DNA of 64,000 bases, from assembly GCA_002314855.1 (NCBI GenBank), contig DCHQ01000039.1, positions 70,726 through 134,725 on the forward strand, given 5' to 3'. A model generated the notes under the pieces. The model did no database searches. It was not told the DNA's origin and was given only the letters and a program-made list of their open reading frames with translations. A program made the position numbers and the translations under genes. Shown here one piece after another: positions 1 through 64,000 of the stretch. Positions within the stretch are counted from its first letter, which is position 1. The number at the start of each line of letters is the position of its first letter. The stretch is from Lachnospiraceae bacterium UBA1748. Lineage in GTDB: Bacteria; Bacillota; Clostridia; Lachnospirales; Lachnospiraceae.

Positions 1-621
1 CTTGGTATTCCAGTAGTTCTTGTTAATCCAGAGAATCAGGATTTATTATTAGAGATGGCTGACATCATTGCTACTGCAACTAACACAGTAGAGAAGGAAG
101 AGGAGTTAGTTGCTTACATCGACGAGCAGATGTCACTTCTTAGTGAGACAAGAGATGAAGTTGCTGGTGCTGGTATTGAGACAGCTTCTGTATATCTTGC
201 AGGTAACTCTGATTTCTTATCAACAGCTGGTAATGGAATGTATCAGACAGATCTTATAGCACTTGCTGGTGGTTATAATGTGGCTAGTGAGATTGAGGAT
301 TCATATTGGGTAGATATAAGCTACGAGCAGGTATTGGCATGGGATCCAGAATATATTATTCTTACATCAGATGCTGATTATACTGTTGAAGATGTACTTA
401 ATAATGAAAATCTTGTATCATGTAAGGCAGTAGTAAATGGCAATGTATATCAGATGCCATCGAAGGCAGAAGCATGGGATAGCCCAGTCCCAAGTGGTGT
501 TTTAGGAGCGGTATGGCTTGCTAATACACTTTATCCTGATTATGTATCAGATGATGAATATAACGATATTGTTGAGGAGTACTATGAAACATTCTACGGT
601 TTCAGTTACAACGAAAACTAA
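1..621 (+). CDS. Substrate-binding protein of FecB/BtuF/MolA-type ABC transporter (5'-truncated by window edge)
   Basis: Frame is open from base 1 (LGIPVVLVNPE...). AGGYNVA and ISYEQVLAWDPEYII motifs typical of periplasmic binding protein type 2. Followed by permease and ATPase. Confidence 0.85.
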   Translation, partial: LGIPVVLVNPENQDLLLEMADIIATATNTVEKEEELVAYIDEQMSLLSETRDEVAGAGIETASVYLAGNSDFLSTAGNGMYQTDLIALAGGYNVASEIEDSYWVDISYEQVLAWDPEYIILTSDADYTVEDVLNNENLVSCKAVVNGNVYQMPSKAEAWDSPVPSGVLGAVWLANTLYPDYVSDDEYNDIVEEYYETFYGFSYNEN

Positions 622-1576
622 TATAGCTTTTATAAGCGGGGCGGCAGTAATGCTTGCCCTGTTTTTTTTGAGTCTTTTTGTGGGTAAATATCCTCTTGTT
701 CTTTCAAGGATCCTTGCTGGCGATTCCATGCAGGTTAAAGTATTTCTTACGCTTAGACTTAGCCGAGCAGTAGTAGGCCTTATAGGAGGCTTTGCTCTTG
801 GCATAGCAGGTTTTGTATATCAGACTATTTTTCATAATGCACTGGCGTCACCAGATATCATAGGTGTTTCATCAGGTGCAAGTGCAGGAGCGGCAGCAGG
901 TATTTTGTTCTTTCAAGGAGCAACTATGATTACTGTATGTGCTTTTGGCGGTGCCATAATAGCTGTGGTATTCGCATTACTGTTATCTACTCTTGATAAA
1001 TCAGGCAGAAAGAGCACAGTAATTCTTGCAGGTATTGCAGTCCATTCATTGGCCCAGACAGTATTAATGTGCTTCAAATTAGTGGCTGATCCTGAAAAGC
1101 AGCTTGCATCCATAGAGTACTGGATTATGGGAAGTCTTAATGGAATTAACTCGCATATTATTGGTGGCAACATTGCAGTATGCCTTGTATGCTTAGTAGC
1201 TTTATTTGTTCTTCATAGACAGTCCATATTACTTGCAACCGAGGAAACTGAAGCCAAGATGCTTGGCGTTAATATATTTAGAATGAGACTATTATTACTC
1301 ATTTTTTCAACAATCACTGTTTCATGTATTGTGAGCATGACAGGTCTTATTAGTTTTATTGGCTTACTTGCTCCACATAGTGCGAGAAAAATAACTGGTA
1401 ATAATCATCTTAGTACCATGATTTTGGGTGGAATAGTTGGATCGTGTTTGCTTCTTGGAGCAGATATTTTAGCTAGAAGTGTGGCTGCCACAGAATTACC
1501 TGTAAGTATTTTTACAAGTATTCTTGGAGCGCCATTCCTTATCATATTAATATTTAGGGGGAGACAAAAGCTATGA
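584..1576 (+). CDS. FecCD/BtuC-family ABC permease
   Basis: LRLSR, NALASPDIIGVSSGA, ISFIGLLAPH and ELPVSIFTSILGAP motifs. Start moved to ATG 584 behind GAGGAG (track start 518). Confidence 0.9.
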   Translation: MKHSTVSVTTKTNIAFISGAAVMLALFFLSLFVGKYPLVLSRILAGDSMQVKVFLTLRLSRAVVGLIGGFALGIAGFVYQTIFHNALASPDIIGVSSGASAGAAAGILFFQGATMITVCAFGGAIIAVVFALLLSTLDKSGRKSTVILAGIAVHSLAQTVLMCFKLVADPEKQLASIEYWIMGSLNGINSHIIGGNIAVCLVCLVALFVLHRQSILLATEETEAKMLGVNIFRMRLLLLIFSTITVSCIVSMTGLISFIGLLAPHSARKITGNNHLSTMILGGIVGSCLLLGADILARSVAATELPVSIFTSILGAPFLIILIFRGRQKL

Positions 1577-2376
1577 GTATTCTTAACGTGTCTAACCTGC
1601 GAGCAGGATATGATAAGAAAGATATTATTAATAATGTTTCATTTTCAGTTAATGAAGGGGAACTGGTTGCCGTGCTTGGCGCCAATGGTAGTGGCAAAAC
1701 CACGTTAGTAAAAGCAATATGTGGAATGATTACGCATAGCGGAGAATGCAGCGTAAGCGGTGAAAGCATAGACAAGCTTAAGTCCAAACAGCTAGCCAGG
1801 ATGTGCAGCTATATACCACAACAAAGTGGTATTACCATAGATATTTCAGTGATAAATGTGGTACTTATGGGATTTAATCCTTATCTTGGACTTCTTCAGT
1901 ATCCTACTGCCAGCATGAAAGAGAAAGCTTATAAGGTGATAGAGCAGGTTGGGCTAAAGGGCAAGGCAGAGGATAATTACTTATCACTAAGTGAAGGCCA
2001 GAAGCAGCTATGTATATTGGCGAGAGCTATGGTGGCTGATAGCAGGTTGTTACTAATGGACGAACCAGAAAGTGCCCTTGATTTTAATGTCAGATATAAC
2101 GTGATGGAATATATCCGTAGCTGGATCAGTCAGGAGACAGATGGTGGAAAAAGAGCAGCACTAGTTACGCTTCATGATACCAATCTTGCGCTTAATTATT
2201 GCGATAGGTTATTATTGATTAATGATAGTACGATAGCTGATACTGTAAATATCAGGGAAGATGATATTAGTGTAATTCAGGAAAAGCTTCGTATTATATA
2301 TGGAAGTATTAGCATACAGTCTTTTACCAACAAAAATGGTGATAGACAGTTAGTTATGGTTAGGGAACCAGAATAA
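1573..2376 (+). CDS. ABC ATPase (FepC/BtuD-like)
   Basis: Walker A GANGSGKT, signature LSEGQKQ, Walker B LLLMDEP, H-loop LHD. Overlaps the permease stop. Confidence 0.92.
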   Translation: MSILNVSNLRAGYDKKDIINNVSFSVNEGELVAVLGANGSGKTTLVKAICGMITHSGECSVSGESIDKLKSKQLARMCSYIPQQSGITIDISVINVVLMGFNPYLGLLQYPTASMKEKAYKVIEQVGLKGKAEDNYLSLSEGQKQLCILARAMVADSRLLLMDEPESALDFNVRYNVMEYIRSWISQETDGGKRAALVTLHDTNLALNYCDRLLLINDSTIADTVNIREDDISVIQEKLRIIYGSISIQSFTNKNGDRQLVMVREPE

Positions 2377-2717
2377 TGAAGGCTGTAACAAAAGTAGTTT
2401 TTTATGATGATGAAAATGAGAAATTCTTTGGAGAGGGTCCTTGCAGACTACTAAGACTAGTGGAGGAAACAGGATCACTTAATTCGGCAGCTAATGTTAT
2501 GGGTATGGCTTACACCAAAGCCCTTAAGATTCTTAAGAATGCCGAGAAGGCCCTTGGCTTTAAGCTTACTATCCGAAGTGTAGGTGGTAAGGATGGTGGC
2601 GGCAGTATGCTTACCAAAGAGGGAAAGGAATGGCTAAGTCGATATGAAGAATATCGTGATGCCTGTATAAGCGCCAATGAAGAATTGTACGCCAAGTATT
2701 TTGACAAGTTGCAATAA
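2376..2717 (+). CDS. ModE-like winged-helix regulator (N-terminal domain only)
   Basis: FFGEGP..LL..VEETGSL..AA..MGMAY.KA and GGKDGGGS.LT motifs of the ModE N-terminus. No TOBE domain. Confidence 0.85.
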   Translation: MKAVTKVVFYDDENEKFFGEGPCRLLRLVEETGSLNSAANVMGMAYTKALKILKNAEKALGFKLTIRSVGGKDGGGSMLTKEGKEWLSRYEEYRDACISANEELYAKYFDKLQ

Positions 2718-3306
2718 TACTAATCTATATCCAGTTGGCTGTGTAATCATGGCATCAGGGGTTGGCAGCCGTTTTGGCGGCGACAAGCTCATGGTCGATT
2801 TTGGCGGCAGACCTATGATTGACTGGGTGTTAGATGCTACATCTGATTTATTCCAATCTAGAATCGTCGTGACAAGAAACCAGGATGTTAAGGATTACTG
2901 TGAAAAGAAGGGTATAGAAGTCATATATCACGAGATGCCAGGGCAGAATGATACAGTGCGTCTTGGCGTAGAGCATATGCCTGGTAGCGTGAAGGGTTGT
3001 ATGTTCTTTGTAAGTGATCAGCCATTTTTGACAAAGACAAGTATTAAGGCATTACTGGATGCTGCAGTACTTAGTCCAGATAAAATTTGGCGCGTGGCTT
3101 ATAAGGATAGAGTAGGAGCACCAGTGTACTTTCCAGTTAGCCTTTTCTCTGAGCTTAAGGAACTGCCATTTGATAAAGGCGGAAGCGTGGTTATTAAAAA
3201 TCATATTAATAAGGTAGAAACAGTAGAAGTTTTGTCCGAGATTGAACTAGAAGACATAGATACTAAAAAAGACTACGAATTGTGGGGACGTTTATTATGT
3301 CAGTAA
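2677..3306 (+). CDS. MocA/MobA-like molybdenum cofactor nucleotidyltransferase
   Basis: IMASGVGSRFGGDKL, DQPFL and DIDTKKDY motifs of NTP_transf_3. Exact start uncertain. Confidence 0.85.
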   Translation: MKNCTPSILTSCNNTNLYPVGCVIMASGVGSRFGGDKLMVDFGGRPMIDWVLDATSDLFQSRIVVTRNQDVKDYCEKKGIEVIYHEMPGQNDTVRLGVEHMPGSVKGCMFFVSDQPFLTKTSIKALLDAAVLSPDKIWRVAYKDRVGAPVYFPVSLFSELKELPFDKGGSVVIKNHINKVETVEVLSEIELEDIDTKKDYELWGRLLCQ

Positions 3307-4274
3307 AAAGTGATTTATTAGCATTATTAACAGAACATTTAGGAAATTATGTATCAGGTGAAGAGATAGCAGAGAGAATTGGCTGCACAAGAGGCGCAGT
3401 GTGGAAAGCTGTTAAGGCACTTAATAATGAAGGATACAATATTACAGGTGTTAATAATAAAGGATATATGCTTGGAGACGAGTCCGATGTTCTTGATGAA
3501 AAGACGATCCGAGATGCTCTTGGAAAAGAATACTCTGATATGGATATACATATTCATAAGGTTATTGATTCGACCAATACAGAGATTAGTCGTTTATCGG
3601 CAGCAGGAGCTAAGGAAGGAACTGTAGTTATAGCAGCAGAGCAGACTGCTGGGAAAGGTCGAAGAGGCCGAAGTTTTTATTCTCCAGCTGAGTCAGGAAT
3701 ATATATGAGTATTCTTCTTAGACCAACTCTTCCAATGGAGCAGAGCGTGCGTATTACGACTGCGGCAGCAAGTAGCGTGGCCGAAGCCATTGAAGAAGTG
3801 ACAGGTGTACCAGCAGGTATCAAATGGGTCAATGATATATATGTTGGAGGCAGCAAGGTTTGCGGTATATTAACCGAGGCTTCGTTTAGTATTGAAGATA
3901 ATAAGCTTGATTGTATTATTCTTGGAATTGGAATCAATCTTTATCAGCCAGATAGCGATTTTCCAGATGATATAAAAAATGTTGCCGGATTTATATGTGA
4001 TAACAAGTCCTTTTCTTATAAGAACAAACTGATAGCCAGCATTATTAAACATTTTATGACTTATTACAGCGAGATAAGCAGTGGAAGCTATATGGAGGCC
4101 TACAGAAAAAGGCTTTTATGGATTGGAGAAAATATCAATATTATCTCTGGTGACAATAAAATTCCAGCTGTCTTACTTGGCGTGGATGATGAGTGCCATT
4201 TGAAAGTGCGCTATACTGAAGGCAGCGAGGATGCGGTTTCATCAGGAGAAATAAGTATTAGATTACAGAACTAG
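3297..4274 (+). CDS. birA: Bifunctional biotin--[acetyl-CoA carboxylase] ligase / repressor
   Basis: N-terminal HTH (SGEEIAERIGCTRGAVWK), QTAGKGRRGR, KWVND and KVCGIL motifs. Confidence 0.95.
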   Translation: MSVKSDLLALLTEHLGNYVSGEEIAERIGCTRGAVWKAVKALNNEGYNITGVNNKGYMLGDESDVLDEKTIRDALGKEYSDMDIHIHKVIDSTNTEISRLSAAGAKEGTVVIAAEQTAGKGRRGRSFYSPAESGIYMSILLRPTLPMEQSVRITTAAASSVAEAIEEVTGVPAGIKWVNDIYVGGSKVCGILTEASFSIEDNKLDCIILGIGINLYQPDSDFPDDIKNVAGFICDNKSFSYKNKLIASIIKHFMTYYSEISSGSYMEAYRKRLLWIGENINIISGDNKIPAVLLGVDDECHLKVRYTEGSEDAVSSGEISIRLQN

Positions 4275-4285
4275 GCGTATATTCA

Positions 4286-4315
4286 TTGACTTTTTTATCA
4301 TTATGCTACTATAAT
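4286..4315 (+). promoter_or_regulatory. Sigma-A-type promoter of amino-acid ABC operon
   Basis: TTGACT (4286) - 18 nt - TATAAT (4310). Confidence 0.6.
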
Positions 4316-4362
4316 AGCGTGGTATCGCGTTAGCACGATAAAGTTATATGGAGGAATTTATT

Positions 4363-5190
4363 ATGAGTAAAAAGTTTTTAGCATTATTACTCAGCGCTAT
4401 GTGCGTATTTATGCTTTGCGCTTGTGGTAATAACAATGCAACAGTTGCTGACAATCAGTCAGCAGACAGTGAGACAGCAGCAGTTGCTGATATCGACAAG
4501 ATTAAGCAGGCTGGTGTATTAGTAGTTGGTGTAACAGATTTCGAGCCAATGGATTACATTGATGCAGATGGTAACTGGGTTGGTTTTGATGCTGATCTTG
4601 CTACAGAGTTCGCTAAGAGCCTTGGAGTTGAAGTTAAGTTTGTTGAGATCGACTGGGATAACAAGGTTATGGAGCTTAACGGCGGCACAGTTGATTGTAT
4701 CTGGAATGGTATGACTCTTACAGATGAAGTTATGAGCTCAATGAGCTGTTCTAATGCATACTGCAACAACGCTCAGGTAGTAATCGTTAATAAGGATGTT
4801 GCAGTTGATTATGATTCAGTAGACAAGCTTGGCGATCTTAATTTCGCAGTAGAAGCTGGTTCAGCAGGTGCTGAGCAGGCTCAGGCTAACAACCTTAACT
4901 ATACAGAAGTTCAGAACCAGGCAAGTGCACTTATGGAAGTTGCAGCTGGTACTTCTGATGCAGCTATCATCGATTCACTTATGGCAGCAGCTATGGTTGG
5001 TGAGGGTACAAGCTACGAGAACCTTACTTATACAGTAGGTCTTAATGAAGAAAAGTATGGAGTAGGATTCCGTCAGGGTTCTGACCTTACAGCAGCTCTT
5101 AACGAGTACTTTAAGACAAGCTACAGCGATGGTTCAATGAAGGCTATTGCTGAGAAGTATGGTGTTCAGGCAGCTCTTATCGAGCAGTAA
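4363..5190 (+). CDS. Polar amino-acid ABC substrate-binding lipoprotein (family 3)
   Basis: Lipobox LCAC, GFDADLA, IDWD, WNGMT and EKYGVGFR motifs. ATG 4363 follows GGAGG. Confidence 0.92.
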   Translation: MSKKFLALLLSAMCVFMLCACGNNNATVADNQSADSETAAVADIDKIKQAGVLVVGVTDFEPMDYIDADGNWVGFDADLATEFAKSLGVEVKFVEIDWDNKVMELNGGTVDCIWNGMTLTDEVMSSMSCSNAYCNNAQVVIVNKDVAVDYDSVDKLGDLNFAVEAGSAGAEQAQANNLNYTEVQNQASALMEVAAGTSDAAIIDSLMAAAMVGEGTSYENLTYTVGLNEEKYGVGFRQGSDLTAALNEYFKTSYSDGSMKAIAEKYGVQAALIEQ

Positions 5191-5205
5191 TTGTATTATA
5201 AACAT

Positions 5206-5239
5206 AGGACGCTGCGGGACTACCCGTAGCGTCCTTTTT
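5206..5239 (+). terminator. Strong stem-loop between binding protein and permease (partial terminator or mRNA stabiliser)
   Basis: AGGACGCTGCGGG-acta-CCCGTAGCGTCCT followed by a T run. Confidence 0.7.
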
Positions 5240-5259
5240 ATGAAATGATCGGGGTATAT

Positions 5260-5946
5260 ATGGAACAGTTTTTGGAACAGTTTCCGATAGTAATTAATTC
5301 ATTAAATGTTGGTTTTCTGCAGACACTTAAGCTTTTTGCAGTCACACTTATTGGTGCTTTGCCACTTGGTCTTCTTATATCATTTGGCACAAGATCAAAA
5401 ATCAAGATAATAAGCGGCTTTTTTAAGATAATCATCTGGATTGTCAGAGGTACACCTCTTATGATTCAGCTCCTTATCATTTTTTATTTTCCAGGATTGG
5501 TTCTTAATAAGCCAATATGGGGAGGCTCAGAGGCTGGAAGATTTGCAGCCAGTAGTGTAGCATTTATTTTCAACTATGCTTGCTATTTCTCAGAAATCTT
5601 CCGTGGTGGTATTCAGAGCATTCCTGTTGGTCAGGATGAAGCAGGCTTTGTTCTTGGTATGACTAAGACTCAGATATTCTTCAGGGTTAAGCTTCTGCAG
5701 ATGATCAAACGTATAGTGCCACCCATGTCCAATGAAATATTAACTCTTGTTAAGGATACTTCTCTTGCACGTATCATTGCTCTTCAGGAGATTATTTGGG
5801 CAGGACAGGCATTCATGAAAGGTTCACAGGGCATATCAGGTGCCATTTGGCCACTTTTCTTCACAGCAATATATTACCTTGTATTCAATGGAATTCTTAC
5901 AGTATTGTTTGGAAGAATAGAAAAGAAGCTGGAGTATTTTAAGTAG
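5260..5946 (+). CDS. Polar amino-acid ABC permease (HisM/GlnP family)
   Basis: RGTPLMIQL, SEIFRGGIQSIPVGQDEA and KDTSL motifs. Confidence 0.92.
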   Translation: MEQFLEQFPIVINSLNVGFLQTLKLFAVTLIGALPLGLLISFGTRSKIKIISGFFKIIIWIVRGTPLMIQLLIIFYFPGLVLNKPIWGGSEAGRFAASSVAFIFNYACYFSEIFRGGIQSIPVGQDEAGFVLGMTKTQIFFRVKLLQMIKRIVPPMSNEILTLVKDTSLARIIALQEIIWAGQAFMKGSQGISGAIWPLFFTAIYYLVFNGILTVLFGRIEKKLEYFK

Positions 5947-5962
5947 GTACTGGGGGAGAGAT

Positions 5963-6751
5963 ATGGCATTATTAGAAGTTAACCACATATGCAAGTCATT
6001 CAAGCATGTGGAGGTATTAAAAGATATTAACTTTTCATTAGACAAGGGTGATGTCCTTGCAATCATTGGTTCATCAGGAAGTGGTAAGACAACTCTTCTT
6101 CGTTGCCTTAATTTCCTTGAAAGACCTGACAGCGGAGTTATATGTGTGGATGGCAAGAATATATTTGATTCTAATGACCCTTCATTATTAAAGGAATCAG
6201 TTATTCGTCAGAACAGACTTCACTTTGGTATGGTATTCCAGCAGTTCAATCTATTTCCACAGTATACTGTGCTTGGAAACCTGACACTTGCAGCTAAGCT
6301 TGCTGCCAAGAACTCTTATGCCAAAGATAAAGATGGTGATAATTCATCTGAAAAGGCAGTTTTAGATGATATTGACAAGAGAGCCATGCAGCTTCTTGAA
6401 AAGGTAGGACTTACCGCTAAGAAGGATTCGTATCCTTGTGAGCTGTCAGGTGGACAGCAGCAGAGAGTCGCAATTGCGAGAGCGCTTATGCTTACTCCTG
6501 ATATCCTTTGTTTCGATGAGCCAACAAGTGCTCTTGATCCAGAGCTTACCAAGGAAGTACTTCGAGTTATTAGGGGACTTAAGAGCTCAGACAGTACTAT
6601 GATAGTAGTTACTCATGAGATGGATTTTGCCAGAGAGGTAGCTGATAAGGTTATATTCATGGCCAATGGTATTATAGAAGAGGCTGGAACCTCGGAGGAA
6701 GTATTTACCAATCCAAAGAGTCCTATATTAAAGAACTTTTTGAATTCATAG
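5963..6751 (+). CDS. Polar amino-acid ABC ATPase (GlnQ family)
   Basis: GSSGSGKT, LSGGQQQRVAIARAL, FDEPTSALDPEL and VTHEM motifs. Confidence 0.95.
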   Translation: MALLEVNHICKSFKHVEVLKDINFSLDKGDVLAIIGSSGSGKTTLLRCLNFLERPDSGVICVDGKNIFDSNDPSLLKESVIRQNRLHFGMVFQQFNLFPQYTVLGNLTLAAKLAAKNSYAKDKDGDNSSEKAVLDDIDKRAMQLLEKVGLTAKKDSYPCELSGGQQQRVAIARALMLTPDILCFDEPTSALDPELTKEVLRVIRGLKSSDSTMIVVTHEMDFAREVADKVIFMANGIIEEAGTSEEVFTNPKSPILKNFLNS

Positions 6752-6816
6752 TTATTATGAGTTCATTGTGATATAATATTAAGGTTGATTTAAAAGATAA
6801 GAAAGGTTGTTTTAAC

Positions 6817-9231
6817 ATGAAAAAATCAAGTGCAGCGCTTTTACTAGCATTAGTATTAGCCATTATGGTTGGTTTTGGATACATCATGGCAAATGGTGTT
6901 GATGAAAGAGGCAGCGGAGCTATCAAGAACACTAAGCTTGGTCTTGACCTTGCAGGTGGTGTTAGTATCACATATCAGGCAGCAGGAGACACAAATCCTA
7001 CTCCAACAGAGATTTCTGATACTATTGAAAAGCTTCGTAAGAGAGTAGAGAAGTACTCGACAGAGGCAGGAGTATATCAGGAAGGTGATAATCGTATCAG
7101 TATTGAAATTCCTGGCGTTAAGGATGCTGAAGCAGTACTTGCTGATCTTGGTTCTCCAGGACAGTTATACTTTATTCGTGCTATGGGTCCAGATGGTATT
7201 CTTAACTATGGCTACAGAAACTACTTGGATATGCCAGTATATTCAGAAAAGGATACATACTTCGTATTCTCAGATGCCGATGGTGGTTTCCTTTATGATG
7301 ACAAGACAAGCGAAATAGTAGTTGATGCTGATGGCAATCCAGTAATGTATAAGATTAAGGATGTTTCTTCTATTAATAGAGAGTATATTCTTACTAAGCC
7401 GCTTGAGCAGATTATTGCTGAAGGTAGTGCAGTTCTCTCTGGTACAGATGTTGCCAAGAGTGAGGGCGGTGCTTTTACAGATAAGAATGATAAGCAGGAA
7501 TTCCTAGTTCAGCTTAAGTTCACAGAAGAGGGTGCTAAGATATTTGCTGAGGAAACAGCAGCAGTAGTATCTAAGACAGGTCTTCCAGGAACAATTGGTA
7601 TTTACTACGATGGAAAGCTTATTTCAGTACCTAACGTACAGACAGCTATTACTGGTGGTGAAGGTCAGATTTCTGGTATGGGCAGCTACGAAGAGGCTGA
7701 CAAGCTTGCTCAGAGTATTCGTATCGGTGGTCTTTCACTTGAACTTGAAGAGCTTCGTAGTAACGTGGTTGGTGCTCAGCTTGGTGCCGATGCTATTTCA
7801 ACAAGTATTCTTGCTGGTCTTATCGGTGTTGGTATAATCATGATCTTCATGGTTATCGTATATAGAATACCAGGTCTTGTTGCTTCAATCGCACTTGTTG
7901 CTTATACAATGATGATGATGCTTTGTGTCAACTTCCTTGGTATTACAATGACACTTCCAGGTATCGCAGGTATCATCCTTTCAATTGGTATGGCGGTCGA
8001 TGCCAACGTTATTATTTTCGCTCGTATACGAGAAGAGCTTGCAATTGGTATGACAGTAGAGTCTTCTATTAAGTCAGGTTTCAATAAGGCTCTTTCAGCC
8101 ATCATCGATGGTAATATTACAACACTTATTGCTGCTGTAGTTCTTATGGCTATTGGTAGTGGTACAATCAAGGGATTTGCTTATACACTTGCTCTTGGTA
8201 TCGTGCTTTCAATGATTACAGCACTTTTCGTTACAAAGCTTTTACTTAACTGCTTCTTTGCTCTTGGTTTCAAGGATGCTAAGTGGATCGGTAAGGTTAA
8301 GGAAGTTAAGACAATCAACTTCCTTGGTAAGAACAAGTTATACTTTGGTGTTTCAGGTGCAATTATTGCAGTAGGTATTATCGTTATGGTTATTATGGGA
8401 ATCACAACTGGTGACCCACTTAACTACTCACTTGATTTCAAGGGTGGTACAGCTACTACAGTTGATTTTGAAACACTTCAGACAGCTGAATATATTGATG
8501 GTACTATTGTTGCTGATATTGAGAAGATCACAGGCGATGCCAATGTTCTTTGGACAACAGTTAACAATACTAACCAGGTTATCTTCAAGACTCGTGAGTT
8601 TTCAGAGGATGAGAGAGAAGAGTTTAAGCAGCTTATGATGACTAAGTATGGCGTACAGGATCAGAAGATATCTGTTGAGACTATCAGCTCTACTATCTCA
8701 GGCGAGATGCTTAAGAGTGCTATTATGGCTGTAATAGTTGCAGCAGGATGTATGCTTATTTATATCTGGTTTAGATTCTCTGATTTCAGATTTGGTGCCA
8801 GTGCGGTAGCTGCTCTTGTTCATGACGTATTTGTAGTTATTACTTTCTACGCATGTGTAAGACTTAGCGTTGGTAGTACATTCATTGCATGTATTCTTAC
8901 TATCGTAGGTTACTCAATTAACGCAACCATCGTAGTATTTGACCGAATCAGAGAGAATCTTCGTGCTGACAGAAAGAAGAGAACATTCTCTATAGAAGAT
9001 ACAGTTAATAAGAGTATTACTCAGACATTAACTCGTTCAATCTTCACATCACTTACTACATTCATTACAGTAGCAGTTCTTTATATACTGGGTGTATCGT
9101 CAATTAAGGAATTTGCACTTCCACTTATGATTGGTATCGTAAGTGGTACATATTCATCAGTATGCTTAACAGGTGCTATGTGGAATTTACTTCGTAATAA
9201 ATTCCCACAGACTGAAGAAGACGATGATTAA
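6817..9231 (+). CDS. secDF: Fused protein translocase subunit SecDF
   Basis: LGLDLAGG, GMAVDANVIIFARIREE (SecD half), DFKGGT and GYSINATIVVFDRIRE (SecF half). Confidence 0.96.
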   Translation: MKKSSAALLLALVLAIMVGFGYIMANGVDERGSGAIKNTKLGLDLAGGVSITYQAAGDTNPTPTEISDTIEKLRKRVEKYSTEAGVYQEGDNRISIEIPGVKDAEAVLADLGSPGQLYFIRAMGPDGILNYGYRNYLDMPVYSEKDTYFVFSDADGGFLYDDKTSEIVVDADGNPVMYKIKDVSSINREYILTKPLEQIIAEGSAVLSGTDVAKSEGGAFTDKNDKQEFLVQLKFTEEGAKIFAEETAAVVSKTGLPGTIGIYYDGKLISVPNVQTAITGGEGQISGMGSYEEADKLAQSIRIGGLSLELEELRSNVVGAQLGADAISTSILAGLIGVGIIMIFMVIVYRIPGLVASIALVAYTMMMMLCVNFLGITMTLPGIAGIILSIGMAVDANVIIFARIREELAIGMTVESSIKSGFNKALSAIIDGNITTLIAAVVLMAIGSGTIKGFAYTLALGIVLSMITALFVTKLLLNCFFALGFKDAKWIGKVKEVKTINFLGKNKLYFGVSGAIIAVGIIVMVIMGITTGDPLNYSLDFKGGTATTVDFETLQTAEYIDGTIVADIEKITGDANVLWTTVNNTNQVIFKTREFSEDEREEFKQLMMTKYGVQDQKISVETISSTISGEMLKSAIMAVIVAAGCMLIYIWFRFSDFRFGASAVAALVHDVFVVITFYACVRLSVGSTFIACILTIVGYSINATIVVFDRIRENLRADRKKRTFSIEDTVNKSITQTLTRSIFTSLTTFITVAVLYILGVSSIKEFALPLMIGIVSGTYSSVCLTGAMWNLLRNKFPQTEEDDD

Positions 9232-9243
9232 TTAAAATCTTTA

Positions 9244-9275
9244 AATCCCCAGAGAAATCTGGGGATTATTTTTTT
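9244..9275 (+). terminator. Rho-independent terminator
   Basis: AATCCCCAGA-gaaa-TCTGGGGATT plus T tract. Confidence 0.85.
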
Positions 9276-9302
9276 AGAGTAAAAAGAAAAAGGGGAATAA
9301 AT

Positions 9303-10109
9303 ATGAGAAAATTTTTATTAGCTTCATCAGTGGTATTGATGCTTGCATTAGTTGGCTGTGGTTCTACTGATAATACTAGTACTGAGATAGATGTTGCGAC
9401 AGATAATCAGCCAGTATCAGAAGAGGTGGTAAGTGACGAATCTTCACCTGATGATACTGATGCGGCAGTGGAAAGCGAAGCTCAGGATGAAACAGAGGAA
9501 GCTTCCGCTTGTACAACACTTACATATATTGGCCATGCCAGTGTCAAAATTGTGGCCAAGGATGGAACAGAACTTTTAATTGATCCTAATTACGAAGAGT
9601 GGGATTGGAAGGCTGAGAATCCGGATATTGTTATTGTTACTCATGGTCACGGTGATCATACACCTAACTATAATCTTACTATGTCAGATGAGTGTACATT
9701 TATTAACTATAAGGATGCACATACAGGCGACACATATGAAAGCTATGATGTTGGACCATACCACATCGAAGCCGTACCAGCAGCTAACGAAAATCATGAT
9801 ATTAAGTACTGTGTTGGATATATTGTAACTGTTGACGGAGTATCAGTTTATCATGCAGGTGATACATCAAAACTTGATTCAATGAGTGAGCTTGCTGACA
9901 AGAATATTGATTATGCTATGTACCCAATTGATGGCGTATATAACATGGATGCAGTAGAAGCCACAGAAGTTGCAGCTATGGTTGGTGCCAAGAATAACAT
10001 ACCTATTCATGAACTCAATGAAGATGGTCAGCCAGCCAAGGAGGATAACTTTACTCCAGATGGTAAGCTTGTTCTTAGCTATGGTGAGACCATAGTTATT
10101 GCAGAGTAA
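9303..10109 (+). CDS. Metallo-beta-lactamase-fold lipoprotein
   Basis: Lipobox LVGC, acidic linker, GHAS, THGHGDH, YHAGDT and IPIH motifs. Confidence 0.85.
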   Translation: MRKFLLASSVVLMLALVGCGSTDNTSTEIDVATDNQPVSEEVVSDESSPDDTDAAVESEAQDETEEASACTTLTYIGHASVKIVAKDGTELLIDPNYEEWDWKAENPDIVIVTHGHGDHTPNYNLTMSDECTFINYKDAHTGDTYESYDVGPYHIEAVPAANENHDIKYCVGYIVTVDGVSVYHAGDTSKLDSMSELADKNIDYAMYPIDGVYNMDAVEATEVAAMVGAKNNIPIHELNEDGQPAKEDNFTPDGKLVLSYGETIVIAE

Positions 10110-10134
10110 GAGTTAGAAGATATTAGTTATATAG

Positions 10135-10170
10135 AAGCCTGATGGGATGAAAATCTCATCGGGCTTTTTT
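10135..10170 (+). terminator. Rho-independent terminator
   Basis: AAGCCTGATGGGAT-gaaa-ATCTCATCGGGCTT plus T tract. Confidence 0.85.
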
Positions 10171-10207
10171 GTTTTCATAAATATGTTACAAAAAAGTTGC
10201 AAAATAC

Positions 10208-10318
10208 TTCGAAAATCAAACAATAATATATTGACAATCAAAGTATCTGGTTGTAGAATGCATTTTGTTGATGTTTGATTATCAAATTAATTTATTATCA
10301 AACTAATTGAAAGTCAAA
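10208..10318 (+). promoter_or_regulatory. fab operon promoter with five FabT-like operator boxes
   Basis: TTGACA (10231) - 17 nt - TAGAAT (10254). TTTGAnnnTCAAA-like boxes at 10208, 10230, 10274 (perfect), 10290 and 10306. Confidence 0.75.
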
Positions 10319-10363
10319 CTAATAAAGTAAAAAATATTTATATTAAGTAAGGAGATTACAACA

Positions 10364-10591
10364 ATGTTAGAAAGAGTAAAAGAGATTATCGAAGAGAAGC
10401 TTGGTTTAGACGGAGTAGAGATTAAGGCAGAGACATCTTTCAAGGATGATCTTGGTGTTGATTCACTTGACCTTTTCGAGCTTGTAATGGCACTTGAAGA
10501 TGAGTTTGGTACAGAGATTCCTTCTGAGGATCTTGAGCAGCTTACAACTGTTGGCGCTGTTGTAGAGTACATCGAGAACAAGAAGAACTAA
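10364..10591 (+). CDS. acpP: Acyl carrier protein
   Basis: DLGVDSLD phosphopantetheine site, acidic 75 aa, AAGGAG RBS. Confidence 0.97.
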
Positions 10592-10653
10592 TTATTAGAT
10601 ATTAATAATAAAACACGAATAGTAAGTGTTAATGGTTGATTAGGTAGAAGATT

Positions 10654-11589
10654 ATGAAGACTAAAATAACAGAATTGTTAGGTATTGAATATCCAATCAT
10701 CCAAGGTGGTATGGCATGGGTGGCAGAGCATAAGCTTGCTGCCGCCGTGTCTAATGCCGGTGGACTTGGATTAATCGGTGCAGCATCAGCTCCACCAGAG
10801 ATAGTAAGAGAAGAAGCTAGAAAATGTAGAGAACTTACAGATAAGCCATTTGGTGTAAATATAATGCTTCTCAACCCTAATGCAGATGAAGTTGCAAAGA
10901 TGGTTGTTGAAGAAGGCGTGAAGGTAGTTACAACAGGTGCAGGTTCTCCTTCAAAATATATGAGCATGTGGAAAGAAGCAGGAGTTGTTGTTATTCCTGT
11001 AGTTGCAAGTGTTGCTATGGCTAAGATGATGGAAAGAGCTGGAGCAGACGCAGTAGTAGCAGAAGGAATGGAAAGTGGTGGACATATCGGTTCTACTACA
11101 ACTATGGCTCTTTTACCACAGGTTGTTGATGCAGTATCTATTCCAGTTATTGGAGCAGGTGGTATCGGTGATGGTAGAGGTTTTGCAGCAGCTTATATGC
11201 TTGGTGCAGAAGCAGTTCAGATGGGTACAAGATTTGTTGTGGCCAATGAATCTATAGTTCATGAGAACTATAAGAACAAGGTTGTTAAGGCATCAGATGT
11301 TGATTCTGAGGTAACAGGTTTATCAACAGGTCATCCAGTAAGATGTCTTAGAAATAAGATGACTAGAGAGTACTTAAAGCTTGAAAAAGAAGGCGCAGAG
11401 TTCATGGAACTTGAGAAACTTACACTTGGTACTCTTAGAAATGCAGTTATTGACGGTGATGTTGTTAACGGTACAGTTATGGCAGGTCAGATTGCAGGAC
11501 TTATTAAGAAGCAGCAGAGCTGTAAGGAAATGATTGAAGAAATCATGACTGAGGCTGAGGCTTTACTTGGTAATGGAGGAAGAAGATAA
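10654..11589 (+). CDS. fabK: Enoyl-ACP reductase II
   Basis: PIIQGGMAWV, EGMESGGHIG and MAGQIAG motifs, within fab cluster. Confidence 0.95.
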   Translation: MKTKITELLGIEYPIIQGGMAWVAEHKLAAAVSNAGGLGLIGAASAPPEIVREEARKCRELTDKPFGVNIMLLNPNADEVAKMVVEEGVKVVTTGAGSPSKYMSMWKEAGVVVIPVVASVAMAKMMERAGADAVVAEGMESGGHIGSTTTMALLPQVVDAVSIPVIGAGGIGDGRGFAAAYMLGAEAVQMGTRFVVANESIVHENYKNKVVKASDVDSEVTGLSTGHPVRCLRNKMTREYLKLEKEGAEFMELEKLTLGTLRNAVIDGDVVNGTVMAGQIAGLIKKQQSCKEMIEEIMTEAEALLGNGGRR

Positions 11590-12506
11590 TGGGCAAAATC
11601 GCATTCTTATTCCCAGGTCAGGGGGCTCAGGTTACTGGCATGGGTAAGGACTTTTACGATGAACTTGATTCAGCTAGAGAGATTTATGATATAGCAAGCA
11701 AGGCAACAGGAATAGATGTTGCTGACCTTTGCTTTAATCCTAATGACAATCTTAATATTACTGAATATACACAGATTGCATTACTTACTACTGAGGTTGC
11801 TATCTTACAGGTAATCAGAAATCTTGGTATCAAGCCTGATTATTGTGCAGGACTTAGTCTTGGTGAGTATGGTGCGTTAGCTGCAGCTGACGTTATGAGC
11901 AATGAAGATCTTTTCAAGGTTATCAGAAAGCGTGGCTTATATATGCAGGAAGCATATCCAGTTGGTGGTGCTATGATGGCTGTTCTTGGTCTTGATGCTG
12001 AGACAATTAAGGAAGCTTGCGATTCAATTGATGGAGTAGTATCTATCGCTAATGACAACTGTCCAGGACAGATTGTTATCACAGGTGAAGAGAAGGCAGT
12101 AGCTGCAGCAGGAGAATTACTTAGCTCTAAGGGTGCTAAGAGATGTATCCCACTTAAGGTTAGTGGACCATTCCACTCAGCATTACTCGAGGGAGCAGGC
12201 AAGCAGCTTGCTGACGTACTTAAGGATGTTGAGGTTAAGGATCCAACAGTACCTTATATCTGTAATGTTGAAGCAGATGTTGTAAATAGTAAGGATAACA
12301 TCAAGGAGCTTCTTGCTAAGCAGGTATCAAGCCCAGTTAGATTTAGAGAAAGTATATTAAAGCTTAAGGAACTTGGTGTTACTACATTTGTTGAAATTGG
12401 ACCAGGCAAGACACTGGCTGGTTTCATTAAGAAGACAGACAAGGACCTTACAGTAATTAATGTTGAGAAGATAGAAGACCTCGGCAAGTTAACTGCTACG
12501 GTCTAG
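11589..12506 (+). CDS. fabD: Malonyl-CoA:ACP transacylase
   Basis: FPGQGAQ, GLSLGEY and VSGPFHS motifs. Confidence 0.97.
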   Translation: MGKIAFLFPGQGAQVTGMGKDFYDELDSAREIYDIASKATGIDVADLCFNPNDNLNITEYTQIALLTTEVAILQVIRNLGIKPDYCAGLSLGEYGALAAADVMSNEDLFKVIRKRGLYMQEAYPVGGAMMAVLGLDAETIKEACDSIDGVVSIANDNCPGQIVITGEEKAVAAAGELLSSKGAKRCIPLKVSGPFHSALLEGAGKQLADVLKDVEVKDPTVPYICNVEADVVNSKDNIKELLAKQVSSPVRFRESILKLKELGVTTFVEIGPGKTLAGFIKKTDKDLTVINVEKIEDLGKLTATV

Positions 12507-12524
12507 GAAATTAAGGAGAAAGAG

Positions 12525-13280
12525 ATGTTTGACAGCAAAACATTAGACGGCAAGATTGCGTTAGTTACAGGTGCCAGCCGTGGTATTGGTAGAGGTATCG
12601 CACTTGCTCTTGCAGGTTGTGGCGCCACTGTACTAGTTAACTACAACGGTTCTAAGGAACGTGCTGAGCAGGTTGTAGCTGAGATAGCTAATATGGGTGG
12701 TCAGGCTGAAGTAATTGGTTGCAATGTATCAGACTACGCAGCATGCGAACAGATGGTTAAAGAAGTAATCGAGAAGTATGGCAAGGTTGATATCCTTGTT
12801 AACAACGCAGGCATTACAAGAGACAATCTTATAATGCGTATGAGTGAACAGGATTATGATGATGTTCTTAACACAAATCTTAAGGGAGCTTTCAATACTA
12901 TGAAGCATCTTACTAGACACTTCCTTAAGAACAAGAGCGGAAAGATTATCAATATTTCATCAGTATCAGGTGTAATGGGTAACGCAGGTCAGGCCAATTA
13001 TTCAGCATCTAAAGCAGGTCTTATTGGACTTACAAAGAGTATTGCTAGAGAACTCTCAAGCAGAGGTATCTGCGTTAATGCAGTAGCTCCTGGTTTCATA
13101 GAGACAGAGATGACTAAGGCAATGCCTAAAAGCGTATTAGAAGGTGCTAAGGGAAGTATCCCACTTGGAAGAATTGGTGCTGTAGATGATATTGCGAACA
13201 CAGTATTATTCCTTGCTAGTGATTATGCCAACTATATAACAGGTCAGGTTGTATGTGTTGACGGTGGTATGTCAATATAA
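12525..13280 (+). CDS. fabG: 3-oxoacyl-ACP reductase
   Basis: [16 protein letters not shown] and NYSASKAG motifs. Confidence 0.97.
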
Positions 13281-13291
13281 GGAGATAACTT

Positions 13292-14527
13292 ATGAAGAAA
13301 AGAGTAGTAGTAACAGGTTTAGGAGCAATTACTCCTATCGGTAATGGTGTTGAGAATTTTTGGAAGGCTGTTAAAGATGAGCAGATAGGTTTTGCTCCTA
13401 TTTCAAAATTCGATACAACTGATTTTAAGGTTAAGATTGCAGCAGAGGTTAAGGATTTCCATGCAGAAGATTATATGGATAAGAAGGCTGCTAGAAGAAT
13501 GGAACTTTTCTGCCAGTATGCAATAGCGGCTGCTAAGGAAGCTATGGAAGATGCTGGTATCAATATGGAGTCTGAGGATCCATATAGAGTAGGTGTTTCT
13601 GTAGGTAGTGGTGTTGGTGCCCTTCAGGCTTATGAGAAGGAAATCACAACACTTAACACAAAGGGAAGTTCTCGTGTTAGTCCTATGTTTGTTCCTCTTG
13701 CAATCACTAATATGGCTGCTGGTAATATCAGTATCGCATTTGGTGCTAAGGGCAAGAATATCAATGTTGTAACAGCATGTGCTACAGGTACTAACTCAAT
13801 TGGTGAAGCATTTAGAACAATTGCATATGGTGATGCAGATGTGATGCTTGCAGGTGGTACAGAAGCCAGTGTATGTCCAATCGGTATTGCAGGATTTACT
13901 GCTCTTACAGCATTATCTACCAGCGAAGATCCAGCAAGATGTTCTATTCCTTTTGATAAGGACAGAAGCGGATTCGTAATGGGTGAAGGTGCTGGTGTAG
14001 TAATCCTTGAAGAGCTTGAGCATGCTAAGAAGCGTGGCGCTAAGATTTACGCTGAGGTACTTGGTTATGGATGTTCAGCTGATGCTTTCCATATCACTTC
14101 TCCAGCAGAGGATGGCTCAGGTGCAGCAAGAGCAATGCTTAACGCAGTAGAAGATGCAGGAATCGATAAGAACGCACTTACATATATCAATGCACATGGT
14201 ACAAGTACACATCATAACGACTTATTTGAGACTAGAGCAATCAAGCTTGCATTTGGTGATCATGCCAAGGATATTAAGGTTAACTCAACAAAGTCTATGG
14301 TAGGACACTTACTTGGTGCTGCAGGTGCAGTTGAGTTTGTTACATGTGTTAAGACTGTTGAAGAAGGATTTATTCATAGAACAGTTGGTCTTCAGGAGAC
14401 AGAAGAAGAACTTGATCTTAACTACTGTAAGACAAGCTTTACTGAGGATGTTCCTTATGCATTATCCAACTCACTTGGTTTTGGTGGACACAATGCCAGC
14501 ATTCTTATTGGTAAGTACAGCGAATAA
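13292..14527 (+). CDS. fabF: 3-oxoacyl-ACP synthase II
   Basis: [21 protein letters not shown] and [10 protein letters not shown] motifs. Confidence 0.97.
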
Positions 14528-14541
14528 CTAGAGGTAGAACA

Positions 14542-14970
14542 ATGTCAGTTTATACAACAAAGGAGATTATGGATATTATTCCTCACAGATCTCCATTCCT
14601 TTTAATCGATACAATAGAAGAATTAGAAGTTGGCGTTCGTGCAGTTGGTAAGAAATGTGTAAGCATGAACGAGCCATATTTCACAGGACATTTTCCAGGA
14701 AATCCTGTTATGCCTGGTGTGCTTATTATTGAGGCACTTGCTCAGGTTGGAGCAGTTGCTATGCTTTCAATGCCAGAAATCGCTGGTAAGACAGCTTATT
14801 TTGCAGGCATCGACAAGGCAAGATTCCGTCAGAAGGTTGTTCCAGGTGATGTTCTTATGCTTGAAACAAGCATTATTAAGGTTAAGGGACCTATAGGTAT
14901 AGGCAAGGCCGTAGCAACAGTTGATGGTAAGAAGGTCTGCGAAGCAGAACTTACATTTGCCATTGGTTAG
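14542..14970 (+). CDS. fabZ: 3-hydroxyacyl-ACP dehydratase
   Basis: [11 protein letters not shown] and [20 protein letters not shown] motifs. Confidence 0.97.
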
Positions 14971-15016
14971 TTTGCGGAGTAGATAATTCTATATTTGATT
15001 AGTGGTAGGTACTAAA

Positions 15017-16831
15017 ATGAAAGTTTTTAACGGTTTACACAGATTTAGAAGAATTAATAGAAACGTTATAGATACCGAAAAGAAGACTAGTGTTAAGAAG
15101 ATTGACGTTTCATTTGGTATTCAGGATGTAGTAAAGGAGGCCGCTTCTGAGAAGACAGAGGCACCTGCTAATGCAAAAGTCGAAGAAAAAACAGACAACA
15201 CATCTATCAAGTGCCCTAAGTGTGGCAAGATGGTGAACCGTGCCCGTGTTGTTAAGCAGAAATATGTATGCTACGAGTGCGGCGGATATTTTAGAGTTAA
15301 AGCCAACAATCGTATTAATATGATTGCTGACCCTAAGACCTTTAAGCCATGGTTCGAAGGGCTTACTAATGACAATCCTTTATCTTTTGAAGGATACGAA
15401 GAGAAGCTTGCCAAGGTTAAGGCTGATACAGGTCTTGATGAAGCAGTTACAATCGGTAAGTGTAAAGTATTTGGTGAGGAAATCGTTCTTGGTGTATGTG
15501 ATTCAAGATTCCTTATGAGTAGTATGGGTCATGTAGTAGGTGAGAAGATTACTTTATCAATTGAGCGTGCCATCGAGGAGAAACTTCCAGTATTTTTGTT
15601 CTGTTGTTCAGGTGGAGCAAGAATGCAGGAAGGAATCGTATCTCTTATGCAAATGGCTAAGACTTCGGCAGCCATTGAAAAGCTTGGAGAGGCAGGTTTA
15701 TTATACTGTCCTATTCTTACTGATCCAACAACAGGTGGTGTAACAGCCAGCTTTGCAATGCTTGGTGACGTTATTATGGCTGAGCCAGGTGCACTTATTG
15801 GTTTTGCTGGTCCACGAGTTATCAGACAGACAATTGGCCAGGAACTTCCAGAAGGATTCCAGACAGCTGAGTTTTTAGTTGAGCATGGTATTATCGATGG
15901 TATTGTTAAGAGACAGAACCTTAAGAAGACCATTTACTTCTTAGTAAAGGCTCATCAGAACAAGGCAGGTAATTATGCGAAGTTCGGTGATATTGATTAC
16001 AAGAGTGTTGTTTCAGAGCTTGTACGTGAGAAGGCTCACTATGCAGCTGAGAAGACAGCATGGGAGAAGATTAAGGCAGTAAGAAGCGTAAGCAGAGCTA
16101 GCTCTCTTGATTATATTGAAACAATATTTGATCAGTTTGTAGAAGCTCATGGTGATAGAGCGTTCCGCGATGATCCAGCTATTATTGGTGGTATCGGTTT
16201 TATTGGCAGTCAGCCAGTTACTGTTATCGCTGGCCATAAGGGTAGGGATCTTCAGGAGTGTAAGGAACGTAACTATGGTATGCCTATGCCAGAAGGTTAT
16301 CGTAAGGCTCTCCGTCTTATGAAACAGGCTGAGAAATTTAACAGACCAATAGTATGTTTTGTTAATACACCAGGTGCATTCCCAGGTATTGAAGCCGAGG
16401 AGCGTGGTATGGGTGAGTCAATCGCCCGTAACCTCAAGGAGATGTCAGCACTTAAGGTACCAGTACTCTGTATTCTTATAGGAGAAGGAGGTAGTGGTGG
16501 TGCTCTTGCAACAGCTGTTGGTAATGAAGTGTGGATGCTTGAGGATGCTACATATTCTATTCTTTCGCCAGAAGGATTTGCTTCTATTCTTTGGAAGGAC
16601 GGTTCAAGAGCAGAGGAAGCCAGTGGAATCATGAAGATAACAGCAGGCGACCTTAAGGAGCTTAAGGTTATTGAGCAGATAATTCCAGAGTTTGGCGGTG
16701 CTGATGATAGCACTAAGACAGCTATAGGAAGTACACTTCGTGAGAAGATATGCGAGTTCCTTAAGAAGTACGATGGTATGAAGCCAGAGGCTATTAAGGA
16801 AGAGCGTTACGAAAGATTTAGAAAGTTCTAG
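15017..16831 (+). CDS. accDA: Fused acetyl-CoA carboxylase carboxyltransferase beta-alpha (AccD-AccA)
   Basis: Zn ribbon CPKC...[13 protein letters not shown] and [11 protein letters not shown] (AccD). GYRKALR and GEGGSGGAL (AccA). One continuous ORF. Confidence 0.95.
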
Positions 16832-16852
16832 GATTAGTAAGGATTTATTAGG

Positions 16853-17905
16853 ATGAGTGAAAATAGATTGATAATAGGTGATCTTGTTGCCGGAGTTCCA
16901 GTTGTCCAGGGCGGTATGGGAGTTGGCGTAAGCCTTTCAGGACTGGCCAGCGCTGTGGCTAGAGCAGGAGGAATAGGCGTTATTTCAACTGCGCAGATAG
17001 GCTTTAAAGATCCGAACTTTAATAATGCTCCTATTGAGTGCAACTTAAAGGCTATTAAGACTGAAATAGAAAAAGCAAAGAGTATGGCTGAAGGTGGAAT
17101 CATAGGCGTCAATATTATGGTGGCTACCAAGCGTTATGAGGATTATGTACGCGCAGCAGCCTCAGCTGGAGTTGATATCATAATTTCAGGAGCTGGTCTT
17201 CCTATGAATCTTCCAGAATTAGTAGAGGGAAGTAATGTAAAGATAGCCCCTATTGTATCTAGTCGAAAAGCACTTGATGTTCTTACTAAGTACTGGTTAA
17301 AGAAATATAACAAGCTTCCGGATATGGTAGTAATAGAGGGACCACGTGCTGGTGGCCATCTTGGATTTACCAGAGAGGAGTTAGATGAGTTTACTGTGGA
17401 AAGCTATGATGCTGAGATAGTAAACATCATAGAAGGAGTTTGCAATCTTGGTGATACTAATGGTGTACATATCCCTGTTGTAGTAGCAGGTGGTGTATAT
17501 ACAAGGGATGACCTTGAGCATTACAAGGCACTTGGTGCCGATGGCGTACAGATGGCTACAAGATTTGTTACAACTGTGGAGTGTGATGCCAGTGATGCTT
17601 ATAAGCAGACTTATATTAATGCTAGCGAAGAAGATATTGTGATTATTAAGAGTCCAGTTGGTATGCCAGGACGAGCTATTCACAATGCATTTGTTGATAG
17701 AGTTGCAAGTGGTGAGCGTTTTATGAAAGGCTGCAGACAGTGTGTTAAGACCTGTAACCCAGCTACAACACCATTTTGTATTACAGAAGCTCTTATTAAT
17801 GCAGTAGAGGGTAGAGTTGATGAGGGTTTACTTTTCTGTGGTACCAACGCATACAGGGCTAACAAGATTGAAACCGTGGCTGATATTATGGAGGAATTTG
17901 CATAA
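16853..17905 (+). CDS. Nitronate-monooxygenase/FabK-superfamily flavoprotein with C-terminal Cys cluster (FabX-like)
   Basis: QGGMGVGVS, EGPRAGGHLG, SPVGMPGRA and CxxCxxxC-x7-C (CRQCVKTCNPATTPFC) motifs. Confidence 0.8.
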   Translation: MSENRLIIGDLVAGVPVVQGGMGVGVSLSGLASAVARAGGIGVISTAQIGFKDPNFNNAPIECNLKAIKTEIEKAKSMAEGGIIGVNIMVATKRYEDYVRAAASAGVDIIISGAGLPMNLPELVEGSNVKIAPIVSSRKALDVLTKYWLKKYNKLPDMVVIEGPRAGGHLGFTREELDEFTVESYDAEIVNIIEGVCNLGDTNGVHIPVVVAGGVYTRDDLEHYKALGADGVQMATRFVTTVECDASDAYKQTYINASEEDIVIIKSPVGMPGRAIHNAFVDRVASGERFMKGCRQCVKTCNPATTPFCITEALINAVEGRVDEGLLFCGTNAYRANKIETVADIMEEFA

Positions 17906-18873
17906 TGAATATGCATATATTAGGTACAGGAAGCGCACTTCCTAGTACTGTAGTTACTAACGATGATTTGACAAAATATATGGAAACATCAGATGAATGG
18001 ATAAGAGAGCGTACAGGTATCGGTAGCAGACATCTTTCAACTGGTGAGACAGTTGCTTCACTTGCAATCGAGGCTTGTAACAAGGCTCTTGAGAATGCAG
18101 GTAAAAAGGCTGAGGATGTTGAGCTTATTCTTGTAGCAACATGTTCACCTGAAATGATGCTTCCTTGCTGTGCTTGTCAGGTTCAGGCTGGTATAGGTGC
18201 AAGTAAGGCAGTAGCTTTTGATGTTAATGCAGCCTGCGCAGGATTTTTATTCTCACTTAATACTGCTTACTCTTACCTTAAGAGTGGTATGTATAAAAAT
18301 GCACTTGTAGTAGGTGCAGAGGTTCTATCCAAGATTATGGACTGGGAAGATAGAACTACATGTATCCTTTTTGGTGATGGAGCAGGTGCTGTTTATGTTG
18401 AAGCAGCTGAGGATGAAGAAGATACATACTCTTTCGTACAGCATTCTGATGGTGTGAAAGGTATGGTTCTTAAGTGTGGAACAAGAGATCTTAACAATCC
18501 ATTATACAAGGGTGAAGAGCAGAGCAAGTTTGTATGGATGGATGGCCGTGAGATATTCAAGTTTGCAGTTGGTCAGATTCCAGTTTGCATTAATGAAGCA
18601 ATGGACAAGGCTGGATTAACTAAGGACAATATTGATCTATTCATTCTTCATCAGGCTAATAAGCGTATAATCAGTTCTATTGCCAAGAGAATGGAGCTTC
18701 CTGAGGATAGATTCCCTACTAATGTTGAGCGTGTTGGTAACATGTCATCAGCTGCTATTCCAGTACTCCTTGATGAGTGCAATAGAAATGGCCAGTTAAA
18801 GAAGGGCATGCGCCTTGTTCTTTCAGGATTTGGTGCAGGACTTACATTTGGTGCATCAATTTTTTCATGGTAG
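17905..18873 (+). CDS. fabH: 3-oxoacyl-ACP synthase III
   Basis: AACAGF, LFGDGAGA, HQAN, GNMSSA and GFGAGLT motifs. Confidence 0.97.
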   Translation: MNMHILGTGSALPSTVVTNDDLTKYMETSDEWIRERTGIGSRHLSTGETVASLAIEACNKALENAGKKAEDVELILVATCSPEMMLPCCACQVQAGIGASKAVAFDVNAACAGFLFSLNTAYSYLKSGMYKNALVVGAEVLSKIMDWEDRTTCILFGDGAGAVYVEAAEDEEDTYSFVQHSDGVKGMVLKCGTRDLNNPLYKGEEQSKFVWMDGREIFKFAVGQIPVCINEAMDKAGLTKDNIDLFILHQANKRIISSIAKRMELPEDRFPTNVERVGNMSSAAIPVLLDECNRNGQLKKGMRLVLSGFGAGLTFGASIFSW

Positions 18874-18964
18874 ATATTATTGTAACGATGCTATATAATT
18901 AACATAACAGTATATTCAGTTTCGTTTCAACAATAAAGAGTTTATGTTATAGAAAGAGGAACAT

Positions 18965-19402
18965 ATGTCAGAATCGACTAGAGGCCTTAATGAAATGCTT
19001 GTGAGCCTTTTCAACCATGTTATGGATGTGGAGTCGCAGGCTGTTATAACAGAAGAATATAAGGATATTACCAATAACGATATGCATGTTATCGAAGCAG
19101 TTGGAGTTGGTGAAAAGCGTAAGATGTCTGAAGTGGCTAAGAGACTTTCAGTTACTCAGGGAACACTCACAATCAATGTTACTGCCCTTGAGAATAAGGG
19201 TTATGTGGTAAGAGAGAGAAGTGAGAAGGACAAGAGAGTAGTGTATGTTACACTTACTGAGAGAGGACGTAAGGCATTTTATCATCATAGAGATTTCCAT
19301 AAGAATATGATTAGATCAGTTGTTGGCGATCTTGATGATGACGAGAAGAGACTGCTTTATAAGTGCCTTAAGAAGCTGGATGCTTTCTTTAGTCCAGAAT
19401 AA
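18965..19402 (+). CDS. fabT: MarR-family fatty-acid synthesis repressor (FabT-like)
   Basis: DITNNDMHVIEA, VTQGTLT, DKRVV and HRDFH motifs, at the end of the fab cluster. Confidence 0.85.
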   Translation: MSESTRGLNEMLVSLFNHVMDVESQAVITEEYKDITNNDMHVIEAVGVGEKRKMSEVAKRLSVTQGTLTINVTALENKGYVVRERSEKDKRVVYVTLTERGRKAFYHHRDFHKNMIRSVVGDLDDDEKRLLYKCLKKLDAFFSPE

Positions 19403-19500
19403 GAGACTGAATAAAATAAGGACAATTAGTTGTATTTAAGGGGTGATATATTATATAATGTGTCGACCCCTTTTAATATTTAAGAATGGAGATATTGATT

Positions 19501-20103
19501 ATGTATATTACATGTTTAGACCTTGAAGGCGTATTAGTACCAGAGATTTGGATCGCATTTGCTGAGGCAAGTGGTATTCCAGAGCTTAAGAAGACAACAA
19601 GAGATGAGCCTGATTATGACAAGCTTATGAAGTGGAGAATAGGAGTTCTTAAGGAGCATGGACTTGGTCTTAAGGAAATTCAGGATACAATTGCTAAGAT
19701 TGATCCATTAGAGGGTGCTAAGGAGTTCCTCGATGAACTTAGAAGCATCGGACAGGTAATCATCATTTCTGATACATTTGCAGAATTTGCAACACCACTT
19801 ATGAAGAAGCTTGGCTGGCCAACAATTATGTGTAACTCTCTTGAGGTAGCTGATAACGGCGAAATCACTGGCTTCAAGATGCGTTGTGAGAAATCTAAGC
19901 TTACAACAGTTAAGGCTCTTCAGTCCATTGGATATGAGACAATTGCAAGTGGCGATAGCTACAATGATCTTGCTATGATCCAGGCTAGTAAAGCAGGTTT
20001 CTTATTCCGCTCTACAGACAAGATTAAGGCTGATTATCCAGAGCTTCCTGCATACGAGAGCTATGATGAGCTTCTCGCAGCAATCAAGGCAGCTATGAAC
20101 TAG
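19501..20103 (+). CDS. thrH: Phosphoserine phosphatase / homoserine phosphotransferase (HAD)
   Basis: CLDLEGVLVPEIW, TTRDEPDYD and GDSYND motifs. Confidence 0.93.
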   Translation: MYITCLDLEGVLVPEIWIAFAEASGIPELKKTTRDEPDYDKLMKWRIGVLKEHGLGLKEIQDTIAKIDPLEGAKEFLDELRSIGQVIIISDTFAEFATPLMKKLGWPTIMCNSLEVADNGEITGFKMRCEKSKLTTVKALQSIGYETIASGDSYNDLAMIQASKAGFLFRSTDKIKADYPELPAYESYDELLAAIKAAMN

Positions 20104-20125
20104 TTAATTGGTATATATAAAGCGT

Positions 20126-20159
20126 AAAAAAATCCCTCTGGCTTACCAGAGGGATTTTT
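20126..20159. terminator. Bidirectional terminator between convergent genes
   Basis: AAAAAAATCCCTCTGG-ctta-CCAGAGGGATTTTT. Confidence 0.85.
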
Positions 20160-20189
20160 GATTGGTTTTGTATTTGGTATTGAACCCGA

Positions 20190-21410
20190 TTATTCGGTAA
20201 CTTCTGAAGTAGCCTCAGGTGCAGCATTTTCAGATGTGCTGCCTGTTTCGGAATCAGAATACTTGATGTTTTCCTTTATGTAATCATCAACGCGGACCTG
20301 AATAAGGTTAGTTGCAAGATAGCCCCATCCATAAGTCTTAACATAAGAGTTGAATGTCTTTTCGTCAGTACCGTTTGAAATAAAGTAATCCTTTACTTCA
20401 TCCTTTGTTACTGTAATGCCAAGCTCCTTAGCTAAAGCAGCGTTCTGAAGAATCTTGATCATTGTTCCTTCAGCGCTCTGACGAACGAGTAGTTCATAGC
20501 TTGCTGCTGGATCAGGATCCTCAGCAATACCATATACATCGTAGAGAGTGGCATTAGCACCATACATCTGATTAAGAGAATCAAGATTTCTAAGATCATT
20601 AGCCTTAGCATCTTCGATAAGTCTGTTCATAAAATCTTCAGGATAAGAATTGATTGTACAGTATTCATTAAGTGCAGCCTGAATTAATTCATCACGCTTG
20701 TAGTCCTGATATTCTTTAGTAAGAAGCTCTCTGTATTCTGCAGCAGAAGATGCCTGGTCAGAAAGATGTTCTGAAACAAATGCATCATCAAATGCTGGAA
20801 TAATATAAAGACCAACTACCTTAAGCTCATAATGAACTGTTTTACCAGCAAGCTCTTCTTTTTTCCAGTCTTCAGGATACTCGCGGTCAAATGTGATTTC
20901 ACTTCCGACATGGCTACCGATAAGAAGCTGATCTGCTTCGCTACCAAGTGTTTCATATCCCATTGTAATAAGACGTGGGTCGCTCTCTGTATATGTCTCG
21001 TACTCAGCACCATCAATTGTTGCTTCGTATGCTACGTGGAGCTTATCACCATAAGCGATGACACGTGATGGATCATCGTCAATAGTAGTATTATCTGTAA
21101 GCATCTGATAAATATCTGCCTCTACAAGTGTTGATACATTCTCAACATCATTTCTGCTGATAATCATACTGTTAAAATCAGATACGCAGTAATCATCGAT
21201 ATTGATATTCTTGAAAGTACCGTCATTATTGAAGTACTTAACGTAGATACCTGAGTTATTGTTTCTGTAGTTAATGAAAACAACTGCTGCAATTATTATT
21301 GCCACTGGAATGATGATAGCAAGCACAGCTCCTATATGTGATTTTGTCTTTTTGTATCTTGCCTGCTGCTGAGCGAGACGCTTAGCTTTAGACTTACTTA
21401 TTTCTGCCAT
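20190..21410 (-). CDS. Membrane-anchored trigger-factor-like protein (FKBP PPIase plus C-terminal chaperone domain)
   Basis: Basic N-terminus, one TM helix, then GDKLHVAYEATIDG...LIGSHVG...YPEDW...LAGKTVHY FKBP-like segment and helical C-domain. Confidence 0.75.
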   Translation of the reverse strand: MAEISKSKAKRLAQQQARYKKTKSHIGAVLAIIIPVAIIIAAVVFINYRNNNSGIYVKYFNNDGTFKNINIDDYCVSDFNSMIISRNDVENVSTLVEADIYQMLTDNTTIDDDPSRVIAYGDKLHVAYEATIDGAEYETYTESDPRLITMGYETLGSEADQLLIGSHVGSEITFDREYPEDWKKEELAGKTVHYELKVVGLYIIPAFDDAFVSEHLSDQASSAAEYRELLTKEYQDYKRDELIQAALNEYCTINSYPEDFMNRLIEDAKANDLRNLDSLNQMYGANATLYDVYGIAEDPDPAASYELLVRQSAEGTMIKILQNAALAKELGITVTKDEVKDYFISNGTDEKTFNSYVKTYGWGYLATNLIQVRVDDYIKENIKYSDSETGSTSENAAPEATSEVTE

Positions 21411-21586
21411 ATATTAATACACCTTTCTAATAGTATCGCTTTTATATGAATCGTTAAAAAATACGACTATAAGAGTATATCATATTTTGTTGATATATAA
21501 AGTAAAATAACGCTTAAATTGTATGAGTTTGGTGTATAATTATTATTGGGTAAATTTGTGGTGTTTTGAAAGGTTGATACCAGTTA

Positions 21587-23365
21587 ATGGCTAAATGGAT
21601 GTTACGAAGGAGATCGGCTGATTTTACCGCTATCTCCAGAGAATTTAATATAGATCCTTTACTTGCAAGACTTTTAGTTAATAGAGGAGTTATTACAAGT
21701 GAAGATTTTAAGGCTTATCTAGGTGATGATGGAAGCTATCATAATCCACTTCTTATGAAAGATATGGTGCTTGCAGTTGATATCCTGGTAGATAAGCTTA
21801 ATATGGGAGCACATATTCGTATAGTAGGGGACTATGACGTGGATGGTGTGTGCTCGTCAGCCATATTAAAGAAGGGCCTTGAATATATGGCCAGGGAGCT
21901 AAGTAGCCGTAGTGAGATAGACGTTTATATACCTCACAGAATAAAGGACGGCTATGGGCTTAATATGAGTATTATTGAGAATGCTTATAACGATGGAGTT
22001 GATACTATCCTTACCTGTGATAATGGTATTTCTGCTATGGCTGAGATTGAAAGAGCTGTAGAGCTTGGTATGGATGTGATTATTACAGACCATCATGAGG
22101 TTCCATACAAAATATCAGGTGAAACAAGAGAATATCTGGTGCCACCAGCCCTTGCAGTTGTGGATCCAAAGCAGGAGGACTGTGATTATCCATTTAAGGG
22201 AATATGTGGGGCATTTGTGGCTTATAAGCTTATTGAGGCTATTATAACCTCGATGGAGGGTGATGAAACTATCCTTGGAGAGCTTGAAGAACTTGCAGCC
22301 ATTGCGACAGTGGCTGATATCATGGAGCTTACTGATGAGAACAGAACCCTTGTAAAACGAGGTATTAAGAAATTGGCCACGCCAGCCAATATTGGTATTC
22401 AGGCTCTTAAAGATGTTTCTGGATTAGACGGCGGAGCAGTTAGTACATTTTCGCTAGGATTCATTATAGGTCCTTGTATTAATGCGGCAGGGCGTATTGA
22501 TAGTGCGTCAAGGTCTCTAGAGCTTCTTCTTTGTGAGAACAGATTGGAGGCCATGAATATGGCCACTGATATTCGTGGTCTTAATGAAACAAGAAAGCGT
22601 CTTACTGAGCAGGCTGTGGCTGAAGCCGACAGGCAAATAGAAGAGCACGGCTATGCTACTGACAAGGTGCTTGTTGTATACATACCAGATTGCCACGAAT
22701 CAGTTGCAGGTATAGTAGCTGGTAAGATTAAGGAAAAATATATGAGACCTTCGTTAGTCATAACCAAAGCTGAAAGCGGAGTAAAGGGTTCTGGCAGAAG
22801 TATAGAAGGATATCATTTATATGATGAAATGACAAAAGTGTCAGATATATTTACCAAGTTTGGTGGTCATTCTCAGGCAGCAGGCTTTTCTCTTGAGGAG
22901 GACAGAATTGATGAACTTCGTCAGAGGCTTAACGAGAACTGTACTCTGACAGAGGATGATATGCGAGGCATACTTCGCATTGATGCCGATGCGCCATTTT
23001 CATACTGTACTCCAGGATTTTTGCGAGAGCTTGATAAAATGGAGCCAGTAGGCCAGGGCAATGAAGGCTGTATGTTTGCACGTAAGGATGTAAGTCTTGT
23101 ATCAGGCAAGATGTTTGGAGGAAGTGGTATCGTAGGTAAGTACCGAATGCGTGATACGGATGGAGTTATTTCAGAGCTTACTTTATTTAGAAAGAATGAT
23201 GATCTTAGAAATATGCTTGTTAGTAAGTACGGCGAGAAGGCAGTAACTGATGCTTATAATGGCAATGGTAACGGAGAGGTTAAGCTTTCGGTAGCTTATT
23301 ATCCTAAGTGGAATGAATACCAGGGCAGAAAAAGCGTGCAGCTTATAATAGAAGATTATTGTTAG
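21587..23365 (+). CDS. recJ: Single-stranded-DNA exonuclease RecJ
   Basis: GDYDVDG, TCDNG, TDHH, GSGRS and FGGHSQAAG motifs. Confidence 0.96.
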   Translation: MAKWMLRRRSADFTAISREFNIDPLLARLLVNRGVITSEDFKAYLGDDGSYHNPLLMKDMVLAVDILVDKLNMGAHIRIVGDYDVDGVCSSAILKKGLEYMARELSSRSEIDVYIPHRIKDGYGLNMSIIENAYNDGVDTILTCDNGISAMAEIERAVELGMDVIITDHHEVPYKISGETREYLVPPALAVVDPKQEDCDYPFKGICGAFVAYKLIEAIITSMEGDETILGELEELAAIATVADIMELTDENRTLVKRGIKKLATPANIGIQALKDVSGLDGGAVSTFSLGFIIGPCINAAGRIDSASRSLELLLCENRLEAMNMATDIRGLNETRKRLTEQAVAEADRQIEEHGYATDKVLVVYIPDCHESVAGIVAGKIKEKYMRPSLVITKAESGVKGSGRSIEGYHLYDEMTKVSDIFTKFGGHSQAAGFSLEEDRIDELRQRLNENCTLTEDDMRGILRIDADAPFSYCTPGFLRELDKMEPVGQGNEGCMFARKDVSLVSGKMFGGSGIVGKYRMRDTDGVISELTLFRKNDDLRNMLVSKYGEKAVTDAYNGNGNGEVKLSVAYYPKWNEYQGRKSVQLIIEDYC

Positions 23366-23387
23366 AAATACAGGTTATATTAATTAG

Positions 23388-25607
23388 ATGTTTGTAAAAG
23401 TAATAATAGATATTTCTCATGAAGCAGTGGACAGGCCTTTTGAGTATATTGTGCCACCTAGCCTTGAGGGTAAGGTAAGCGAGGGTAGTCGCGTTATAGT
23501 GCCATTTGGTGCTGGTAACAAGGAGCGAAAGGCTTATGTTGTAGCCCTAAGCGATAAGGCAGAATACCCAGTGGAGCGACTTAAGAGTATTATAGCCATT
23601 GATGAGAAGGCTGTTGGCATTGAGGATGAGCTTTTTGCCATGGCAGCATGGATGAGACACCGATATGGATGTACCATGAACACAGCTCTTCAGACAGTGC
23701 TTCCTGTGAAAAAGAAGATAAAAGAGAATATTTATAAAGTTGTTAGCTTGAATGTATCGGGTGATGCACTTGAGGCTGCGCTTGATGAAAGTAAGAAAAG
23801 CGCAAGGTTTGCTGCAAGGCTTAGGCTTTTAAAAGAGCTTATGCAGTCAGAAAGCTTACCATTATCGATGATTACTGGCAAGCTTGGTGTATCCGCATCA
23901 GTAGTTAATACTATGGCAAAGAATGGATTAGTTCGTATTGATAGTCAGAGAGAGTATCGTAATCCTAAGGCGCCGTCTATGGCCAGGAAGGATATTGTTC
24001 TATCAGATGAGCAACAGGCTGCTATTAAAAGTATTGCTGACAGGATGCATAGCGATAATCCTGGAACAACACTTCTTCATGGTATTACCGGAAGTGGCAA
24101 AACAGAAGTATATATTGAACTTATACAAAGAGCCATCGACGATGGCAAGCAGGCAATAGTTCTTATACCTGAAATAGCACTTACTTTCCAGACGCTTATG
24201 AGATTTTACTCGAGATTTGGTGACAGAGTATCTGTTATTCATTCAAGACTTTCTGAAGGCGAGCGTTATGATCAGTATGAAAAGGCTAGAACAGGCAAGC
24301 TTGATATTATTATAGGGCCACGATCAGCCCTGTTTGTGCCATTTGACAGGCTTGGAATCATAATAATAGATGAGGAACATGAAACCTCGTATAAAAGTGA
24401 GAAGATGCCTAAGTATCATGCAAGAGAGGTGGCAGAATATATTGCTGAAAAGAAGAAGGCACTGCTTCTTCTTGGCTCAGCCACTCCTTCCATTGACAGC
24501 TTTTATAGAGCTAAGAGTGGCAAGTATGATATAGAGGTATTATCTAATAGAAACGGCGGCGCTAAGCCGGCAACAGTACATGTTGCCGATATGCGTCAGG
24601 AACTTAAGAATGGTAATAAATCTTACTTTAGTAAGAAACTTAAGGATTTGCTTCGAATGAGGCTTCTCAAGGGCGAACAGACCATGCTGTTTATTAACAG
24701 GCGTGGGCTTGCAGGATTTGTATCCTGCAGAGATTGTGGCTTTGTACAGAAGTGTCCGCACTGTGATGTATCTTTATCAGAGCATGCAGGTGGTAAGCTT
24801 GTATGTCATTATTGTGGCTTTAGTATGGATAAGCCTACTTTATGTCCTGAGTGTGGGTCCAAGTTCTTTGCTGGTTTCCGTGCTGGAACAGAGAAGATTG
24901 AGCAGGAAATCAAAAAGCTTATGCCAGGCGCCAGAGTTCTTCGTATGGATGCTGATACCACTAAAAATAAGGATGATTATGAGAAAATCCTTTCAGCATT
25001 TTCAGCAGGAGAAGCTGATGTGCTTGTAGGAACTCAGATGATTGTTAAAGGTCATGATTTTCCGAACGTAACACTTGTTGGCGTAGTTGCAGCAGATTTA
25101 TCATTATATGCATCGGATTACAGGGCAGCAGAGCGTACATTCCAGCTTATTACACAGGCAGCAGGACGAGCGGGCCGTGGGAATAAGGCAGGAGACGTTG
25201 TTGTTCAGACATACCAGCCTGACAGCTATGCTATAGTGCATGCAGTTAATCAGGATTATGCAGGCTTTTATAATGAAGAGGTACTATATAGAGACTTAGC
25301 TGATTATCCACCTCTTAGCCATATGATGGCCGTGCAGCTTTATAGTGCAAGTGAAGAGCTTGCGGATAATACTGCAGCAGAGATTGTGGCTGGACTTAAA
25401 GGGCATTTTAATGATAAGGTTATTATCGGACCAGCTAAGGCTGTTATATCAAGAATAAATGACGTGCACAGGATGGTTATATATATCAAGGATAGTGAGA
25501 TAGATGAACTAATAGCCGTCAAAGATTATGTAGATGGTATGTCAGCTGGACTTGATAAGAACAAGATAAGTATTCAGTATGATATAGATCCAATAGGATC
25601 ATTTTAA
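23388..25607 (+). CDS. priA: Primosomal helicase PriA
   Basis: GITGSGKTEVY, DEEH, four CxxC Zn knuckles and KGHDFP motifs. Confidence 0.97.
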   Translation: MFVKVIIDISHEAVDRPFEYIVPPSLEGKVSEGSRVIVPFGAGNKERKAYVVALSDKAEYPVERLKSIIAIDEKAVGIEDELFAMAAWMRHRYGCTMNTALQTVLPVKKKIKENIYKVVSLNVSGDALEAALDESKKSARFAARLRLLKELMQSESLPLSMITGKLGVSASVVNTMAKNGLVRIDSQREYRNPKAPSMARKDIVLSDEQQAAIKSIADRMHSDNPGTTLLHGITGSGKTEVYIELIQRAIDDGKQAIVLIPEIALTFQTLMRFYSRFGDRVSVIHSRLSEGERYDQYEKARTGKLDIIIGPRSALFVPFDRLGIIIIDEEHETSYKSEKMPKYHAREVAEYIAEKKKALLLLGSATPSIDSFYRAKSGKYDIEVLSNRNGGAKPATVHVADMRQELKNGNKSYFSKKLKDLLRMRLLKGEQTMLFINRRGLAGFVSCRDCGFVQKCPHCDVSLSEHAGGKLVCHYCGFSMDKPTLCPECGSKFFAGFRAGTEKIEQEIKKLMPGARVLRMDADTTKNKDDYEKILSAFSAGEADVLVGTQMIVKGHDFPNVTLVGVVAADLSLYASDYRAAERTFQLITQAAGRAGRGNKAGDVVVQTYQPDSYAIVHAVNQDYAGFYNEEVLYRDLADYPPLSHMMAVQLYSASEELADNTAAEIVAGLKGHFNDKVIIGPAKAVISRINDVHRMVIYIKDSEIDELIAVKDYVDGMSAGLDKNKISIQYDIDPIGSF

Positions 25608-25625
25608 TAAATAAGGAGAAAAGAA

Positions 25626-26123
25626 ATGGCAATCAGAACTATTAGAACAATTGGTGATGAAGTATTAACTAAGGAGTGCCGTGAGGTTACTAAGATGAAT
25701 GACCACACAATCACTCTTATTGAGGATATGATAGATACTATGTACGAGGCTAATGGTGTTGGACTAGCAGCTCCTCAGGTTGGTGTACTTAAGCGTATCG
25801 TTGTTATTGATGTGGATCCAGAAGAGGCTAATCCTATTATTCTTATTAACCCAAGGATAGTTGAGACTGATGGAGAGCAGACAGGCTACGAGGGATGCCT
25901 TAGCGTACCTAACAAGTCAGGAGAGGTTACAAGACCTAACTATGTTAAGTGCGAAGCTCTTGATATAAATATGGAGCCAATCGTAGTAGAAGGTACAGAA
26001 TTACTGGCAAGAGCTATTTGTCATGAGTGTGATCATCTTGATGGGCACCTTTATGTAGAGCTTGTAGAGGGTGATCTTATAGATAATCGTGCTAGCCAGG
26101 CCGATGATGAGGATGAAGAATAA
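25626..26123 (+). CDS. def: Peptide deformylase
   Basis: GVGLAAPQ, EGCLS and HECDH motifs. Confidence 0.97.
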   Translation: MAIRTIRTIGDEVLTKECREVTKMNDHTITLIEDMIDTMYEANGVGLAAPQVGVLKRIVVIDVDPEEANPIILINPRIVETDGEQTGYEGCLSVPNKSGEVTRPNYVKCEALDINMEPIVVEGTELLARAICHECDHLDGHLYVELVEGDLIDNRASQADDEDEE

Positions 26124-27049
26124 TGAAAATAGTTTTTATGGGAACTCCTGATTTTGCAGCAATGGCTCTTGAGAAGCTTGTAAGTGCAGGTCATGAGATA
26201 ACTCTTGTTGTGACCCAGCCTGATAAGGAAAAGGGACGTGGCAAGCAGGTTCAAAAAAGTGATGTTAAGCTTGTAGCAGAAAAGTATGATATACCGGTTT
26301 TTCAGCCTGTAAAAATCAAGACTGAGGAGTCAGTAGAGATACTTCGTGGTTATGAGGCTGATATATTTGTGGTTGCTGCCTTTGGACAGATATTATCCAA
26401 GGAAATCCTTGATATGCCAAAGTACGGCTGTGTTAATATTCATGCGTCGCTTCTTCCAAGACTACGTGGTGCAGCACCTATTCAGTGGTCGATTATTGAT
26501 GGCGATGAGAAGACAGGTGTTACAATTCAGCAAATGGATGTAGGGCTTGATACTGGTGATATATTAGCAGTAAAGGAAGTGGAGATAGCTAGTGATGAAA
26601 CAGGCGGAAGTCTTTTTGACAAGCTTGCAATAGCTGGTGCTGACCTTATAGTAGAGACACTTCCATTAATCGAAGCAGGAAAGATTACTCCAGTACCTCA
26701 GGATGAGTCACTTAGCACATATGCTAAGAAGCTTTCTAAGGATATGGGACTTATAGACTGGAATATGCCTGCAGTAGCCATTGAACGATTAATAAGAGGC
26801 TGTAGTCCATGGCCAAGCAGTTATTCTAATATTGGCGGTAAGTCACTTAAGATATGGAAAGCAGTAGTTACTGATACTAAGGCAACTCCAGGTGAAGTAT
26901 CTGAGGTTACCAAAGAGAGTATTACAATTGGATGCGGCGAAGGTTCGCTTGTAGTAGAGGAGCTTCAGCTTGAGGGAAAGAAGAGAATGTCAGTTCACGA
27001 TTTCCTTTTAGGCTACCACATTAATGTGGGTGATAAGCTCGGAGTTTAA
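26123..27049 (+). CDS. fmt: Methionyl-tRNA formyltransferase
   Basis: FMGTPDFA and NIHASLLPRLRGAAPIQ motifs. Confidence 0.97.
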   Translation: MKIVFMGTPDFAAMALEKLVSAGHEITLVVTQPDKEKGRGKQVQKSDVKLVAEKYDIPVFQPVKIKTEESVEILRGYEADIFVVAAFGQILSKEILDMPKYGCVNIHASLLPRLRGAAPIQWSIIDGDEKTGVTIQQMDVGLDTGDILAVKEVEIASDETGGSLFDKLAIAGADLIVETLPLIEAGKITPVPQDESLSTYAKKLSKDMGLIDWNMPAVAIERLIRGCSPWPSSYSNIGGKSLKIWKAVVTDTKATPGEVSEVTKESITIGCGEGSLVVEELQLEGKKRMSVHDFLLGYHINVGDKLGV

Positions 27050-27050
27050 T

Positions 27051-28406
27051 ATGGATAAAAAAACGACTGAAAACAGAAGAATAGTATTAGCCATACTTAT
27101 GGAGGCAGATGAGGGAGACAAGTTAAGTTCTCTTCTTAAAAACTCCCTTGATAAGGTGGACTATATGGATAAGCAGGACAAGGCTTTTATTACAAGGCTT
27201 ACCAAGGGCTGCATAGAGCGAAGAATAACGCTTGATTATGTGATAGCTCAGTATGCCAAGACCAAGAAGCTTAAGCCTGTTATTCGTAATATCCTAAGGA
27301 TGGCCATATATCAAATACTCTTTATGGATTCGGTAAAGGATTTTGCAGCCTGTAGTGAGGCGGTTAATCTTGCCAAAGAGAGAGGCCTTCAGGGATTATC
27401 AAGCTTTGTTAATGGAGTACTTCGTAACATAGCAAGAGAAAAGGATTCAATAAAGTGGCCTGATAAAACTAAAAGCTATCAGCAGTATCTCTCTGTATAC
27501 TACAGCGTTCCAGAATGGTTAGTAGATTATATCGTAAAGCTATATGGTAAGGATAAAGCTGAGGCAATGTTTGATGCTATGGATCAGGAATCAATGGTGA
27601 CTATAAGAGTCAACGAAGAACTTCCTTCTTCTAAAATAGCTGATCTTATTATGTTCATTGAAAGATCAGGTACTAAGGTGACCAAGCATCCATATTCAGA
27701 TTATGCGTATTCTCTTGACGATGTTGGTGGTGTAGCTGGACTACCAGGCTTTAATGAAGGCTTATTTACAGTTCAGGATATTAGTTCTCAGATGGTTATC
27801 AATATAGCTGGTATCGAGAAGGGTAATCTCGTTCTTGATATGTGCGCTGCTCCTGGTGGTAAGACTATGCATGCGGCGTTACTTGCTGGCGATGAGGGCA
27901 AGGTTATTGCCCGAGATATAAGTGATGACAAGATAAGTCTTATAGAGGACAATGCTGACAGACTAGGAATAAACAATGTCACCTGTGAGGTTCATGATGC
28001 AACTAAGCTTGATGAATCAATGATAGAAAAGTGCGATGTTGTTATTTGTGACGCACCTTGTTCTGGCCTTGGCGTAATGGGAAGAAAAGCAGATATAAGA
28101 TATAACGCTAGCTTAGACGGTATAAAATCGTTGGCACAGCTTCAGAGAAGCATTATTGATAATGCTGTTAGGTATGTGAAGAAGGGCGGTATCCTCATCT
28201 ATTCTACATGTACCATTACTAAAGAAGAAAATGCTGATAACAGAGCATATATCCTTGAAAAAGGTATGAAGGCAGCAGGATTTGATGATAAGGTGAGCTT
28301 TCTTGATGAAAAGGCCAGGCTTATGGCTGCTGACGGTGAACTTCAGCTTTTACCAGGTCAGCACGATTGTGATGGATTTTATATTTCTAGGTATATTAAA
28401 GAATAA
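27051..28406 (+). CDS. rsmB: 16S rRNA m5C967 methyltransferase
   Basis: NusB-like N-terminus, DMCAAPGGKT, DAPCSG and YSTCT motifs. ATG 27051 follows GGAG. Confidence 0.95.
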   Translation: MDKKTTENRRIVLAILMEADEGDKLSSLLKNSLDKVDYMDKQDKAFITRLTKGCIERRITLDYVIAQYAKTKKLKPVIRNILRMAIYQILFMDSVKDFAACSEAVNLAKERGLQGLSSFVNGVLRNIAREKDSIKWPDKTKSYQQYLSVYYSVPEWLVDYIVKLYGKDKAEAMFDAMDQESMVTIRVNEELPSSKIADLIMFIERSGTKVTKHPYSDYAYSLDDVGGVAGLPGFNEGLFTVQDISSQMVINIAGIEKGNLVLDMCAAPGGKTMHAALLAGDEGKVIARDISDDKISLIEDNADRLGINNVTCEVHDATKLDESMIEKCDVVICDAPCSGLGVMGRKADIRYNASLDGIKSLAQLQRSIIDNAVRYVKKGGILIYSTCTITKEENADNRAYILEKGMKAAGFDDKVSFLDEKARLMAADGELQLLPGQHDCDGFYISRYIKE

Positions 28407-28427
28407 ATATTAAGGGACAAAGTCTTA

Positions 28428-29480
28428 ATGAACAGTACTGATTTTTTAGAAAAAATAGATCTTAAATCTCTTGAGCTTGATGAGCTCACTGCTCTTGTAG
28501 TCAAGCTTGGAGATAAGGCGTTTCGTGCCAAGCAGCTTTATGACTGGATGCATGTGAAACTTGCAGAGAATTATGATGCAATGACCAATGTGTCTAAGAG
28601 CCTTAAAGCAGGTCTTATGGAGAAATGCGACTATACACATCTCGAACTTGTACAGCTTCAGGTGTCTAAGGAAGATGGAACAAAGAAGTATTTATTCAAG
28701 CTTCAGGATGGTCACACAGTTGAGACTGTATGGATGAAGTACAAGCACGGTAACAGTGTATGTATATCATCTCAGGTTGGCTGTCGTATGGGATGTAAGT
28801 TCTGTGCATCAACACTTGATGGTCTGGCAAGAAATCTTCGCCCATCGGAGATGCTTGAGCAGATATATGCGGTGACCAGAGAAACAGGAGAGCGTGTATC
28901 CAATATAGTAGTAATGGGTACAGGCGAGCCTATGGATAACTTTGATAATATCGTTAAGTTCATTAAGCTTATATCCTGTGAGAATGGTATTAATATCAGC
29001 CAGAGAAATATTACAGTATCAACCTGTGGTATTGTTCCTAAAATGTATGAGTTTGCTGACCAGGGGTTTGCAGTAACTTTGGCTCTTTCTCTTCATGCTA
29101 CTACTGATGAAAAGAGAAAGACTATTATGCCTGTAGCCAATTCATTTACAATAGCTGAGCTTATGGATGCCTGTCAGTATTATTTCGACAAAACAGGGCG
29201 CCGTATAACCTTTGAATATTCGCTTATAGGCGGGGTAAATGACAGTGTGGAGGAAGCCAATAAACTATCTGAGCTTGCAGGACCACTTCATGCTCATATT
29301 AATCTTATTCCGGTAAACCCCGTTGTCGAACGAGGATTCAAAGAATCGGACCGTAGTGCCATTGAAGCGTTCAAAAATAAACTTGAAAAAAAATCAATAA
29401 ATGTTACTATTAGAAGGGAAATGGGCAGAGATATTGACGGTGCCTGTGGGCAGTTAAGACGTCGATTTATTAACGAATAA
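28428..29480 (+). CDS. rlmN: 23S rRNA m2A2503 radical-SAM methyltransferase
   Basis: CISSQVGCRMGCKFC, MGTGEP and DIDGACGQL motifs. Confidence 0.97.
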   Translation: MNSTDFLEKIDLKSLELDELTALVVKLGDKAFRAKQLYDWMHVKLAENYDAMTNVSKSLKAGLMEKCDYTHLELVQLQVSKEDGTKKYLFKLQDGHTVETVWMKYKHGNSVCISSQVGCRMGCKFCASTLDGLARNLRPSEMLEQIYAVTRETGERVSNIVVMGTGEPMDNFDNIVKFIKLISCENGINISQRNITVSTCGIVPKMYEFADQGFAVTLALSLHATTDEKRKTIMPVANSFTIAELMDACQYYFDKTGRRITFEYSLIGGVNDSVEEANKLSELAGPLHAHINLIPVNPVVERGFKESDRSAIEAFKNKLEKKSINVTIRREMGRDIDGACGQLRRRFINE

Positions 29481-29529
29481 AATCGTTAAAAAATGTCTGT
29501 TTTATGTTAATCACAATCGGAGGATTGGT

Positions 29530-30273
29530 ATGTCTGTTAAAGCTTATTCCATTACGGATATAGGTAGACAACGACAAATGAATCAGGACTATGTATTCAC
29601 ATCGGAAGTACCTGTAGGGGCACTCCCGAATCTTTTTATGGTTGCAGACGGTATGGGTGGCTATAAGGCTGGTGAGTTTGCATCTAAGAATACGATAGAT
29701 ACTATTATCAATGAGGTTATGCGTTCTAACGAAAAATCTCCTATTAAGATTCTTCAGAATGCAATTCAGTGCGCTAATCTTAGAATTAGAACTAAGTCAA
29801 CCTCGGACGAAAACTTCAGGGGCATGGGTACAACTCTTGTTCTTGGATATTTTGATGGAAAGCAATTATGTGTTGCCAATGTTGGTGACAGTAGATTATA
29901 TGTAATTGGCGATGAGATGCGTCAGATTACAACAGATCATTCTCTTGTTGAAGAGATGATTCGTATGGGAGGACTTGAAAGGTCCAAAGCAAGGCTACAT
30001 CCTGATAAGAATATTATTACTAGGGCAATAGGTGTAGCTAATCAGGTAGACGTTGATTTCTTCGAAGTGGACGATGTTCGCGACGGAGATTTAGTGCTTC
30101 TTTGTTCTGATGGACTTACCAATATGCTCGAGGATTCTGAAATAGAAGAAATCGTGCGTGGTGAGGGCAGTATCAGTACAAGAGCTAATAGACTTGTGGA
30201 GGCTGCTAATAGAAATGGCGGTAAGGACAATATCGCCGTAGTTCTTGTACAGCTTGTATTTGATGGGGAATAG
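29530..30273 (+). CDS. stp: PP2C-family Ser/Thr phosphatase (Stp1/PrpC)
   Basis: NQD, VADGMGG, GMGTT, NVGDSR, CSDGL and GGKDN motifs. Confidence 0.95.
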   Translation: MSVKAYSITDIGRQRQMNQDYVFTSEVPVGALPNLFMVADGMGGYKAGEFASKNTIDTIINEVMRSNEKSPIKILQNAIQCANLRIRTKSTSDENFRGMGTTLVLGYFDGKQLCVANVGDSRLYVIGDEMRQITTDHSLVEEMIRMGGLERSKARLHPDKNIITRAIGVANQVDVDFFEVDDVRDGDLVLLCSDGLTNMLEDSEIEEIVRGEGSISTRANRLVEAANRNGGKDNIAVVLVQLVFDGE

Positions 30274-30291
30274 TTTTCAAGGAGTTTTTTA

Positions 30292-32679
30292 ATGATAAAA
30301 GTCGGAATGATGATAGCGGAACGCTATGAAATCATTGAAAAAATTGGAACCGGCGGCATGAGCGATGTATATAGAGCCAAGTGTCATAAGCTCAATCGTT
30401 TTGTGGCTGTCAAAGTACTGAAGCAGGAGTTCTCAGAGAATGCGGATTTCGTATCCAAGTTCAGAGTTGAGGCTCAGGCTGCAGCTGGTCTCATGCACCC
30501 TAATATCGTTAATGTATACGACGTAGGAGAGGAAAACGGATTCCATTATATTGTTATGGAGCTTGTAGAGGGAATTACCCTCAAAAAATATATTGAGAAA
30601 AAGGCCAGACTTTCAGTGAAAGAGGCCGTGAGTATTGCTATTCAGGTATCGATGGGTATCGAAGCAGCTCACAATAATCATATTATTCATCGTGATATCA
30701 AGCCTCAGAATATTATTATCAGTCGTGATGGTAAGGTTAAAGTTACAGACTTTGGTATTGCTAAGGCTGCAACAAGTAACACTATTACTTCCAACGTAAT
30801 GGGTAGTGTTCACTATACATCACCTGAGCAGGTTAGAGGTGGATTCTCCGATGAAAAGAGTGATATCTACTCACTTGGTATTACTTTATTTGAAATGCTC
30901 ACAGGACGTGTACCATTTAATGGTGAAACAACTGTAGCAGTAGCAATCAAGCATATCCAGGAGCAGATGCCATCACCAAGAGAATTTGTACCAGAGATTC
31001 CTATCTCTGTTGAGCAGATAGTTCTTAAGTGTACTCAGAAGAGCCCTGATAGAAGATATCAGTTTGCGCCTGAGCTTATTGAAGACTTAAAGAAGTCACT
31101 TATTAGTCCAGACGAGAACTTTGTTAAGATTAATGAAATAGCTGGTGGTGAAACTATTAATGTTTCTCAGGTTATTCCTAAGGGCGATATGGCCAAAATA
31201 AGACAGGTAGCTGATCAGCACGACAGATATGAGCAGGCTACTTCAAATACTGGCTCTATGGGCAAGAGTGGAACTGGCTCTATGCGTGGTGCAGTTCCTG
31301 AGCAGACACTTGATGTTGACACTAGTCTTGATCCTCTTGACGAGCAGTACTATACCGAGGATACTCAAGGTATGTACGATACTCAGGGCATGTATGACAC
31401 GCAGGGATATGATACTCAGGGTATGTATGAAGATGAATATCCAGTAGAGACAGCACCTGTTAACGTGGTTAATAAGACAGGAGAGCTTGGTCGTAGAAAT
31501 ACTAATAACAGCAGTAACAAGTCTACTACTAATAAGAAGAGCTCATCAGGTAAGAGTAATAGTAGCAAGAAGAGTACTTCAGGTAAGAAGAGTTCTTCCG
31601 GCAAAAAGACTGATGATTATAATCCTAAGACAGAATTCTTTACAACAATCCTTGTTGTTGTAGCAGCTATTATTATAGGCTGCGTATTCTTATATATTGT
31701 TGGCAAAGCTATGGGTATTAATTTATTCCCAGAGGCTGGTAAAGGAACCGAGAACACAGTTACAGAGATTCAAATGATATCGGTAACAGGTGTTGAGGCT
31801 GACGCAGCTCAGAATCAGCTTGAAAGCCTGGGCCTTGTTGTTAAGAAGGTGTACCAGCCAAGCGACCAGATGGAAGCTAACCGTGTAATAGGAGCTTCAG
31901 TACCAGAAGGAGCCACTATCACAACTGGTAGTGAAATCATTCTGTTTATATCTAGTGGAGCTGAAGGCGATGGTGCAGTTGTACCTGATGTAGTTGGTAA
32001 GTCAAGAGCCGAAGCCATTGTTTTATTTGAAAATGATTTGTTTAAATACAATGTTACTACTGTTACAAGTAGTTCTGTAGCCAAGGATGTTGTTATATCT
32101 CAGTCACCTGAAGGTAACACTAAGGCAGCTCCTGGAGCTACAATTGATATCGTAGTAAGCCTTGGCGCTGAGGTTGTACCAGTTACTATGCCTGGTGTTA
32201 TAGGTAAGAATGAAAATGATGCTAAGGTTGCATTAGAAAGTGCTGGCCTTATTGCCAAGATAACAAAGAGTGAGTATTCAAGTACTGTACCAGAAGGTCT
32301 TGTATGTTTCCAGAGCTACAATGAGGGCGATACAGTTAACTCAGGTAGCGAGGTAGAGCTTCATGTAAGTCTTGGTATTGAGCAGGTTTATTATGCATGT
32401 GCAATGCAGGTTAATTCACCAGCTGATTATGCAGGCGGAGATGCTCAGGTAGTACTTAAGGGTTCAGACGGATCTCAGTTATTTGCGACAACAACAAGCT
32501 CATTCCCAGTTGAGATTAATATCAATAGTATTTTTGGTATTGATGCTGGTGAGCTGTATATTACATACAATGTTAATGAGCCACAGGAAATCACAGATAG
32601 TGATGGTAATGTTACAGTTCAGAATGTTCAGGTGAGCAAGACCTATGGTCCTCATCCTATAACATTTACAAGGATGTAG
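30292..32679 (+). CDS. pknB: PASTA-domain Ser/Thr kinase (PknB/PrkC)
   Basis: GTGGMS, HRDIKPQN and DFGIA motifs, TM helix, about three PASTA repeats. Confidence 0.96.
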   Translation: MIKVGMMIAERYEIIEKIGTGGMSDVYRAKCHKLNRFVAVKVLKQEFSENADFVSKFRVEAQAAAGLMHPNIVNVYDVGEENGFHYIVMELVEGITLKKYIEKKARLSVKEAVSIAIQVSMGIEAAHNNHIIHRDIKPQNIIISRDGKVKVTDFGIAKAATSNTITSNVMGSVHYTSPEQVRGGFSDEKSDIYSLGITLFEMLTGRVPFNGETTVAVAIKHIQEQMPSPREFVPEIPISVEQIVLKCTQKSPDRRYQFAPELIEDLKKSLISPDENFVKINEIAGGETINVSQVIPKGDMAKIRQVADQHDRYEQATSNTGSMGKSGTGSMRGAVPEQTLDVDTSLDPLDEQYYTEDTQGMYDTQGMYDTQGYDTQGMYEDEYPVETAPVNVVNKTGELGRRNTNNSSNKSTTNKKSSSGKSNSSKKSTSGKKSSSGKKTDDYNPKTEFFTTILVVVAAIIIGCVFLYIVGKAMGINLFPEAGKGTENTVTEIQMISVTGVEADAAQNQLESLGLVVKKVYQPSDQMEANRVIGASVPEGATITTGSEIILFISSGAEGDGAVVPDVVGKSRAEAIVLFENDLFKYNVTTVTSSSVAKDVVISQSPEGNTKAAPGATIDIVVSLGAEVVPVTMPGVIGKNENDAKVALESAGLIAKITKSEYSSTVPEGLVCFQSYNEGDTVNSGSEVELHVSLGIEQVYYACAMQVNSPADYAGGDAQVVLKGSDGSQLFATTTSSFPVEININSIFGIDAGELYITYNVNEPQEITDSDGNVTVQNVQVSKTYGPHPITFTRM
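31360..31428 (+). repeat. Intragenic tandem repeat encoding (DTQGMY)x~4
   Basis: gatactcaaggtatgtac / gatactcagggcatgtat / gacacgcagggatat / gatactcagggtatgtat. Confidence 0.9.
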
Positions 32680-32682
32680 TGT

Positions 32683-33585
32683 ATGGCAGAGACACCGATA
32701 GTGTTAGAAGGAAGAATCATTAAAGCGATCGCAGGATTCTTTTATGTATATGCTGATGGCTATGGAGTTATTGAATGTCATGCCAAAGGCGTGCTAAGAA
32801 AAGGACCTTATCGACCTATAGTTGGTGACAGGGTAAGGTTAGAATTGATTGATGAGCAGGAAAAGTTAGGAAGTCTTATTGATGTATTAAAGCGAACCAA
32901 TTCGCTTATTAGGCCAGAGGTTGCCAACGTTGATCAGGCACTTATAGTATTTGCCTATGAGAGTCCAGAACCTAATCTTCAGCTTCTCGATAGATTTTTG
33001 CTTATGCTTGAAAAGCAGGGCACTAATTGCATTATCTGTTTTAATAAACTGGATATTGCTGATGATAACAAGAAAAAAGAAATACTTAATGCTTACAGTC
33101 AGTGTGGCTATCGTGTGCTTGAGGTATCAGCCAAGAGCCATGAAGGAATGGATGAAATAAACAGTCTTATCGAAGGCAAGGTTACAGCCTTTGCAGGACC
33201 AAGTGGGGTTGGAAAGTCATCACTTATTAATCTTATCTGTCCAGAAGCACTTATGGAGACAGGTAATATAAGCCGTAAGACTGAGCGTGGTAAGCATACA
33301 ACAAGACATTCACAGCTTTTTTATGTAAGACCAGATACGTATATTATGGATACGCCAGGCTTCACAGCCATTGATCTTATGGAAGGTGTGGAAGCCGAAG
33401 ATTTGAAACATTATTATAATGAGTTTTATGACTATGAAGGAAACTGTAGGTTTGATCCATGTTCTCATACCCATGAACCAGGATGTAGTGTTAAGGATGC
33501 TCGCGGAGAAGGTAAGATAAGTAAGATTAGATATGAAAATTATGCTTATCTCTATAACGAAATCAAAAGTAGAAAGAGATATTAA
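32683..33585 (+). CDS. rsgA: Ribosome small subunit-dependent GTPase A
   Basis: NKLD, GPSGVGKSS, RGKHTT, DTPG and C-terminal CRFDPCSHTHEPGC motifs. Confidence 0.96.
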   Translation: MAETPIVLEGRIIKAIAGFFYVYADGYGVIECHAKGVLRKGPYRPIVGDRVRLELIDEQEKLGSLIDVLKRTNSLIRPEVANVDQALIVFAYESPEPNLQLLDRFLLMLEKQGTNCIICFNKLDIADDNKKKEILNAYSQCGYRVLEVSAKSHEGMDEINSLIEGKVTAFAGPSGVGKSSLINLICPEALMETGNISRKTERGKHTTRHSQLFYVRPDTYIMDTPGFTAIDLMEGVEAEDLKHYYNEFYDYEGNCRFDPCSHTHEPGCSVKDARGEGKISKIRYENYAYLYNEIKSRKRY

Positions 33586-33625
33586 CGTTTATTAATTTTC
33601 ATAATTAATATGGGGGTATAACAAT

Positions 33626-34285
33626 ATGATTCATTTTGCTCCATCGATTTTATCGGCGGACTTTGCACATCTGAAAGAAGATGTTGACGCAGCAAAGAGG
33701 GGTGGCTGTGATTATTTGCATTTTGACGTTATGGATGGTGTATTTGTTCCATCTATTTCGTTTGGTCTTCCAGTGCTTAAGTGTGTAAGAGCATTTACAG
33801 ATTTATTTCTTGATGTACATCTTATGATAGTAGAGCCTGAAAGATATATAGATGAATTTGTTAAAAGCGGCGCTGACATGATAACCTTTCACTACGAGGC
33901 GACCAAAGATGTTCAGGCTGTTGTAGACAAGATTCATGGACATGGCATTAAGTGTGGTATAGCAATTAGCCCAGATACACCAGTTGATGTGATTAAGCCA
34001 TATCTTGATAAGGTTGAGATGATTCTGGTTATGACTGTTAATCCGGGATTTGGTGCGCAGGCATATATAGAGTCTTGTACCGATAAGGTAAGAACCGTTG
34101 CAGGCTGGATTAAGGAAGCAGGCCTTAGCGTAGATGTTCAGGTTGATGGTGGTATCAAGAAAGACAATATTCGAAGGATTATTGAGAATGGTGCCAACGT
34201 AATAGTAGCTGGCTCAGCAGTGTTTGTTGGTGATATTGAGGAGAATGCCAAAACCTTCAAAAAGATTTTCGATGAATATAAGTAA
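33626..34285 (+). CDS. rpe: Ribulose-phosphate 3-epimerase
   Basis: APSILSADF, HFDVMDG, DVHLM, MTVNPGFG and VDGGI motifs. Confidence 0.97.
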   Translation: MIHFAPSILSADFAHLKEDVDAAKRGGCDYLHFDVMDGVFVPSISFGLPVLKCVRAFTDLFLDVHLMIVEPERYIDEFVKSGADMITFHYEATKDVQAVVDKIHGHGIKCGIAISPDTPVDVIKPYLDKVEMILVMTVNPGFGAQAYIESCTDKVRTVAGWIKEAGLSVDVQVDGGIKKDNIRRIIENGANVIVAGSAVFVGDIEENAKTFKKIFDEYK

Positions 34286-34294
34286 TATAAAAAT

Positions 34295-34324
34295 AAAAAA
34301 ATGCTGGGAAATCCCAGCATTTTT
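34295..34324 (+). terminator. Rho-independent terminator
   Basis: AAAAATGCTGGGA-aa-TCCCAGCATTTTT. Confidence 0.8.
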
Positions 34325-34384
34325 GTTTGAGTAATACGTATATATATTATAAATAAATGATTATAGCCGTGAGGAGATGAAGCT

Positions 34385-35587
34385 ATGACTAAAAATGAAA
34401 GACGAAGACTTGCTACCTGTAATGCAGGCTGCATATTATTACGACTATTTATGATACTGCTTATTGTCATGATTATTGGCTTTATAGTAGGCGGATTAGT
34501 AGGAGCCCTGCCAGGGGTTATGAATATATGGGTCGATACAGCATTTTGGATATGGTACATCGTTGTATGCGTGATAATTGAGGCTGTAATATTCTGGCTG
34601 GGCATAATTATGGTTTATTTTACTGCCAATCAGCTTGGTATACGCTGGAGAGTACTTGGAATCGTTCTTGGATGGGTACCAATCGCCAATATTATTATGC
34701 TTTCATATATCATTCATGTAGCATCCAAGGAGTATAAGTACGAGAAAGCCAGAATTAAGAGAGATAAGGAAAGATATGCAGAGCAGATTTGTAAAACAAA
34801 GTATCCTATCCTTATGGTTCATGGAGTATTTTTCCGTGACTTCAAGACACTTAATTACTGGGGACGTATTCCTAAGGCTTTAGAGATTAACGGAGCAACC
34901 ATTTTCTATGGCAATCAGCGTAGTGCTGCTGCTGTTAGAGACTGCGCCGTAGAGATTCAGAAGAGAATTCTTGAAATAGTAGAAGAGACCGGCTGTGACA
35001 AGGTTAATGTAATAGCTCATTCCAAGGGGGGTCTTGATACGAGAGCAGCCATTACTCTGCCAGGTGTTGCAGAGCATGTTGCTTCACTTACTACTATAAA
35101 CACACCTCATAGAGGCTGTGAATTTGCCGAGTATTTACTTAATAAGATTCCAGAATCCATTCAAACCACAGTTGCAGGCGCTTATAACGCAGCCGCAGCT
35201 AAGCTTGGCGATAAGGATCCGGATTTCATGGCAGCTGTTAGAGACCTTACAGAGGATAACTGTGCAATTTTCAATGAAGAGATTAAAGATATGCCAGGTA
35301 TTTTTTATCAGTCATTTGGAACGAAGATTAATTCACCATTTGCGGGCAGTCGTTTTCCTCTTAATATGACAACCAAATTTGTTGAGATGTTTGATGGACC
35401 TAATGATGGTTTGGTTGGAGTAGAGTCATTCCCATGGGGTGAAAGATATCAGTTTATTGAGGATAAGAGCCCTCGAGGTATATCTCATGGAGATATGATT
35501 GATCTTAACAGAGAGAATTTTGATGCGTTTGATGTAAGAGAGTTTTATGTATCAGTTGTCGCTGATTTAAAGAATAGAGGCTTATAA
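34385..35587 (+). CDS. Membrane-anchored lipase (alpha/beta hydrolase)
   Basis: About three N-terminal TM segments. PILMVHG, AHSKGG nucleophile elbow, TPHRG, NDGLV and ISHGD motifs. Confidence 0.88.
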   Translation: MTKNERRRLATCNAGCILLRLFMILLIVMIIGFIVGGLVGALPGVMNIWVDTAFWIWYIVVCVIIEAVIFWLGIIMVYFTANQLGIRWRVLGIVLGWVPIANIIMLSYIIHVASKEYKYEKARIKRDKERYAEQICKTKYPILMVHGVFFRDFKTLNYWGRIPKALEINGATIFYGNQRSAAAVRDCAVEIQKRILEIVEETGCDKVNVIAHSKGGLDTRAAITLPGVAEHVASLTTINTPHRGCEFAEYLLNKIPESIQTTVAGAYNAAAAKLGDKDPDFMAAVRDLTEDNCAIFNEEIKDMPGIFYQSFGTKINSPFAGSRFPLNMTTKFVEMFDGPNDGLVGVESFPWGERYQFIEDKSPRGISHGDMIDLNRENFDAFDVREFYVSVVADLKNRGL

Positions 35588-35665
35588 TCTCTTTTATTAG
35601 GATTTACATAAATATATGTTTATGTTAAATTACTTATATTAAAAGATTGAAGAGGGATTATATTT

Positions 35666-36418
35666 ATGAAAAAGTTTTTGGCATTTGTGCTTGCGATAGC
35701 GTTGTTCGTAGGTACATCATCAGTTTCTTTGGCTGATAACCAGGTGTATGCGCTATATGTTAATACAGCTCAGAACGTTGTAACAGTTATGACAGTTGAT
35801 GCACTTGGAGTTGAGACACCTTATAAGGCAATGCTTTGTTCAACAGCTCGTTCTGGTCATGTTACGCCACTTGGTACTTATGCTACCAATGGTTATTATG
35901 ACTGGTGTTATATGGTTGATGGAACATGGGGAAGATATTCAGTTCGTTTTAACGGACCTATTTTATTCCATTCAGTTCCATATCTTGCTAAGAGTGTGGA
36001 TACTCTTGAGTGGGATCAGTTCAACAAGCTTGGTGAAGCAGCATCACTTGGCTGTGTAAGATTGTCAGTGGCTGATGCTAAATGGATATATGATAACTGC
36101 AAATATGGTACTAAGGTTGTTGTGTACTCTGATCCAACAAGCCCAGGACCACTTGGTAAGCCAACAGGTGTTAAGATTGATGCTAACAGTCCTAACCGCG
36201 GATGGGATCCAACAGATTCATCTCCATCAAACCCATGGAATGGAGGCGTAGGATTAGTAGTAGCTCCAGCCAACTTAACTTATAATAACTTTGACTATAG
36301 AAAATATGCTGATACATACGGCGATTTAAAGCTTGCATTTGGTTATGACAGAGATTTGTTATGGTATCACTATAACTACTTTGGTAAGAAGGAAGGCCGA
36401 GTGGTTAGCACATATTAA
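35666..36418 (+). CDS. Secreted L,D-transpeptidase (YkuD) with C-terminal cell-surface repeat
   Basis: Signal peptide, ILFHSVPY...ASLGCVRL catalytic motif, C-terminal FDY..YA..Y.DL..AFG....L..HY...G.KEGR module. Confidence 0.88.
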   Translation: MKKFLAFVLAIALFVGTSSVSLADNQVYALYVNTAQNVVTVMTVDALGVETPYKAMLCSTARSGHVTPLGTYATNGYYDWCYMVDGTWGRYSVRFNGPILFHSVPYLAKSVDTLEWDQFNKLGEAASLGCVRLSVADAKWIYDNCKYGTKVVVYSDPTSPGPLGKPTGVKIDANSPNRGWDPTDSSPSNPWNGGVGLVVAPANLTYNNFDYRKYADTYGDLKLAFGYDRDLLWYHYNYFGKKEGRVVSTY

Positions 36419-36450
36419 TGGTGGATTAATTAAACTGGCGAATTAATTAC

Positions 36451-36478
36451 GGGAAATGCGATAAGCATTTCCCTTTTT
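36451..36478 (+). terminator. Rho-independent terminator
   Basis: GGGAAATGC-gataa-GCATTTCCC plus TTTTT. Confidence 0.8.
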
Positions 36479-36639
36479 ATTATGGTATCGTAATATGATT
36501 GCTTAATTTTTGGCGTGAAAATGCCGAAAAAGGGGACAAAATTTGATTATATTTTGACAACTTATGTTATGTAATTGTATTATTACAGAATTATAATAAG
36601 CAATGGACTTTATATATAATAAAAAATGAGGAAAACAAG

Positions 36640-37992
36640 ATGAACAAGAATAAGCATATAGATGAGAATACTCCTCTATTATTTTTGGCTGGGCCAATGT
36701 TTGTGGAGATGTTTCTTAACATCTTGATTAATAATATTGATACAGTTATGCTTAGCCGTTATTCAGATAATGCTGCTGGTGCTGTTGGTGTATCCAACCA
36801 GGCAATGTTTCTGATGATTCTTTTATTTAACATTATAGCAACAGCCACATCAGTTGTAGTTGCGCAGTATCTTGGTGCCAACAAAAAAGATCAGATGAAT
36901 ATGATATATACTCTGGCTTTTGTTGTTAACCTGATAGCAGGCTTAGTATTAAGTGGTGGTCTTGTATTAGCAAGAGGCTGGATATTAAGATTACTTAATA
37001 CTCCTGACACAATGATGAAAGATGCTATGCTCTATATTGCCATAGTAGGTGGTGGCCTTTTTATTCAGGCATGCTACAACGTTATGCTTCAGATACTTAG
37101 ATGTAATGGCCACGCTAAGGTTGGTATGTATATTTCATTATTTATTAACCTTATTAATATTGTTGGTAATGCATTATTCTTATATGGACCACTGAAATTC
37201 CTTGGACTTGGCGTAGGTGGTGTAGCTATTTCTACAGTAGTTGCACGATTAGTTGCAATCATACTTGCAGTATCATTCTTCTACTACAAGTCAATAGGAC
37301 GTCTTTCTATCAGATACATTATTCCATTCCCAGTGGATATGCTTGTCAAGATGCTTAAGATAGGTCTTCCATCAGCGGGAGAGAATGTTTCATATAACAT
37401 ATATCAGCTCGTTTTATTATCATTTATTAATGGTATGGGTGATGATGCAACTAACGCAAAGGTATACTGTGCATCGCTTATGTCATTTGCTATGGTATTT
37501 TCTAATACAGCAGCAATGGCAACCCAGATTATTGTTGGTCACTTAGTTGGTGCTGGCAAGGAAGATGCTGCTTATAAGAGAGTATTTGCTACTCTTAAGA
37601 TATCGCTTCCAATCACAATAGGATTGGCTACAATCAACTGTCTTGCAAGTCCTTGGACACTTAGAATCTTTACTGATAATGAGAACATTATCCATCTTGG
37701 ATTCTATATTCTTATGGTTGATATTATGATTGAGATTGGTAGATGCCTTAATATGACATTTGTTAACAGCCTTAAGGCGGCAGGTGATTATGTATTTCCA
37801 CTTATTGTAGGTCTTCTTACAATGTGGGGCTTTGGTGTTCCAGTTGGATACAGCATGGGTATACTGGCAGGATTTGGTGTTGCTGGTGTATTCGTTGGTA
37901 CAGCCTGCGATGAGTTTTTCAGAGGTCTTATAGTAATGAGACGCTGGAGAATGCAAAAGTGGAGAGGCAAAAAGGTTATTGACGAGAAATAA
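36640..37992 (+). CDS. MATE-family efflux transporter
   Basis: About 12 TM segments, DTVMLS, VVAQYLGA, GVAISTVVAR and IGLPSAGE motifs. Confidence 0.92.
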   Translation: MNKNKHIDENTPLLFLAGPMFVEMFLNILINNIDTVMLSRYSDNAAGAVGVSNQAMFLMILLFNIIATATSVVVAQYLGANKKDQMNMIYTLAFVVNLIAGLVLSGGLVLARGWILRLLNTPDTMMKDAMLYIAIVGGGLFIQACYNVMLQILRCNGHAKVGMYISLFINLINIVGNALFLYGPLKFLGLGVGGVAISTVVARLVAIILAVSFFYYKSIGRLSIRYIIPFPVDMLVKMLKIGLPSAGENVSYNIYQLVLLSFINGMGDDATNAKVYCASLMSFAMVFSNTAAMATQIIVGHLVGAGKEDAAYKRVFATLKISLPITIGLATINCLASPWTLRIFTDNENIIHLGFYILMVDIMIEIGRCLNMTFVNSLKAAGDYVFPLIVGLLTMWGFGVPVGYSMGILAGFGVAGVFVGTACDEFFRGLIVMRRWRMQKWRGKKVIDEK

Positions 37993-38003
37993 ATAATACA
38001 TAG

Positions 38004-38036
38004 AGAATCAGAGCTTTGATGAGCTCTGATTTTTTT
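38004..38036 (+). terminator. Rho-independent terminator
   Basis: AGAATCAGAGCT-loop-AGCTCTGATTTT plus T tract. Confidence 0.8.
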
Positions 38037-38142
38037 ACTTTTAAACGTGGAGAGGTTTACTAATTTTTTGTGTTGCGAAATTAGTTATAGATGTGTGACA
38101 ATATACTATGATTAATAGATTAATTAGCGCTGGGAGAAAGAT

Positions 38143-38862
38143 ATGTACGAATTTACATCAAGAGTAAGATATAGCGAAGTAGATGCTAAGTGCAATTTGA
38201 AACTTAGTTCTCTTGCCAATTATTTTCAGGACTGCACAAGCTTTCAGTCGGAGGACCTTGGCATAGGAGTAGACTACTGGGCTTCCAATAAGAGAACATG
38301 GGTGCTTAACTACTGGCAGATAGATATACTTAGGTATCCTAAGCTTGCAGACTATATAACAATTAAGACTATTCCATATGATATGAAGAGCTTTGTTGGA
38401 TACAGAAACTTTTGCATTAAAGACAATGCCACTGAAGAAATAGTGGTTAAGGCCAATACAATATGGACATATATCGATACAGAGAGGCTTAGACCTGCTA
38501 GAGTAGGGGATGAAGAGAAGGATAAGTATGCTCTTGGTGAGAAGCTTGATATGGAATATGTTGATCATAAGATTGTTATTGAGGGTGAACGAGAGGTACG
38601 TGAGCCTATAGCTGTAACAGAATTTATGATTGATACTAATAATCATGTTAACAATGCCAAGTATATTGATATTGCGCTTGGATATGTTCCAGATGGAGAG
38701 CATGTGTGCAGGCTTCGTACTGAGTACAAGAATGCTGCAGTTTTGGGTGATACAATGACACCAGTTGTCTACAAGCAGGACAATGGCGTAATTGTAGCTT
38801 TTGAGAATGAGACTGATAATAAGCTTTATGCTGTATGTCAGTTTATTTATGGGAATAACTAA
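38143..38862 (+). CDS. Acyl-ACP thioesterase (FatA-like double hotdog)
   Basis: RVRYSEVD, WVL and IDTNNHVNNAKY motifs. Confidence 0.9.
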   Translation: MYEFTSRVRYSEVDAKCNLKLSSLANYFQDCTSFQSEDLGIGVDYWASNKRTWVLNYWQIDILRYPKLADYITIKTIPYDMKSFVGYRNFCIKDNATEEIVVKANTIWTYIDTERLRPARVGDEEKDKYALGEKLDMEYVDHKIVIEGEREVREPIAVTEFMIDTNNHVNNAKYIDIALGYVPDGEHVCRLRTEYKNAAVLGDTMTPVVYKQDNGVIVAFENETDNKLYAVCQFIYGNN

Positions 38863-39623
38863 TGAAGATAGAGTATATAGGACAGTGCGGTTTTATCATT
38901 AAGTCAGATGATATTAGTATCGCTATAGATCCAGTGTTAAGTGATTTATGTGAAAATGGTCAGAGTATTAGACTATATCCACCAGCATATTCAGCGAGTG
39001 AGCTTGATGTGGATTACATATTATGCACTCATGATCATATTGATCATATGGATATTCCAACTATTACTGATGCCATGAATAATCATAAGGATACTAGGAT
39101 AGTAGTTCCAAAGGGATGTATACCTATGCTTAGTAGCATAGAATCTTCAAGAATTATTGGAATAGGCGATAAAGAGACTGTTTTCTTAGAAGATGATAAG
39201 GTTAGTATTACTGGCATATCGACAGCACATCCTGTTCATCAGCTTGATGAGAATGGGCTTGATAGAAATCTGGCTTATGCGGTTATAGTTGGAAATAAAA
39301 GACTGGTTCACCTTGGTGACACATATTATACAGAGCGTCTTGAGAAGGCACTTGGTAGTCTTGGCAAAATAGATGTGCTTTTTCCTCCGATTAACGGAAC
39401 TGATGAGGAAAGAACTAATAAAGGGATAATAGGTAATCTTTCATCTACCGAAGCAGCGAAGCTTAGTGCTAAGCTTGGATGTGAATTAACCATACCAACT
39501 CATTTTGATATGGTTATTGGTAATACTGAGAATCCAGATAATTTTGTAAGGGAAATTAAGGCTATAGCACCAGAAGCAAAATATATCATTCCAAAGCTTC
39601 TCACGTGTTATTCTATAGATTAA
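38862..39623 (+). CDS. MBL-fold metallohydrolase (UlaG-like)
   Basis: GQCGF, THDHIDHMD, HLGDT, PING and IPTHFD motifs. Confidence 0.85.
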   Translation: MKIEYIGQCGFIIKSDDISIAIDPVLSDLCENGQSIRLYPPAYSASELDVDYILCTHDHIDHMDIPTITDAMNNHKDTRIVVPKGCIPMLSSIESSRIIGIGDKETVFLEDDKVSITGISTAHPVHQLDENGLDRNLAYAVIVGNKRLVHLGDTYYTERLEKALGSLGKIDVLFPPINGTDEERTNKGIIGNLSSTEAAKLSAKLGCELTIPTHFDMVIGNTENPDNFVREIKAIAPEAKYIIPKLLTCYSID

Positions 39624-40798
39624 TTATTTTCGAGAAATTTCTTATAGGTAATATCAATTGCAAATGCGCCAAGAGGCGCGGTAATCATAATAGCGACAAC
39701 TGATACCATCAGTACGACTGAGCCGCATGCAAGTCCCATTGCAAGTGGGAGTCCACCTATGGCAGCCTGAACTGTTGCTTTTGGTGTGTAGGCAAGCATG
39801 CAGAAGAGGCGTTCTTTTTTATTAAGCTTAGTACCAAGCATACATAAGAATACACCAAGCATTCTAAATACGAGTACACACATAATCAGTATTACAGCGC
39901 TTAATCCAGCTGATTTTAAGGTTTCTATTTCAACTGAGGCTCCTACAAGCACGAAGAGGAAGATTTCGGCTGCAACCCATAGCTTATCGAATTTACCAGA
40001 CAAACGGGTGGCAAGCTGCTGCTTCTTCTTTTTTATTACGCTGCCAATAGCCATTACAGCTATAAGTGAAGCAAATGGTATTATCTTACCCCATTTATCC
40101 TCAGCAGTTGTTAATGCAAAGCATATTCCAAGAAGAATGATTACCTTGACGCTGTCACGCATGTGGAATTTATTAAAGAATAAGTATAAAAGAAGACCAG
40201 TTATGATTCCGACTAATACGCCAACAACTATTGATACAGGGATAGCAATGAAGCTCTTAACGCTAATACTGCCACCAAGAGCAAGAGAGGTGAAGGTTGT
40301 GAATAATACTATAACGAACACATCATCGACAGATGCTCCTGCCAGAATCATTTGAGGAATACTCTTTTTACTACCGTAATTTTCATCAATAAGCTTAATC
40401 ATTCGAGGGACAATAACAGCAGGTGAAACAGCTGCAATTACAGAACCAAGTATGGCAGCTTCAAGTACTGATATACCAAGAATAGGTGGTGCAAGGAGTA
40501 CCATTCCTATTACTTCAAGAGTGGCTGGAAGAAAACACATAAGTATGGCAGGACGACCGACCTTTTTTAAATCGTCTAACGAAAGCTTAAGACCTGCACG
40601 AATGAGGATGATAATTAAAGCAATTTTTCTTATTTCAGCAGAAATATCAAGAATACTTGAGTCGATGATATTTAGCATATGAGGACCAATAAGTATACCA
40701 GCTATTATCATTCCAAATAGCGAAGGAAAGTGAAGTTTTTTACATACGTATCCTAGTATTAATCCAGAAAGTGTTATATAGGTAAGGCTGATAAGCAT
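39620..40798 (-). CDS. Cation:proton antiporter (CPA1/NhaP-like)
   Basis: Multi-TM, AAVSPAVIVP, GASVDDV and PKATVQAAIG motifs. ATG 40798 follows GGAG. Confidence 0.9.
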   Translation of the reverse strand: MLISLTYITLSGLILGYVCKKLHFPSLFGMIIAGILIGPHMLNIIDSSILDISAEIRKIALIIILIRAGLKLSLDDLKKVGRPAILMCFLPATLEVIGMVLLAPPILGISVLEAAILGSVIAAVSPAVIVPRMIKLIDENYGSKKSIPQMILAGASVDDVFVIVLFTTFTSLALGGSISVKSFIAIPVSIVVGVLVGIITGLLLYLFFNKFHMRDSVKVIILLGICFALTTAEDKWGKIIPFASLIAVMAIGSVIKKKKQQLATRLSGKFDKLWVAAEIFLFVLVGASVEIETLKSAGLSAVILIMCVLVFRMLGVFLCMLGTKLNKKERLFCMLAYTPKATVQAAIGGLPLAMGLACGSVVLMVSVVAIMITAPLGAFAIDITYKKFLENN

Positions 40799-40925
40799 AA
40801 TATTCTCCAATCTTTTCAGGGCCTTAACTTTGCAAGGCCAGTAGGGTAATTATAGCACTAAGATAGTATAATTCACTTATAATTGGGATGGGATTAATAT
40901 TTTTTTGATATTTTTTTGAAATAAT

Positions 40926-40951
40926 TGTAACGAAGCTAGATATAAGTTGTT
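40926..40951 (+). promoter_or_regulatory. Possible ECF-sigma autoregulatory promoter
   Basis: TGTAAC-N16-TGTT directly upstream of the ECF sigma gene, resembling the AAC...CGT pattern of ECF promoters. Confidence 0.4.
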
Positions 40952-40980
40952 AAACATAATAGAAAGCGAGGTGAGATATT

Positions 40981-41502
40981 TTGGCTATAACAGGTGATAG
41001 TGACCAGGTTTCCCAAAAGGACATGGAAAATATATATCGTCAGTATGCTCTTCCGTTGAAAAAATATATATGCAGCCTTTGTTATGACTCCAACCTAGCT
41101 GATGATATAGTGTCCGAGACATTCTATAGAGCAATCAAGAATATCGATTCCTTTTATGGCGGAAATATTTTCACTTGGCTTTGTACAATCGCGAAGAATA
41201 TATTTTTCAATCATAACAAGAAGAAGGAATCACAAAATATGTCGCTAGATGATAGTGAATATATTGAACCTGTGAGTGCAGAGCAGACAGAGGATGTGGT
41301 CCTTCAAAATGAAGCTAACGCTGAGCTTTATGCCAGTATCAACGAACTCGAGGAGCAGGACAGACAGGTAATATACCTTAGGATATTTGCGGATATGTCT
41401 TTTAAAGATATTGGAGCAAAGCTTGGGAAAAGTGAGAACTGGGCAAGAGTTACATTCTTTAGATGTAAAGATAAACTGAGAAGGAGAATGAAAGATGAGT
41501 GA
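40981..41502 (+). CDS. ECF RNA polymerase sigma factor
   Basis: ADDIVSETF and FTWLCTIAKN (region 2), SFKDIG..LGKSENWARVTFFR (region 4). TTG start behind GAGGTG. Confidence 0.92.
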   Translation: MAITGDSDQVSQKDMENIYRQYALPLKKYICSLCYDSNLADDIVSETFYRAIKNIDSFYGGNIFTWLCTIAKNIFFNHNKKKESQNMSLDDSEYIEPVSAEQTEDVVLQNEANAELYASINELEEQDRQVIYLRIFADMSFKDIGAKLGKSENWARVTFFRCKDKLRRRMKDE

Positions 41503-42220
41503 TAAAATGAGTTGTAATGTTATTAGAGATATATTGCCATCATATGTTGATGATATTTGTTCTGAGGAGAGCAGAGGGTATGTTGAGGAGCATATAAAGA
41601 CCTGCCCAGAGTGCATGGAGATGCTTAAAGCCATGAAAGAGGATATGATGACCATTGGCTCAGGGGATGATATCAGCATTGATGAGAAGAAGGTTCTAAA
41701 AGAAGTTGGCGATAAAGTTAAGCGTGATCTTAGAAAACAGAGTCTTATGTATAAAATAATATGTGCTGTTCTTGTAGCGATAATACTTGTTTTAGCATTG
41801 CCAGTCAGACCAGTACCTAGCGAGGCTATTTCCTTTAATATGACCTCAGTACAAGTTAAAGATGCAATGAGTGCAGAAGCGTATACTTTTTTGGATGCCT
41901 CGGAGGATACTATTTATTTAATGGATAATGATACTGATGTTGATAAAGCTCAGTTTCATCAGATTATAGTAAATGATAGAGCTGGTGGTAGACTTTTTGT
42001 TGAAGAGAAATGGGCTGAGAAAAATGAAACTATTACATTAGTTGAGATTAACTCAAAATATATGCTTAAGGATTACAAATATCATATCGAAGAGGTAAAT
42101 GGTGTGAATATGTTTGTTTTAGACAAAGCATCTACTAATATGCTTGCAGGAACTGGCGAGGGCTCATATGTATCGACTGTTATTGTTTCATGCCAGGTCG
42201 GTGAGGCTAGAGTGAAATAA
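41495..42220 (+). CDS. Zinc-binding membrane anti-sigma factor (zf-HC2)
   Basis: CNVIRDILPSYVD...HIKTCPEC, one TM helix, overlaps the sigma gene. Confidence 0.88.
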   Translation: MSDKMSCNVIRDILPSYVDDICSEESRGYVEEHIKTCPECMEMLKAMKEDMMTIGSGDDISIDEKKVLKEVGDKVKRDLRKQSLMYKIICAVLVAIILVLALPVRPVPSEAISFNMTSVQVKDAMSAEAYTFLDASEDTIYLMDNDTDVDKAQFHQIIVNDRAGGRLFVEEKWAEKNETITLVEINSKYMLKDYKYHIEEVNGVNMFVLDKASTNMLAGTGEGSYVSTVIVSCQVGEARVK

Positions 42221-42263
42221 ATACTATTAGTAAATAGAATCGAATTAGATAAAAATTAGGCAT

Positions 42264-42300
42264 AAGCAGGTAATATTCTGAATAGGATATTACCTGCTTT
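42264..42300. terminator. Terminator hairpin between convergent genes
   Basis: AAGCAGGTAATATTCT-gaat-AGGATATTACCTGCTT. Confidence 0.8.
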
Positions 42301-42327
42301 ATTTAGAAAATAAGTATTTAAATTATA

Positions 42328-43716
42328 TTAGTCCATATCTTGCTTTAATGACTCTTTATCATAAGTTGGAAGGCCATTAGCAGGATCAAATGAATCTTCA
42401 CTAGCTGATACACCACTAGCGTCGGCATCAACAAATCCTAAGTAGAAGGCTGCAGAGAACCAGTAATTATATCCAAGGTGCTGGTCATAGCCTTTACCTT
42501 CAACGTAAGCGCCGCTAAGTAAGACGATTTCAGGAGAGTGGCTAGATATTTCACCCACAACTACTTCACTGCCAGTATCACATGAGATGAATACAGATGT
42601 ATATGTTGCTACATCAGTAACATCTGTTCTTGCTTCCTTGGACATAAATGTCATGATCATATCATCAGTTCCATCGCCTGTAAAATCATAGAAGCCATAT
42701 GTCTCAGGGGTATTTGTTACAAAGTTATATCCATTATCGGCTAAAAATGTCTCAGGATCATTTAAGATTTCTGCATACATATCGGCTGCATTGGATGAAG
42801 CAACCTCAGGTGGATTATTTCTGAAATCATCTATGTACTGAAGACCCCATTCAATCTCACTAACGTATCCATTTAATTCATCTATAAGATCAGCAATCTC
42901 ATCATCATCTGTAACATCTGGTCTATCAGCACTGCTTGGAAGAGAAGCAGCTAATGTATCGAGTCTTTCGATGTCAGAGAGAATGATATCATCTGTAATT
43001 AAAGCAATAGTATCAGAGTAGTCAGCATAGAATGACTGATAGCTGTCTTCGAAATCTTCAATTAGCTTATATAAATCATCGAGCTGATCAGCATCAAGTG
43101 ATGCAAGTTCAATATGGTCGTCATAGATATAAACGCTGTCGCCTTCTTCAAGCATTAAGGTTTCTGTATCAGACTTGACTTCAACTACACCGTTATGAAC
43201 CTCCACGTATGTATATTCGCCAATAATATCATATCTTACAAGGAATTCAGTTCCTCGAACGCTCATTGCAGCATTAGGCGTGGTAACCTTGAAAGTGTCA
43301 TCATCAGAAAGCTTGTTGTCTATGGTAAATAGTGCTTCACCATATTTAAGCTCAACCTTTACCTTTCCACTTTCAGGTGTTCCAGAAGCTGCTATTTCAA
43401 ATATAGTATTTTCGCTGGCGAGGATGTGCTTGTCATCATCTACTAAAAGTAATATCTCAGATGCAGCTTTAGTTTCAACGTTGTCATCTGGGATAAGGTT
43501 CATATCTTCGAAGACGTCCATTGTATCATCATCTCGCATCAGTGATACATCACCTTCATAGGTTTCAACTTTTACTACTCGGTAGCTGTCTTTATCTACC
43601 AGTTTCTTGGTAAGGACTATAACAGCGACTATTAAGGCAATCACTAAAACGAGTGCGATAGCAATAATAGCAAATATCTTTTTTGAATTAGGTTTGTTAT
43701 TGTTTTCATTATTCAT
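42328..43716 (-). CDS. Membrane-anchored FecR-domain protein with acidic extracellular C-terminus
   Basis: N-terminal TM, FKVTTPNAAMSVRGTEF...VEVHNGVVEV FecR signature. Confidence 0.8.
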   Translation of the reverse strand: MNNENNNKPNSKKIFAIIAIALVLVIALIVAVIVLTKKLVDKDSYRVVKVETYEGDVSLMRDDDTMDVFEDMNLIPDDNVETKAASEILLLVDDDKHILASENTIFEIAASGTPESGKVKVELKYGEALFTIDNKLSDDDTFKVTTPNAAMSVRGTEFLVRYDIIGEYTYVEVHNGVVEVKSDTETLMLEEGDSVYIYDDHIELASLDADQLDDLYKLIEDFEDSYQSFYADYSDTIALITDDIILSDIERLDTLAASLPSSADRPDVTDDDEIADLIDELNGYVSEIEWGLQYIDDFRNNPPEVASSNAADMYAEILNDPETFLADNGYNFVTNTPETYGFYDFTGDGTDDMIMTFMSKEARTDVTDVATYTSVFISCDTGSEVVVGEISSHSPEIVLLSGAYVEGKGYDQHLGYNYWFSAAFYLGFVDADASGVSASEDSFDPANGLPTYDKESLKQDMD

Positions 43717-43898
43717 TTTTCTGTTTCCCTATTCTTTCTTTTTTATAACGATACTTATTATAGTACGCGGTGTTTGATTTTACAATTTAGTAGGTAATAG
43801 CTGCCTGATACCAGGTTTGGCACCGAAGACTATCCATAAAAATCACATTGATATTCGTATAATTAATATAGAAGTTTTTGAAAGATATAGGTGTGATA

Positions 43899-44381
43899 AT
43901 GAAAAAGAAAAATATAATTATATTGTGTGTGCTATTTTTTACAGTTCTTTTGGGCGTATTAATCTTCAATATTGTGGGGCATACCAGCCTCAAAATATCT
44001 TATTTCAATAAAGAACATCCTGGGACCAATATTTCGAATGTAAGATGTACATATGAAATGGGGCGTAGTGTGAAGCTTCCGAAAGGAAGGTATAGCACAA
44101 AGGATGATAAATGGGGAATGTATAGTGTTAATCATTCATCGGCAGCATATGGATTATATACATATACCTTTGATATGGAGATTAATGGTAAAATAGTCTC
44201 ACCACAGGTCGATATTATGAAAACAAACTGGCAGGATCACTGTGATATTGATATCGAGATTGTGGTTGGCGCACCAGAAGAAGATTCATTATATGTTACA
44301 CTGTATGTTGATGGTATGGAAATACATGAAGAGTTCCATGATATTGAAAATAATGATATACACATTCAAGGTGGAATATAA
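43899..44381 (+). CDS. Hypothetical exported/membrane-anchored protein
   Basis: MKKK plus hydrophobic N-terminus, AGGTG RBS. Confidence 0.7.
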   Translation: MKKKNIIILCVLFFTVLLGVLIFNIVGHTSLKISYFNKEHPGTNISNVRCTYEMGRSVKLPKGRYSTKDDKWGMYSVNHSSAAYGLYTYTFDMEINGKIVSPQVDIMKTNWQDHCDIDIEIVVGAPEEDSLYVTLYVDGMEIHEEFHDIENNDIHIQGGI

Positions 44382-44410
44382 GATATAAATAAGATATGAA
44401 TAAGATTTGA
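44378..44410 (+). repeat. 3 x 11-bp tandem repeat
   Basis: ATAAGATATAA / ATAAGATATGA / ATAAGATTTGA. Confidence 0.7.
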
Positions 44411-44421
44411 GAGGGCAAACT

Positions 44422-44538
44422 ATGAAGAAGAGAAAAAGTACTCTAGAGCGCGTTGTCGCTGCACTTGGATCACTTGCTGTTTTGATTCTTGGATTTTATG
44501 TACTACCTAGCTGGTATGATAAGCATAGAAAAGATTAA
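44422..44538 (+). CDS. Small 38-aa single-TM protein (absent from ORF track)
   Basis: GAGAGGG RBS, then MKKRKSTLERVVAALGSLAVLILGFYVLPSWYDKHRKD*. Confidence 0.6.
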   Translation: MKKRKSTLERVVAALGSLAVLILGFYVLPSWYDKHRKD

Positions 44539-44630
44539 AATAATAAAAGACTGATGAAACTTGCATATTACATATATATATTGATAATATTACTTTGTTA
44601 TAAAAATAATATATATAGGGGAAATGTAGG

Positions 44631-46838
44631 ATGAAAAAGATTTTGAAGAGAAGTCTATTACTTATGCTTGTTATGATGCTCGTGATGTGTATGACTAGCT
44701 GTGGTAATGACGAGATTAAGAGTGCTGGTGAAGAGATAGTAAATAATACTCTTGCGGCCAAGGACAAGAAGATTGTTAAGGTCTTCAATGAAGAAGATGA
44801 TGACTACGATATCAATGTTGAACTGGTTCAGAGTCTATTCGAAAGCTTTAGCGATGTGGTTAAAGTAAGCAAGTTAAAGCCTGAGATAACCAAAGCCAAG
44901 GTTGATGCTAGTAAAGACGTGGCATCAATTGATTATACTATTGATATTAATGATGAAGAGTATAGCTATGAGCTTGCACTTACCAAGGATGGTGACAACT
45001 GGATTATTAGTGATAACTATGATTATATGATTAACACCATTGAATTATACATAGAAATCATTCTTGAAGAGGGTGATGATTCTGAAGCCGAAGACATCGA
45101 AGATATGATGGATGAAATGGATTTTGATGATTACTTTGAGCTTGCTGAGTACATGTATGATGATATGTATGAGTTTACTAAGAATCATGCAGATTATGAT
45201 GATGTTAGTTATGATGATGTCGTTGATCCTGATATTTATGCAGATGACCCTGATATTTATGTGGTTGAGCCTACGATTATCGATATGACTATGTTTATTG
45301 ATTTTCCAGGTAATGAACTGGATTATGATAACGAAGTTCAGGAAATCATTGCAAATCTTACAGGCGTTAAGGTAAAGGAAACGTATCTTGTAGGACAGAC
45401 TTCAGCGGAAGCCATAAACTCTATTATAGCTGCAGGTGCCTATCCAGATTTCATTTATTCTACGGATGAGATGCTTACATTATACGATGCAGGTGCATTA
45501 GTAGCATGGGATGATTATTTAGATATTTATCCAAATATCAAGGAACTATATACTGCAGAAGAGTGGGATAAGATAAGAGCCGATGACGGTCATATTTACT
45601 GGGCTCCTGTTTTTAATAATACATATGGCCTAAGTAAAGAAACTTCTCATAATGAGAGCGCATTCTGGATTCAGGCCAGAGTACTTGAGTGGGCTGGATA
45701 TCCTAATATCGAAACAGTTGATGAATATTTCCAGTTACTTAGTGACTATGTGGAAGAGAATCCAACAATGCCAGATGGTGAAGATATTATTCCATTTACA
45801 ACACTTTGTGATGACTGGCGTAATTTTTGTTTGACAACTCCACCTATGTTTCTTGCTGGATACCCTGATAATGGTGAGGTTGCAGTAGATACTAGTGCAA
45901 AGGAACCTACAGTTTTCGATTATAGTGTGACAGAAACTGCCGAGGAATATTATCGTCAGCTTAATCAGGCGTACAAGGATGGTATTCTTGATCCTGATTT
46001 TAGTACTCAAACATATGATGAATATATAACTAAGCTATCTACAGGTCGTGTACTTGGTATGTTTGATCAGTACTGGGATTTTTATTATTCTGTTGATTAT
46101 AGTTTTACTAGCAAAGATTTATATGATCTTGGATGTGGTTATATTCCACTCGGACTAACAATAGACCAGGGGATGACTAATTACTATCATAATTATACTG
46201 ATACATTGAATTATTATGGTGGATTAGGTGTTACAACTAGTTGCGTGAATCCAGATATTGCTTTCAGCTTTATAAATGATTTACTTGCTCAGGATGTTCA
46301 TGATCTTCGTTTCTGGGGAGTTTGCGATGTTGATTATCTTGTTGATTCTGATGGAATGTATTATAGAACTGAGGATATGAGAGACAATGCCAATGATTCT
46401 TCGTATATAGAAAGTCATCTATGTAGCTATATGTATTTCCCTCAGTGGAGAGGTACATCTCGAGATGGTAATAATGCAATGCAGCCTTCAGAGCAGGCCT
46501 CAGAGTTCCTCTCAACTTTACCAGAGTCTACAGCTAGATGTCTTGAGGCATATGGTGCTGGTGGTTATTGCGATATGATTGGATCAGTTATTGAAGACAG
46601 AGAAAGCTGGGCTCCACTGTATACATATATCAATGCTATGTCTAGTGCAACTCCTGGCGGTCAGGCATTATATGATATTAAAGATCTTAAATCCACAGAA
46701 CTTCCAAAGGTTGTAATGGCAAAGGATTTTGATAAGTCATGGAATGCATATATTACTGCATATAATAAGTGCAATCCTGATGCATTTATCGAAGAGGTTC
46801 AGGAAGAACTGGATAGAAGAATTGAAGAGGAAAACTAA
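44631..46838 (+). CDS. Lipoprotein with extra N-terminal domain fused to family-1 (LplA-like) carbohydrate-binding protein
   Basis: Lipobox MTSC, ~200-aa acidic N-terminal region, then TGVKV...IIAAGAYPD, DGHIY and GRVLGMFDQ.WDF segments typical of clostridial sugar-binding proteins. Confidence 0.8.
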   Translation: MKKILKRSLLLMLVMMLVMCMTSCGNDEIKSAGEEIVNNTLAAKDKKIVKVFNEEDDDYDINVELVQSLFESFSDVVKVSKLKPEITKAKVDASKDVASIDYTIDINDEEYSYELALTKDGDNWIISDNYDYMINTIELYIEIILEEGDDSEAEDIEDMMDEMDFDDYFELAEYMYDDMYEFTKNHADYDDVSYDDVVDPDIYADDPDIYVVEPTIIDMTMFIDFPGNELDYDNEVQEIIANLTGVKVKETYLVGQTSAEAINSIIAAGAYPDFIYSTDEMLTLYDAGALVAWDDYLDIYPNIKELYTAEEWDKIRADDGHIYWAPVFNNTYGLSKETSHNESAFWIQARVLEWAGYPNIETVDEYFQLLSDYVEENPTMPDGEDIIPFTTLCDDWRNFCLTTPPMFLAGYPDNGEVAVDTSAKEPTVFDYSVTETAEEYYRQLNQAYKDGILDPDFSTQTYDEYITKLSTGRVLGMFDQYWDFYYSVDYSFTSKDLYDLGCGYIPLGLTIDQGMTNYYHNYTDTLNYYGGLGVTTSCVNPDIAFSFINDLLAQDVHDLRFWGVCDVDYLVDSDGMYYRTEDMRDNANDSSYIESHLCSYMYFPQWRGTSRDGNNAMQPSEQASEFLSTLPESTARCLEAYGAGGYCDMIGSVIEDRESWAPLYTYINAMSSATPGGQALYDIKDLKSTELPKVVMAKDFDKSWNAYITAYNKCNPDAFIEEVQEELDRRIEEEN

Positions 46839-46865
46839 CTACTTCAAAATCTAGGAGAAATGTTA

Positions 46866-47450
46866 ATGAGTGAAGTGTTTAAAAAAGAGAAAATGTATCT
46901 TGAAACATGGTTTTGGTGTTTCATGATATTCAATGTTGCTGGTTGGATATATGAAGTTTTTGTATTTGCTTTCGAGTATCACCAGGGCTTTATCAACAGA
47001 GGCTTTTTATTTGGACCATACTTACCTGTATATGGAAGCGGCGAGCTGTTAGTGCTATTAATGCTTCTAGGGCTTAGATCCAAGAAGGTTAAGCTTGGTA
47101 AGATTAACCTCATGCCAGTTGTTATGTTTTTCATCATAGTGTTTATCACTACTGTTACAGAACTTATTACCAGTTATATACTTGAGATATTTACTCATGG
47201 TAATGGCTTCTTATGGGATTACTCAACTCTAAATTATGGCCCTCATTTCGAAGGACGTATTTCGGTTGTATCGAGTCTTAGATTTGGTATTATGGGTATT
47301 GTTGGCTTGTATCTTATTCAGCCTATCACCGCTAAAGTAGTTGATAAGCTTAGAACATGGAAAGTACCATTTTATGGTGTGACAATTGCAGTGGCTGCTG
47401 TGTTTGCGGTAGATGTAATAATTCATGTTGGCGCCAGCTTACTGAAGTAA
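46866..47450 (+). CDS. Putative ABC transporter permease, CmpB/TMEM229-like
   Basis: GWIYE, NRGFLFGPYLPVYG, LWDYS and GRIS..SSL.FG motifs. Confidence 0.8.
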   Translation: MSEVFKKEKMYLETWFWCFMIFNVAGWIYEVFVFAFEYHQGFINRGFLFGPYLPVYGSGELLVLLMLLGLRSKKVKLGKINLMPVVMFFIIVFITTVTELITSYILEIFTHGNGFLWDYSTLNYGPHFEGRISVVSSLRFGIMGIVGLYLIQPITAKVVDKLRTWKVPFYGVTIAVAAVFAVDVIIHVGASLLK

Positions 47451-47496
47451 TAACTCATTTAACTATTAACTAATATAAAAGATATTATTAATTACT

Positions 47497-47529
47497 AAGG
47501 TCTATTTCCGTTTGGAGATAGACCTTTTT
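47497..47529 (+). terminator. Rho-independent terminator
   Basis: AAGGTCTATTTCC-gttt-GGAGATAGACCTT plus T tract. Confidence 0.85.
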
Positions 47530-47555
47530 ATTTAAAAAAAATATGTAAAAAACTA

Positions 47556-47605
47556 TTGACTTTAATGTTAGTTGGTTGTATGGTTAGTTACATAAGTAAT
47601 GAACC
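47556..47605 (+). promoter_or_regulatory. Promoter and probable GntR/YtrA operator
   Basis: TTGACT (47556) - 17 nt - TATGGT (47579). Imperfect palindrome GGTTAGTTAC-ataa-GTAATGAACC at 47582-47605. Confidence 0.6.
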
Positions 47606-47654
47606 TATGAACCGGTAATATGTTTTTGATAAATAACACGAAAAAGGAGGGCTT

Positions 47655-48020
47655 ATGAACGAGATATTAACCAGTGAAAAATCTATTTATCTGCAAATAA
47701 GTGAGATGATAGAAAACGATATTCTTAGGGATATATTGCTAGAAGAAGAAAAAGCACCTAGTACCAATGATTTTGCCAAGCTGTATTCCATCAATCCAGC
47801 AACAGCAGCCAAGGGAATCAATATTTTAGTTGATAGTGGGGTACTATACAAAAAGCGTGGTATAGGAATGTTTGTGTCAAAGGGGGCCAAGGCAATGATT
47901 AAAGATAAAAGAAAGTCAGAATTCATGGACAATTATGTAACAAAGCTTGTAGATGAAGCAAAAAATCTTGGTATATCTAAGCAGGAACTTATTGAGATGA
48001 TTAATAAGAAAGCTGATTAA
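47655..48020 (+). CDS. GntR-family regulator, YtrA subfamily
   Basis: IYLQI, PST, INPATAAKG and KKRGIGMFV motifs. Short C-domain. Precedes ABC genes. Confidence 0.92.
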   Translation: MNEILTSEKSIYLQISEMIENDILRDILLEEEKAPSTNDFAKLYSINPATAAKGINILVDSGVLYKKRGIGMFVSKGAKAMIKDKRKSEFMDNYVTKLVDEAKNLGISKQELIEMINKKAD

Positions 48021-48035
48021 GGGATGGTGAATGAT

Positions 48036-48902
48036 ATGAGTAAAATAACATGTACTAATATACGTAAATCATATAAGGGTAAGAATGTTCTTCATGGAAT
48101 TAATCTTGAACTTGAGTCTGGTAAGATATATGGCCTTATAGGAAGAAATGGCGCTGGTAAGACCACACTTCTTTCAATTATCTCAGCCCAGAATCCTGCA
48201 AGTGGAGGAGAGGTAAGACTTGATGGCGATAAGATATGGGAGAACAAAAAAGTATTAGAGAGGATATGCTTTTCAAGAGAATTACCTTCAGGTGTTAATA
48301 GCCTGACTTCTAGTTATAAAATAAAAGAATATTTTAAGATTGCAGGAATCTTTTATAAGAACTGGGATCAAACCTATGCTGATAAGCTCGCAGTAGATTT
48401 TGAACTGGATGTTAATACCAGACTATCCAAGCTTTCAAAGGGTATGCTATCAGCTGTTACAATAATAGTAGCACTTGCAAGCAAGTGTGACTATACATTC
48501 CTCGATGAGCCAGTAGCTGGGCTAGATGTTATTATGCGAGATAAGTTTTATAAGCTACTGCTCGAGGAATATATGGAAACAGGAAGAACATTCGTAATAT
48601 CAACACATATTATTGATGAGGCTTCTTCAGTATTTGAGGATGTAATAATCATTAAAGACGGACAACTTCTTCTTCAGGAGAATACCGAGGAGTTAGTTTC
48701 AAGATGTGTCCACGTAAGTGGTAAGGAAAGTGATGTTGATGAAGCCGTAGCTGGTCTTGATACATATCATACAGAGATGGTAGGAAGATCCAAGGGTGTT
48801 ACTGTTATGTTAAAAGAAGGTCAAAGTGTAAAGTCTTCGGAGAATATTAGCGTACAGAGTGTGAGCCTTCAAAATCTGTTCATAGCTCTTTGCGGGGACT
48901 AG
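48036..48902 (+). CDS. ABC-2-type exporter ATPase (YtrB-like)
   Basis: GRNGAGKT, LSKGM, FLDEPVAGLD and STH motifs. Start could also be 48024. Confidence 0.9.
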   Translation: MSKITCTNIRKSYKGKNVLHGINLELESGKIYGLIGRNGAGKTTLLSIISAQNPASGGEVRLDGDKIWENKKVLERICFSRELPSGVNSLTSSYKIKEYFKIAGIFYKNWDQTYADKLAVDFELDVNTRLSKLSKGMLSAVTIIVALASKCDYTFLDEPVAGLDVIMRDKFYKLLLEEYMETGRTFVISTHIIDEASSVFEDVIIIKDGQLLLQENTEELVSRCVHVSGKESDVDEAVAGLDTYHTEMVGRSKGVTVMLKEGQSVKSSENISVQSVSLQNLFIALCGD

Positions 48903-48911
48903 GAGGTGCCT

Positions 48912-49577
48912 ATGAAGAATACATTACATTACTGTATGCGAGAACAGCTTAAGGGTATGGCAATCGTTGTAGCGTCAGTTTTCTTCTTCGTCTTATTCAT
49001 ACTATTTATTTCGGCTTCAGAGGGCGATAGTGTGTTTGTATCACTTATTCCTGGCCTGCTTTGGCAAATATTCCCAGTATTTGCGTTTGTGTACTTTTTT
49101 TCGATGCAGTTTTCTTTTGCGCGTAAGGAAAGTCTAGTTATGCTGGCGATGGGTGAAACAAGAAGGCATATTGCTATAGGAAGGCAGTTCGCGTCGGCTG
49201 CCTGTGTGATAGAAGGTGCGGCCATCTTCTTAATTGGTAAAGCTTTAGATACCAATTATGCAAGTAATATTGATGGCTACGTTCAGTTTACTTTTATGAG
49301 TTGTATCAGTCTTATGATTGCTGGGCTTGGCCTTGGAATGATTATGAGCTTTATTGAAAGAAAGTATGGAATTATTGGATTTAGTATCTCTATGGCAATA
49401 ACCATATTTATAATAGCGATTCTATGTTTTTATGGCAGGTTTGTAATTGGTGATTTGCTGGAGTCATACAGGTTTAGTGCCTTTGTAGGAGGAATATTCC
49501 TTTTGGCAATTGTTTTATATGTATCAGGAAGTTTGCTTTCGAAGCTCGATATTGAGCGCATGGAACTAAGAGTATAA
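48912..49577 (+). CDS. Putative ABC exporter permease (6 TM)
   Basis: Hydrophobic, LAMGETRR loop, AGGAGG RBS, operon context. Confidence 0.75.
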   Translation: MKNTLHYCMREQLKGMAIVVASVFFFVLFILFISASEGDSVFVSLIPGLLWQIFPVFAFVYFFSMQFSFARKESLVMLAMGETRRHIAIGRQFASAACVIEGAAIFLIGKALDTNYASNIDGYVQFTFMSCISLMIAGLGLGMIMSFIERKYGIIGFSISMAITIFIIAILCFYGRFVIGDLLESYRFSAFVGGIFLLAIVLYVSGSLLSKLDIERMELRV

Positions 49578-49588
49578 GGAGGTTTGTC

Positions 49589-50293
49589 ATGAAAAATAAA
49601 ATATTATTCGATTTTAAAGAAGATATGATTATGATAGGCATCATCTTTGTTTTCAGTATTATTTGCGGCATAATTATGGACGTGGTTGCAGCCAAAGGCG
49701 GTTCATCAACAGATTATTTTGTTTCTACGCTCATAGTGATAGGCGGTTTTTGTGCATTATCATTTATTGGTGTGTATTTTAAACGAAAATTCAATATTCA
49801 TATCTCAATGAGTGGAAAGAGAAGTGAATTAATAATATCAGAGTTGATTGTTTTTACTATAGAGTGCCTGATTTTATATCTGCTTTCATTTTTAGCTTTG
49901 CTTATAGAGGATAGGATACTGTTATGGCTTGGAGTAGGTACAGGTTTGGATGGATATACTGCTGTTGATTCTATTTTTGATAGTGGCGCGGTTATATTGT
50001 ATTTCTTTGGTGCATTATTAGTTCGTTTTTACCTCGGATGGGCATCATTAAAATTTAATGATATCGGGTGCGTTGTGGCAATACTTGCGCCAATGTATTG
50101 TGTTTTATTCTTTTCTTGGTTAGCAGAACGTAATGCTACCATAGAAAGATTTCTTTGGAAATTAGAGGATTTTGATAATAAGCTTTATCAGATATGGTCA
50201 TTACTACCTTGTATCATATGGGCAGCAGTGATGGCAGTCATAATATTTATAATTGTGCGAAGTATAAAAAGACAGACGGTAAGGTTTAACTAA
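49589..50293 (+). CDS. Putative ABC exporter permease (6 TM)
   Basis: Hydrophobic, ISMSGKR loop parallel to the previous gene, AAGGAGG RBS. Confidence 0.75.
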   Translation: MKNKILFDFKEDMIMIGIIFVFSIICGIIMDVVAAKGGSSTDYFVSTLIVIGGFCALSFIGVYFKRKFNIHISMSGKRSELIISELIVFTIECLILYLLSFLALLIEDRILLWLGVGTGLDGYTAVDSIFDSGAVILYFFGALLVRFYLGWASLKFNDIGCVVAILAPMYCVLFFSWLAERNATIERFLWKLEDFDNKLYQIWSLLPCIIWAAVMAVIIFIIVRSIKRQTVRFN

Positions 50294-50307
50294 ACTAGGT
50301 TTTTTTC

Positions 50308-50343
50308 GAGAGATGGTTCTTTTTACTAGAATCATCTCTTTTT
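50308..50343 (+). terminator. Rho-independent terminator
   Basis: GAGAGATGGTTCT-loop-AGAATCATCTCTT plus T tract. Confidence 0.75.
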
Positions 50344-50380
50344 ATTTGGTTTATTTTACTAAATGTGTTAACATATTTGC

Positions 50381-51808
50381 ATGTTTACATCGATTTATTT
50401 TTTGATTTTTTTAATATTAGTCTGGTTAATATACCTCTTTTTACCAGGTAAGATGCGTGAAGGATATTTGCTTCTAGCAAGTATTCTTTTTATTGGTTAC
50501 ATTTCCTTAAACGCACTTATGGCAGTGGCCGTAACCTCTATACTAGTTTATGGTTGTGGAAGATTTATAGAGAAGGCTAAAAAAACAGGAAAAAGTGGTA
50601 AAGGCATAGCGATTATTGGTATTTTAGTATTCGCTTGTCTTCTTGTAGTTATTAAAAATATACCATGGGCCATTAAGTTTGTTGGTGGAATGGGCCTTTC
50701 TGAGGATCATTTACTTCGTAGACTTTTGCTACCAGTTGGTTTTTCGTTCTACTCATTTCAGTCAATTGGTTATATTTATGATGTGTATAATGGCAAAGAT
50801 GAGGCGGAGCATAGCTTCATTCGATTTGCTCTTTATATGTTATTCTTCCCAAAATTCGTGAGTGGACCCATTGAAAGACAGAGTGCTTTTGGTAAGCAGC
50901 TAAGTGCTCTTAGAGATGTTAAGCTTCTTGACAGCAGTCGCTTATGGCAGGCTGTTATGTATATATTATGGGGCTATGCACTTAAACTTATAGTAGCGGA
51001 CAGGCTTGCACTTTTAGTTAATGTTGTTCATAAGATGCCTAAGGCATTCGATGTGTCGTTTCTAGTTATATGTACTATATTCTATAGCTTCCAGGTTTAT
51101 GCTGATTTTGCTGGTTATACAGCAATAGCTATTGGAATATCAAAGCTCTTTGGAATTAATCTGATGAGTAATTTCGAGAGCCCATACTGGTCAGCTACTA
51201 TTACAGAGTTTTGGCGCAGATGGCATATTTCACTTAGTTCATGGCTTCGTGATTATGTGTACATACCTCTTGGAGGCAATAGAAAGGGACTTCTTCGTAA
51301 ATACATTAATACCATGATCGTATTTATACTGTGTGGTATATGGCATGGAAATGGTTTGTCATTCTTTGTATGGGGCGCACTTCATGGTATTTATTCTGTA
51401 ATTGATAGATATACACTGAAAAAATGCAAGCCAGTGATAGGCAGAATCTTTACATTTATAATGGTGAGCTTTGCATGGATCTTCTTTAGAGCTGAAGCCA
51501 CCAGTGTGGCCATTGATTATATTCGAGCGATGTTTACTAATGGTTACTGGTTCAATTCCAAAAAGGGGCTATATATGAGTCTTGGTGAAAGCTTTTATCA
51601 GGTTATACTTGGATTTGTATTTATAGTTATCCTTATGATAATTGATGGTATTGCTTATAAGAAGAATAAGGCAGTTCCAGAGCTTATGAGTGAGCGAAAG
51701 CCCGTTATCAGGTACCTGATAGTATATATAGCAGTTTTAGTAATATTTATATTTGGTATATATGGCGGAACATACAATCCAGCCGATTTTATATACATGC
51801 AGTTTTAG
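50381..51808 (+). CDS. MBOAT O-acyltransferase (AlgI/DltB/PatA-like)
   Basis: PVGFSFYSFQ, SGPIER, DFAGY, FWRRWHISLSSWLRDYVYIPLGGNR, GIWHG and FIYMQF motifs. Confidence 0.95.
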   Translation: MFTSIYFLIFLILVWLIYLFLPGKMREGYLLLASILFIGYISLNALMAVAVTSILVYGCGRFIEKAKKTGKSGKGIAIIGILVFACLLVVIKNIPWAIKFVGGMGLSEDHLLRRLLLPVGFSFYSFQSIGYIYDVYNGKDEAEHSFIRFALYMLFFPKFVSGPIERQSAFGKQLSALRDVKLLDSSRLWQAVMYILWGYALKLIVADRLALLVNVVHKMPKAFDVSFLVICTIFYSFQVYADFAGYTAIAIGISKLFGINLMSNFESPYWSATITEFWRRWHISLSSWLRDYVYIPLGGNRKGLLRKYINTMIVFILCGIWHGNGLSFFVWGALHGIYSVIDRYTLKKCKPVIGRIFTFIMVSFAWIFFRAEATSVAIDYIRAMFTNGYWFNSKKGLYMSLGESFYQVILGFVFIVILMIIDGIAYKKNKAVPELMSERKPVIRYLIVYIAVLVIFIFGIYGGTYNPADFIYMQF

Positions 51809-51820
51809 CGAGGTGAGGTT

Positions 51821-52834
51821 ATGAAGAAAAAGTGGATTTTACCTATTATAACTGCATTAGTGCTGATAGTATCACTGTGGATGTGTCGCAATATCCTGTG
51901 CGTTAAGTCGCCTCATGGTATTAATCAGACCAGAGCCTTTTATTATCAGCCGGAGGACAGTATTGATGTGTTAGCGATTGGCAGTAGCCATGTGCACTGC
52001 GGAATTAATCCTGCTATGCTGTGGAATTTCTATGGAATGGCTTCCTATGATTTTAGTGCAGCTGAGCAGCCTTTATGGGAAACATATTATTATCTGGTAG
52101 AAGCATACAAGTATCAAAAGCCTAAGGTTGTAGTGCTTGATGTGTTCTCGGCGGCTATAGTTAAGGATGATTATCATTATGACTGGATGACTGAGAGCTT
52201 TTATGGAATGCGTCCGTCATTAAATAAACTGGAAATGCTTAAGGTAAGTGCTGAGGAAGAGTACTATAGATATTACATTCCTGATTTTTATATTTACCAT
52301 ACAAGATACGAGAATCTTAACAAAGAGGATTTTGCCAATATATTTGGTGGGGTAAAAGAGAAAAAGATATTCAAAGGTTTTACTCCAGGCTTTCAGAGAG
52401 CAGACCAGAGCCTTCCGTTTGGTGGCTGGAAAGAGTTTGATGATTATGGACTTAGTGCCAAGTCAGAAGAGTATCTTCGAAAGATTATTGAGCTTACAAA
52501 GGAAAATGGCAGTGAGCTTATGATAGTTGTAATACCTTACAACATGAATGAGCATGATAGGGCTACTTATGAGCAGATTGCGGCAATTGCTGAGGAGAAT
52601 TCTGTAAGATTTATTAATTATAATGATTATTTGTACGATATAGGTATAGATGTGACTTCTGATTTTAATGATCATTCGCATCTTAACTATTGGGGAAGTG
52701 TTAAATTCTCCGATTATCTTGGTCGTCAGCTCAAGGAATATTATGATATTCCAGACCGTACTGATGACCCTAAGTATTCTTCCTGGGAAGAATATTCCAA
52801 CCAATTACTAGAAAGCGTGCGTGAAAGACTATAA
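51821..52834 (+). CDS. SGNH-like partner of MBOAT (DltD/AlgJ-like acyltransferase)
   Basis: N-terminal anchor, IGSSH block I and DHSHLNYWG (DxxH) motif. Confidence 0.8.
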   Translation: MKKKWILPIITALVLIVSLWMCRNILCVKSPHGINQTRAFYYQPEDSIDVLAIGSSHVHCGINPAMLWNFYGMASYDFSAAEQPLWETYYYLVEAYKYQKPKVVVLDVFSAAIVKDDYHYDWMTESFYGMRPSLNKLEMLKVSAEEEYYRYYIPDFYIYHTRYENLNKEDFANIFGGVKEKKIFKGFTPGFQRADQSLPFGGWKEFDDYGLSAKSEEYLRKIIELTKENGSELMIVVIPYNMNEHDRATYEQIAAIAEENSVRFINYNDYLYDIGIDVTSDFNDHSHLNYWGSVKFSDYLGRQLKEYYDIPDRTDDPKYSSWEEYSNQLLESVRERL

Positions 52835-52858
52835 TAATTAGAATTGAGTAACGAGAAA

Positions 52859-54067
52859 ATGAAGAAAAACAAGAGAAGTTTAGTGGTTTTAGTGTTGGCC
52901 GTGCTTGTCATGGTATTAGTTGCCTGTGGCAAAGGAAATGGAGATACTCAGCTCACAGAGATTACACCTGGAGTTGGTACAACGATTTCGGATAATAGTA
53001 GTACAAGTCAGGATAAGGCTTTAGAGGTTTCTGCTAATGAAGCTTTGGAAGCGAATGAGGTAGATAGCGATAAGTCTGATGCTGTATCAGACAATAGCGT
53101 GTCTGATAACAGTGTATCTGATAATACAGTGTCGGATAATTCTGCATCTGATAAAGACAAAGAAACTAAAGAGACAACAGATAAAACTAAAGCCAAAGAA
53201 GTTGACCGTGATGATATAGAAGTTTTTGCCGAGGCTGAAACAATGTATGTACAGTCAGCTGCTAATATACGTAAGGGACCAGGAACTGACTATGATATAG
53301 TGGGCAGTCTAAAGCAGAACGATACTGTCGAAGTTATTGGTAAGTGCAAATCAGTAGCATGGTTTGAAATTAAAAGAGGCAATGATTCGGCTTTTGTATA
53401 TAGTGGACTTCTTGGAAAGAACGAGGTAGTGCCTGTAGTAGTTGAGGCACCGGCGGAGCAACCTTTAGCCGCAGATACGCAGGATCAGGCTGTGGCCAAT
53501 CCATCAGCTGATCAAACACAAACACAGGCGCCTCAGCCGGCAGCACCACCAGCAGTCGCACCTGTAGCAGCCAAAGGCGGTGTATTATTTATAGGTGACT
53601 CAAGAACCTGTCAGATGCAGGAAGCGACAGGTGGACGAGGAGTAGGCTGGATATGTAAATACGGTGCAAAATATGACTGGTTTGCTAATACTGCAGTTCC
53701 TCAGGCAGATGCACTTATAGGTGCAGGAACCAAGGTTGTTATATGCATGGGTGTTAATGACCCTGACCGCGTAGGTGATTATGCCAACTGTGTTAACAGC
53801 AAGATATGGGACTGGGTAGGAAGAGGAGCCAAGGTATATTATGTATCTGTTAATCCAGTAGAAGAGCCTTACATTAATGAGAAGGCAGCAGCTATAGAGA
53901 GCTTTAATTCATCAATGCCTGGAAGACTTCAGGGCGGAGTTGTATGGATAGATACCTATAGCATCATAAAGGCTAATCCAGGCGGATATCCATTCGTTGA
54001 TGGTATTCACTTTGATGCCAACTCGAATATACTGATATTTAATATGATTTATAATAGCTTACGTTAA
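52859..54067 (+). CDS. Lipoprotein with SH3b domain and SGNH/GDSL hydrolase domain
   Basis: Lipobox LVAC, ANIRKGPGTDY..VGSL (SH3), FIGDSRT, MGVND and DGIHF motifs. Confidence 0.85.
   Translation: MKKNKRSLVVLVLAVLVMVLVACGKGNGDTQLTEITPGVGTTISDNSSTSQDKALEVSANEALEANEVDSDKSDAVSDNSVSDNSVSDNTVSDNSASDKDKETKETTDKTKAKEVDRDDIEVFAEAETMYVQSAANIRKGPGTDYDIVGSLKQNDTVEVIGKCKSVAWFEIKRGNDSAFVYSGLLGKNEVVPVVVEAPAEQPLAADTQDQAVANPSADQTQTQAPQPAAPPAVAPVAAKGGVLFIGDSRTCQMQEATGGRGVGWICKYGAKYDWFANTAVPQADALIGAGTKVVICMGVNDPDRVGDYANCVNSKIWDWVGRGAKVYYVSVNPVEEPYINEKAAAIESFNSSMPGRLQGGVVWIDTYSIIKANPGGYPFVDGIHFDANSNILIFNMIYNSLR
53084..53155 (+). repeat. 15-bp coding repeats encoding VSDN(S/T) x4 plus partial copy
   Basis: VSDNS VSDNS VSDNT VSDNS ASDK, with synonymous divergence between copies. 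Confidence 0.85.
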
Positions 54068-54072
54068 TGCTT

Positions 54073-54105
54073 AGGGGTGACCACTTTAGTGCGGCTCACC
54101 CCTTT
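54073..54105 (+). terminator. Probable terminator
   Basis: AGGGGTGA...TCACCCCT followed by TTATT. Confidence 0.6.
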
Positions 54106-54119
54106 ATTATGAGTATAGA

Positions 54120-55472
54120 ATGAATAGTAATGAATTAGTTCAGACAAAAGAGAATAACGTGATTAATTGGAAAGGGGTACTGGCTACGCTTGTTAGCCTG
54201 TCAATTCCAACTGTACTTGAGGAAGTGTTATCAACTCTTATTCAATACGTTGATACTGCTATGGTTGGAAGACTTGGAGAAAAAGCAACTGCTTCAGTAA
54301 GTACCACGACTACAGTTAACTGGCTAACCTACGCACTTACAGGTGCAATATCAGTAGCGATGCTTGCAATGGCGGCTAAGGCCATGGGAGCAAAGGATGA
54401 AAAGAGACTTAAGAAACTGTCAGGGCAAGCCATTTTCCTCGGATTTTCTTCCGGTATTGTTATCGAGATAATAGCGTTAGTTTTAGCTCCATTTATTCCG
54501 ATATGGATGGGAGCAGAGCAGGATATATGGAAACCGGCAGCCACATATTTTGCAATTCTATCTACCACACTTTTTATACGTAACAGTAGTAGAGTATTTG
54601 CAGCTATGATAAGAGCTACTAAGGATACCAAAACACCTATGCTAATCAGCGTGGCCGAGAATGTGCTCAATGTTATTTTAAATGCTTTATTTATATATGG
54701 ACTTGGGTTGGGTGTCATAGGAGCGGCTATTGCATCAGCTATAAGCTATGGAGTAGGTGGCTTTGCGATGTATGTTGCATTTAGAAGGAATAAATACCTT
54801 CAGTGTTCACTTAATGATGTTAAGCCAGATGCCGAGGTGATAAAAGAATGTGTTCATATAGGACTTCCAGCTCTTGGTACTAATATTGCAAGCTGTCTTG
54901 GCTATGTGGTATTTGCAGGTATGGTATCGGGGATGGGTACCACTGTTTTTGCGGCGCATTCAATTGCAGTAGCTGCCGAGGAAATCGTATATATTCCTGG
55001 TTATGGACTTAGAGTGGCAACCAGTACACTTATAGGCAATGCTCTTGGGGAAAAGAATGAGCGTAAGCTTAATCTTACAAGAAGATTATCTGTTATTATT
55101 ACTATGATAATAATGGTCATTAATGGAGTACTTCTTTATATATTTGCATTACCTCTTATGAGTATATTTACAAGCTCAGAAAGAGTGGCGGTACTAGGTT
55201 CGGAAATGTTAAAGCTTGTAGCGTTTTCAGAGCCTTTCTTTGGGCTAATGATAGTCCTTGAAGGTGTTGCGTATGGTATGGGACGCACTAAGGGTGTTTT
55301 CATTATTGAGACCTTCAGTATGTGGTGCGTAAGACTTGTTTCGACCTTTGTCTGTGTCAAAATACTAGGATTAGATCTTTATGCAGTATGGCTGTGTATG
55401 ATAGCTGATAACATATGTAAGGCTGTGCTTCTTGCAGTTACGGTGAGACCAGGTCGGCTAAAAAGTGATTAA
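54120..55472 (+). CDS. MATE-family efflux transporter
   Basis: VDTAMVGRLG, DTKTPM, GAAIASAIS and AAHSIA motifs, about 12 TM. Confidence 0.92.
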   Translation: MNSNELVQTKENNVINWKGVLATLVSLSIPTVLEEVLSTLIQYVDTAMVGRLGEKATASVSTTTTVNWLTYALTGAISVAMLAMAAKAMGAKDEKRLKKLSGQAIFLGFSSGIVIEIIALVLAPFIPIWMGAEQDIWKPAATYFAILSTTLFIRNSSRVFAAMIRATKDTKTPMLISVAENVLNVILNALFIYGLGLGVIGAAIASAISYGVGGFAMYVAFRRNKYLQCSLNDVKPDAEVIKECVHIGLPALGTNIASCLGYVVFAGMVSGMGTTVFAAHSIAVAAEEIVYIPGYGLRVATSTLIGNALGEKNERKLNLTRRLSVIITMIIMVINGVLLYIFALPLMSIFTSSERVAVLGSEMLKLVAFSEPFFGLMIVLEGVAYGMGRTKGVFIIETFSMWCVRLVSTFVCVKILGLDLYAVWLCMIADNICKAVLLAVTVRPGRLKSD

Positions 55473-55534
55473 CTATATTTTTCTTTTTTACAAATCATTT
55501 TTTATGGTATTATATCTATAACGAGGGGCGAGTT

Positions 55535-56542
55535 ATGGAAAACCAAAAAGCGGTCAAAATGTCATATGTAGTTAATACTGTGTTATTGACTTTCGTATTA
55601 GGCCTAGCAGTTTTTTTTTATCTGTGTAACGCCGAGTCTTTAGTTATTTTTAGTATTCCAACGATTTGTGTTTATCTTATTAATTATCTTTTTATAAAGC
55701 TTAAGAAACTAGATTTCTTTGTTTGGCTTACATATTTCTGGATAACCCTATATATGAGCTATACAACTGTGGCGTTAGGCTTTAATATGGGTTTCCACTT
55801 GTATAGCTTATCTTTAATTCTTGTATTATTCTGTACTGATTATATGTCATATAAGCTTAAAGGAAGCGCAACAAGAGCAGTCCTTATAAGCTGTGGAATA
55901 GCACTTATTTATATGTGCAGTACAGCTGTTGCTATATGGAATGGACCTATCTATGAAACTCCTAAGATTTACAGCAATATTATGCTTATTTTTAATGCAG
56001 GAGTTGTTTTTGCATTTATAATTATTTATGCCAAGATACTCATCAATATGATTATAGCATCAGAAACTGAGCTTACCAGAATCGCTCATTATGATAAGCT
56101 GACAAGCTTATATAACAGGCACTTTATGATGGAGGCTTTAAAAGAGGAGTCCGACCTAGAAGGTTCATGGATAGCACTTCTTGATATCGATGATTTTAAG
56201 AATATTAATGATACTTATGGTCATAATGCAGGAGACTACGTGTTAGTTCATTTGGCGGAAATATTAAAATCGGTATGCGGTAAATGCACTATTTCGAGAT
56301 GGGGCGGCGAAGAATTTCTTGTTCTATGTAAGGATAAATCAGTAGAAACGTCTATTATGGAAAAGCTTCGTAGCGAGATATGTAAAGAACCATTTTCATT
56401 TGAAAGTACAGATATAAAGGTATCAATGACTATTGGTGTTTCTGTTTATGAAGCTAGTCGATCAGTTGATAAATGGATTCAGAGTGCCGATCAAAAGCTG
56501 TATGCAGGTAAGAATAGCGGAAAGAATGTGGTAGTTTACTAA
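55535..56542 (+). CDS. Membrane-bound diguanylate cyclase (GGDEF)
   Basis: 5-6 TM segments, DKLTSLYNR, DIDDFKNINDTYGH, RWGGEEF and GKN motifs. Confidence 0.92.
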   Translation: MENQKAVKMSYVVNTVLLTFVLGLAVFFYLCNAESLVIFSIPTICVYLINYLFIKLKKLDFFVWLTYFWITLYMSYTTVALGFNMGFHLYSLSLILVLFCTDYMSYKLKGSATRAVLISCGIALIYMCSTAVAIWNGPIYETPKIYSNIMLIFNAGVVFAFIIIYAKILINMIIASETELTRIAHYDKLTSLYNRHFMMEALKEESDLEGSWIALLDIDDFKNINDTYGHNAGDYVLVHLAEILKSVCGKCTISRWGGEEFLVLCKDKSVETSIMEKLRSEICKEPFSFESTDIKVSMTIGVSVYEASRSVDKWIQSADQKLYAGKNSGKNVVVY

Positions 56543-56650
56543 TAGGGGTTCTAAGCCGCAGCGAATAGTAAGATGTCTATCAGGGGCGTAATTTATACAA
56601 TAAGTAATTCATCTCACCATTCACTGCAATCTCATTATAAGATTTAGGTT

Positions 56651-56690
56651 AAATAAAGTCTGTTCTCATAGGGAACAGCTTTATTTTTTT
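56651..56690 (+). terminator. Rho-independent terminator
   Basis: AAATAAAG-t-CTGTTCTC-ata-GGGAACAG-CTTTATTT plus T tract. Confidence 0.8.
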
Positions 56691-56849
56691 GTTGGGAGAA
56701 TAATTTTACGCATTTTTCTAGGAATATTGAGTCGGCATTTTCCTTCTTTTAGTATTAGTGATAAAGATGCTAAAGGCCTCGTTGACGACGCATTTACTAG
56801 TGCTACAATTGAGCTAGACTTATTATTTTGCATGAAAAGGGGGATTTTT

Positions 56850-57446
56850 ATGGAGGATGAGAGAATAATTAATGCAGAGCGTTTTTCGAAAATATGGTGG
56901 CAGTCAAGATATGATGCTCATATGACTCAGGAAAAGCTGGCCCTTGGTCTTGGCGTGTCGCGTAAGACTATACAGAACTGGGAGAAAGGAATCAGCTCAC
57001 CGACACTTTTTGAAAGTATGGAATGGTTTCGGATACTTGGACTTAATCCAATGCCTTATTATATGGCATATCTTTTTCCAGAAGACGTTGGAGATATAAA
57101 AGGCAGTGATGGAGACGATAGGATAGAAAATGCGCTTTCTGTATTAGTTGATCAGCTGCCTGTTTCTGCGAAAAGACAGCTTTTATATATTTTATTTGGT
57201 AATCATGGAAGCTCGCCAACAGCCGTGCTTAATCTAATGAATGCCCATCTTCAGTGTCCGCTTAGAGACCGTATAAGTCACGCAGTGCATATTGCTGAGA
57301 ATTATGAGCTTAATGAGGCTATGGGATGCATAGTAAGACCTGATAATATTAGACCTGACGGGCAGCTTTTGCATGAATCCATAGAGTCGGCTAAGGAAGC
57401 AGTTATTAATGGAAAGAAAGGATATGTTAATCCTCAAGCTGTATAG
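56850..57446 (+). CDS. XRE-family HTH protein with uncharacterised C-terminal domain
   Basis: MTQEKLALGLGVSRKTIQNWEKGISSP HTH. ATG 56850 follows AAAGGGGG. Confidence 0.85.
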   Translation: MEDERIINAERFSKIWWQSRYDAHMTQEKLALGLGVSRKTIQNWEKGISSPTLFESMEWFRILGLNPMPYYMAYLFPEDVGDIKGSDGDDRIENALSVLVDQLPVSAKRQLLYILFGNHGSSPTAVLNLMNAHLQCPLRDRISHAVHIAENYELNEAMGCIVRPDNIRPDGQLLHESIESAKEAVINGKKGYVNPQAV

Positions 57447-57570
57447 CTATCATAATTGTAACCGAATATTATTCGTGGTATCATAAGGTATCAGTTGGGC
57501 GTAATTGTGTTTGTTTTTGTGAGAATGATGTGAGTGTTATTGCGTCAATTTTCACATTCGAGGTATTTGT

Positions 57571-58350
57571 ATGGATGTAAAAAACATGTCACAATTATCA
57601 AAGCGTTTGGTTGCAGAGCCTGATGACTATATGCATAGTCTTCGAACCAATTTATATATGTATATTGGTGAGAAAGATATTACTCTGCAGCAAATATCTG
57701 ATGAGGCTGATATTCCTATCAGTACTCTCAAAACTCTATGTTACGGTGATGCCAAGGATTGCCGTATATCTACAGTCATTAAACTGGCAAGAGTATTCCA
57801 CGTTAGTGTAGATGAATTAATTGGTGCAGGGACTATAACTAGTCAGACCTGCGAGTCGCTTCAACTTATGAGAACGCTTCCTGAGAGTTTTACGTATTTT
57901 GTCAGGTGGATTATCAGGTTTTATAGAGATATGCTTATAGCTAATCCGGTAAAAGAAAAAGCGGTAGAAGTTATGAAGGCAAGGTGCAGTGGCGATGGCA
58001 ATCTGATAGTGACGAGTGATATGGAGGTGTCAGATATATCAGATTATGCACCAGAGGTTCGTACCAAGATTTATATGGGGATTAAAATTCCTTGCGGAAA
58101 CTATGAACCATATTACTTTAGTGGTGACATTCTTTATGTTGCACATGATAGAAGGCCGAGGGAAGATGAAGCTGTTGTAGTGTGTATTGCTGGCTGCATG
58201 TGGATATTGAAGTCTAGAAGAGAAGTGATTTCTAGTGACGATAAGCGAGTGATTACCAGATACTATACGCTTCGCGATGACAAATATTTTGCCTCAGGTG
58301 ATGACATAGACAGTGTGATTGGCTATGTTGTGAAGGTTCGAAGAGGCTAA
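57571..58350 (+). CDS. XRE-family HTH protein with S24/LexA-like beta-rich C-terminus
   Basis: ITLQQISDEADIPISTLKTL...KLARVFHVSVDELIG HTH. C-terminal YEPYYFSGDILYV...VIGYV. Confidence 0.8.
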   Translation: MDVKNMSQLSKRLVAEPDDYMHSLRTNLYMYIGEKDITLQQISDEADIPISTLKTLCYGDAKDCRISTVIKLARVFHVSVDELIGAGTITSQTCESLQLMRTLPESFTYFVRWIIRFYRDMLIANPVKEKAVEVMKARCSGDGNLIVTSDMEVSDISDYAPEVRTKIYMGIKIPCGNYEPYYFSGDILYVAHDRRPREDEAVVVCIAGCMWILKSRREVISSDDKRVITRYYTLRDDKYFASGDDIDSVIGYVVKVRRG

Positions 58351-58358
58351 TACATAAT

Positions 58359-58409
58359 AAACCTCATAATCCGAGGTTGCCTGGAGTCCACGGATTATGA
58401 GGTTTTTTT
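58359..58409. terminator. Terminator between convergent genes
   Basis: AAACCTCATAATCCG...CGGATTATGAGGTTTTTTT. Confidence 0.8.
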
Positions 58410-58452
58410 GATTAGATATAAAGTTGTGTTTTGAATAAAAGAATGAATTGCA

Positions 58453-58971
58453 CTAGTTCATTAATGCGATACCAATATTAAGGTATCCTGCAAAGGTGAG
58501 CCATAGAATATAGGGCAAAGTTAGGTAGAATGCGGTTTTGGATATTTTGTGGTAGGAGAGTAACATTAGTAAAACTAATATCCAAAGGCAGATTAACCAG
58601 ATGAATGCTCCCATATATTCGGATGCACCGAAAAATATTAATGACCACACGAAGTTAAAAAACAACTGTGCCGCATATAAAAATATGCCGGCGAAGCGAG
58701 TAACTATATGCTTCGTGTCTGATATATATATTATATATGAAGCCAATCCCATAAGAATGTAAAGTATTGTCCAGGCAATTGGGAACAGCATGGCTGGCGG
58801 TGCAAGAGGCGGCTTTTTCATATCCTTAAAGGCTTCCATGGCGTCTGATGTCAGCGCACTTGCTATTAATCCGACTCCTAAAGGAATTGCCATAAATATT
58901 ATGAGTGTTAATAGCCGTCTTAGAACTCCAGGCTTAGCTATAACCTGTTCAGATGAAGAATCACTTGTCAT
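58453..58971 (-). CDS. tspO: TspO/MBR family protein
   Basis: KPPLAPP..LFPIAWTILY, QLFFNFVWSLIFF and PYILWLTFAGYLN motifs. Confidence 0.92.
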   Translation of the reverse strand: MTSDSSSEQVIAKPGVLRRLLTLIIFMAIPLGVGLIASALTSDAMEAFKDMKKPPLAPPAMLFPIAWTILYILMGLASYIIYISDTKHIVTRFAGIFLYAAQLFFNFVWSLIFFGASEYMGAFIWLICLWILVLLMLLSYHKISKTAFYLTLPYILWLTFAGYLNIGIALMN

Positions 58972-58974
58972 AGG

Positions 58975-59253
58975 CTAATCCTCCGTCATGTTCGATTCTT
59001 TGTTAATGGAATTTTTATTATTTGAATCTTTGTTATTAGAATCTTTATAATAAGATTCTTCGTTATAAATTGTTTCATCCATATAATCTTCAGGAGTTAT
59101 AATATCGTCGTAATATTTAACTGATTTGCATGGCTTGCAGGTTTTGTATGGCTTATGCTTACATAAGATTATTACCTGGACCATTCGTATAAGAATAAGT
59201 GCCGATAATATAACCCCAACAATAATTAATCCGTTGTTTCCATCTTTATTCAT
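58975..59253 (-). CDS. Small membrane protein of unknown function
   Basis: AGGAG RBS, N-terminal TM, CKPC, KDSNN-type repeats, in operon. Confidence 0.6.
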   Translation of the reverse strand: MNKDGNNGLIIVGVILSALILIRMVQVIILCKHKPYKTCKPCKSVKYYDDIITPEDYMDETIYNEESYYKDSNNKDSNNKNSINKESNMTED

Positions 59254-59288
59254 AGTAGGTCTCCTTGTTTTTCATAAAGATTATCGTG

Positions 59289-59681
59289 TTACATACACAT
59301 AACACATTCCTTTATCCATAATTCATGAAGGTTACAGTAAGCATATGCAGCTTCGAGAGAATCATCTTCTGCAATGACAAATGTTGCTTCTGGTTTGTCA
59401 CCTGGTTCGAAATGAACTCTCTGGCATCCTTTTCTTGTCTGGATACATATCCACTGAATATAATGACCGGTCTCCATAGGGTGGGTACCTGTGCCAACCT
59501 TTACTGTTACTTGGTTGCCGTTTACAGTTATTTCTGGAAGGTGCTTTTCAGACGAACCTTCAGAGGTGTTAGGTATTAACTCAAGCATATCTGCCATGCA
59601 ACACATCATAGTTAGATTAGTGTCATTAACTACATTAGTTATCTGTCCACATCTTTGACATTTAAAAAATCGTTGTTTCAT
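59289..59681 (-). CDS. Desulfoferrodoxin / superoxide reductase
   Basis: CQRCG...CC (centre I), EKHLP, HPM...HYI and YCNLH (centre II). ATG 59681 follows AAAGGAG. Confidence 0.92.
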   Translation of the reverse strand: MKQRFFKCQRCGQITNVVNDTNLTMMCCMADMLELIPNTSEGSSEKHLPEITVNGNQVTVKVGTGTHPMETGHYIQWICIQTRKGCQRVHFEPGDKPEATFVIAEDDSLEAAYAYCNLHELWIKECVMCM

Positions 59682-59704
59682 ATATAGGAACTCCTTTCGT
59701 TTGA

Positions 59705-60016
59705 TTAATAAACCCAACTTGTTAATTGTTCTTTATTCATGCTTCCTACAGCTCTTTTCTTTAATACGCCATCTTCAAAAAGTATTAGAGTCGGTACAGA
59801 GCGTACAAAGTATCCTTGTGCCAAGTCACTGTTTTCATCTACGTTAACTTTTCCAATAATGATATTGGATCCGAGTGTATCCTTGACCCATTCAAGTGCT
59901 GGCTGCATTTGGATGCAGTGTCCGCACCATGGTGCCCAGAAATAAACAAGCACTCGCCCAGTGGAGCTCTCCACGATCTTTTTGAAATTGGTATTGGTAA
60001 GTTCTATTATGTCCAT
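59705..60016 (-). CDS. trxA: Thioredoxin
   Basis: FWAPWCGHC, KVNVDE and VRSVPTL motifs. Confidence 0.9.
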   Translation of the reverse strand: MDIIELTNTNFKKIVESSTGRVLVYFWAPWCGHCIQMQPALEWVKDTLGSNIIIGKVNVDENSDLAQGYFVRSVPTLILFEDGVLKKRAVGSMNKEQLTSWVY

Positions 60017-60050
60017 TAAATTATCACCCCCAAGATTGTAATTTTTTAGT

Positions 60051-60126
60051 TTAGATGAAGTGGTAATATGGTAATATTAGGGTTCGAGCAAACGTTTGAT
60101 CTTTGAGTTATTACCACTGCATCTAA
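60051..60126. repeat. Long inverted repeat in divergent intergenic region
   Basis: TTAGATGAAGTGGTAATA (60051-60068) against TATTACCACTGCATCTAA (60109-60126), 17/18 complementary. Confidence 0.85.
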
Positions 60127-60318
60127 TAAGCATATGATAGATGTGAAATGGGAACTGGCATAGATTTTGAAATAGACAAGTAATTAGTTTTTTGCAAAGA
60201 ATAGTATGTTAAAAAGGACAAAGAATTTTAAACTAACAGTATAATGTTTTTTTATAAATAGTACGATATAATGAAGTACTGTGAAAGATTGTGTTATTGT
60301 ATATTACGGAGGTGGAAT

Positions 60319-60591
60319 ATGGAACCAATGTATTTGACAATCCAGCCAGTAGCTACTGGACAACATATCAAGGAAATGCTTTGTGACAATGGCTATACTG
60401 TGAAAGATATTCAAAATGCCATGGGATTTGAAAATCCGCAGGCCATTTACAAATGGATTTCTGGTAAGTCATTACCAAGTATCGACAACTTTATAATACT
60501 AAGCAGATTGCTGCATACAAGTATAGAAGATATCCTCGTCATTGACGGGGATATTGTTATTTTAGGGAAGTTTAAACTGATGGTTGAATGA
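60319..60591 (+). CDS. Small XRE/Cro-like HTH regulator
   Basis: TVKDIQNAMGFENPQAIYKWISGKSLPSIDN..ILSRLL.TSIEDIL. ATG 60319 follows GGAGGT. Confidence 0.88.
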   Translation: MEPMYLTIQPVATGQHIKEMLCDNGYTVKDIQNAMGFENPQAIYKWISGKSLPSIDNFIILSRLLHTSIEDILVIDGDIVILGKFKLMVE

Positions 60592-60680
60592 CAAGGAGTG
60601 ATACGTGATTTATTATGTTTATAGAACGAAGAGATAAATATTGGGTGCTCTCAAATGAGGGGAGCAGAGAGGAGACAATA

Positions 60681-61193
60681 ATGCAGACAATGACATCAGC
60701 ATATGCTAATAAGATGCTTAAAAACTTAGAAGAAACTAAGACATACTACGTTAATAAGGAAGTTTCGTCATGTACTTACGTGGCGAGCGTCAATGAGGAG
60801 CCAGTTATACCTGAGTACGACTACAAAGAAGTGGCCGATACAATTGCGGAGCTTGATGAGAAGATTGCCATCATTAAGCATGCAATTAATCTTCATAATG
60901 CTACTGCTAAGGTGCAGGTAGGCAGTGATGAAATGAGCATCGACACAGTACTTATTAAGATGGCACAGCTTAATAAAAGAAAGGCAGTACTTGATACAAT
61001 GCGTAAGCAGCTTCCTAAGGCGAGAGAGGAGCATGCATACTCGGCTAGAAATGCTGTACCAGAATACAGATATATTAATTATGATCTGGATCTGGTAAAG
61101 AAGGAGTATGAAGATGTATCAAAGAAAATTATGGATATGCAGATGGCTCTGGACAAGTTCAATCAGACTGTAGAGTTTGAAGTGGAAATCTAG
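60681..61193 (+). CDS. Coiled-coil protein, DIP1984/DUF6847-like (170 aa)
   Basis: GAGGAG RBS. All-helical, with IKHAINLHNAT, MSIDTVL and terminal LDKFNQTVEF segments resembling my recollection of the DIP1984 family pattern (INxxN...IQxxNWxxxL). Confidence 0.6.
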   Translation: MQTMTSAYANKMLKNLEETKTYYVNKEVSSCTYVASVNEEPVIPEYDYKEVADTIAELDEKIAIIKHAINLHNATAKVQVGSDEMSIDTVLIKMAQLNKRKAVLDTMRKQLPKAREEHAYSARNAVPEYRYINYDLDLVKKEYEDVSKKIMDMQMALDKFNQTVEFEVEI

Positions 61194-61253
61194 CCTAGGG
61201 CCAGGCATCCATTACTTTCCGTATAAGACTTCTAATTTTTTTGTGGACTAGAA

Positions 61254-61327
61254 GTTATTGTTTATAGTTAAGGCTTATCTGTTATTTCGTCATTTGTTAT
61301 CTGTTTTTGTTTATTGATAGGTTATTC
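61254..61327 (+). repeat. Degenerate ~7-nt-period array, consensus near (G/T)TTAT(T/C)(T/G)
   Basis: Unit cores start at 61255, 61262, 61268, 61275, 61282, 61290, 61297, 61304, 61311 and 61322. Confidence 0.75.
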
Positions 61328-61424
61328 AGAGGATTTAATTAACAGATGTCTTATAGAAAACCTGCAGGAAACTGCGTGCGGAGGTTCGGTTACAAGCACA
61401 TTTTCTTCATTTTAACAGACTAAG

Positions 61425-61452
61425 GGCATTCGCTTATGGCGGATGCTTTTTT
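61425..61452 (+). terminator. Rho-independent terminator
   Basis: GCATTCGC-ttatg-GCGGATGC plus TTTTTT. Confidence 0.8.
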
Positions 61453-61525
61453 GTTGTGGTTTAATTCTTGCTATGCTATAAATGATTTAACTGTAGCTTT
61501 AATACTTATTTTTGGAGGTCATATA

Positions 61526-62302
61526 GTGGAATTAGTGCTTAAAATATTGATATGCTTCTTCGCTGGTGCTGGTGCAGGACTTGGAACTGGATTCGCAGGT
61601 ATGAGCGCGGCAGCAGTAGTAGGACCAATATTAGTGGCTTTTTTAGGAATCCCGCCGTATGAAGCGGTAGGGATTGGTCTTATAAGTGATGTACTAGCTA
61701 GCGCCGTGAGTGCATATACATATAAAAAGAATGGCAATCTGGACGTGAAGAATAGCCTTCCAATGATGCTAAGTGTTCTTATTGTTACTGTGATTGGAAG
61801 TATTGTTGCCAGCTTTCTTCCAGAAAGAGCAATGGGTAGTACTATGCAGATAGCATTAATCTTTATAGGGCTGCGATTTATATTAAAGCCAGTGAATACA
61901 ACTAAAGAACAGATGGCTGCTATTTCGCCAAGAGAACGTCTAATTAAATCTATTATCGGCGGTGTATTTATTGGATTTATATGTGGCTTTGTAGGCGCTG
62001 GTGGTGGCATGATGATGTTGTTTGTTCTTACTTCATTTCTTGGATACCAGATGCATATGGCGGTTGGTACCAGCGTTTTTATTATGGCTTTTACTGCGCT
62101 TACCGGTGGAATAAGCCATTTTGCTATTGGCGGTATTCCTGATATCACTGCCATGATATTATGCGTGGTATTTACACTTATCTGGGCAAGAATTGCAGCG
62201 TATATAGCTAATAAAGCTTCGGCAAAAACACTTAACCGGGTTGTTGGAGTAATAATGATTCTTACAAGTATAGCGATACTTGTTGTTAATAGTTTTAAAT
62301 AG
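61526..62302 (+). CDS. Sulfite exporter TauE/SafE family membrane protein
   Basis: GAGLGTGFAG, GFVGAGGG and AVGTS motifs. GTG 61526 follows GGAGG. Confidence 0.88.
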   Translation: MELVLKILICFFAGAGAGLGTGFAGMSAAAVVGPILVAFLGIPPYEAVGIGLISDVLASAVSAYTYKKNGNLDVKNSLPMMLSVLIVTVIGSIVASFLPERAMGSTMQIALIFIGLRFILKPVNTTKEQMAAISPRERLIKSIIGGVFIGFICGFVGAGGGMMMLFVLTSFLGYQMHMAVGTSVFIMAFTALTGGISHFAIGGIPDITAMILCVVFTLIWARIAAYIANKASAKTLNRVVGVIMILTSIAILVVNSFK

Positions 62303-62346
62303 TATGTATCGAAGGAATGTTGATAAGGATTGGGTAGTGAATATAT

Positions 62347-63531
62347 ATGAAGGAAACGAAGAACTATAAAAAGACACAGGCAGCATGTTATCTGGGTTTT
62401 GTGACACAGGCTATATGCGCAAATTTTGTACCTTTACTTTTTATAACATTTCATAATGACTATGGCATATCTTTTGGTATGCTGGCTCTTGTTTCAACTG
62501 TTTTCTTTGTGACACAGTTGGTTGTAGACTTTTTATGCGCAGGTATAGTTGATAAGCTTGGTTACAGAGTATGTGTAATTGCAGCTGAAGTCACATCGGG
62601 CCTTGGCCTTGCTGGACTAGCTTTATTGCCAGATTTATTCGTAAGGCCATTTTATGGAATTCTTGTATGTGTCATTATATATGCAATAGGAAGCGGATTA
62701 ACGGAAGTATTAGTTAGCCCAATAGTTGAAGCTTGTCCATTTGACAATAAAGAAGCAATGATGAGCCTTCTTCATTCATTTTATTGTTGGGGATGGACTC
62801 TTGTTGTAGTATGTTCGACTATTTTCTTTTCTGTTTTTGGCATAGAGAACTGGAGAATTATGGCGTTAGTATGGTCAATCATACCGCTATATAACATATA
62901 TAATTTTGCTACATGTCCAATAGAACCGTTAGTAGAGGATGGCAAAAGCATGACAATGCGTGAGCTTTTCAAAACTAAAGCGTTTTGGATTTTTATTGTT
63001 CTTATGATTTGTGCAGGTTCTTCGGAAATAGCTATGGCTCAATGGGCATCAGCTTTCGCTGAATCGGCATTACATATATCGAAGACTGTTGGGGATTTGG
63101 CAGGACCTTGTGGATTTGCAATATGTATGGGAATAAGCAGGCTGCTTTATGGTAAGTTTGGAGAAAAAGTGGACCTGACGATTTATATGATGGCTTCAGG
63201 AATAATGTGTCTTGTGTGTTATCTAGTTGCCGGACTGGCTGGTATTCCAATAGTTGGTTTAATTGGCTGCGCCGCATGTGGATTTTCGGTGGGTATAATG
63301 TGGCCAGGATCCATTAGTATTTCATCGAAGATACTTCCGACTGGTGGTACGGCAATGTTCGCATTTCTAGCACTAGCAGGAGATTTAGGTGGAGCAGTAG
63401 GCCCAGCGATTATTGGAAATGTTTCTCAAAAGGCTGCCAATAATTTACAGGCAGGCATACTTGCAGGAATAGGTTTTCCAATCGTTTTAGCAATCGCGGT
63501 ATTATACATACGAGTAAAAGAACGGAATTGA
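62347..63531 (+). CDS. MFS transporter (FucP-like)
   Basis: About 12 TM, VDKLGYR motif A, LLHSFYCWG and ALAGDLGG motifs. Confidence 0.88.
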   Translation: MKETKNYKKTQAACYLGFVTQAICANFVPLLFITFHNDYGISFGMLALVSTVFFVTQLVVDFLCAGIVDKLGYRVCVIAAEVTSGLGLAGLALLPDLFVRPFYGILVCVIIYAIGSGLTEVLVSPIVEACPFDNKEAMMSLLHSFYCWGWTLVVVCSTIFFSVFGIENWRIMALVWSIIPLYNIYNFATCPIEPLVEDGKSMTMRELFKTKAFWIFIVLMICAGSSEIAMAQWASAFAESALHISKTVGDLAGPCGFAICMGISRLLYGKFGEKVDLTIYMMASGIMCLVCYLVAGLAGIPIVGLIGCAACGFSVGIMWPGSISISSKILPTGGTAMFAFLALAGDLGGAVGPAIIGNVSQKAANNLQAGILAGIGFPIVLAIAVLYIRVKERN

Positions 63532-63560
63532 CATGTCTTGAAAGCTTTCGTGACGTAGAT

Positions 63561-63590
63561 AAAAAAAGACCAGGCTAGCTAGCCTGGTCT
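63561..63590. terminator. Terminator between convergent genes (U tract on minus strand)
   Basis: AAAAAAAGACCAGGCT-agct-AGCCTGGTCT. Confidence 0.8.
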
Positions 63591-63623
63591 CAATTATTTA
63601 TTAACTTTGTAGCTTGGTACTAA

Positions 63624-64000
63624 TTAATACTCGTAAGAAGCAATCTCCTCACCGTTTATATCTGTGTACACGTATGAAATCTTCTCTGGAGCAATACCAG
63701 TCTCAGCTTCGATAGCTGCCTTTGTCTGGTCGATTGTAGATTCCATAGACTCCATCTGAGTATCAAGGTCTTCTTTAGTAGTCTCAACGCCTTCAGCAAA
63801 AGCATATACATACTTTACTTCGTTTCCTGTAACTTCAAAATTGATGTCTGAGTAGTAATCAGAGAGTGACTCAACCATAGAATCAAGCTGATCATTGATC
63901 ATTGACATGTTAGTTTCAGAACCATAGTACTCCTCTAATGTTGCAGCCTTAGCTTCTTCAGCATCATCAGCTTCAACTTCTTCAGCATCTTCTTCAACAG
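63624..64000 (-). CDS. Acidic exported protein, DUF4854-like (5'-truncated by window edge)
   Basis: Frame is open to the window end (VEEDAEEVEADD...ATLEEYY). C-terminal V.GNEV.YVY...YTDINGEEIAS. Confidence 0.6.
   Translation of the reverse strand, partial: VEEDAEEVEADDAEEAKAATLEEYYGSETNMSMINDQLDSMVESLSDYYSDINFEVTGNEVKYVYAFAEGVETTKEDLDTQMESMESTIDQTKAAIEAETGIAPEKISYVYTDINGEEIASYEY

What the first reader, a model, noticed from the sequence alone, without database searches (positions are those of the whole stretch)
60319..61452. Candidate protein-RNA system: XRE HTH, DIP1984-like coiled-coil protein and structured RNA carrying a 7-nt repeat array
Seen: HTH gene (60319-60591), a putative promoter ATGACA-17-TATTAT (60588-60616), a 170-aa all-helical protein (60681-61193), then about 230 nt of non-coding sequence before the terminator. 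Most other terminators in this window lie within a few tens of nt of the stop codon. The region contains a long stem closed by TATAAGAC/GTCTTATA that encloses ~10 periodic TTAT-type units, a GAAA-tetraloop hairpin and a GTGC...GCAC helix. Established: DIP1984/DUF6847 proteins are functionally uncharacterised, and ring proteins such as TRAP and Hfq bind periodic single-stranded RNA repeats one unit per subunit. Inference: the protein oligomerises and binds the repeat loop of its own co-transcribed RNA, forming an RNP, an autoregulatory sponge or a type-III-TA-like module controlled by the HTH. I know of no description of this pairing.
Basis: partly seen in the sequence, partly recalled or inferred. 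Interest (0 to 1): 0.88.

Follow-up and report, generated by a model that had tools for sequence, protein, structure and literature searches.

The report
Protein paired with knotted repeat RNA
A small protein of unknown function is followed, in gut bacteria and large phages, by a conserved double-pseudoknot RNA carrying about ten 7-base repeats, and its distant relatives carry a second such RNA, so the family likely forms an undescribed protein-RNA particle.

Summary
The 181 nt after the 170-aa gene (61219-61399) are a conserved structured RNA. A covarying stem encloses 10-11 GUU-type units at 7-nt period. A covariance model finds it behind 78 of 80 homologous genes. In 150 family genomes, all 11 other RNA hits have the gene directly upstream. 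It also follows 33-49%-identical phage homologs, often among tRNA genes. The protein has the fold of PDB 3KDQ (DIP1984/DUF6847) but scores below family cut-offs, and is predicted as a symmetric dimer, not a ring. Canonical DIP1984 genes, including Acinetobacter 'septicolysin', carry a different RNA with a fixed 42-44-nt repeat tract and often tRNA-like arms. The HTH is optional (36 of 76 loci) but has a matching palindrome. Rfam and eight literature searches found no description. Best reading: dimers coat the repeats, giving a Y-RNA/Rsr-like particle for RNA damage or phage conflict. Binding and function are untested. Rivals: RNA antitoxin, glmS-like ribozyme, cis-acting 3' UTR.

The parts
60228..60244 (.). 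Palindromic box TTAAAC-N5-GT(A/T)NAA upstream of the HTH gene; likely HTH operator
   Evidence: (D2), 130: also upstream of the HTH in 18 of 36 HTH-bearing loci; 11 distinct places in the own genome
60319..60591 (+). XRE-family HTH gene (accessory regulator)
   Evidence: Pfam HTH_3 E 1.8e-8; directly upstream in 36 of 76 loci; single copy in genome
60572..60588 (.). Second palindromic box abutting the -35 element; overlaps the HTH coding end
   Evidence: in 31 of 36 loci with the HTH upstream, 7 of 39 without
60588..60616 (+). Sigma-70-type promoter ATGACA-17-TATTAT
   Evidence: same form in 47 of 75 homologous loci
60681..61193 (+). 170-aa protein with the DIP1984/DUF6847 (PDB 3KDQ) fold; predicted symmetric dimer
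61219..61399 (+). Structured RNA ('type B'), whole extent
   Evidence: RNA contigs end at 61383, 61397, 61399
61219..61221 (+). CCG, 5' strand of pseudoknot X (pairs with 61387-61389)
   Evidence: 71/71, 71/71, 69/71 paired; third pair seen as G-C, U-A, C-G, G-U
61222..61229 (+). P1 5' strand
   Evidence: 7 of 8 pairs change on both sides
61254..61326 (+). Tract of 10-11 GUU-type units at about 7-nt period
   Evidence: no consensus pairs
61348..61355 (+). P1 3' strand
61356..61363 (+). RAAA junction and ACCU, 5' strand of pseudoknot Y (pairs with 61382-61385)
   Evidence: 71, 71, 71, 67 of 71 paired; C-G to U-A in 24 rows, A-U to G-C in 4
61364..61375 (+). P2 hairpin with GAAA loop (variable; absent in some homologs)
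61376..61399 (+). P3 (GUGC/GCAC) whose loop holds both pseudoknot 3' strands (AGGU 61382-61385, CGG 61387-61389) and UU 61390-61391
   Evidence: (4 of 4 P3 pairs compensatory)
61422..61450 (+). Intrinsic terminator

Best explanation
The gene and the conserved double-pseudoknot RNA behind it form a two-part cassette in which dimers of the protein likely bind the unpaired 7-nt repeats, giving a ribonucleoprotein particle that would act in RNA damage or phage conflict, much as Y RNA does with Rsr. Shown: gene and RNA occur together in both directions of search; helices and both pseudoknots covary; the period is conserved; RNA-library contigs cover the RNA. Predicted: 3KDQ fold and a symmetric dimer. 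Inferred: one transcript from the sigma-70 promoter, switched by the optional HTH; the knotted core holds the repeat loop closed and protects the RNA ends; one repeat per subunit (about 10 in this class, about 6 in the canonical class); the particle serves as scaffold or nuclease decoy beside RNA-repair enzymes and tRNA arrays. I put binding at about 0.7 and this particular role at about 0.4 given binding.
For: Co-occurrence: RNA behind 78 of 80 homologous genes (L026 ends 106 nt after the stop, L080 is a partial gene match). All 11 non-self RNA hits in 150 family genomes have the gene directly upstream. 18 of 23 distant bacterial and phage loci score. Covariation: 17 of 23 pairs change on both sides, 93% of cells paired, 0 of 500 shuffles reach it, slid controls 30-44%; on a 73-tip protein tree both sides change together many times. 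Period: pooled GTT pairs at lag 6-8 number 315 vs 35.6 in shuffles, max 52. The tract is sequence-conserved yet has no consensus pairs, as expected of a protein-binding strand (inference; TRAP and Hfq recalled). A second, different RNA class follows canonical DIP1984 genes: both anchors in 70 of 95 distinct loci, tract 42-44 nt in 61 of 62, T-arm in 48 and D-arm-like hairpin in 41 of 70. Eight positions are K/R in at least 70% of 81 homologs. Self-association: score 0.77, best control 0.02; mark reached by 20 of 30 solved pairs and 1 of 23 single chains; runs agree in at least 89% of contacts; pLDDT at least 84; may be from memory of 3KDQ. Neighbours: RtcB in 6 of 80 type-B loci; tRNA genes in 11 of 20 viral loci; among 80 canonical loci tRNA genes in 28, Rsr/TROVE in 6, RNA ligase in 6, RtcR in 4.
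Against: No binding was tested. The protein is net acidic (23 K+R, 29 D+E) and has no known RNA-binding fold. The predicted interface is two-fold symmetric, so how subunits would step along a directional repeat is not modelled. Most loci have no RNA-repair neighbour (74 of 80 type-B loci lack RtcB). The own genome (77% complete) gave no hit to the RtcB, TROVE or RNA-ligase queries. Neighbour counts have no background control and include related contigs. Single sequences can fold the tract through G-U pairs. One viral canonical gene, L217, shows no RNA. Contigs from RNA libraries can hold DNA and give no strand or ends.
Confidence: 0.55

Rival explanations
1. RNA-antitoxin module: the protein is toxic when free (for example by oligomerising at the membrane) and the repeats sequester it; loss of the RNA on infection or plasmid loss releases it. 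This shares the binding step with the best explanation.
For: Patchy, stand-alone cassette: 8 of 399 class genomes, 12 of 151 family genomes. Canonical relatives sit on 372 plasmid records, 343 from Acinetobacter. That gene is called 'septicolysin-like' (PMC3358182 passages; its primer matches L110 exactly). The gene is almost never without RNA. MazF/PemK genes lie near two phage loci.
Against: No PADLOC model for P0001. The best fold matches include no nuclease or known pore-former. The paper says the role of septicolysin is unknown, and the passages read give no activity test. The RNA lies downstream, and its units are 7 nt rather than pseudoknotted repeats (type III layout recalled).
Confidence: 0.2
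2. The core is a self-cleaving ribozyme of glmS-like topology that cuts just before CCG (61218/61219) and releases the repeat RNA from the mRNA, possibly for RtcB-type ligation.
For: Strand order X-P1-P1'-Y-P3-Y'-X'-P3' matches the glmS core as I recall it; PMC8495972 passages confirm a double pseudoknot with peripheral cleavage. The core has invariant nucleotides and a three-way covariation J5/Yb1/T2, A-U-U to G-C-C in 4 of 71 rows, 2 changes on the tree. One RNA contig ends exactly at 61218 (X1, depth 3.6). RtcB lies near 6 of 80 loci.
Against: Three RNA contigs from two studies run across that junction (X2, X3, X4). No Rfam ribozyme match. The canonical-family RNA has a different core and is not hit by the model (0 of 39 loci).
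Confidence: 0.15
3. Cis-acting 3' UTR: the RNA only sets the stability of its own mRNA, with the protein feeding back by binding the repeats.
For: The RNA starts 6-139 nt after the stop, before the terminator; RNA contigs join the ORF end to it.
Against: It does not explain a 181-nt doubly knotted RNA, a second class with tRNA-like arms, or retention of a cassette whose only target is itself (inference).
Confidence: 0.1

Closest known systems
DIP1984 / DUF6847 family (NF038048, PF20935; PDB 3KDQ; 'septicolysin-like' on Acinetobacter plasmids)
   Same: Same fold (Foldseek E 3.2e-4, TM 0.64; VIA Z 13.4, rmsd 3.3 over 151 residues). Canonical members also carry a downstream RNA with a repeat tract.
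   Different: 14-16% identity; below both cut-offs; profile comparison 4% probability; RNA core differs; no RNA described in the papers found.
Rsr (Ro60) with Y RNA / YrlA
   Same: Protein gene beside its ncRNA in bacteria and phages. The canonical-family RNA has D- and T-arm-like hairpins and a GNCGA-like 5' motif (YrlA features from PMC4201824 passages). Rsr, RtcB and RtcR occur near some loci.
   Different: Protein is not TROVE; the window's RNA has no tRNA-like arms; no Rfam match; Y RNAs have no 7-nt array (recalled).
TRAP, Hfq/Sm rings, viral nucleoproteins (recalled)
   Same: Periodic single-stranded repeats read one per subunit.
   Different: Different folds; a symmetric dimer, not a ring, is predicted here; the repeats lie in a dedicated knotted RNA.
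Type III toxin-antitoxin systems (ToxIN, CptIN, TenpIN; recalled)
   Same: Two-part protein and repeat-RNA cassette, mobile and patchy, with pseudoknots.
   Different: RNA is downstream; units are 7 nt within one RNA; the protein has no RNase fold.
glmS ribozyme
   Same: Double pseudoknot whose first strand is at the 5' edge.
   Different: No sequence match; not in a glmS leader; no cleavage shown.

Membership tests
DIP1984/DUF6847 | Score above the curated HMM cut-off | tested here: not met
   Pfam 18.6 vs 27 bits; NCBIfam 22.3 vs 70 bits
DIP1984/DUF6847 | Fold of PDB 3KDQ | tested here: met
   (Z 13.4, next row 8.6); the canonical alignment A4 hits 3KDQ at E 3e-48
Y RNA/Rsr | Partner protein is a TROVE/Ro60 ring | tested here: not met
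   No TROVE match for P0001; fold is 3KDQ-like
Y RNA/Rsr | tRNA-like D and T arms in the RNA | tested here: not met
   None in the window's RNA; seen only in the canonical-family RNA, 41 and 48 of 70
Y RNA/Rsr | Match to an Rfam model | tested here: not met
Type III toxin-antitoxin | Toxin with endoribonuclease fold or family match | tested here: inconclusive
   No Pfam or PADLOC match; best fold match is 3KDQ; an unlisted family is not excluded by the fold search
Type III toxin-antitoxin | Tandem pseudoknot repeats upstream of the toxin gene | tested here: not met
   One RNA downstream with 7-nt units
Type III toxin-antitoxin | Toxicity neutralised by the RNA | not testable with these tools
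   Needs expression tests
glmS ribozyme | Double pseudoknot core | tested here: met
   glmS strand order is recalled
glmS ribozyme | Conserved catalytic-core sequence and place in the glmS leader | tested here: not met
   No Rfam match; lies 3' of an unrelated gene
glmS ribozyme | Self-cleavage | not testable with these tools
   One contig ends at 61218, three cross it
TRAP/Hfq-type ring | Closed head-to-tail oligomer | tested here: inconclusive
   Four copies gave a symmetric dimer interface; larger assemblies could not be folded

The most novel reading that the evidence does not exclude
The whole DIP1984/'septicolysin' fold superfamily (bacteria, plasmids, large phages, perhaps giant viruses) is the protein half of an unrecognised class of ribonucleoprotein. 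A dedicated knotted RNA counts out a fixed number of subunits with 7-nt repeats, and at least two unrelated RNA cores have evolved, one glmS-like and possibly self-cleaving, one tRNA-mimicking. It acts in the conflict over RNA damage between hosts and phages.
Probability: 0.5. Interest if true: 0.95.

Novelty: categorically new. Interest (0 to 1): 0.88.

Why it matters
It gives a widespread family of unknown function a cognate RNA, and adds two covariation-supported ncRNA classes absent from Rfam 15. It casts doubt on the 'septicolysin' cytolysin label carried by hundreds of Acinetobacter plasmids. An RNA that sets a protein assembly's size by repeat number would be a new design. The core is also a candidate ribozyme. 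Every step is testable with one small gene and a 180-nt RNA.

Tried and rejected
Rfam: no family over threshold at the RNA in the window, 17 loci or 12 loci; only chance-level hits by E-value. Sequence searches of the PDB with P0001 or A1 gave nothing significant. The PHROGs 'tail fiber' hit (E 8.7e-7) is rejected as coiled-coil likeness. A kink-turn in the canonical RNA was considered and rejected: the tandem G-A register breaks the helix, while a plain 5-bp register pairs in 63-69 of 70. Reading GGUUCGG in the window as a T-loop was rejected, because those bases covary as pseudoknot strands. A degenerate core pattern in viral contigs returned 80 loci, none with an A1 or A4 gene, taken as chance hits. 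Searches repeated the genome sample and add nothing. RNAalifold on A2 recovered only P3, where MAFFT had shifted some 5' ends by one base; the pair count was therefore done on A8, 28 sequences chosen for similar length and a U-starting P1. The anchored counts chose P1 by best pairing and used motif anchors, so paired fractions are inflated; the pair-type changes are the evidence. The 5' part of the ORF has no cover in RNA contigs, which proves nothing. Operator sites elsewhere in the genome showed no clear regulon. Earlier scan findings: none. Downstream DNA of the phage and giant-virus fold matches was not examined.

Full report
Observation. The genes, promoter, stem, hairpin, helix and terminator are at the stated places. 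The terminator lies 231 nt after the stop; the other 12 found by my scan lie 12-110 nt from a stop. Eleven units start between 61254 and 61321, 5-8 nt apart. GTT pairs at lag 6-8 number 4 against 0.55 in 2000 shuffles, none reaching 4. The window's own fold is only modestly stable (z -2.35) and misses the long stem, so the case rests on comparison.

The RNA is conserved. A search of species genomes returned 80 loci with proteins 53-81% identical, mostly Lachnospiraceae. Their downstream DNA shares one plan: CCG, P1, a loop with the repeats, P1', RAAA, ACCU, a variable hairpin P2, P3, AGGU, CGG, UU, P3'. In 71 distinct anchored rows, P1 pairs 1-8 hold in 67-71 rows with several pair types. ACCU/AGGU holds in 71, 71, 71 and 67, with C-G to U-A in 24 rows and A-U to G-C in 4. 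CCG/CGG holds in 71, 71 and 69. These fractions are inflated by my anchoring; the pair changes are the evidence. On a structure-blind alignment of 28 sequences chosen for similar length, 17 of 23 pairs change on both sides, 0 of 500 shuffles reach any measure, and slid partners pair at 30-44% against 93%. On a 73-tip protein tree the two sides of each tested pair change together repeatedly. G-U pairs and GNRA/UUCG loops point to RNA on the + strand (inference). J5, Yb1 and T2 covary as A-U-U to G-C-C (4 rows, 2 tree changes), which suggests a base triple (inference).

The repeats. Across 74 loci, GTT spacings peak at 6-7, 13-14, 20-21, 27-28, 35 and 42; pooled lag 6-8 pairs are 315 against 35.6 in shuffles. 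Units keep position-specific identity, with GUUCA landmarks mostly 48-49 nt apart around central GUUAU units. RNAalifold finds no consensus pair in the tract, though single sequences can fold it through G-U pairs.

Gene and RNA travel together. Model R1 hits 78 of the 80 loci; L026 ends 106 nt past the stop and L080 is a partial gene match. Searching with the RNA first, 12 of 151 family genomes match and all 12, including the own, have the gene directly upstream. Of 23 distant loci, 18 score; four of the five misses (L356, L357, L361, L362) show the motif on reading and L351 does not. Seventeen of the 23 are viral contigs, some of 110-240 kb; 11 of 20 viral loci hold tRNA genes. The profile finds 1033 clusters at 50% identity. 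The cassette is patchy: 8 of 399 class genomes and 1 of 401 phylum genomes.

The protein. It scores below the DUF6847 and DIP1984 cut-offs and the profile comparison with canonical members is weak. The model (pLDDT 92) matches PDB 3KDQ alone: Foldseek E 3.2e-4; Z 13.4, rmsd 3.3 over 151 residues, next row 8.6. Canonical members match 3KDQ by sequence. Fold matches also occur in large phages and giant viruses. Four copies gave a score of 0.77, best control 0.02; the mark was reached by 20 of 30 solved pairs and 1 of 23 single chains; runs agree in at least 89% of contacts; pLDDT at least 84. The interface is symmetric and may be remembered from 3KDQ; no ring is shown. Eight positions are basic in at least 70% of 81 homologs, but the protein is net acidic.

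A second RNA class. Canonical DUF6847 genes occur in 15 of 301 phylum genomes over the cut-off, on 372 plasmid records and in metagenomes. They are followed by a different RNA, seen in Bacillota, a cyanobacterium, an actinomycete and, without the 3' G-rich part, Acinetobacter. Of 95 distinct loci with enough DNA, 78 have the 3' anchor and 70 both anchors. Two stacked helices pair in 59-70 of 70 with changing pair types, a third crosses them, and the tract before CUACC is 42-44 nt in 61 of 62; its periodicity is weaker (lags 6-8 and 14). A T-arm is present in 48 and a D-arm-like hairpin in 41 of 70. R1 hits none of 39 such loci. The Acinetobacter gene is the 'septicolysin' of PMC3358182, whose primer matches it exactly. 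Among 80 metagenome loci, 28 hold tRNA genes, 6 Rsr/TROVE, 6 an RNA ligase, 4 RtcR and 2 RtcB; RtcB lies near 6 of the 80 type-B loci. These counts lack a background control and include relatives. The own genome (77% complete) gave no RtcB, TROVE or ligase hit.

Regulation. The promoter form recurs in 47 of 75 loci. A palindrome abuts its -35 element in 31 of 36 loci with the HTH upstream and 7 of 39 without, and lies again before the HTH in 18 of 36. The window has both copies, among 11 places genome-wide. The second copy overlaps HTH codons, which partly confounds it. HTH binding is inferred.

Expression. Five RNA runs hold small shares. Contigs from two studies span 61121-61383, 61144-61397 and 61183-61399, ending at or near P3' without loose ends, while runs of unrecorded type continue. 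This is a weak hint of a transcript that includes the ORF end and stops at P3'. One contig from a third study ends at 61218, the base before CCG. Contigs show neither strand nor true ends.

Mechanism. I commit to a ribonucleoprotein: dimers bound along the repeats, the knotted core closing and protecting the RNA, and a likely role as scaffold or decoy in RNA damage or phage conflict (0.55). Rivals are an RNA antitoxin (0.2), a glmS-like self-cleaving core (0.15) and a cis-acting 3' UTR (0.1); they partly overlap.

Literature. Searches for DIP1984 (1 paper), DUF6847 (0), 3KDQ (2), septicolysin with RNA (26), accession terms (6), septicolysin with structured RNA (0) and two descriptive queries found no description of these RNAs. 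I read passages of PMC10889530, 10.1101/2023.09.04.556232, PMC5390826, PMC3358182, PMC4201824 and PMC8495972; the rest only as listings. Subscription papers and supplementary motif lists are not searched and could hold these motifs. Features of TRAP, Hfq, type III systems and the glmS strand order are recalled. Verdict: real, undescribed as far as these searches reach, function unproven; interest 0.88.

Noticed in passing
L087-L113, L137-L222 (for example L197, L207), 3' of canonical DIP1984 genes: A second conserved RNA of about 230 nt with crossing helices, D- and T-arm-like hairpins, a GNCGA-like motif, a fixed 42-44-nt repeat tract and a 3' GUGAGGGUGGG; not in Rfam. It deserves its own model.
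   Followed up: partly
L110:303-764 (A. baumannii plasmid NZ_CP027124.1): The 'septicolysin' gene of the clinical literature is a DIP1984 gene followed by a version of the second RNA lacking the 3' G-rich segment.
   Followed up: partly
L351:1921-2150: A more distant homolog is followed by GTTACAA/GTTATT-type repeats without either known core; possibly a third RNA class.
   Followed up: no
L083 (118-kb viral contig), whole locus: The cassette sits among tRNA genes with TerD, PspA-like, LemA, PTH2 and RNA ligase genes nearby.
   Followed up: partly
L355, L356, L366 upstream genes: MrpR N-terminal-domain genes lie upstream of the cassette in these phages, two with a MazF/PemK gene; L354 has a WYL gene.
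   Followed up: no
L089/L108 and L090/L107: Tandem canonical cassettes about 2 kb apart; the second copy's RNA lacks the 3' G-rich segment.
   Followed up: no
one search matches; listing: The fold occurs in large phages and giant viruses, and papers list septicolysin-like genes in Malassezia and termite gut symbionts; whether these keep an RNA is unknown.
   Followed up: no
L001-L080, gene downstream of the RNA: Two small unannotated families follow the cassette in 10 and 6 loci (clusters c2, c4; no Pfam match).
   Followed up: no
window 56727-58350: Two further HTH genes with uncharacterised C-terminal parts (239 and 259 aa).
   Followed up: no
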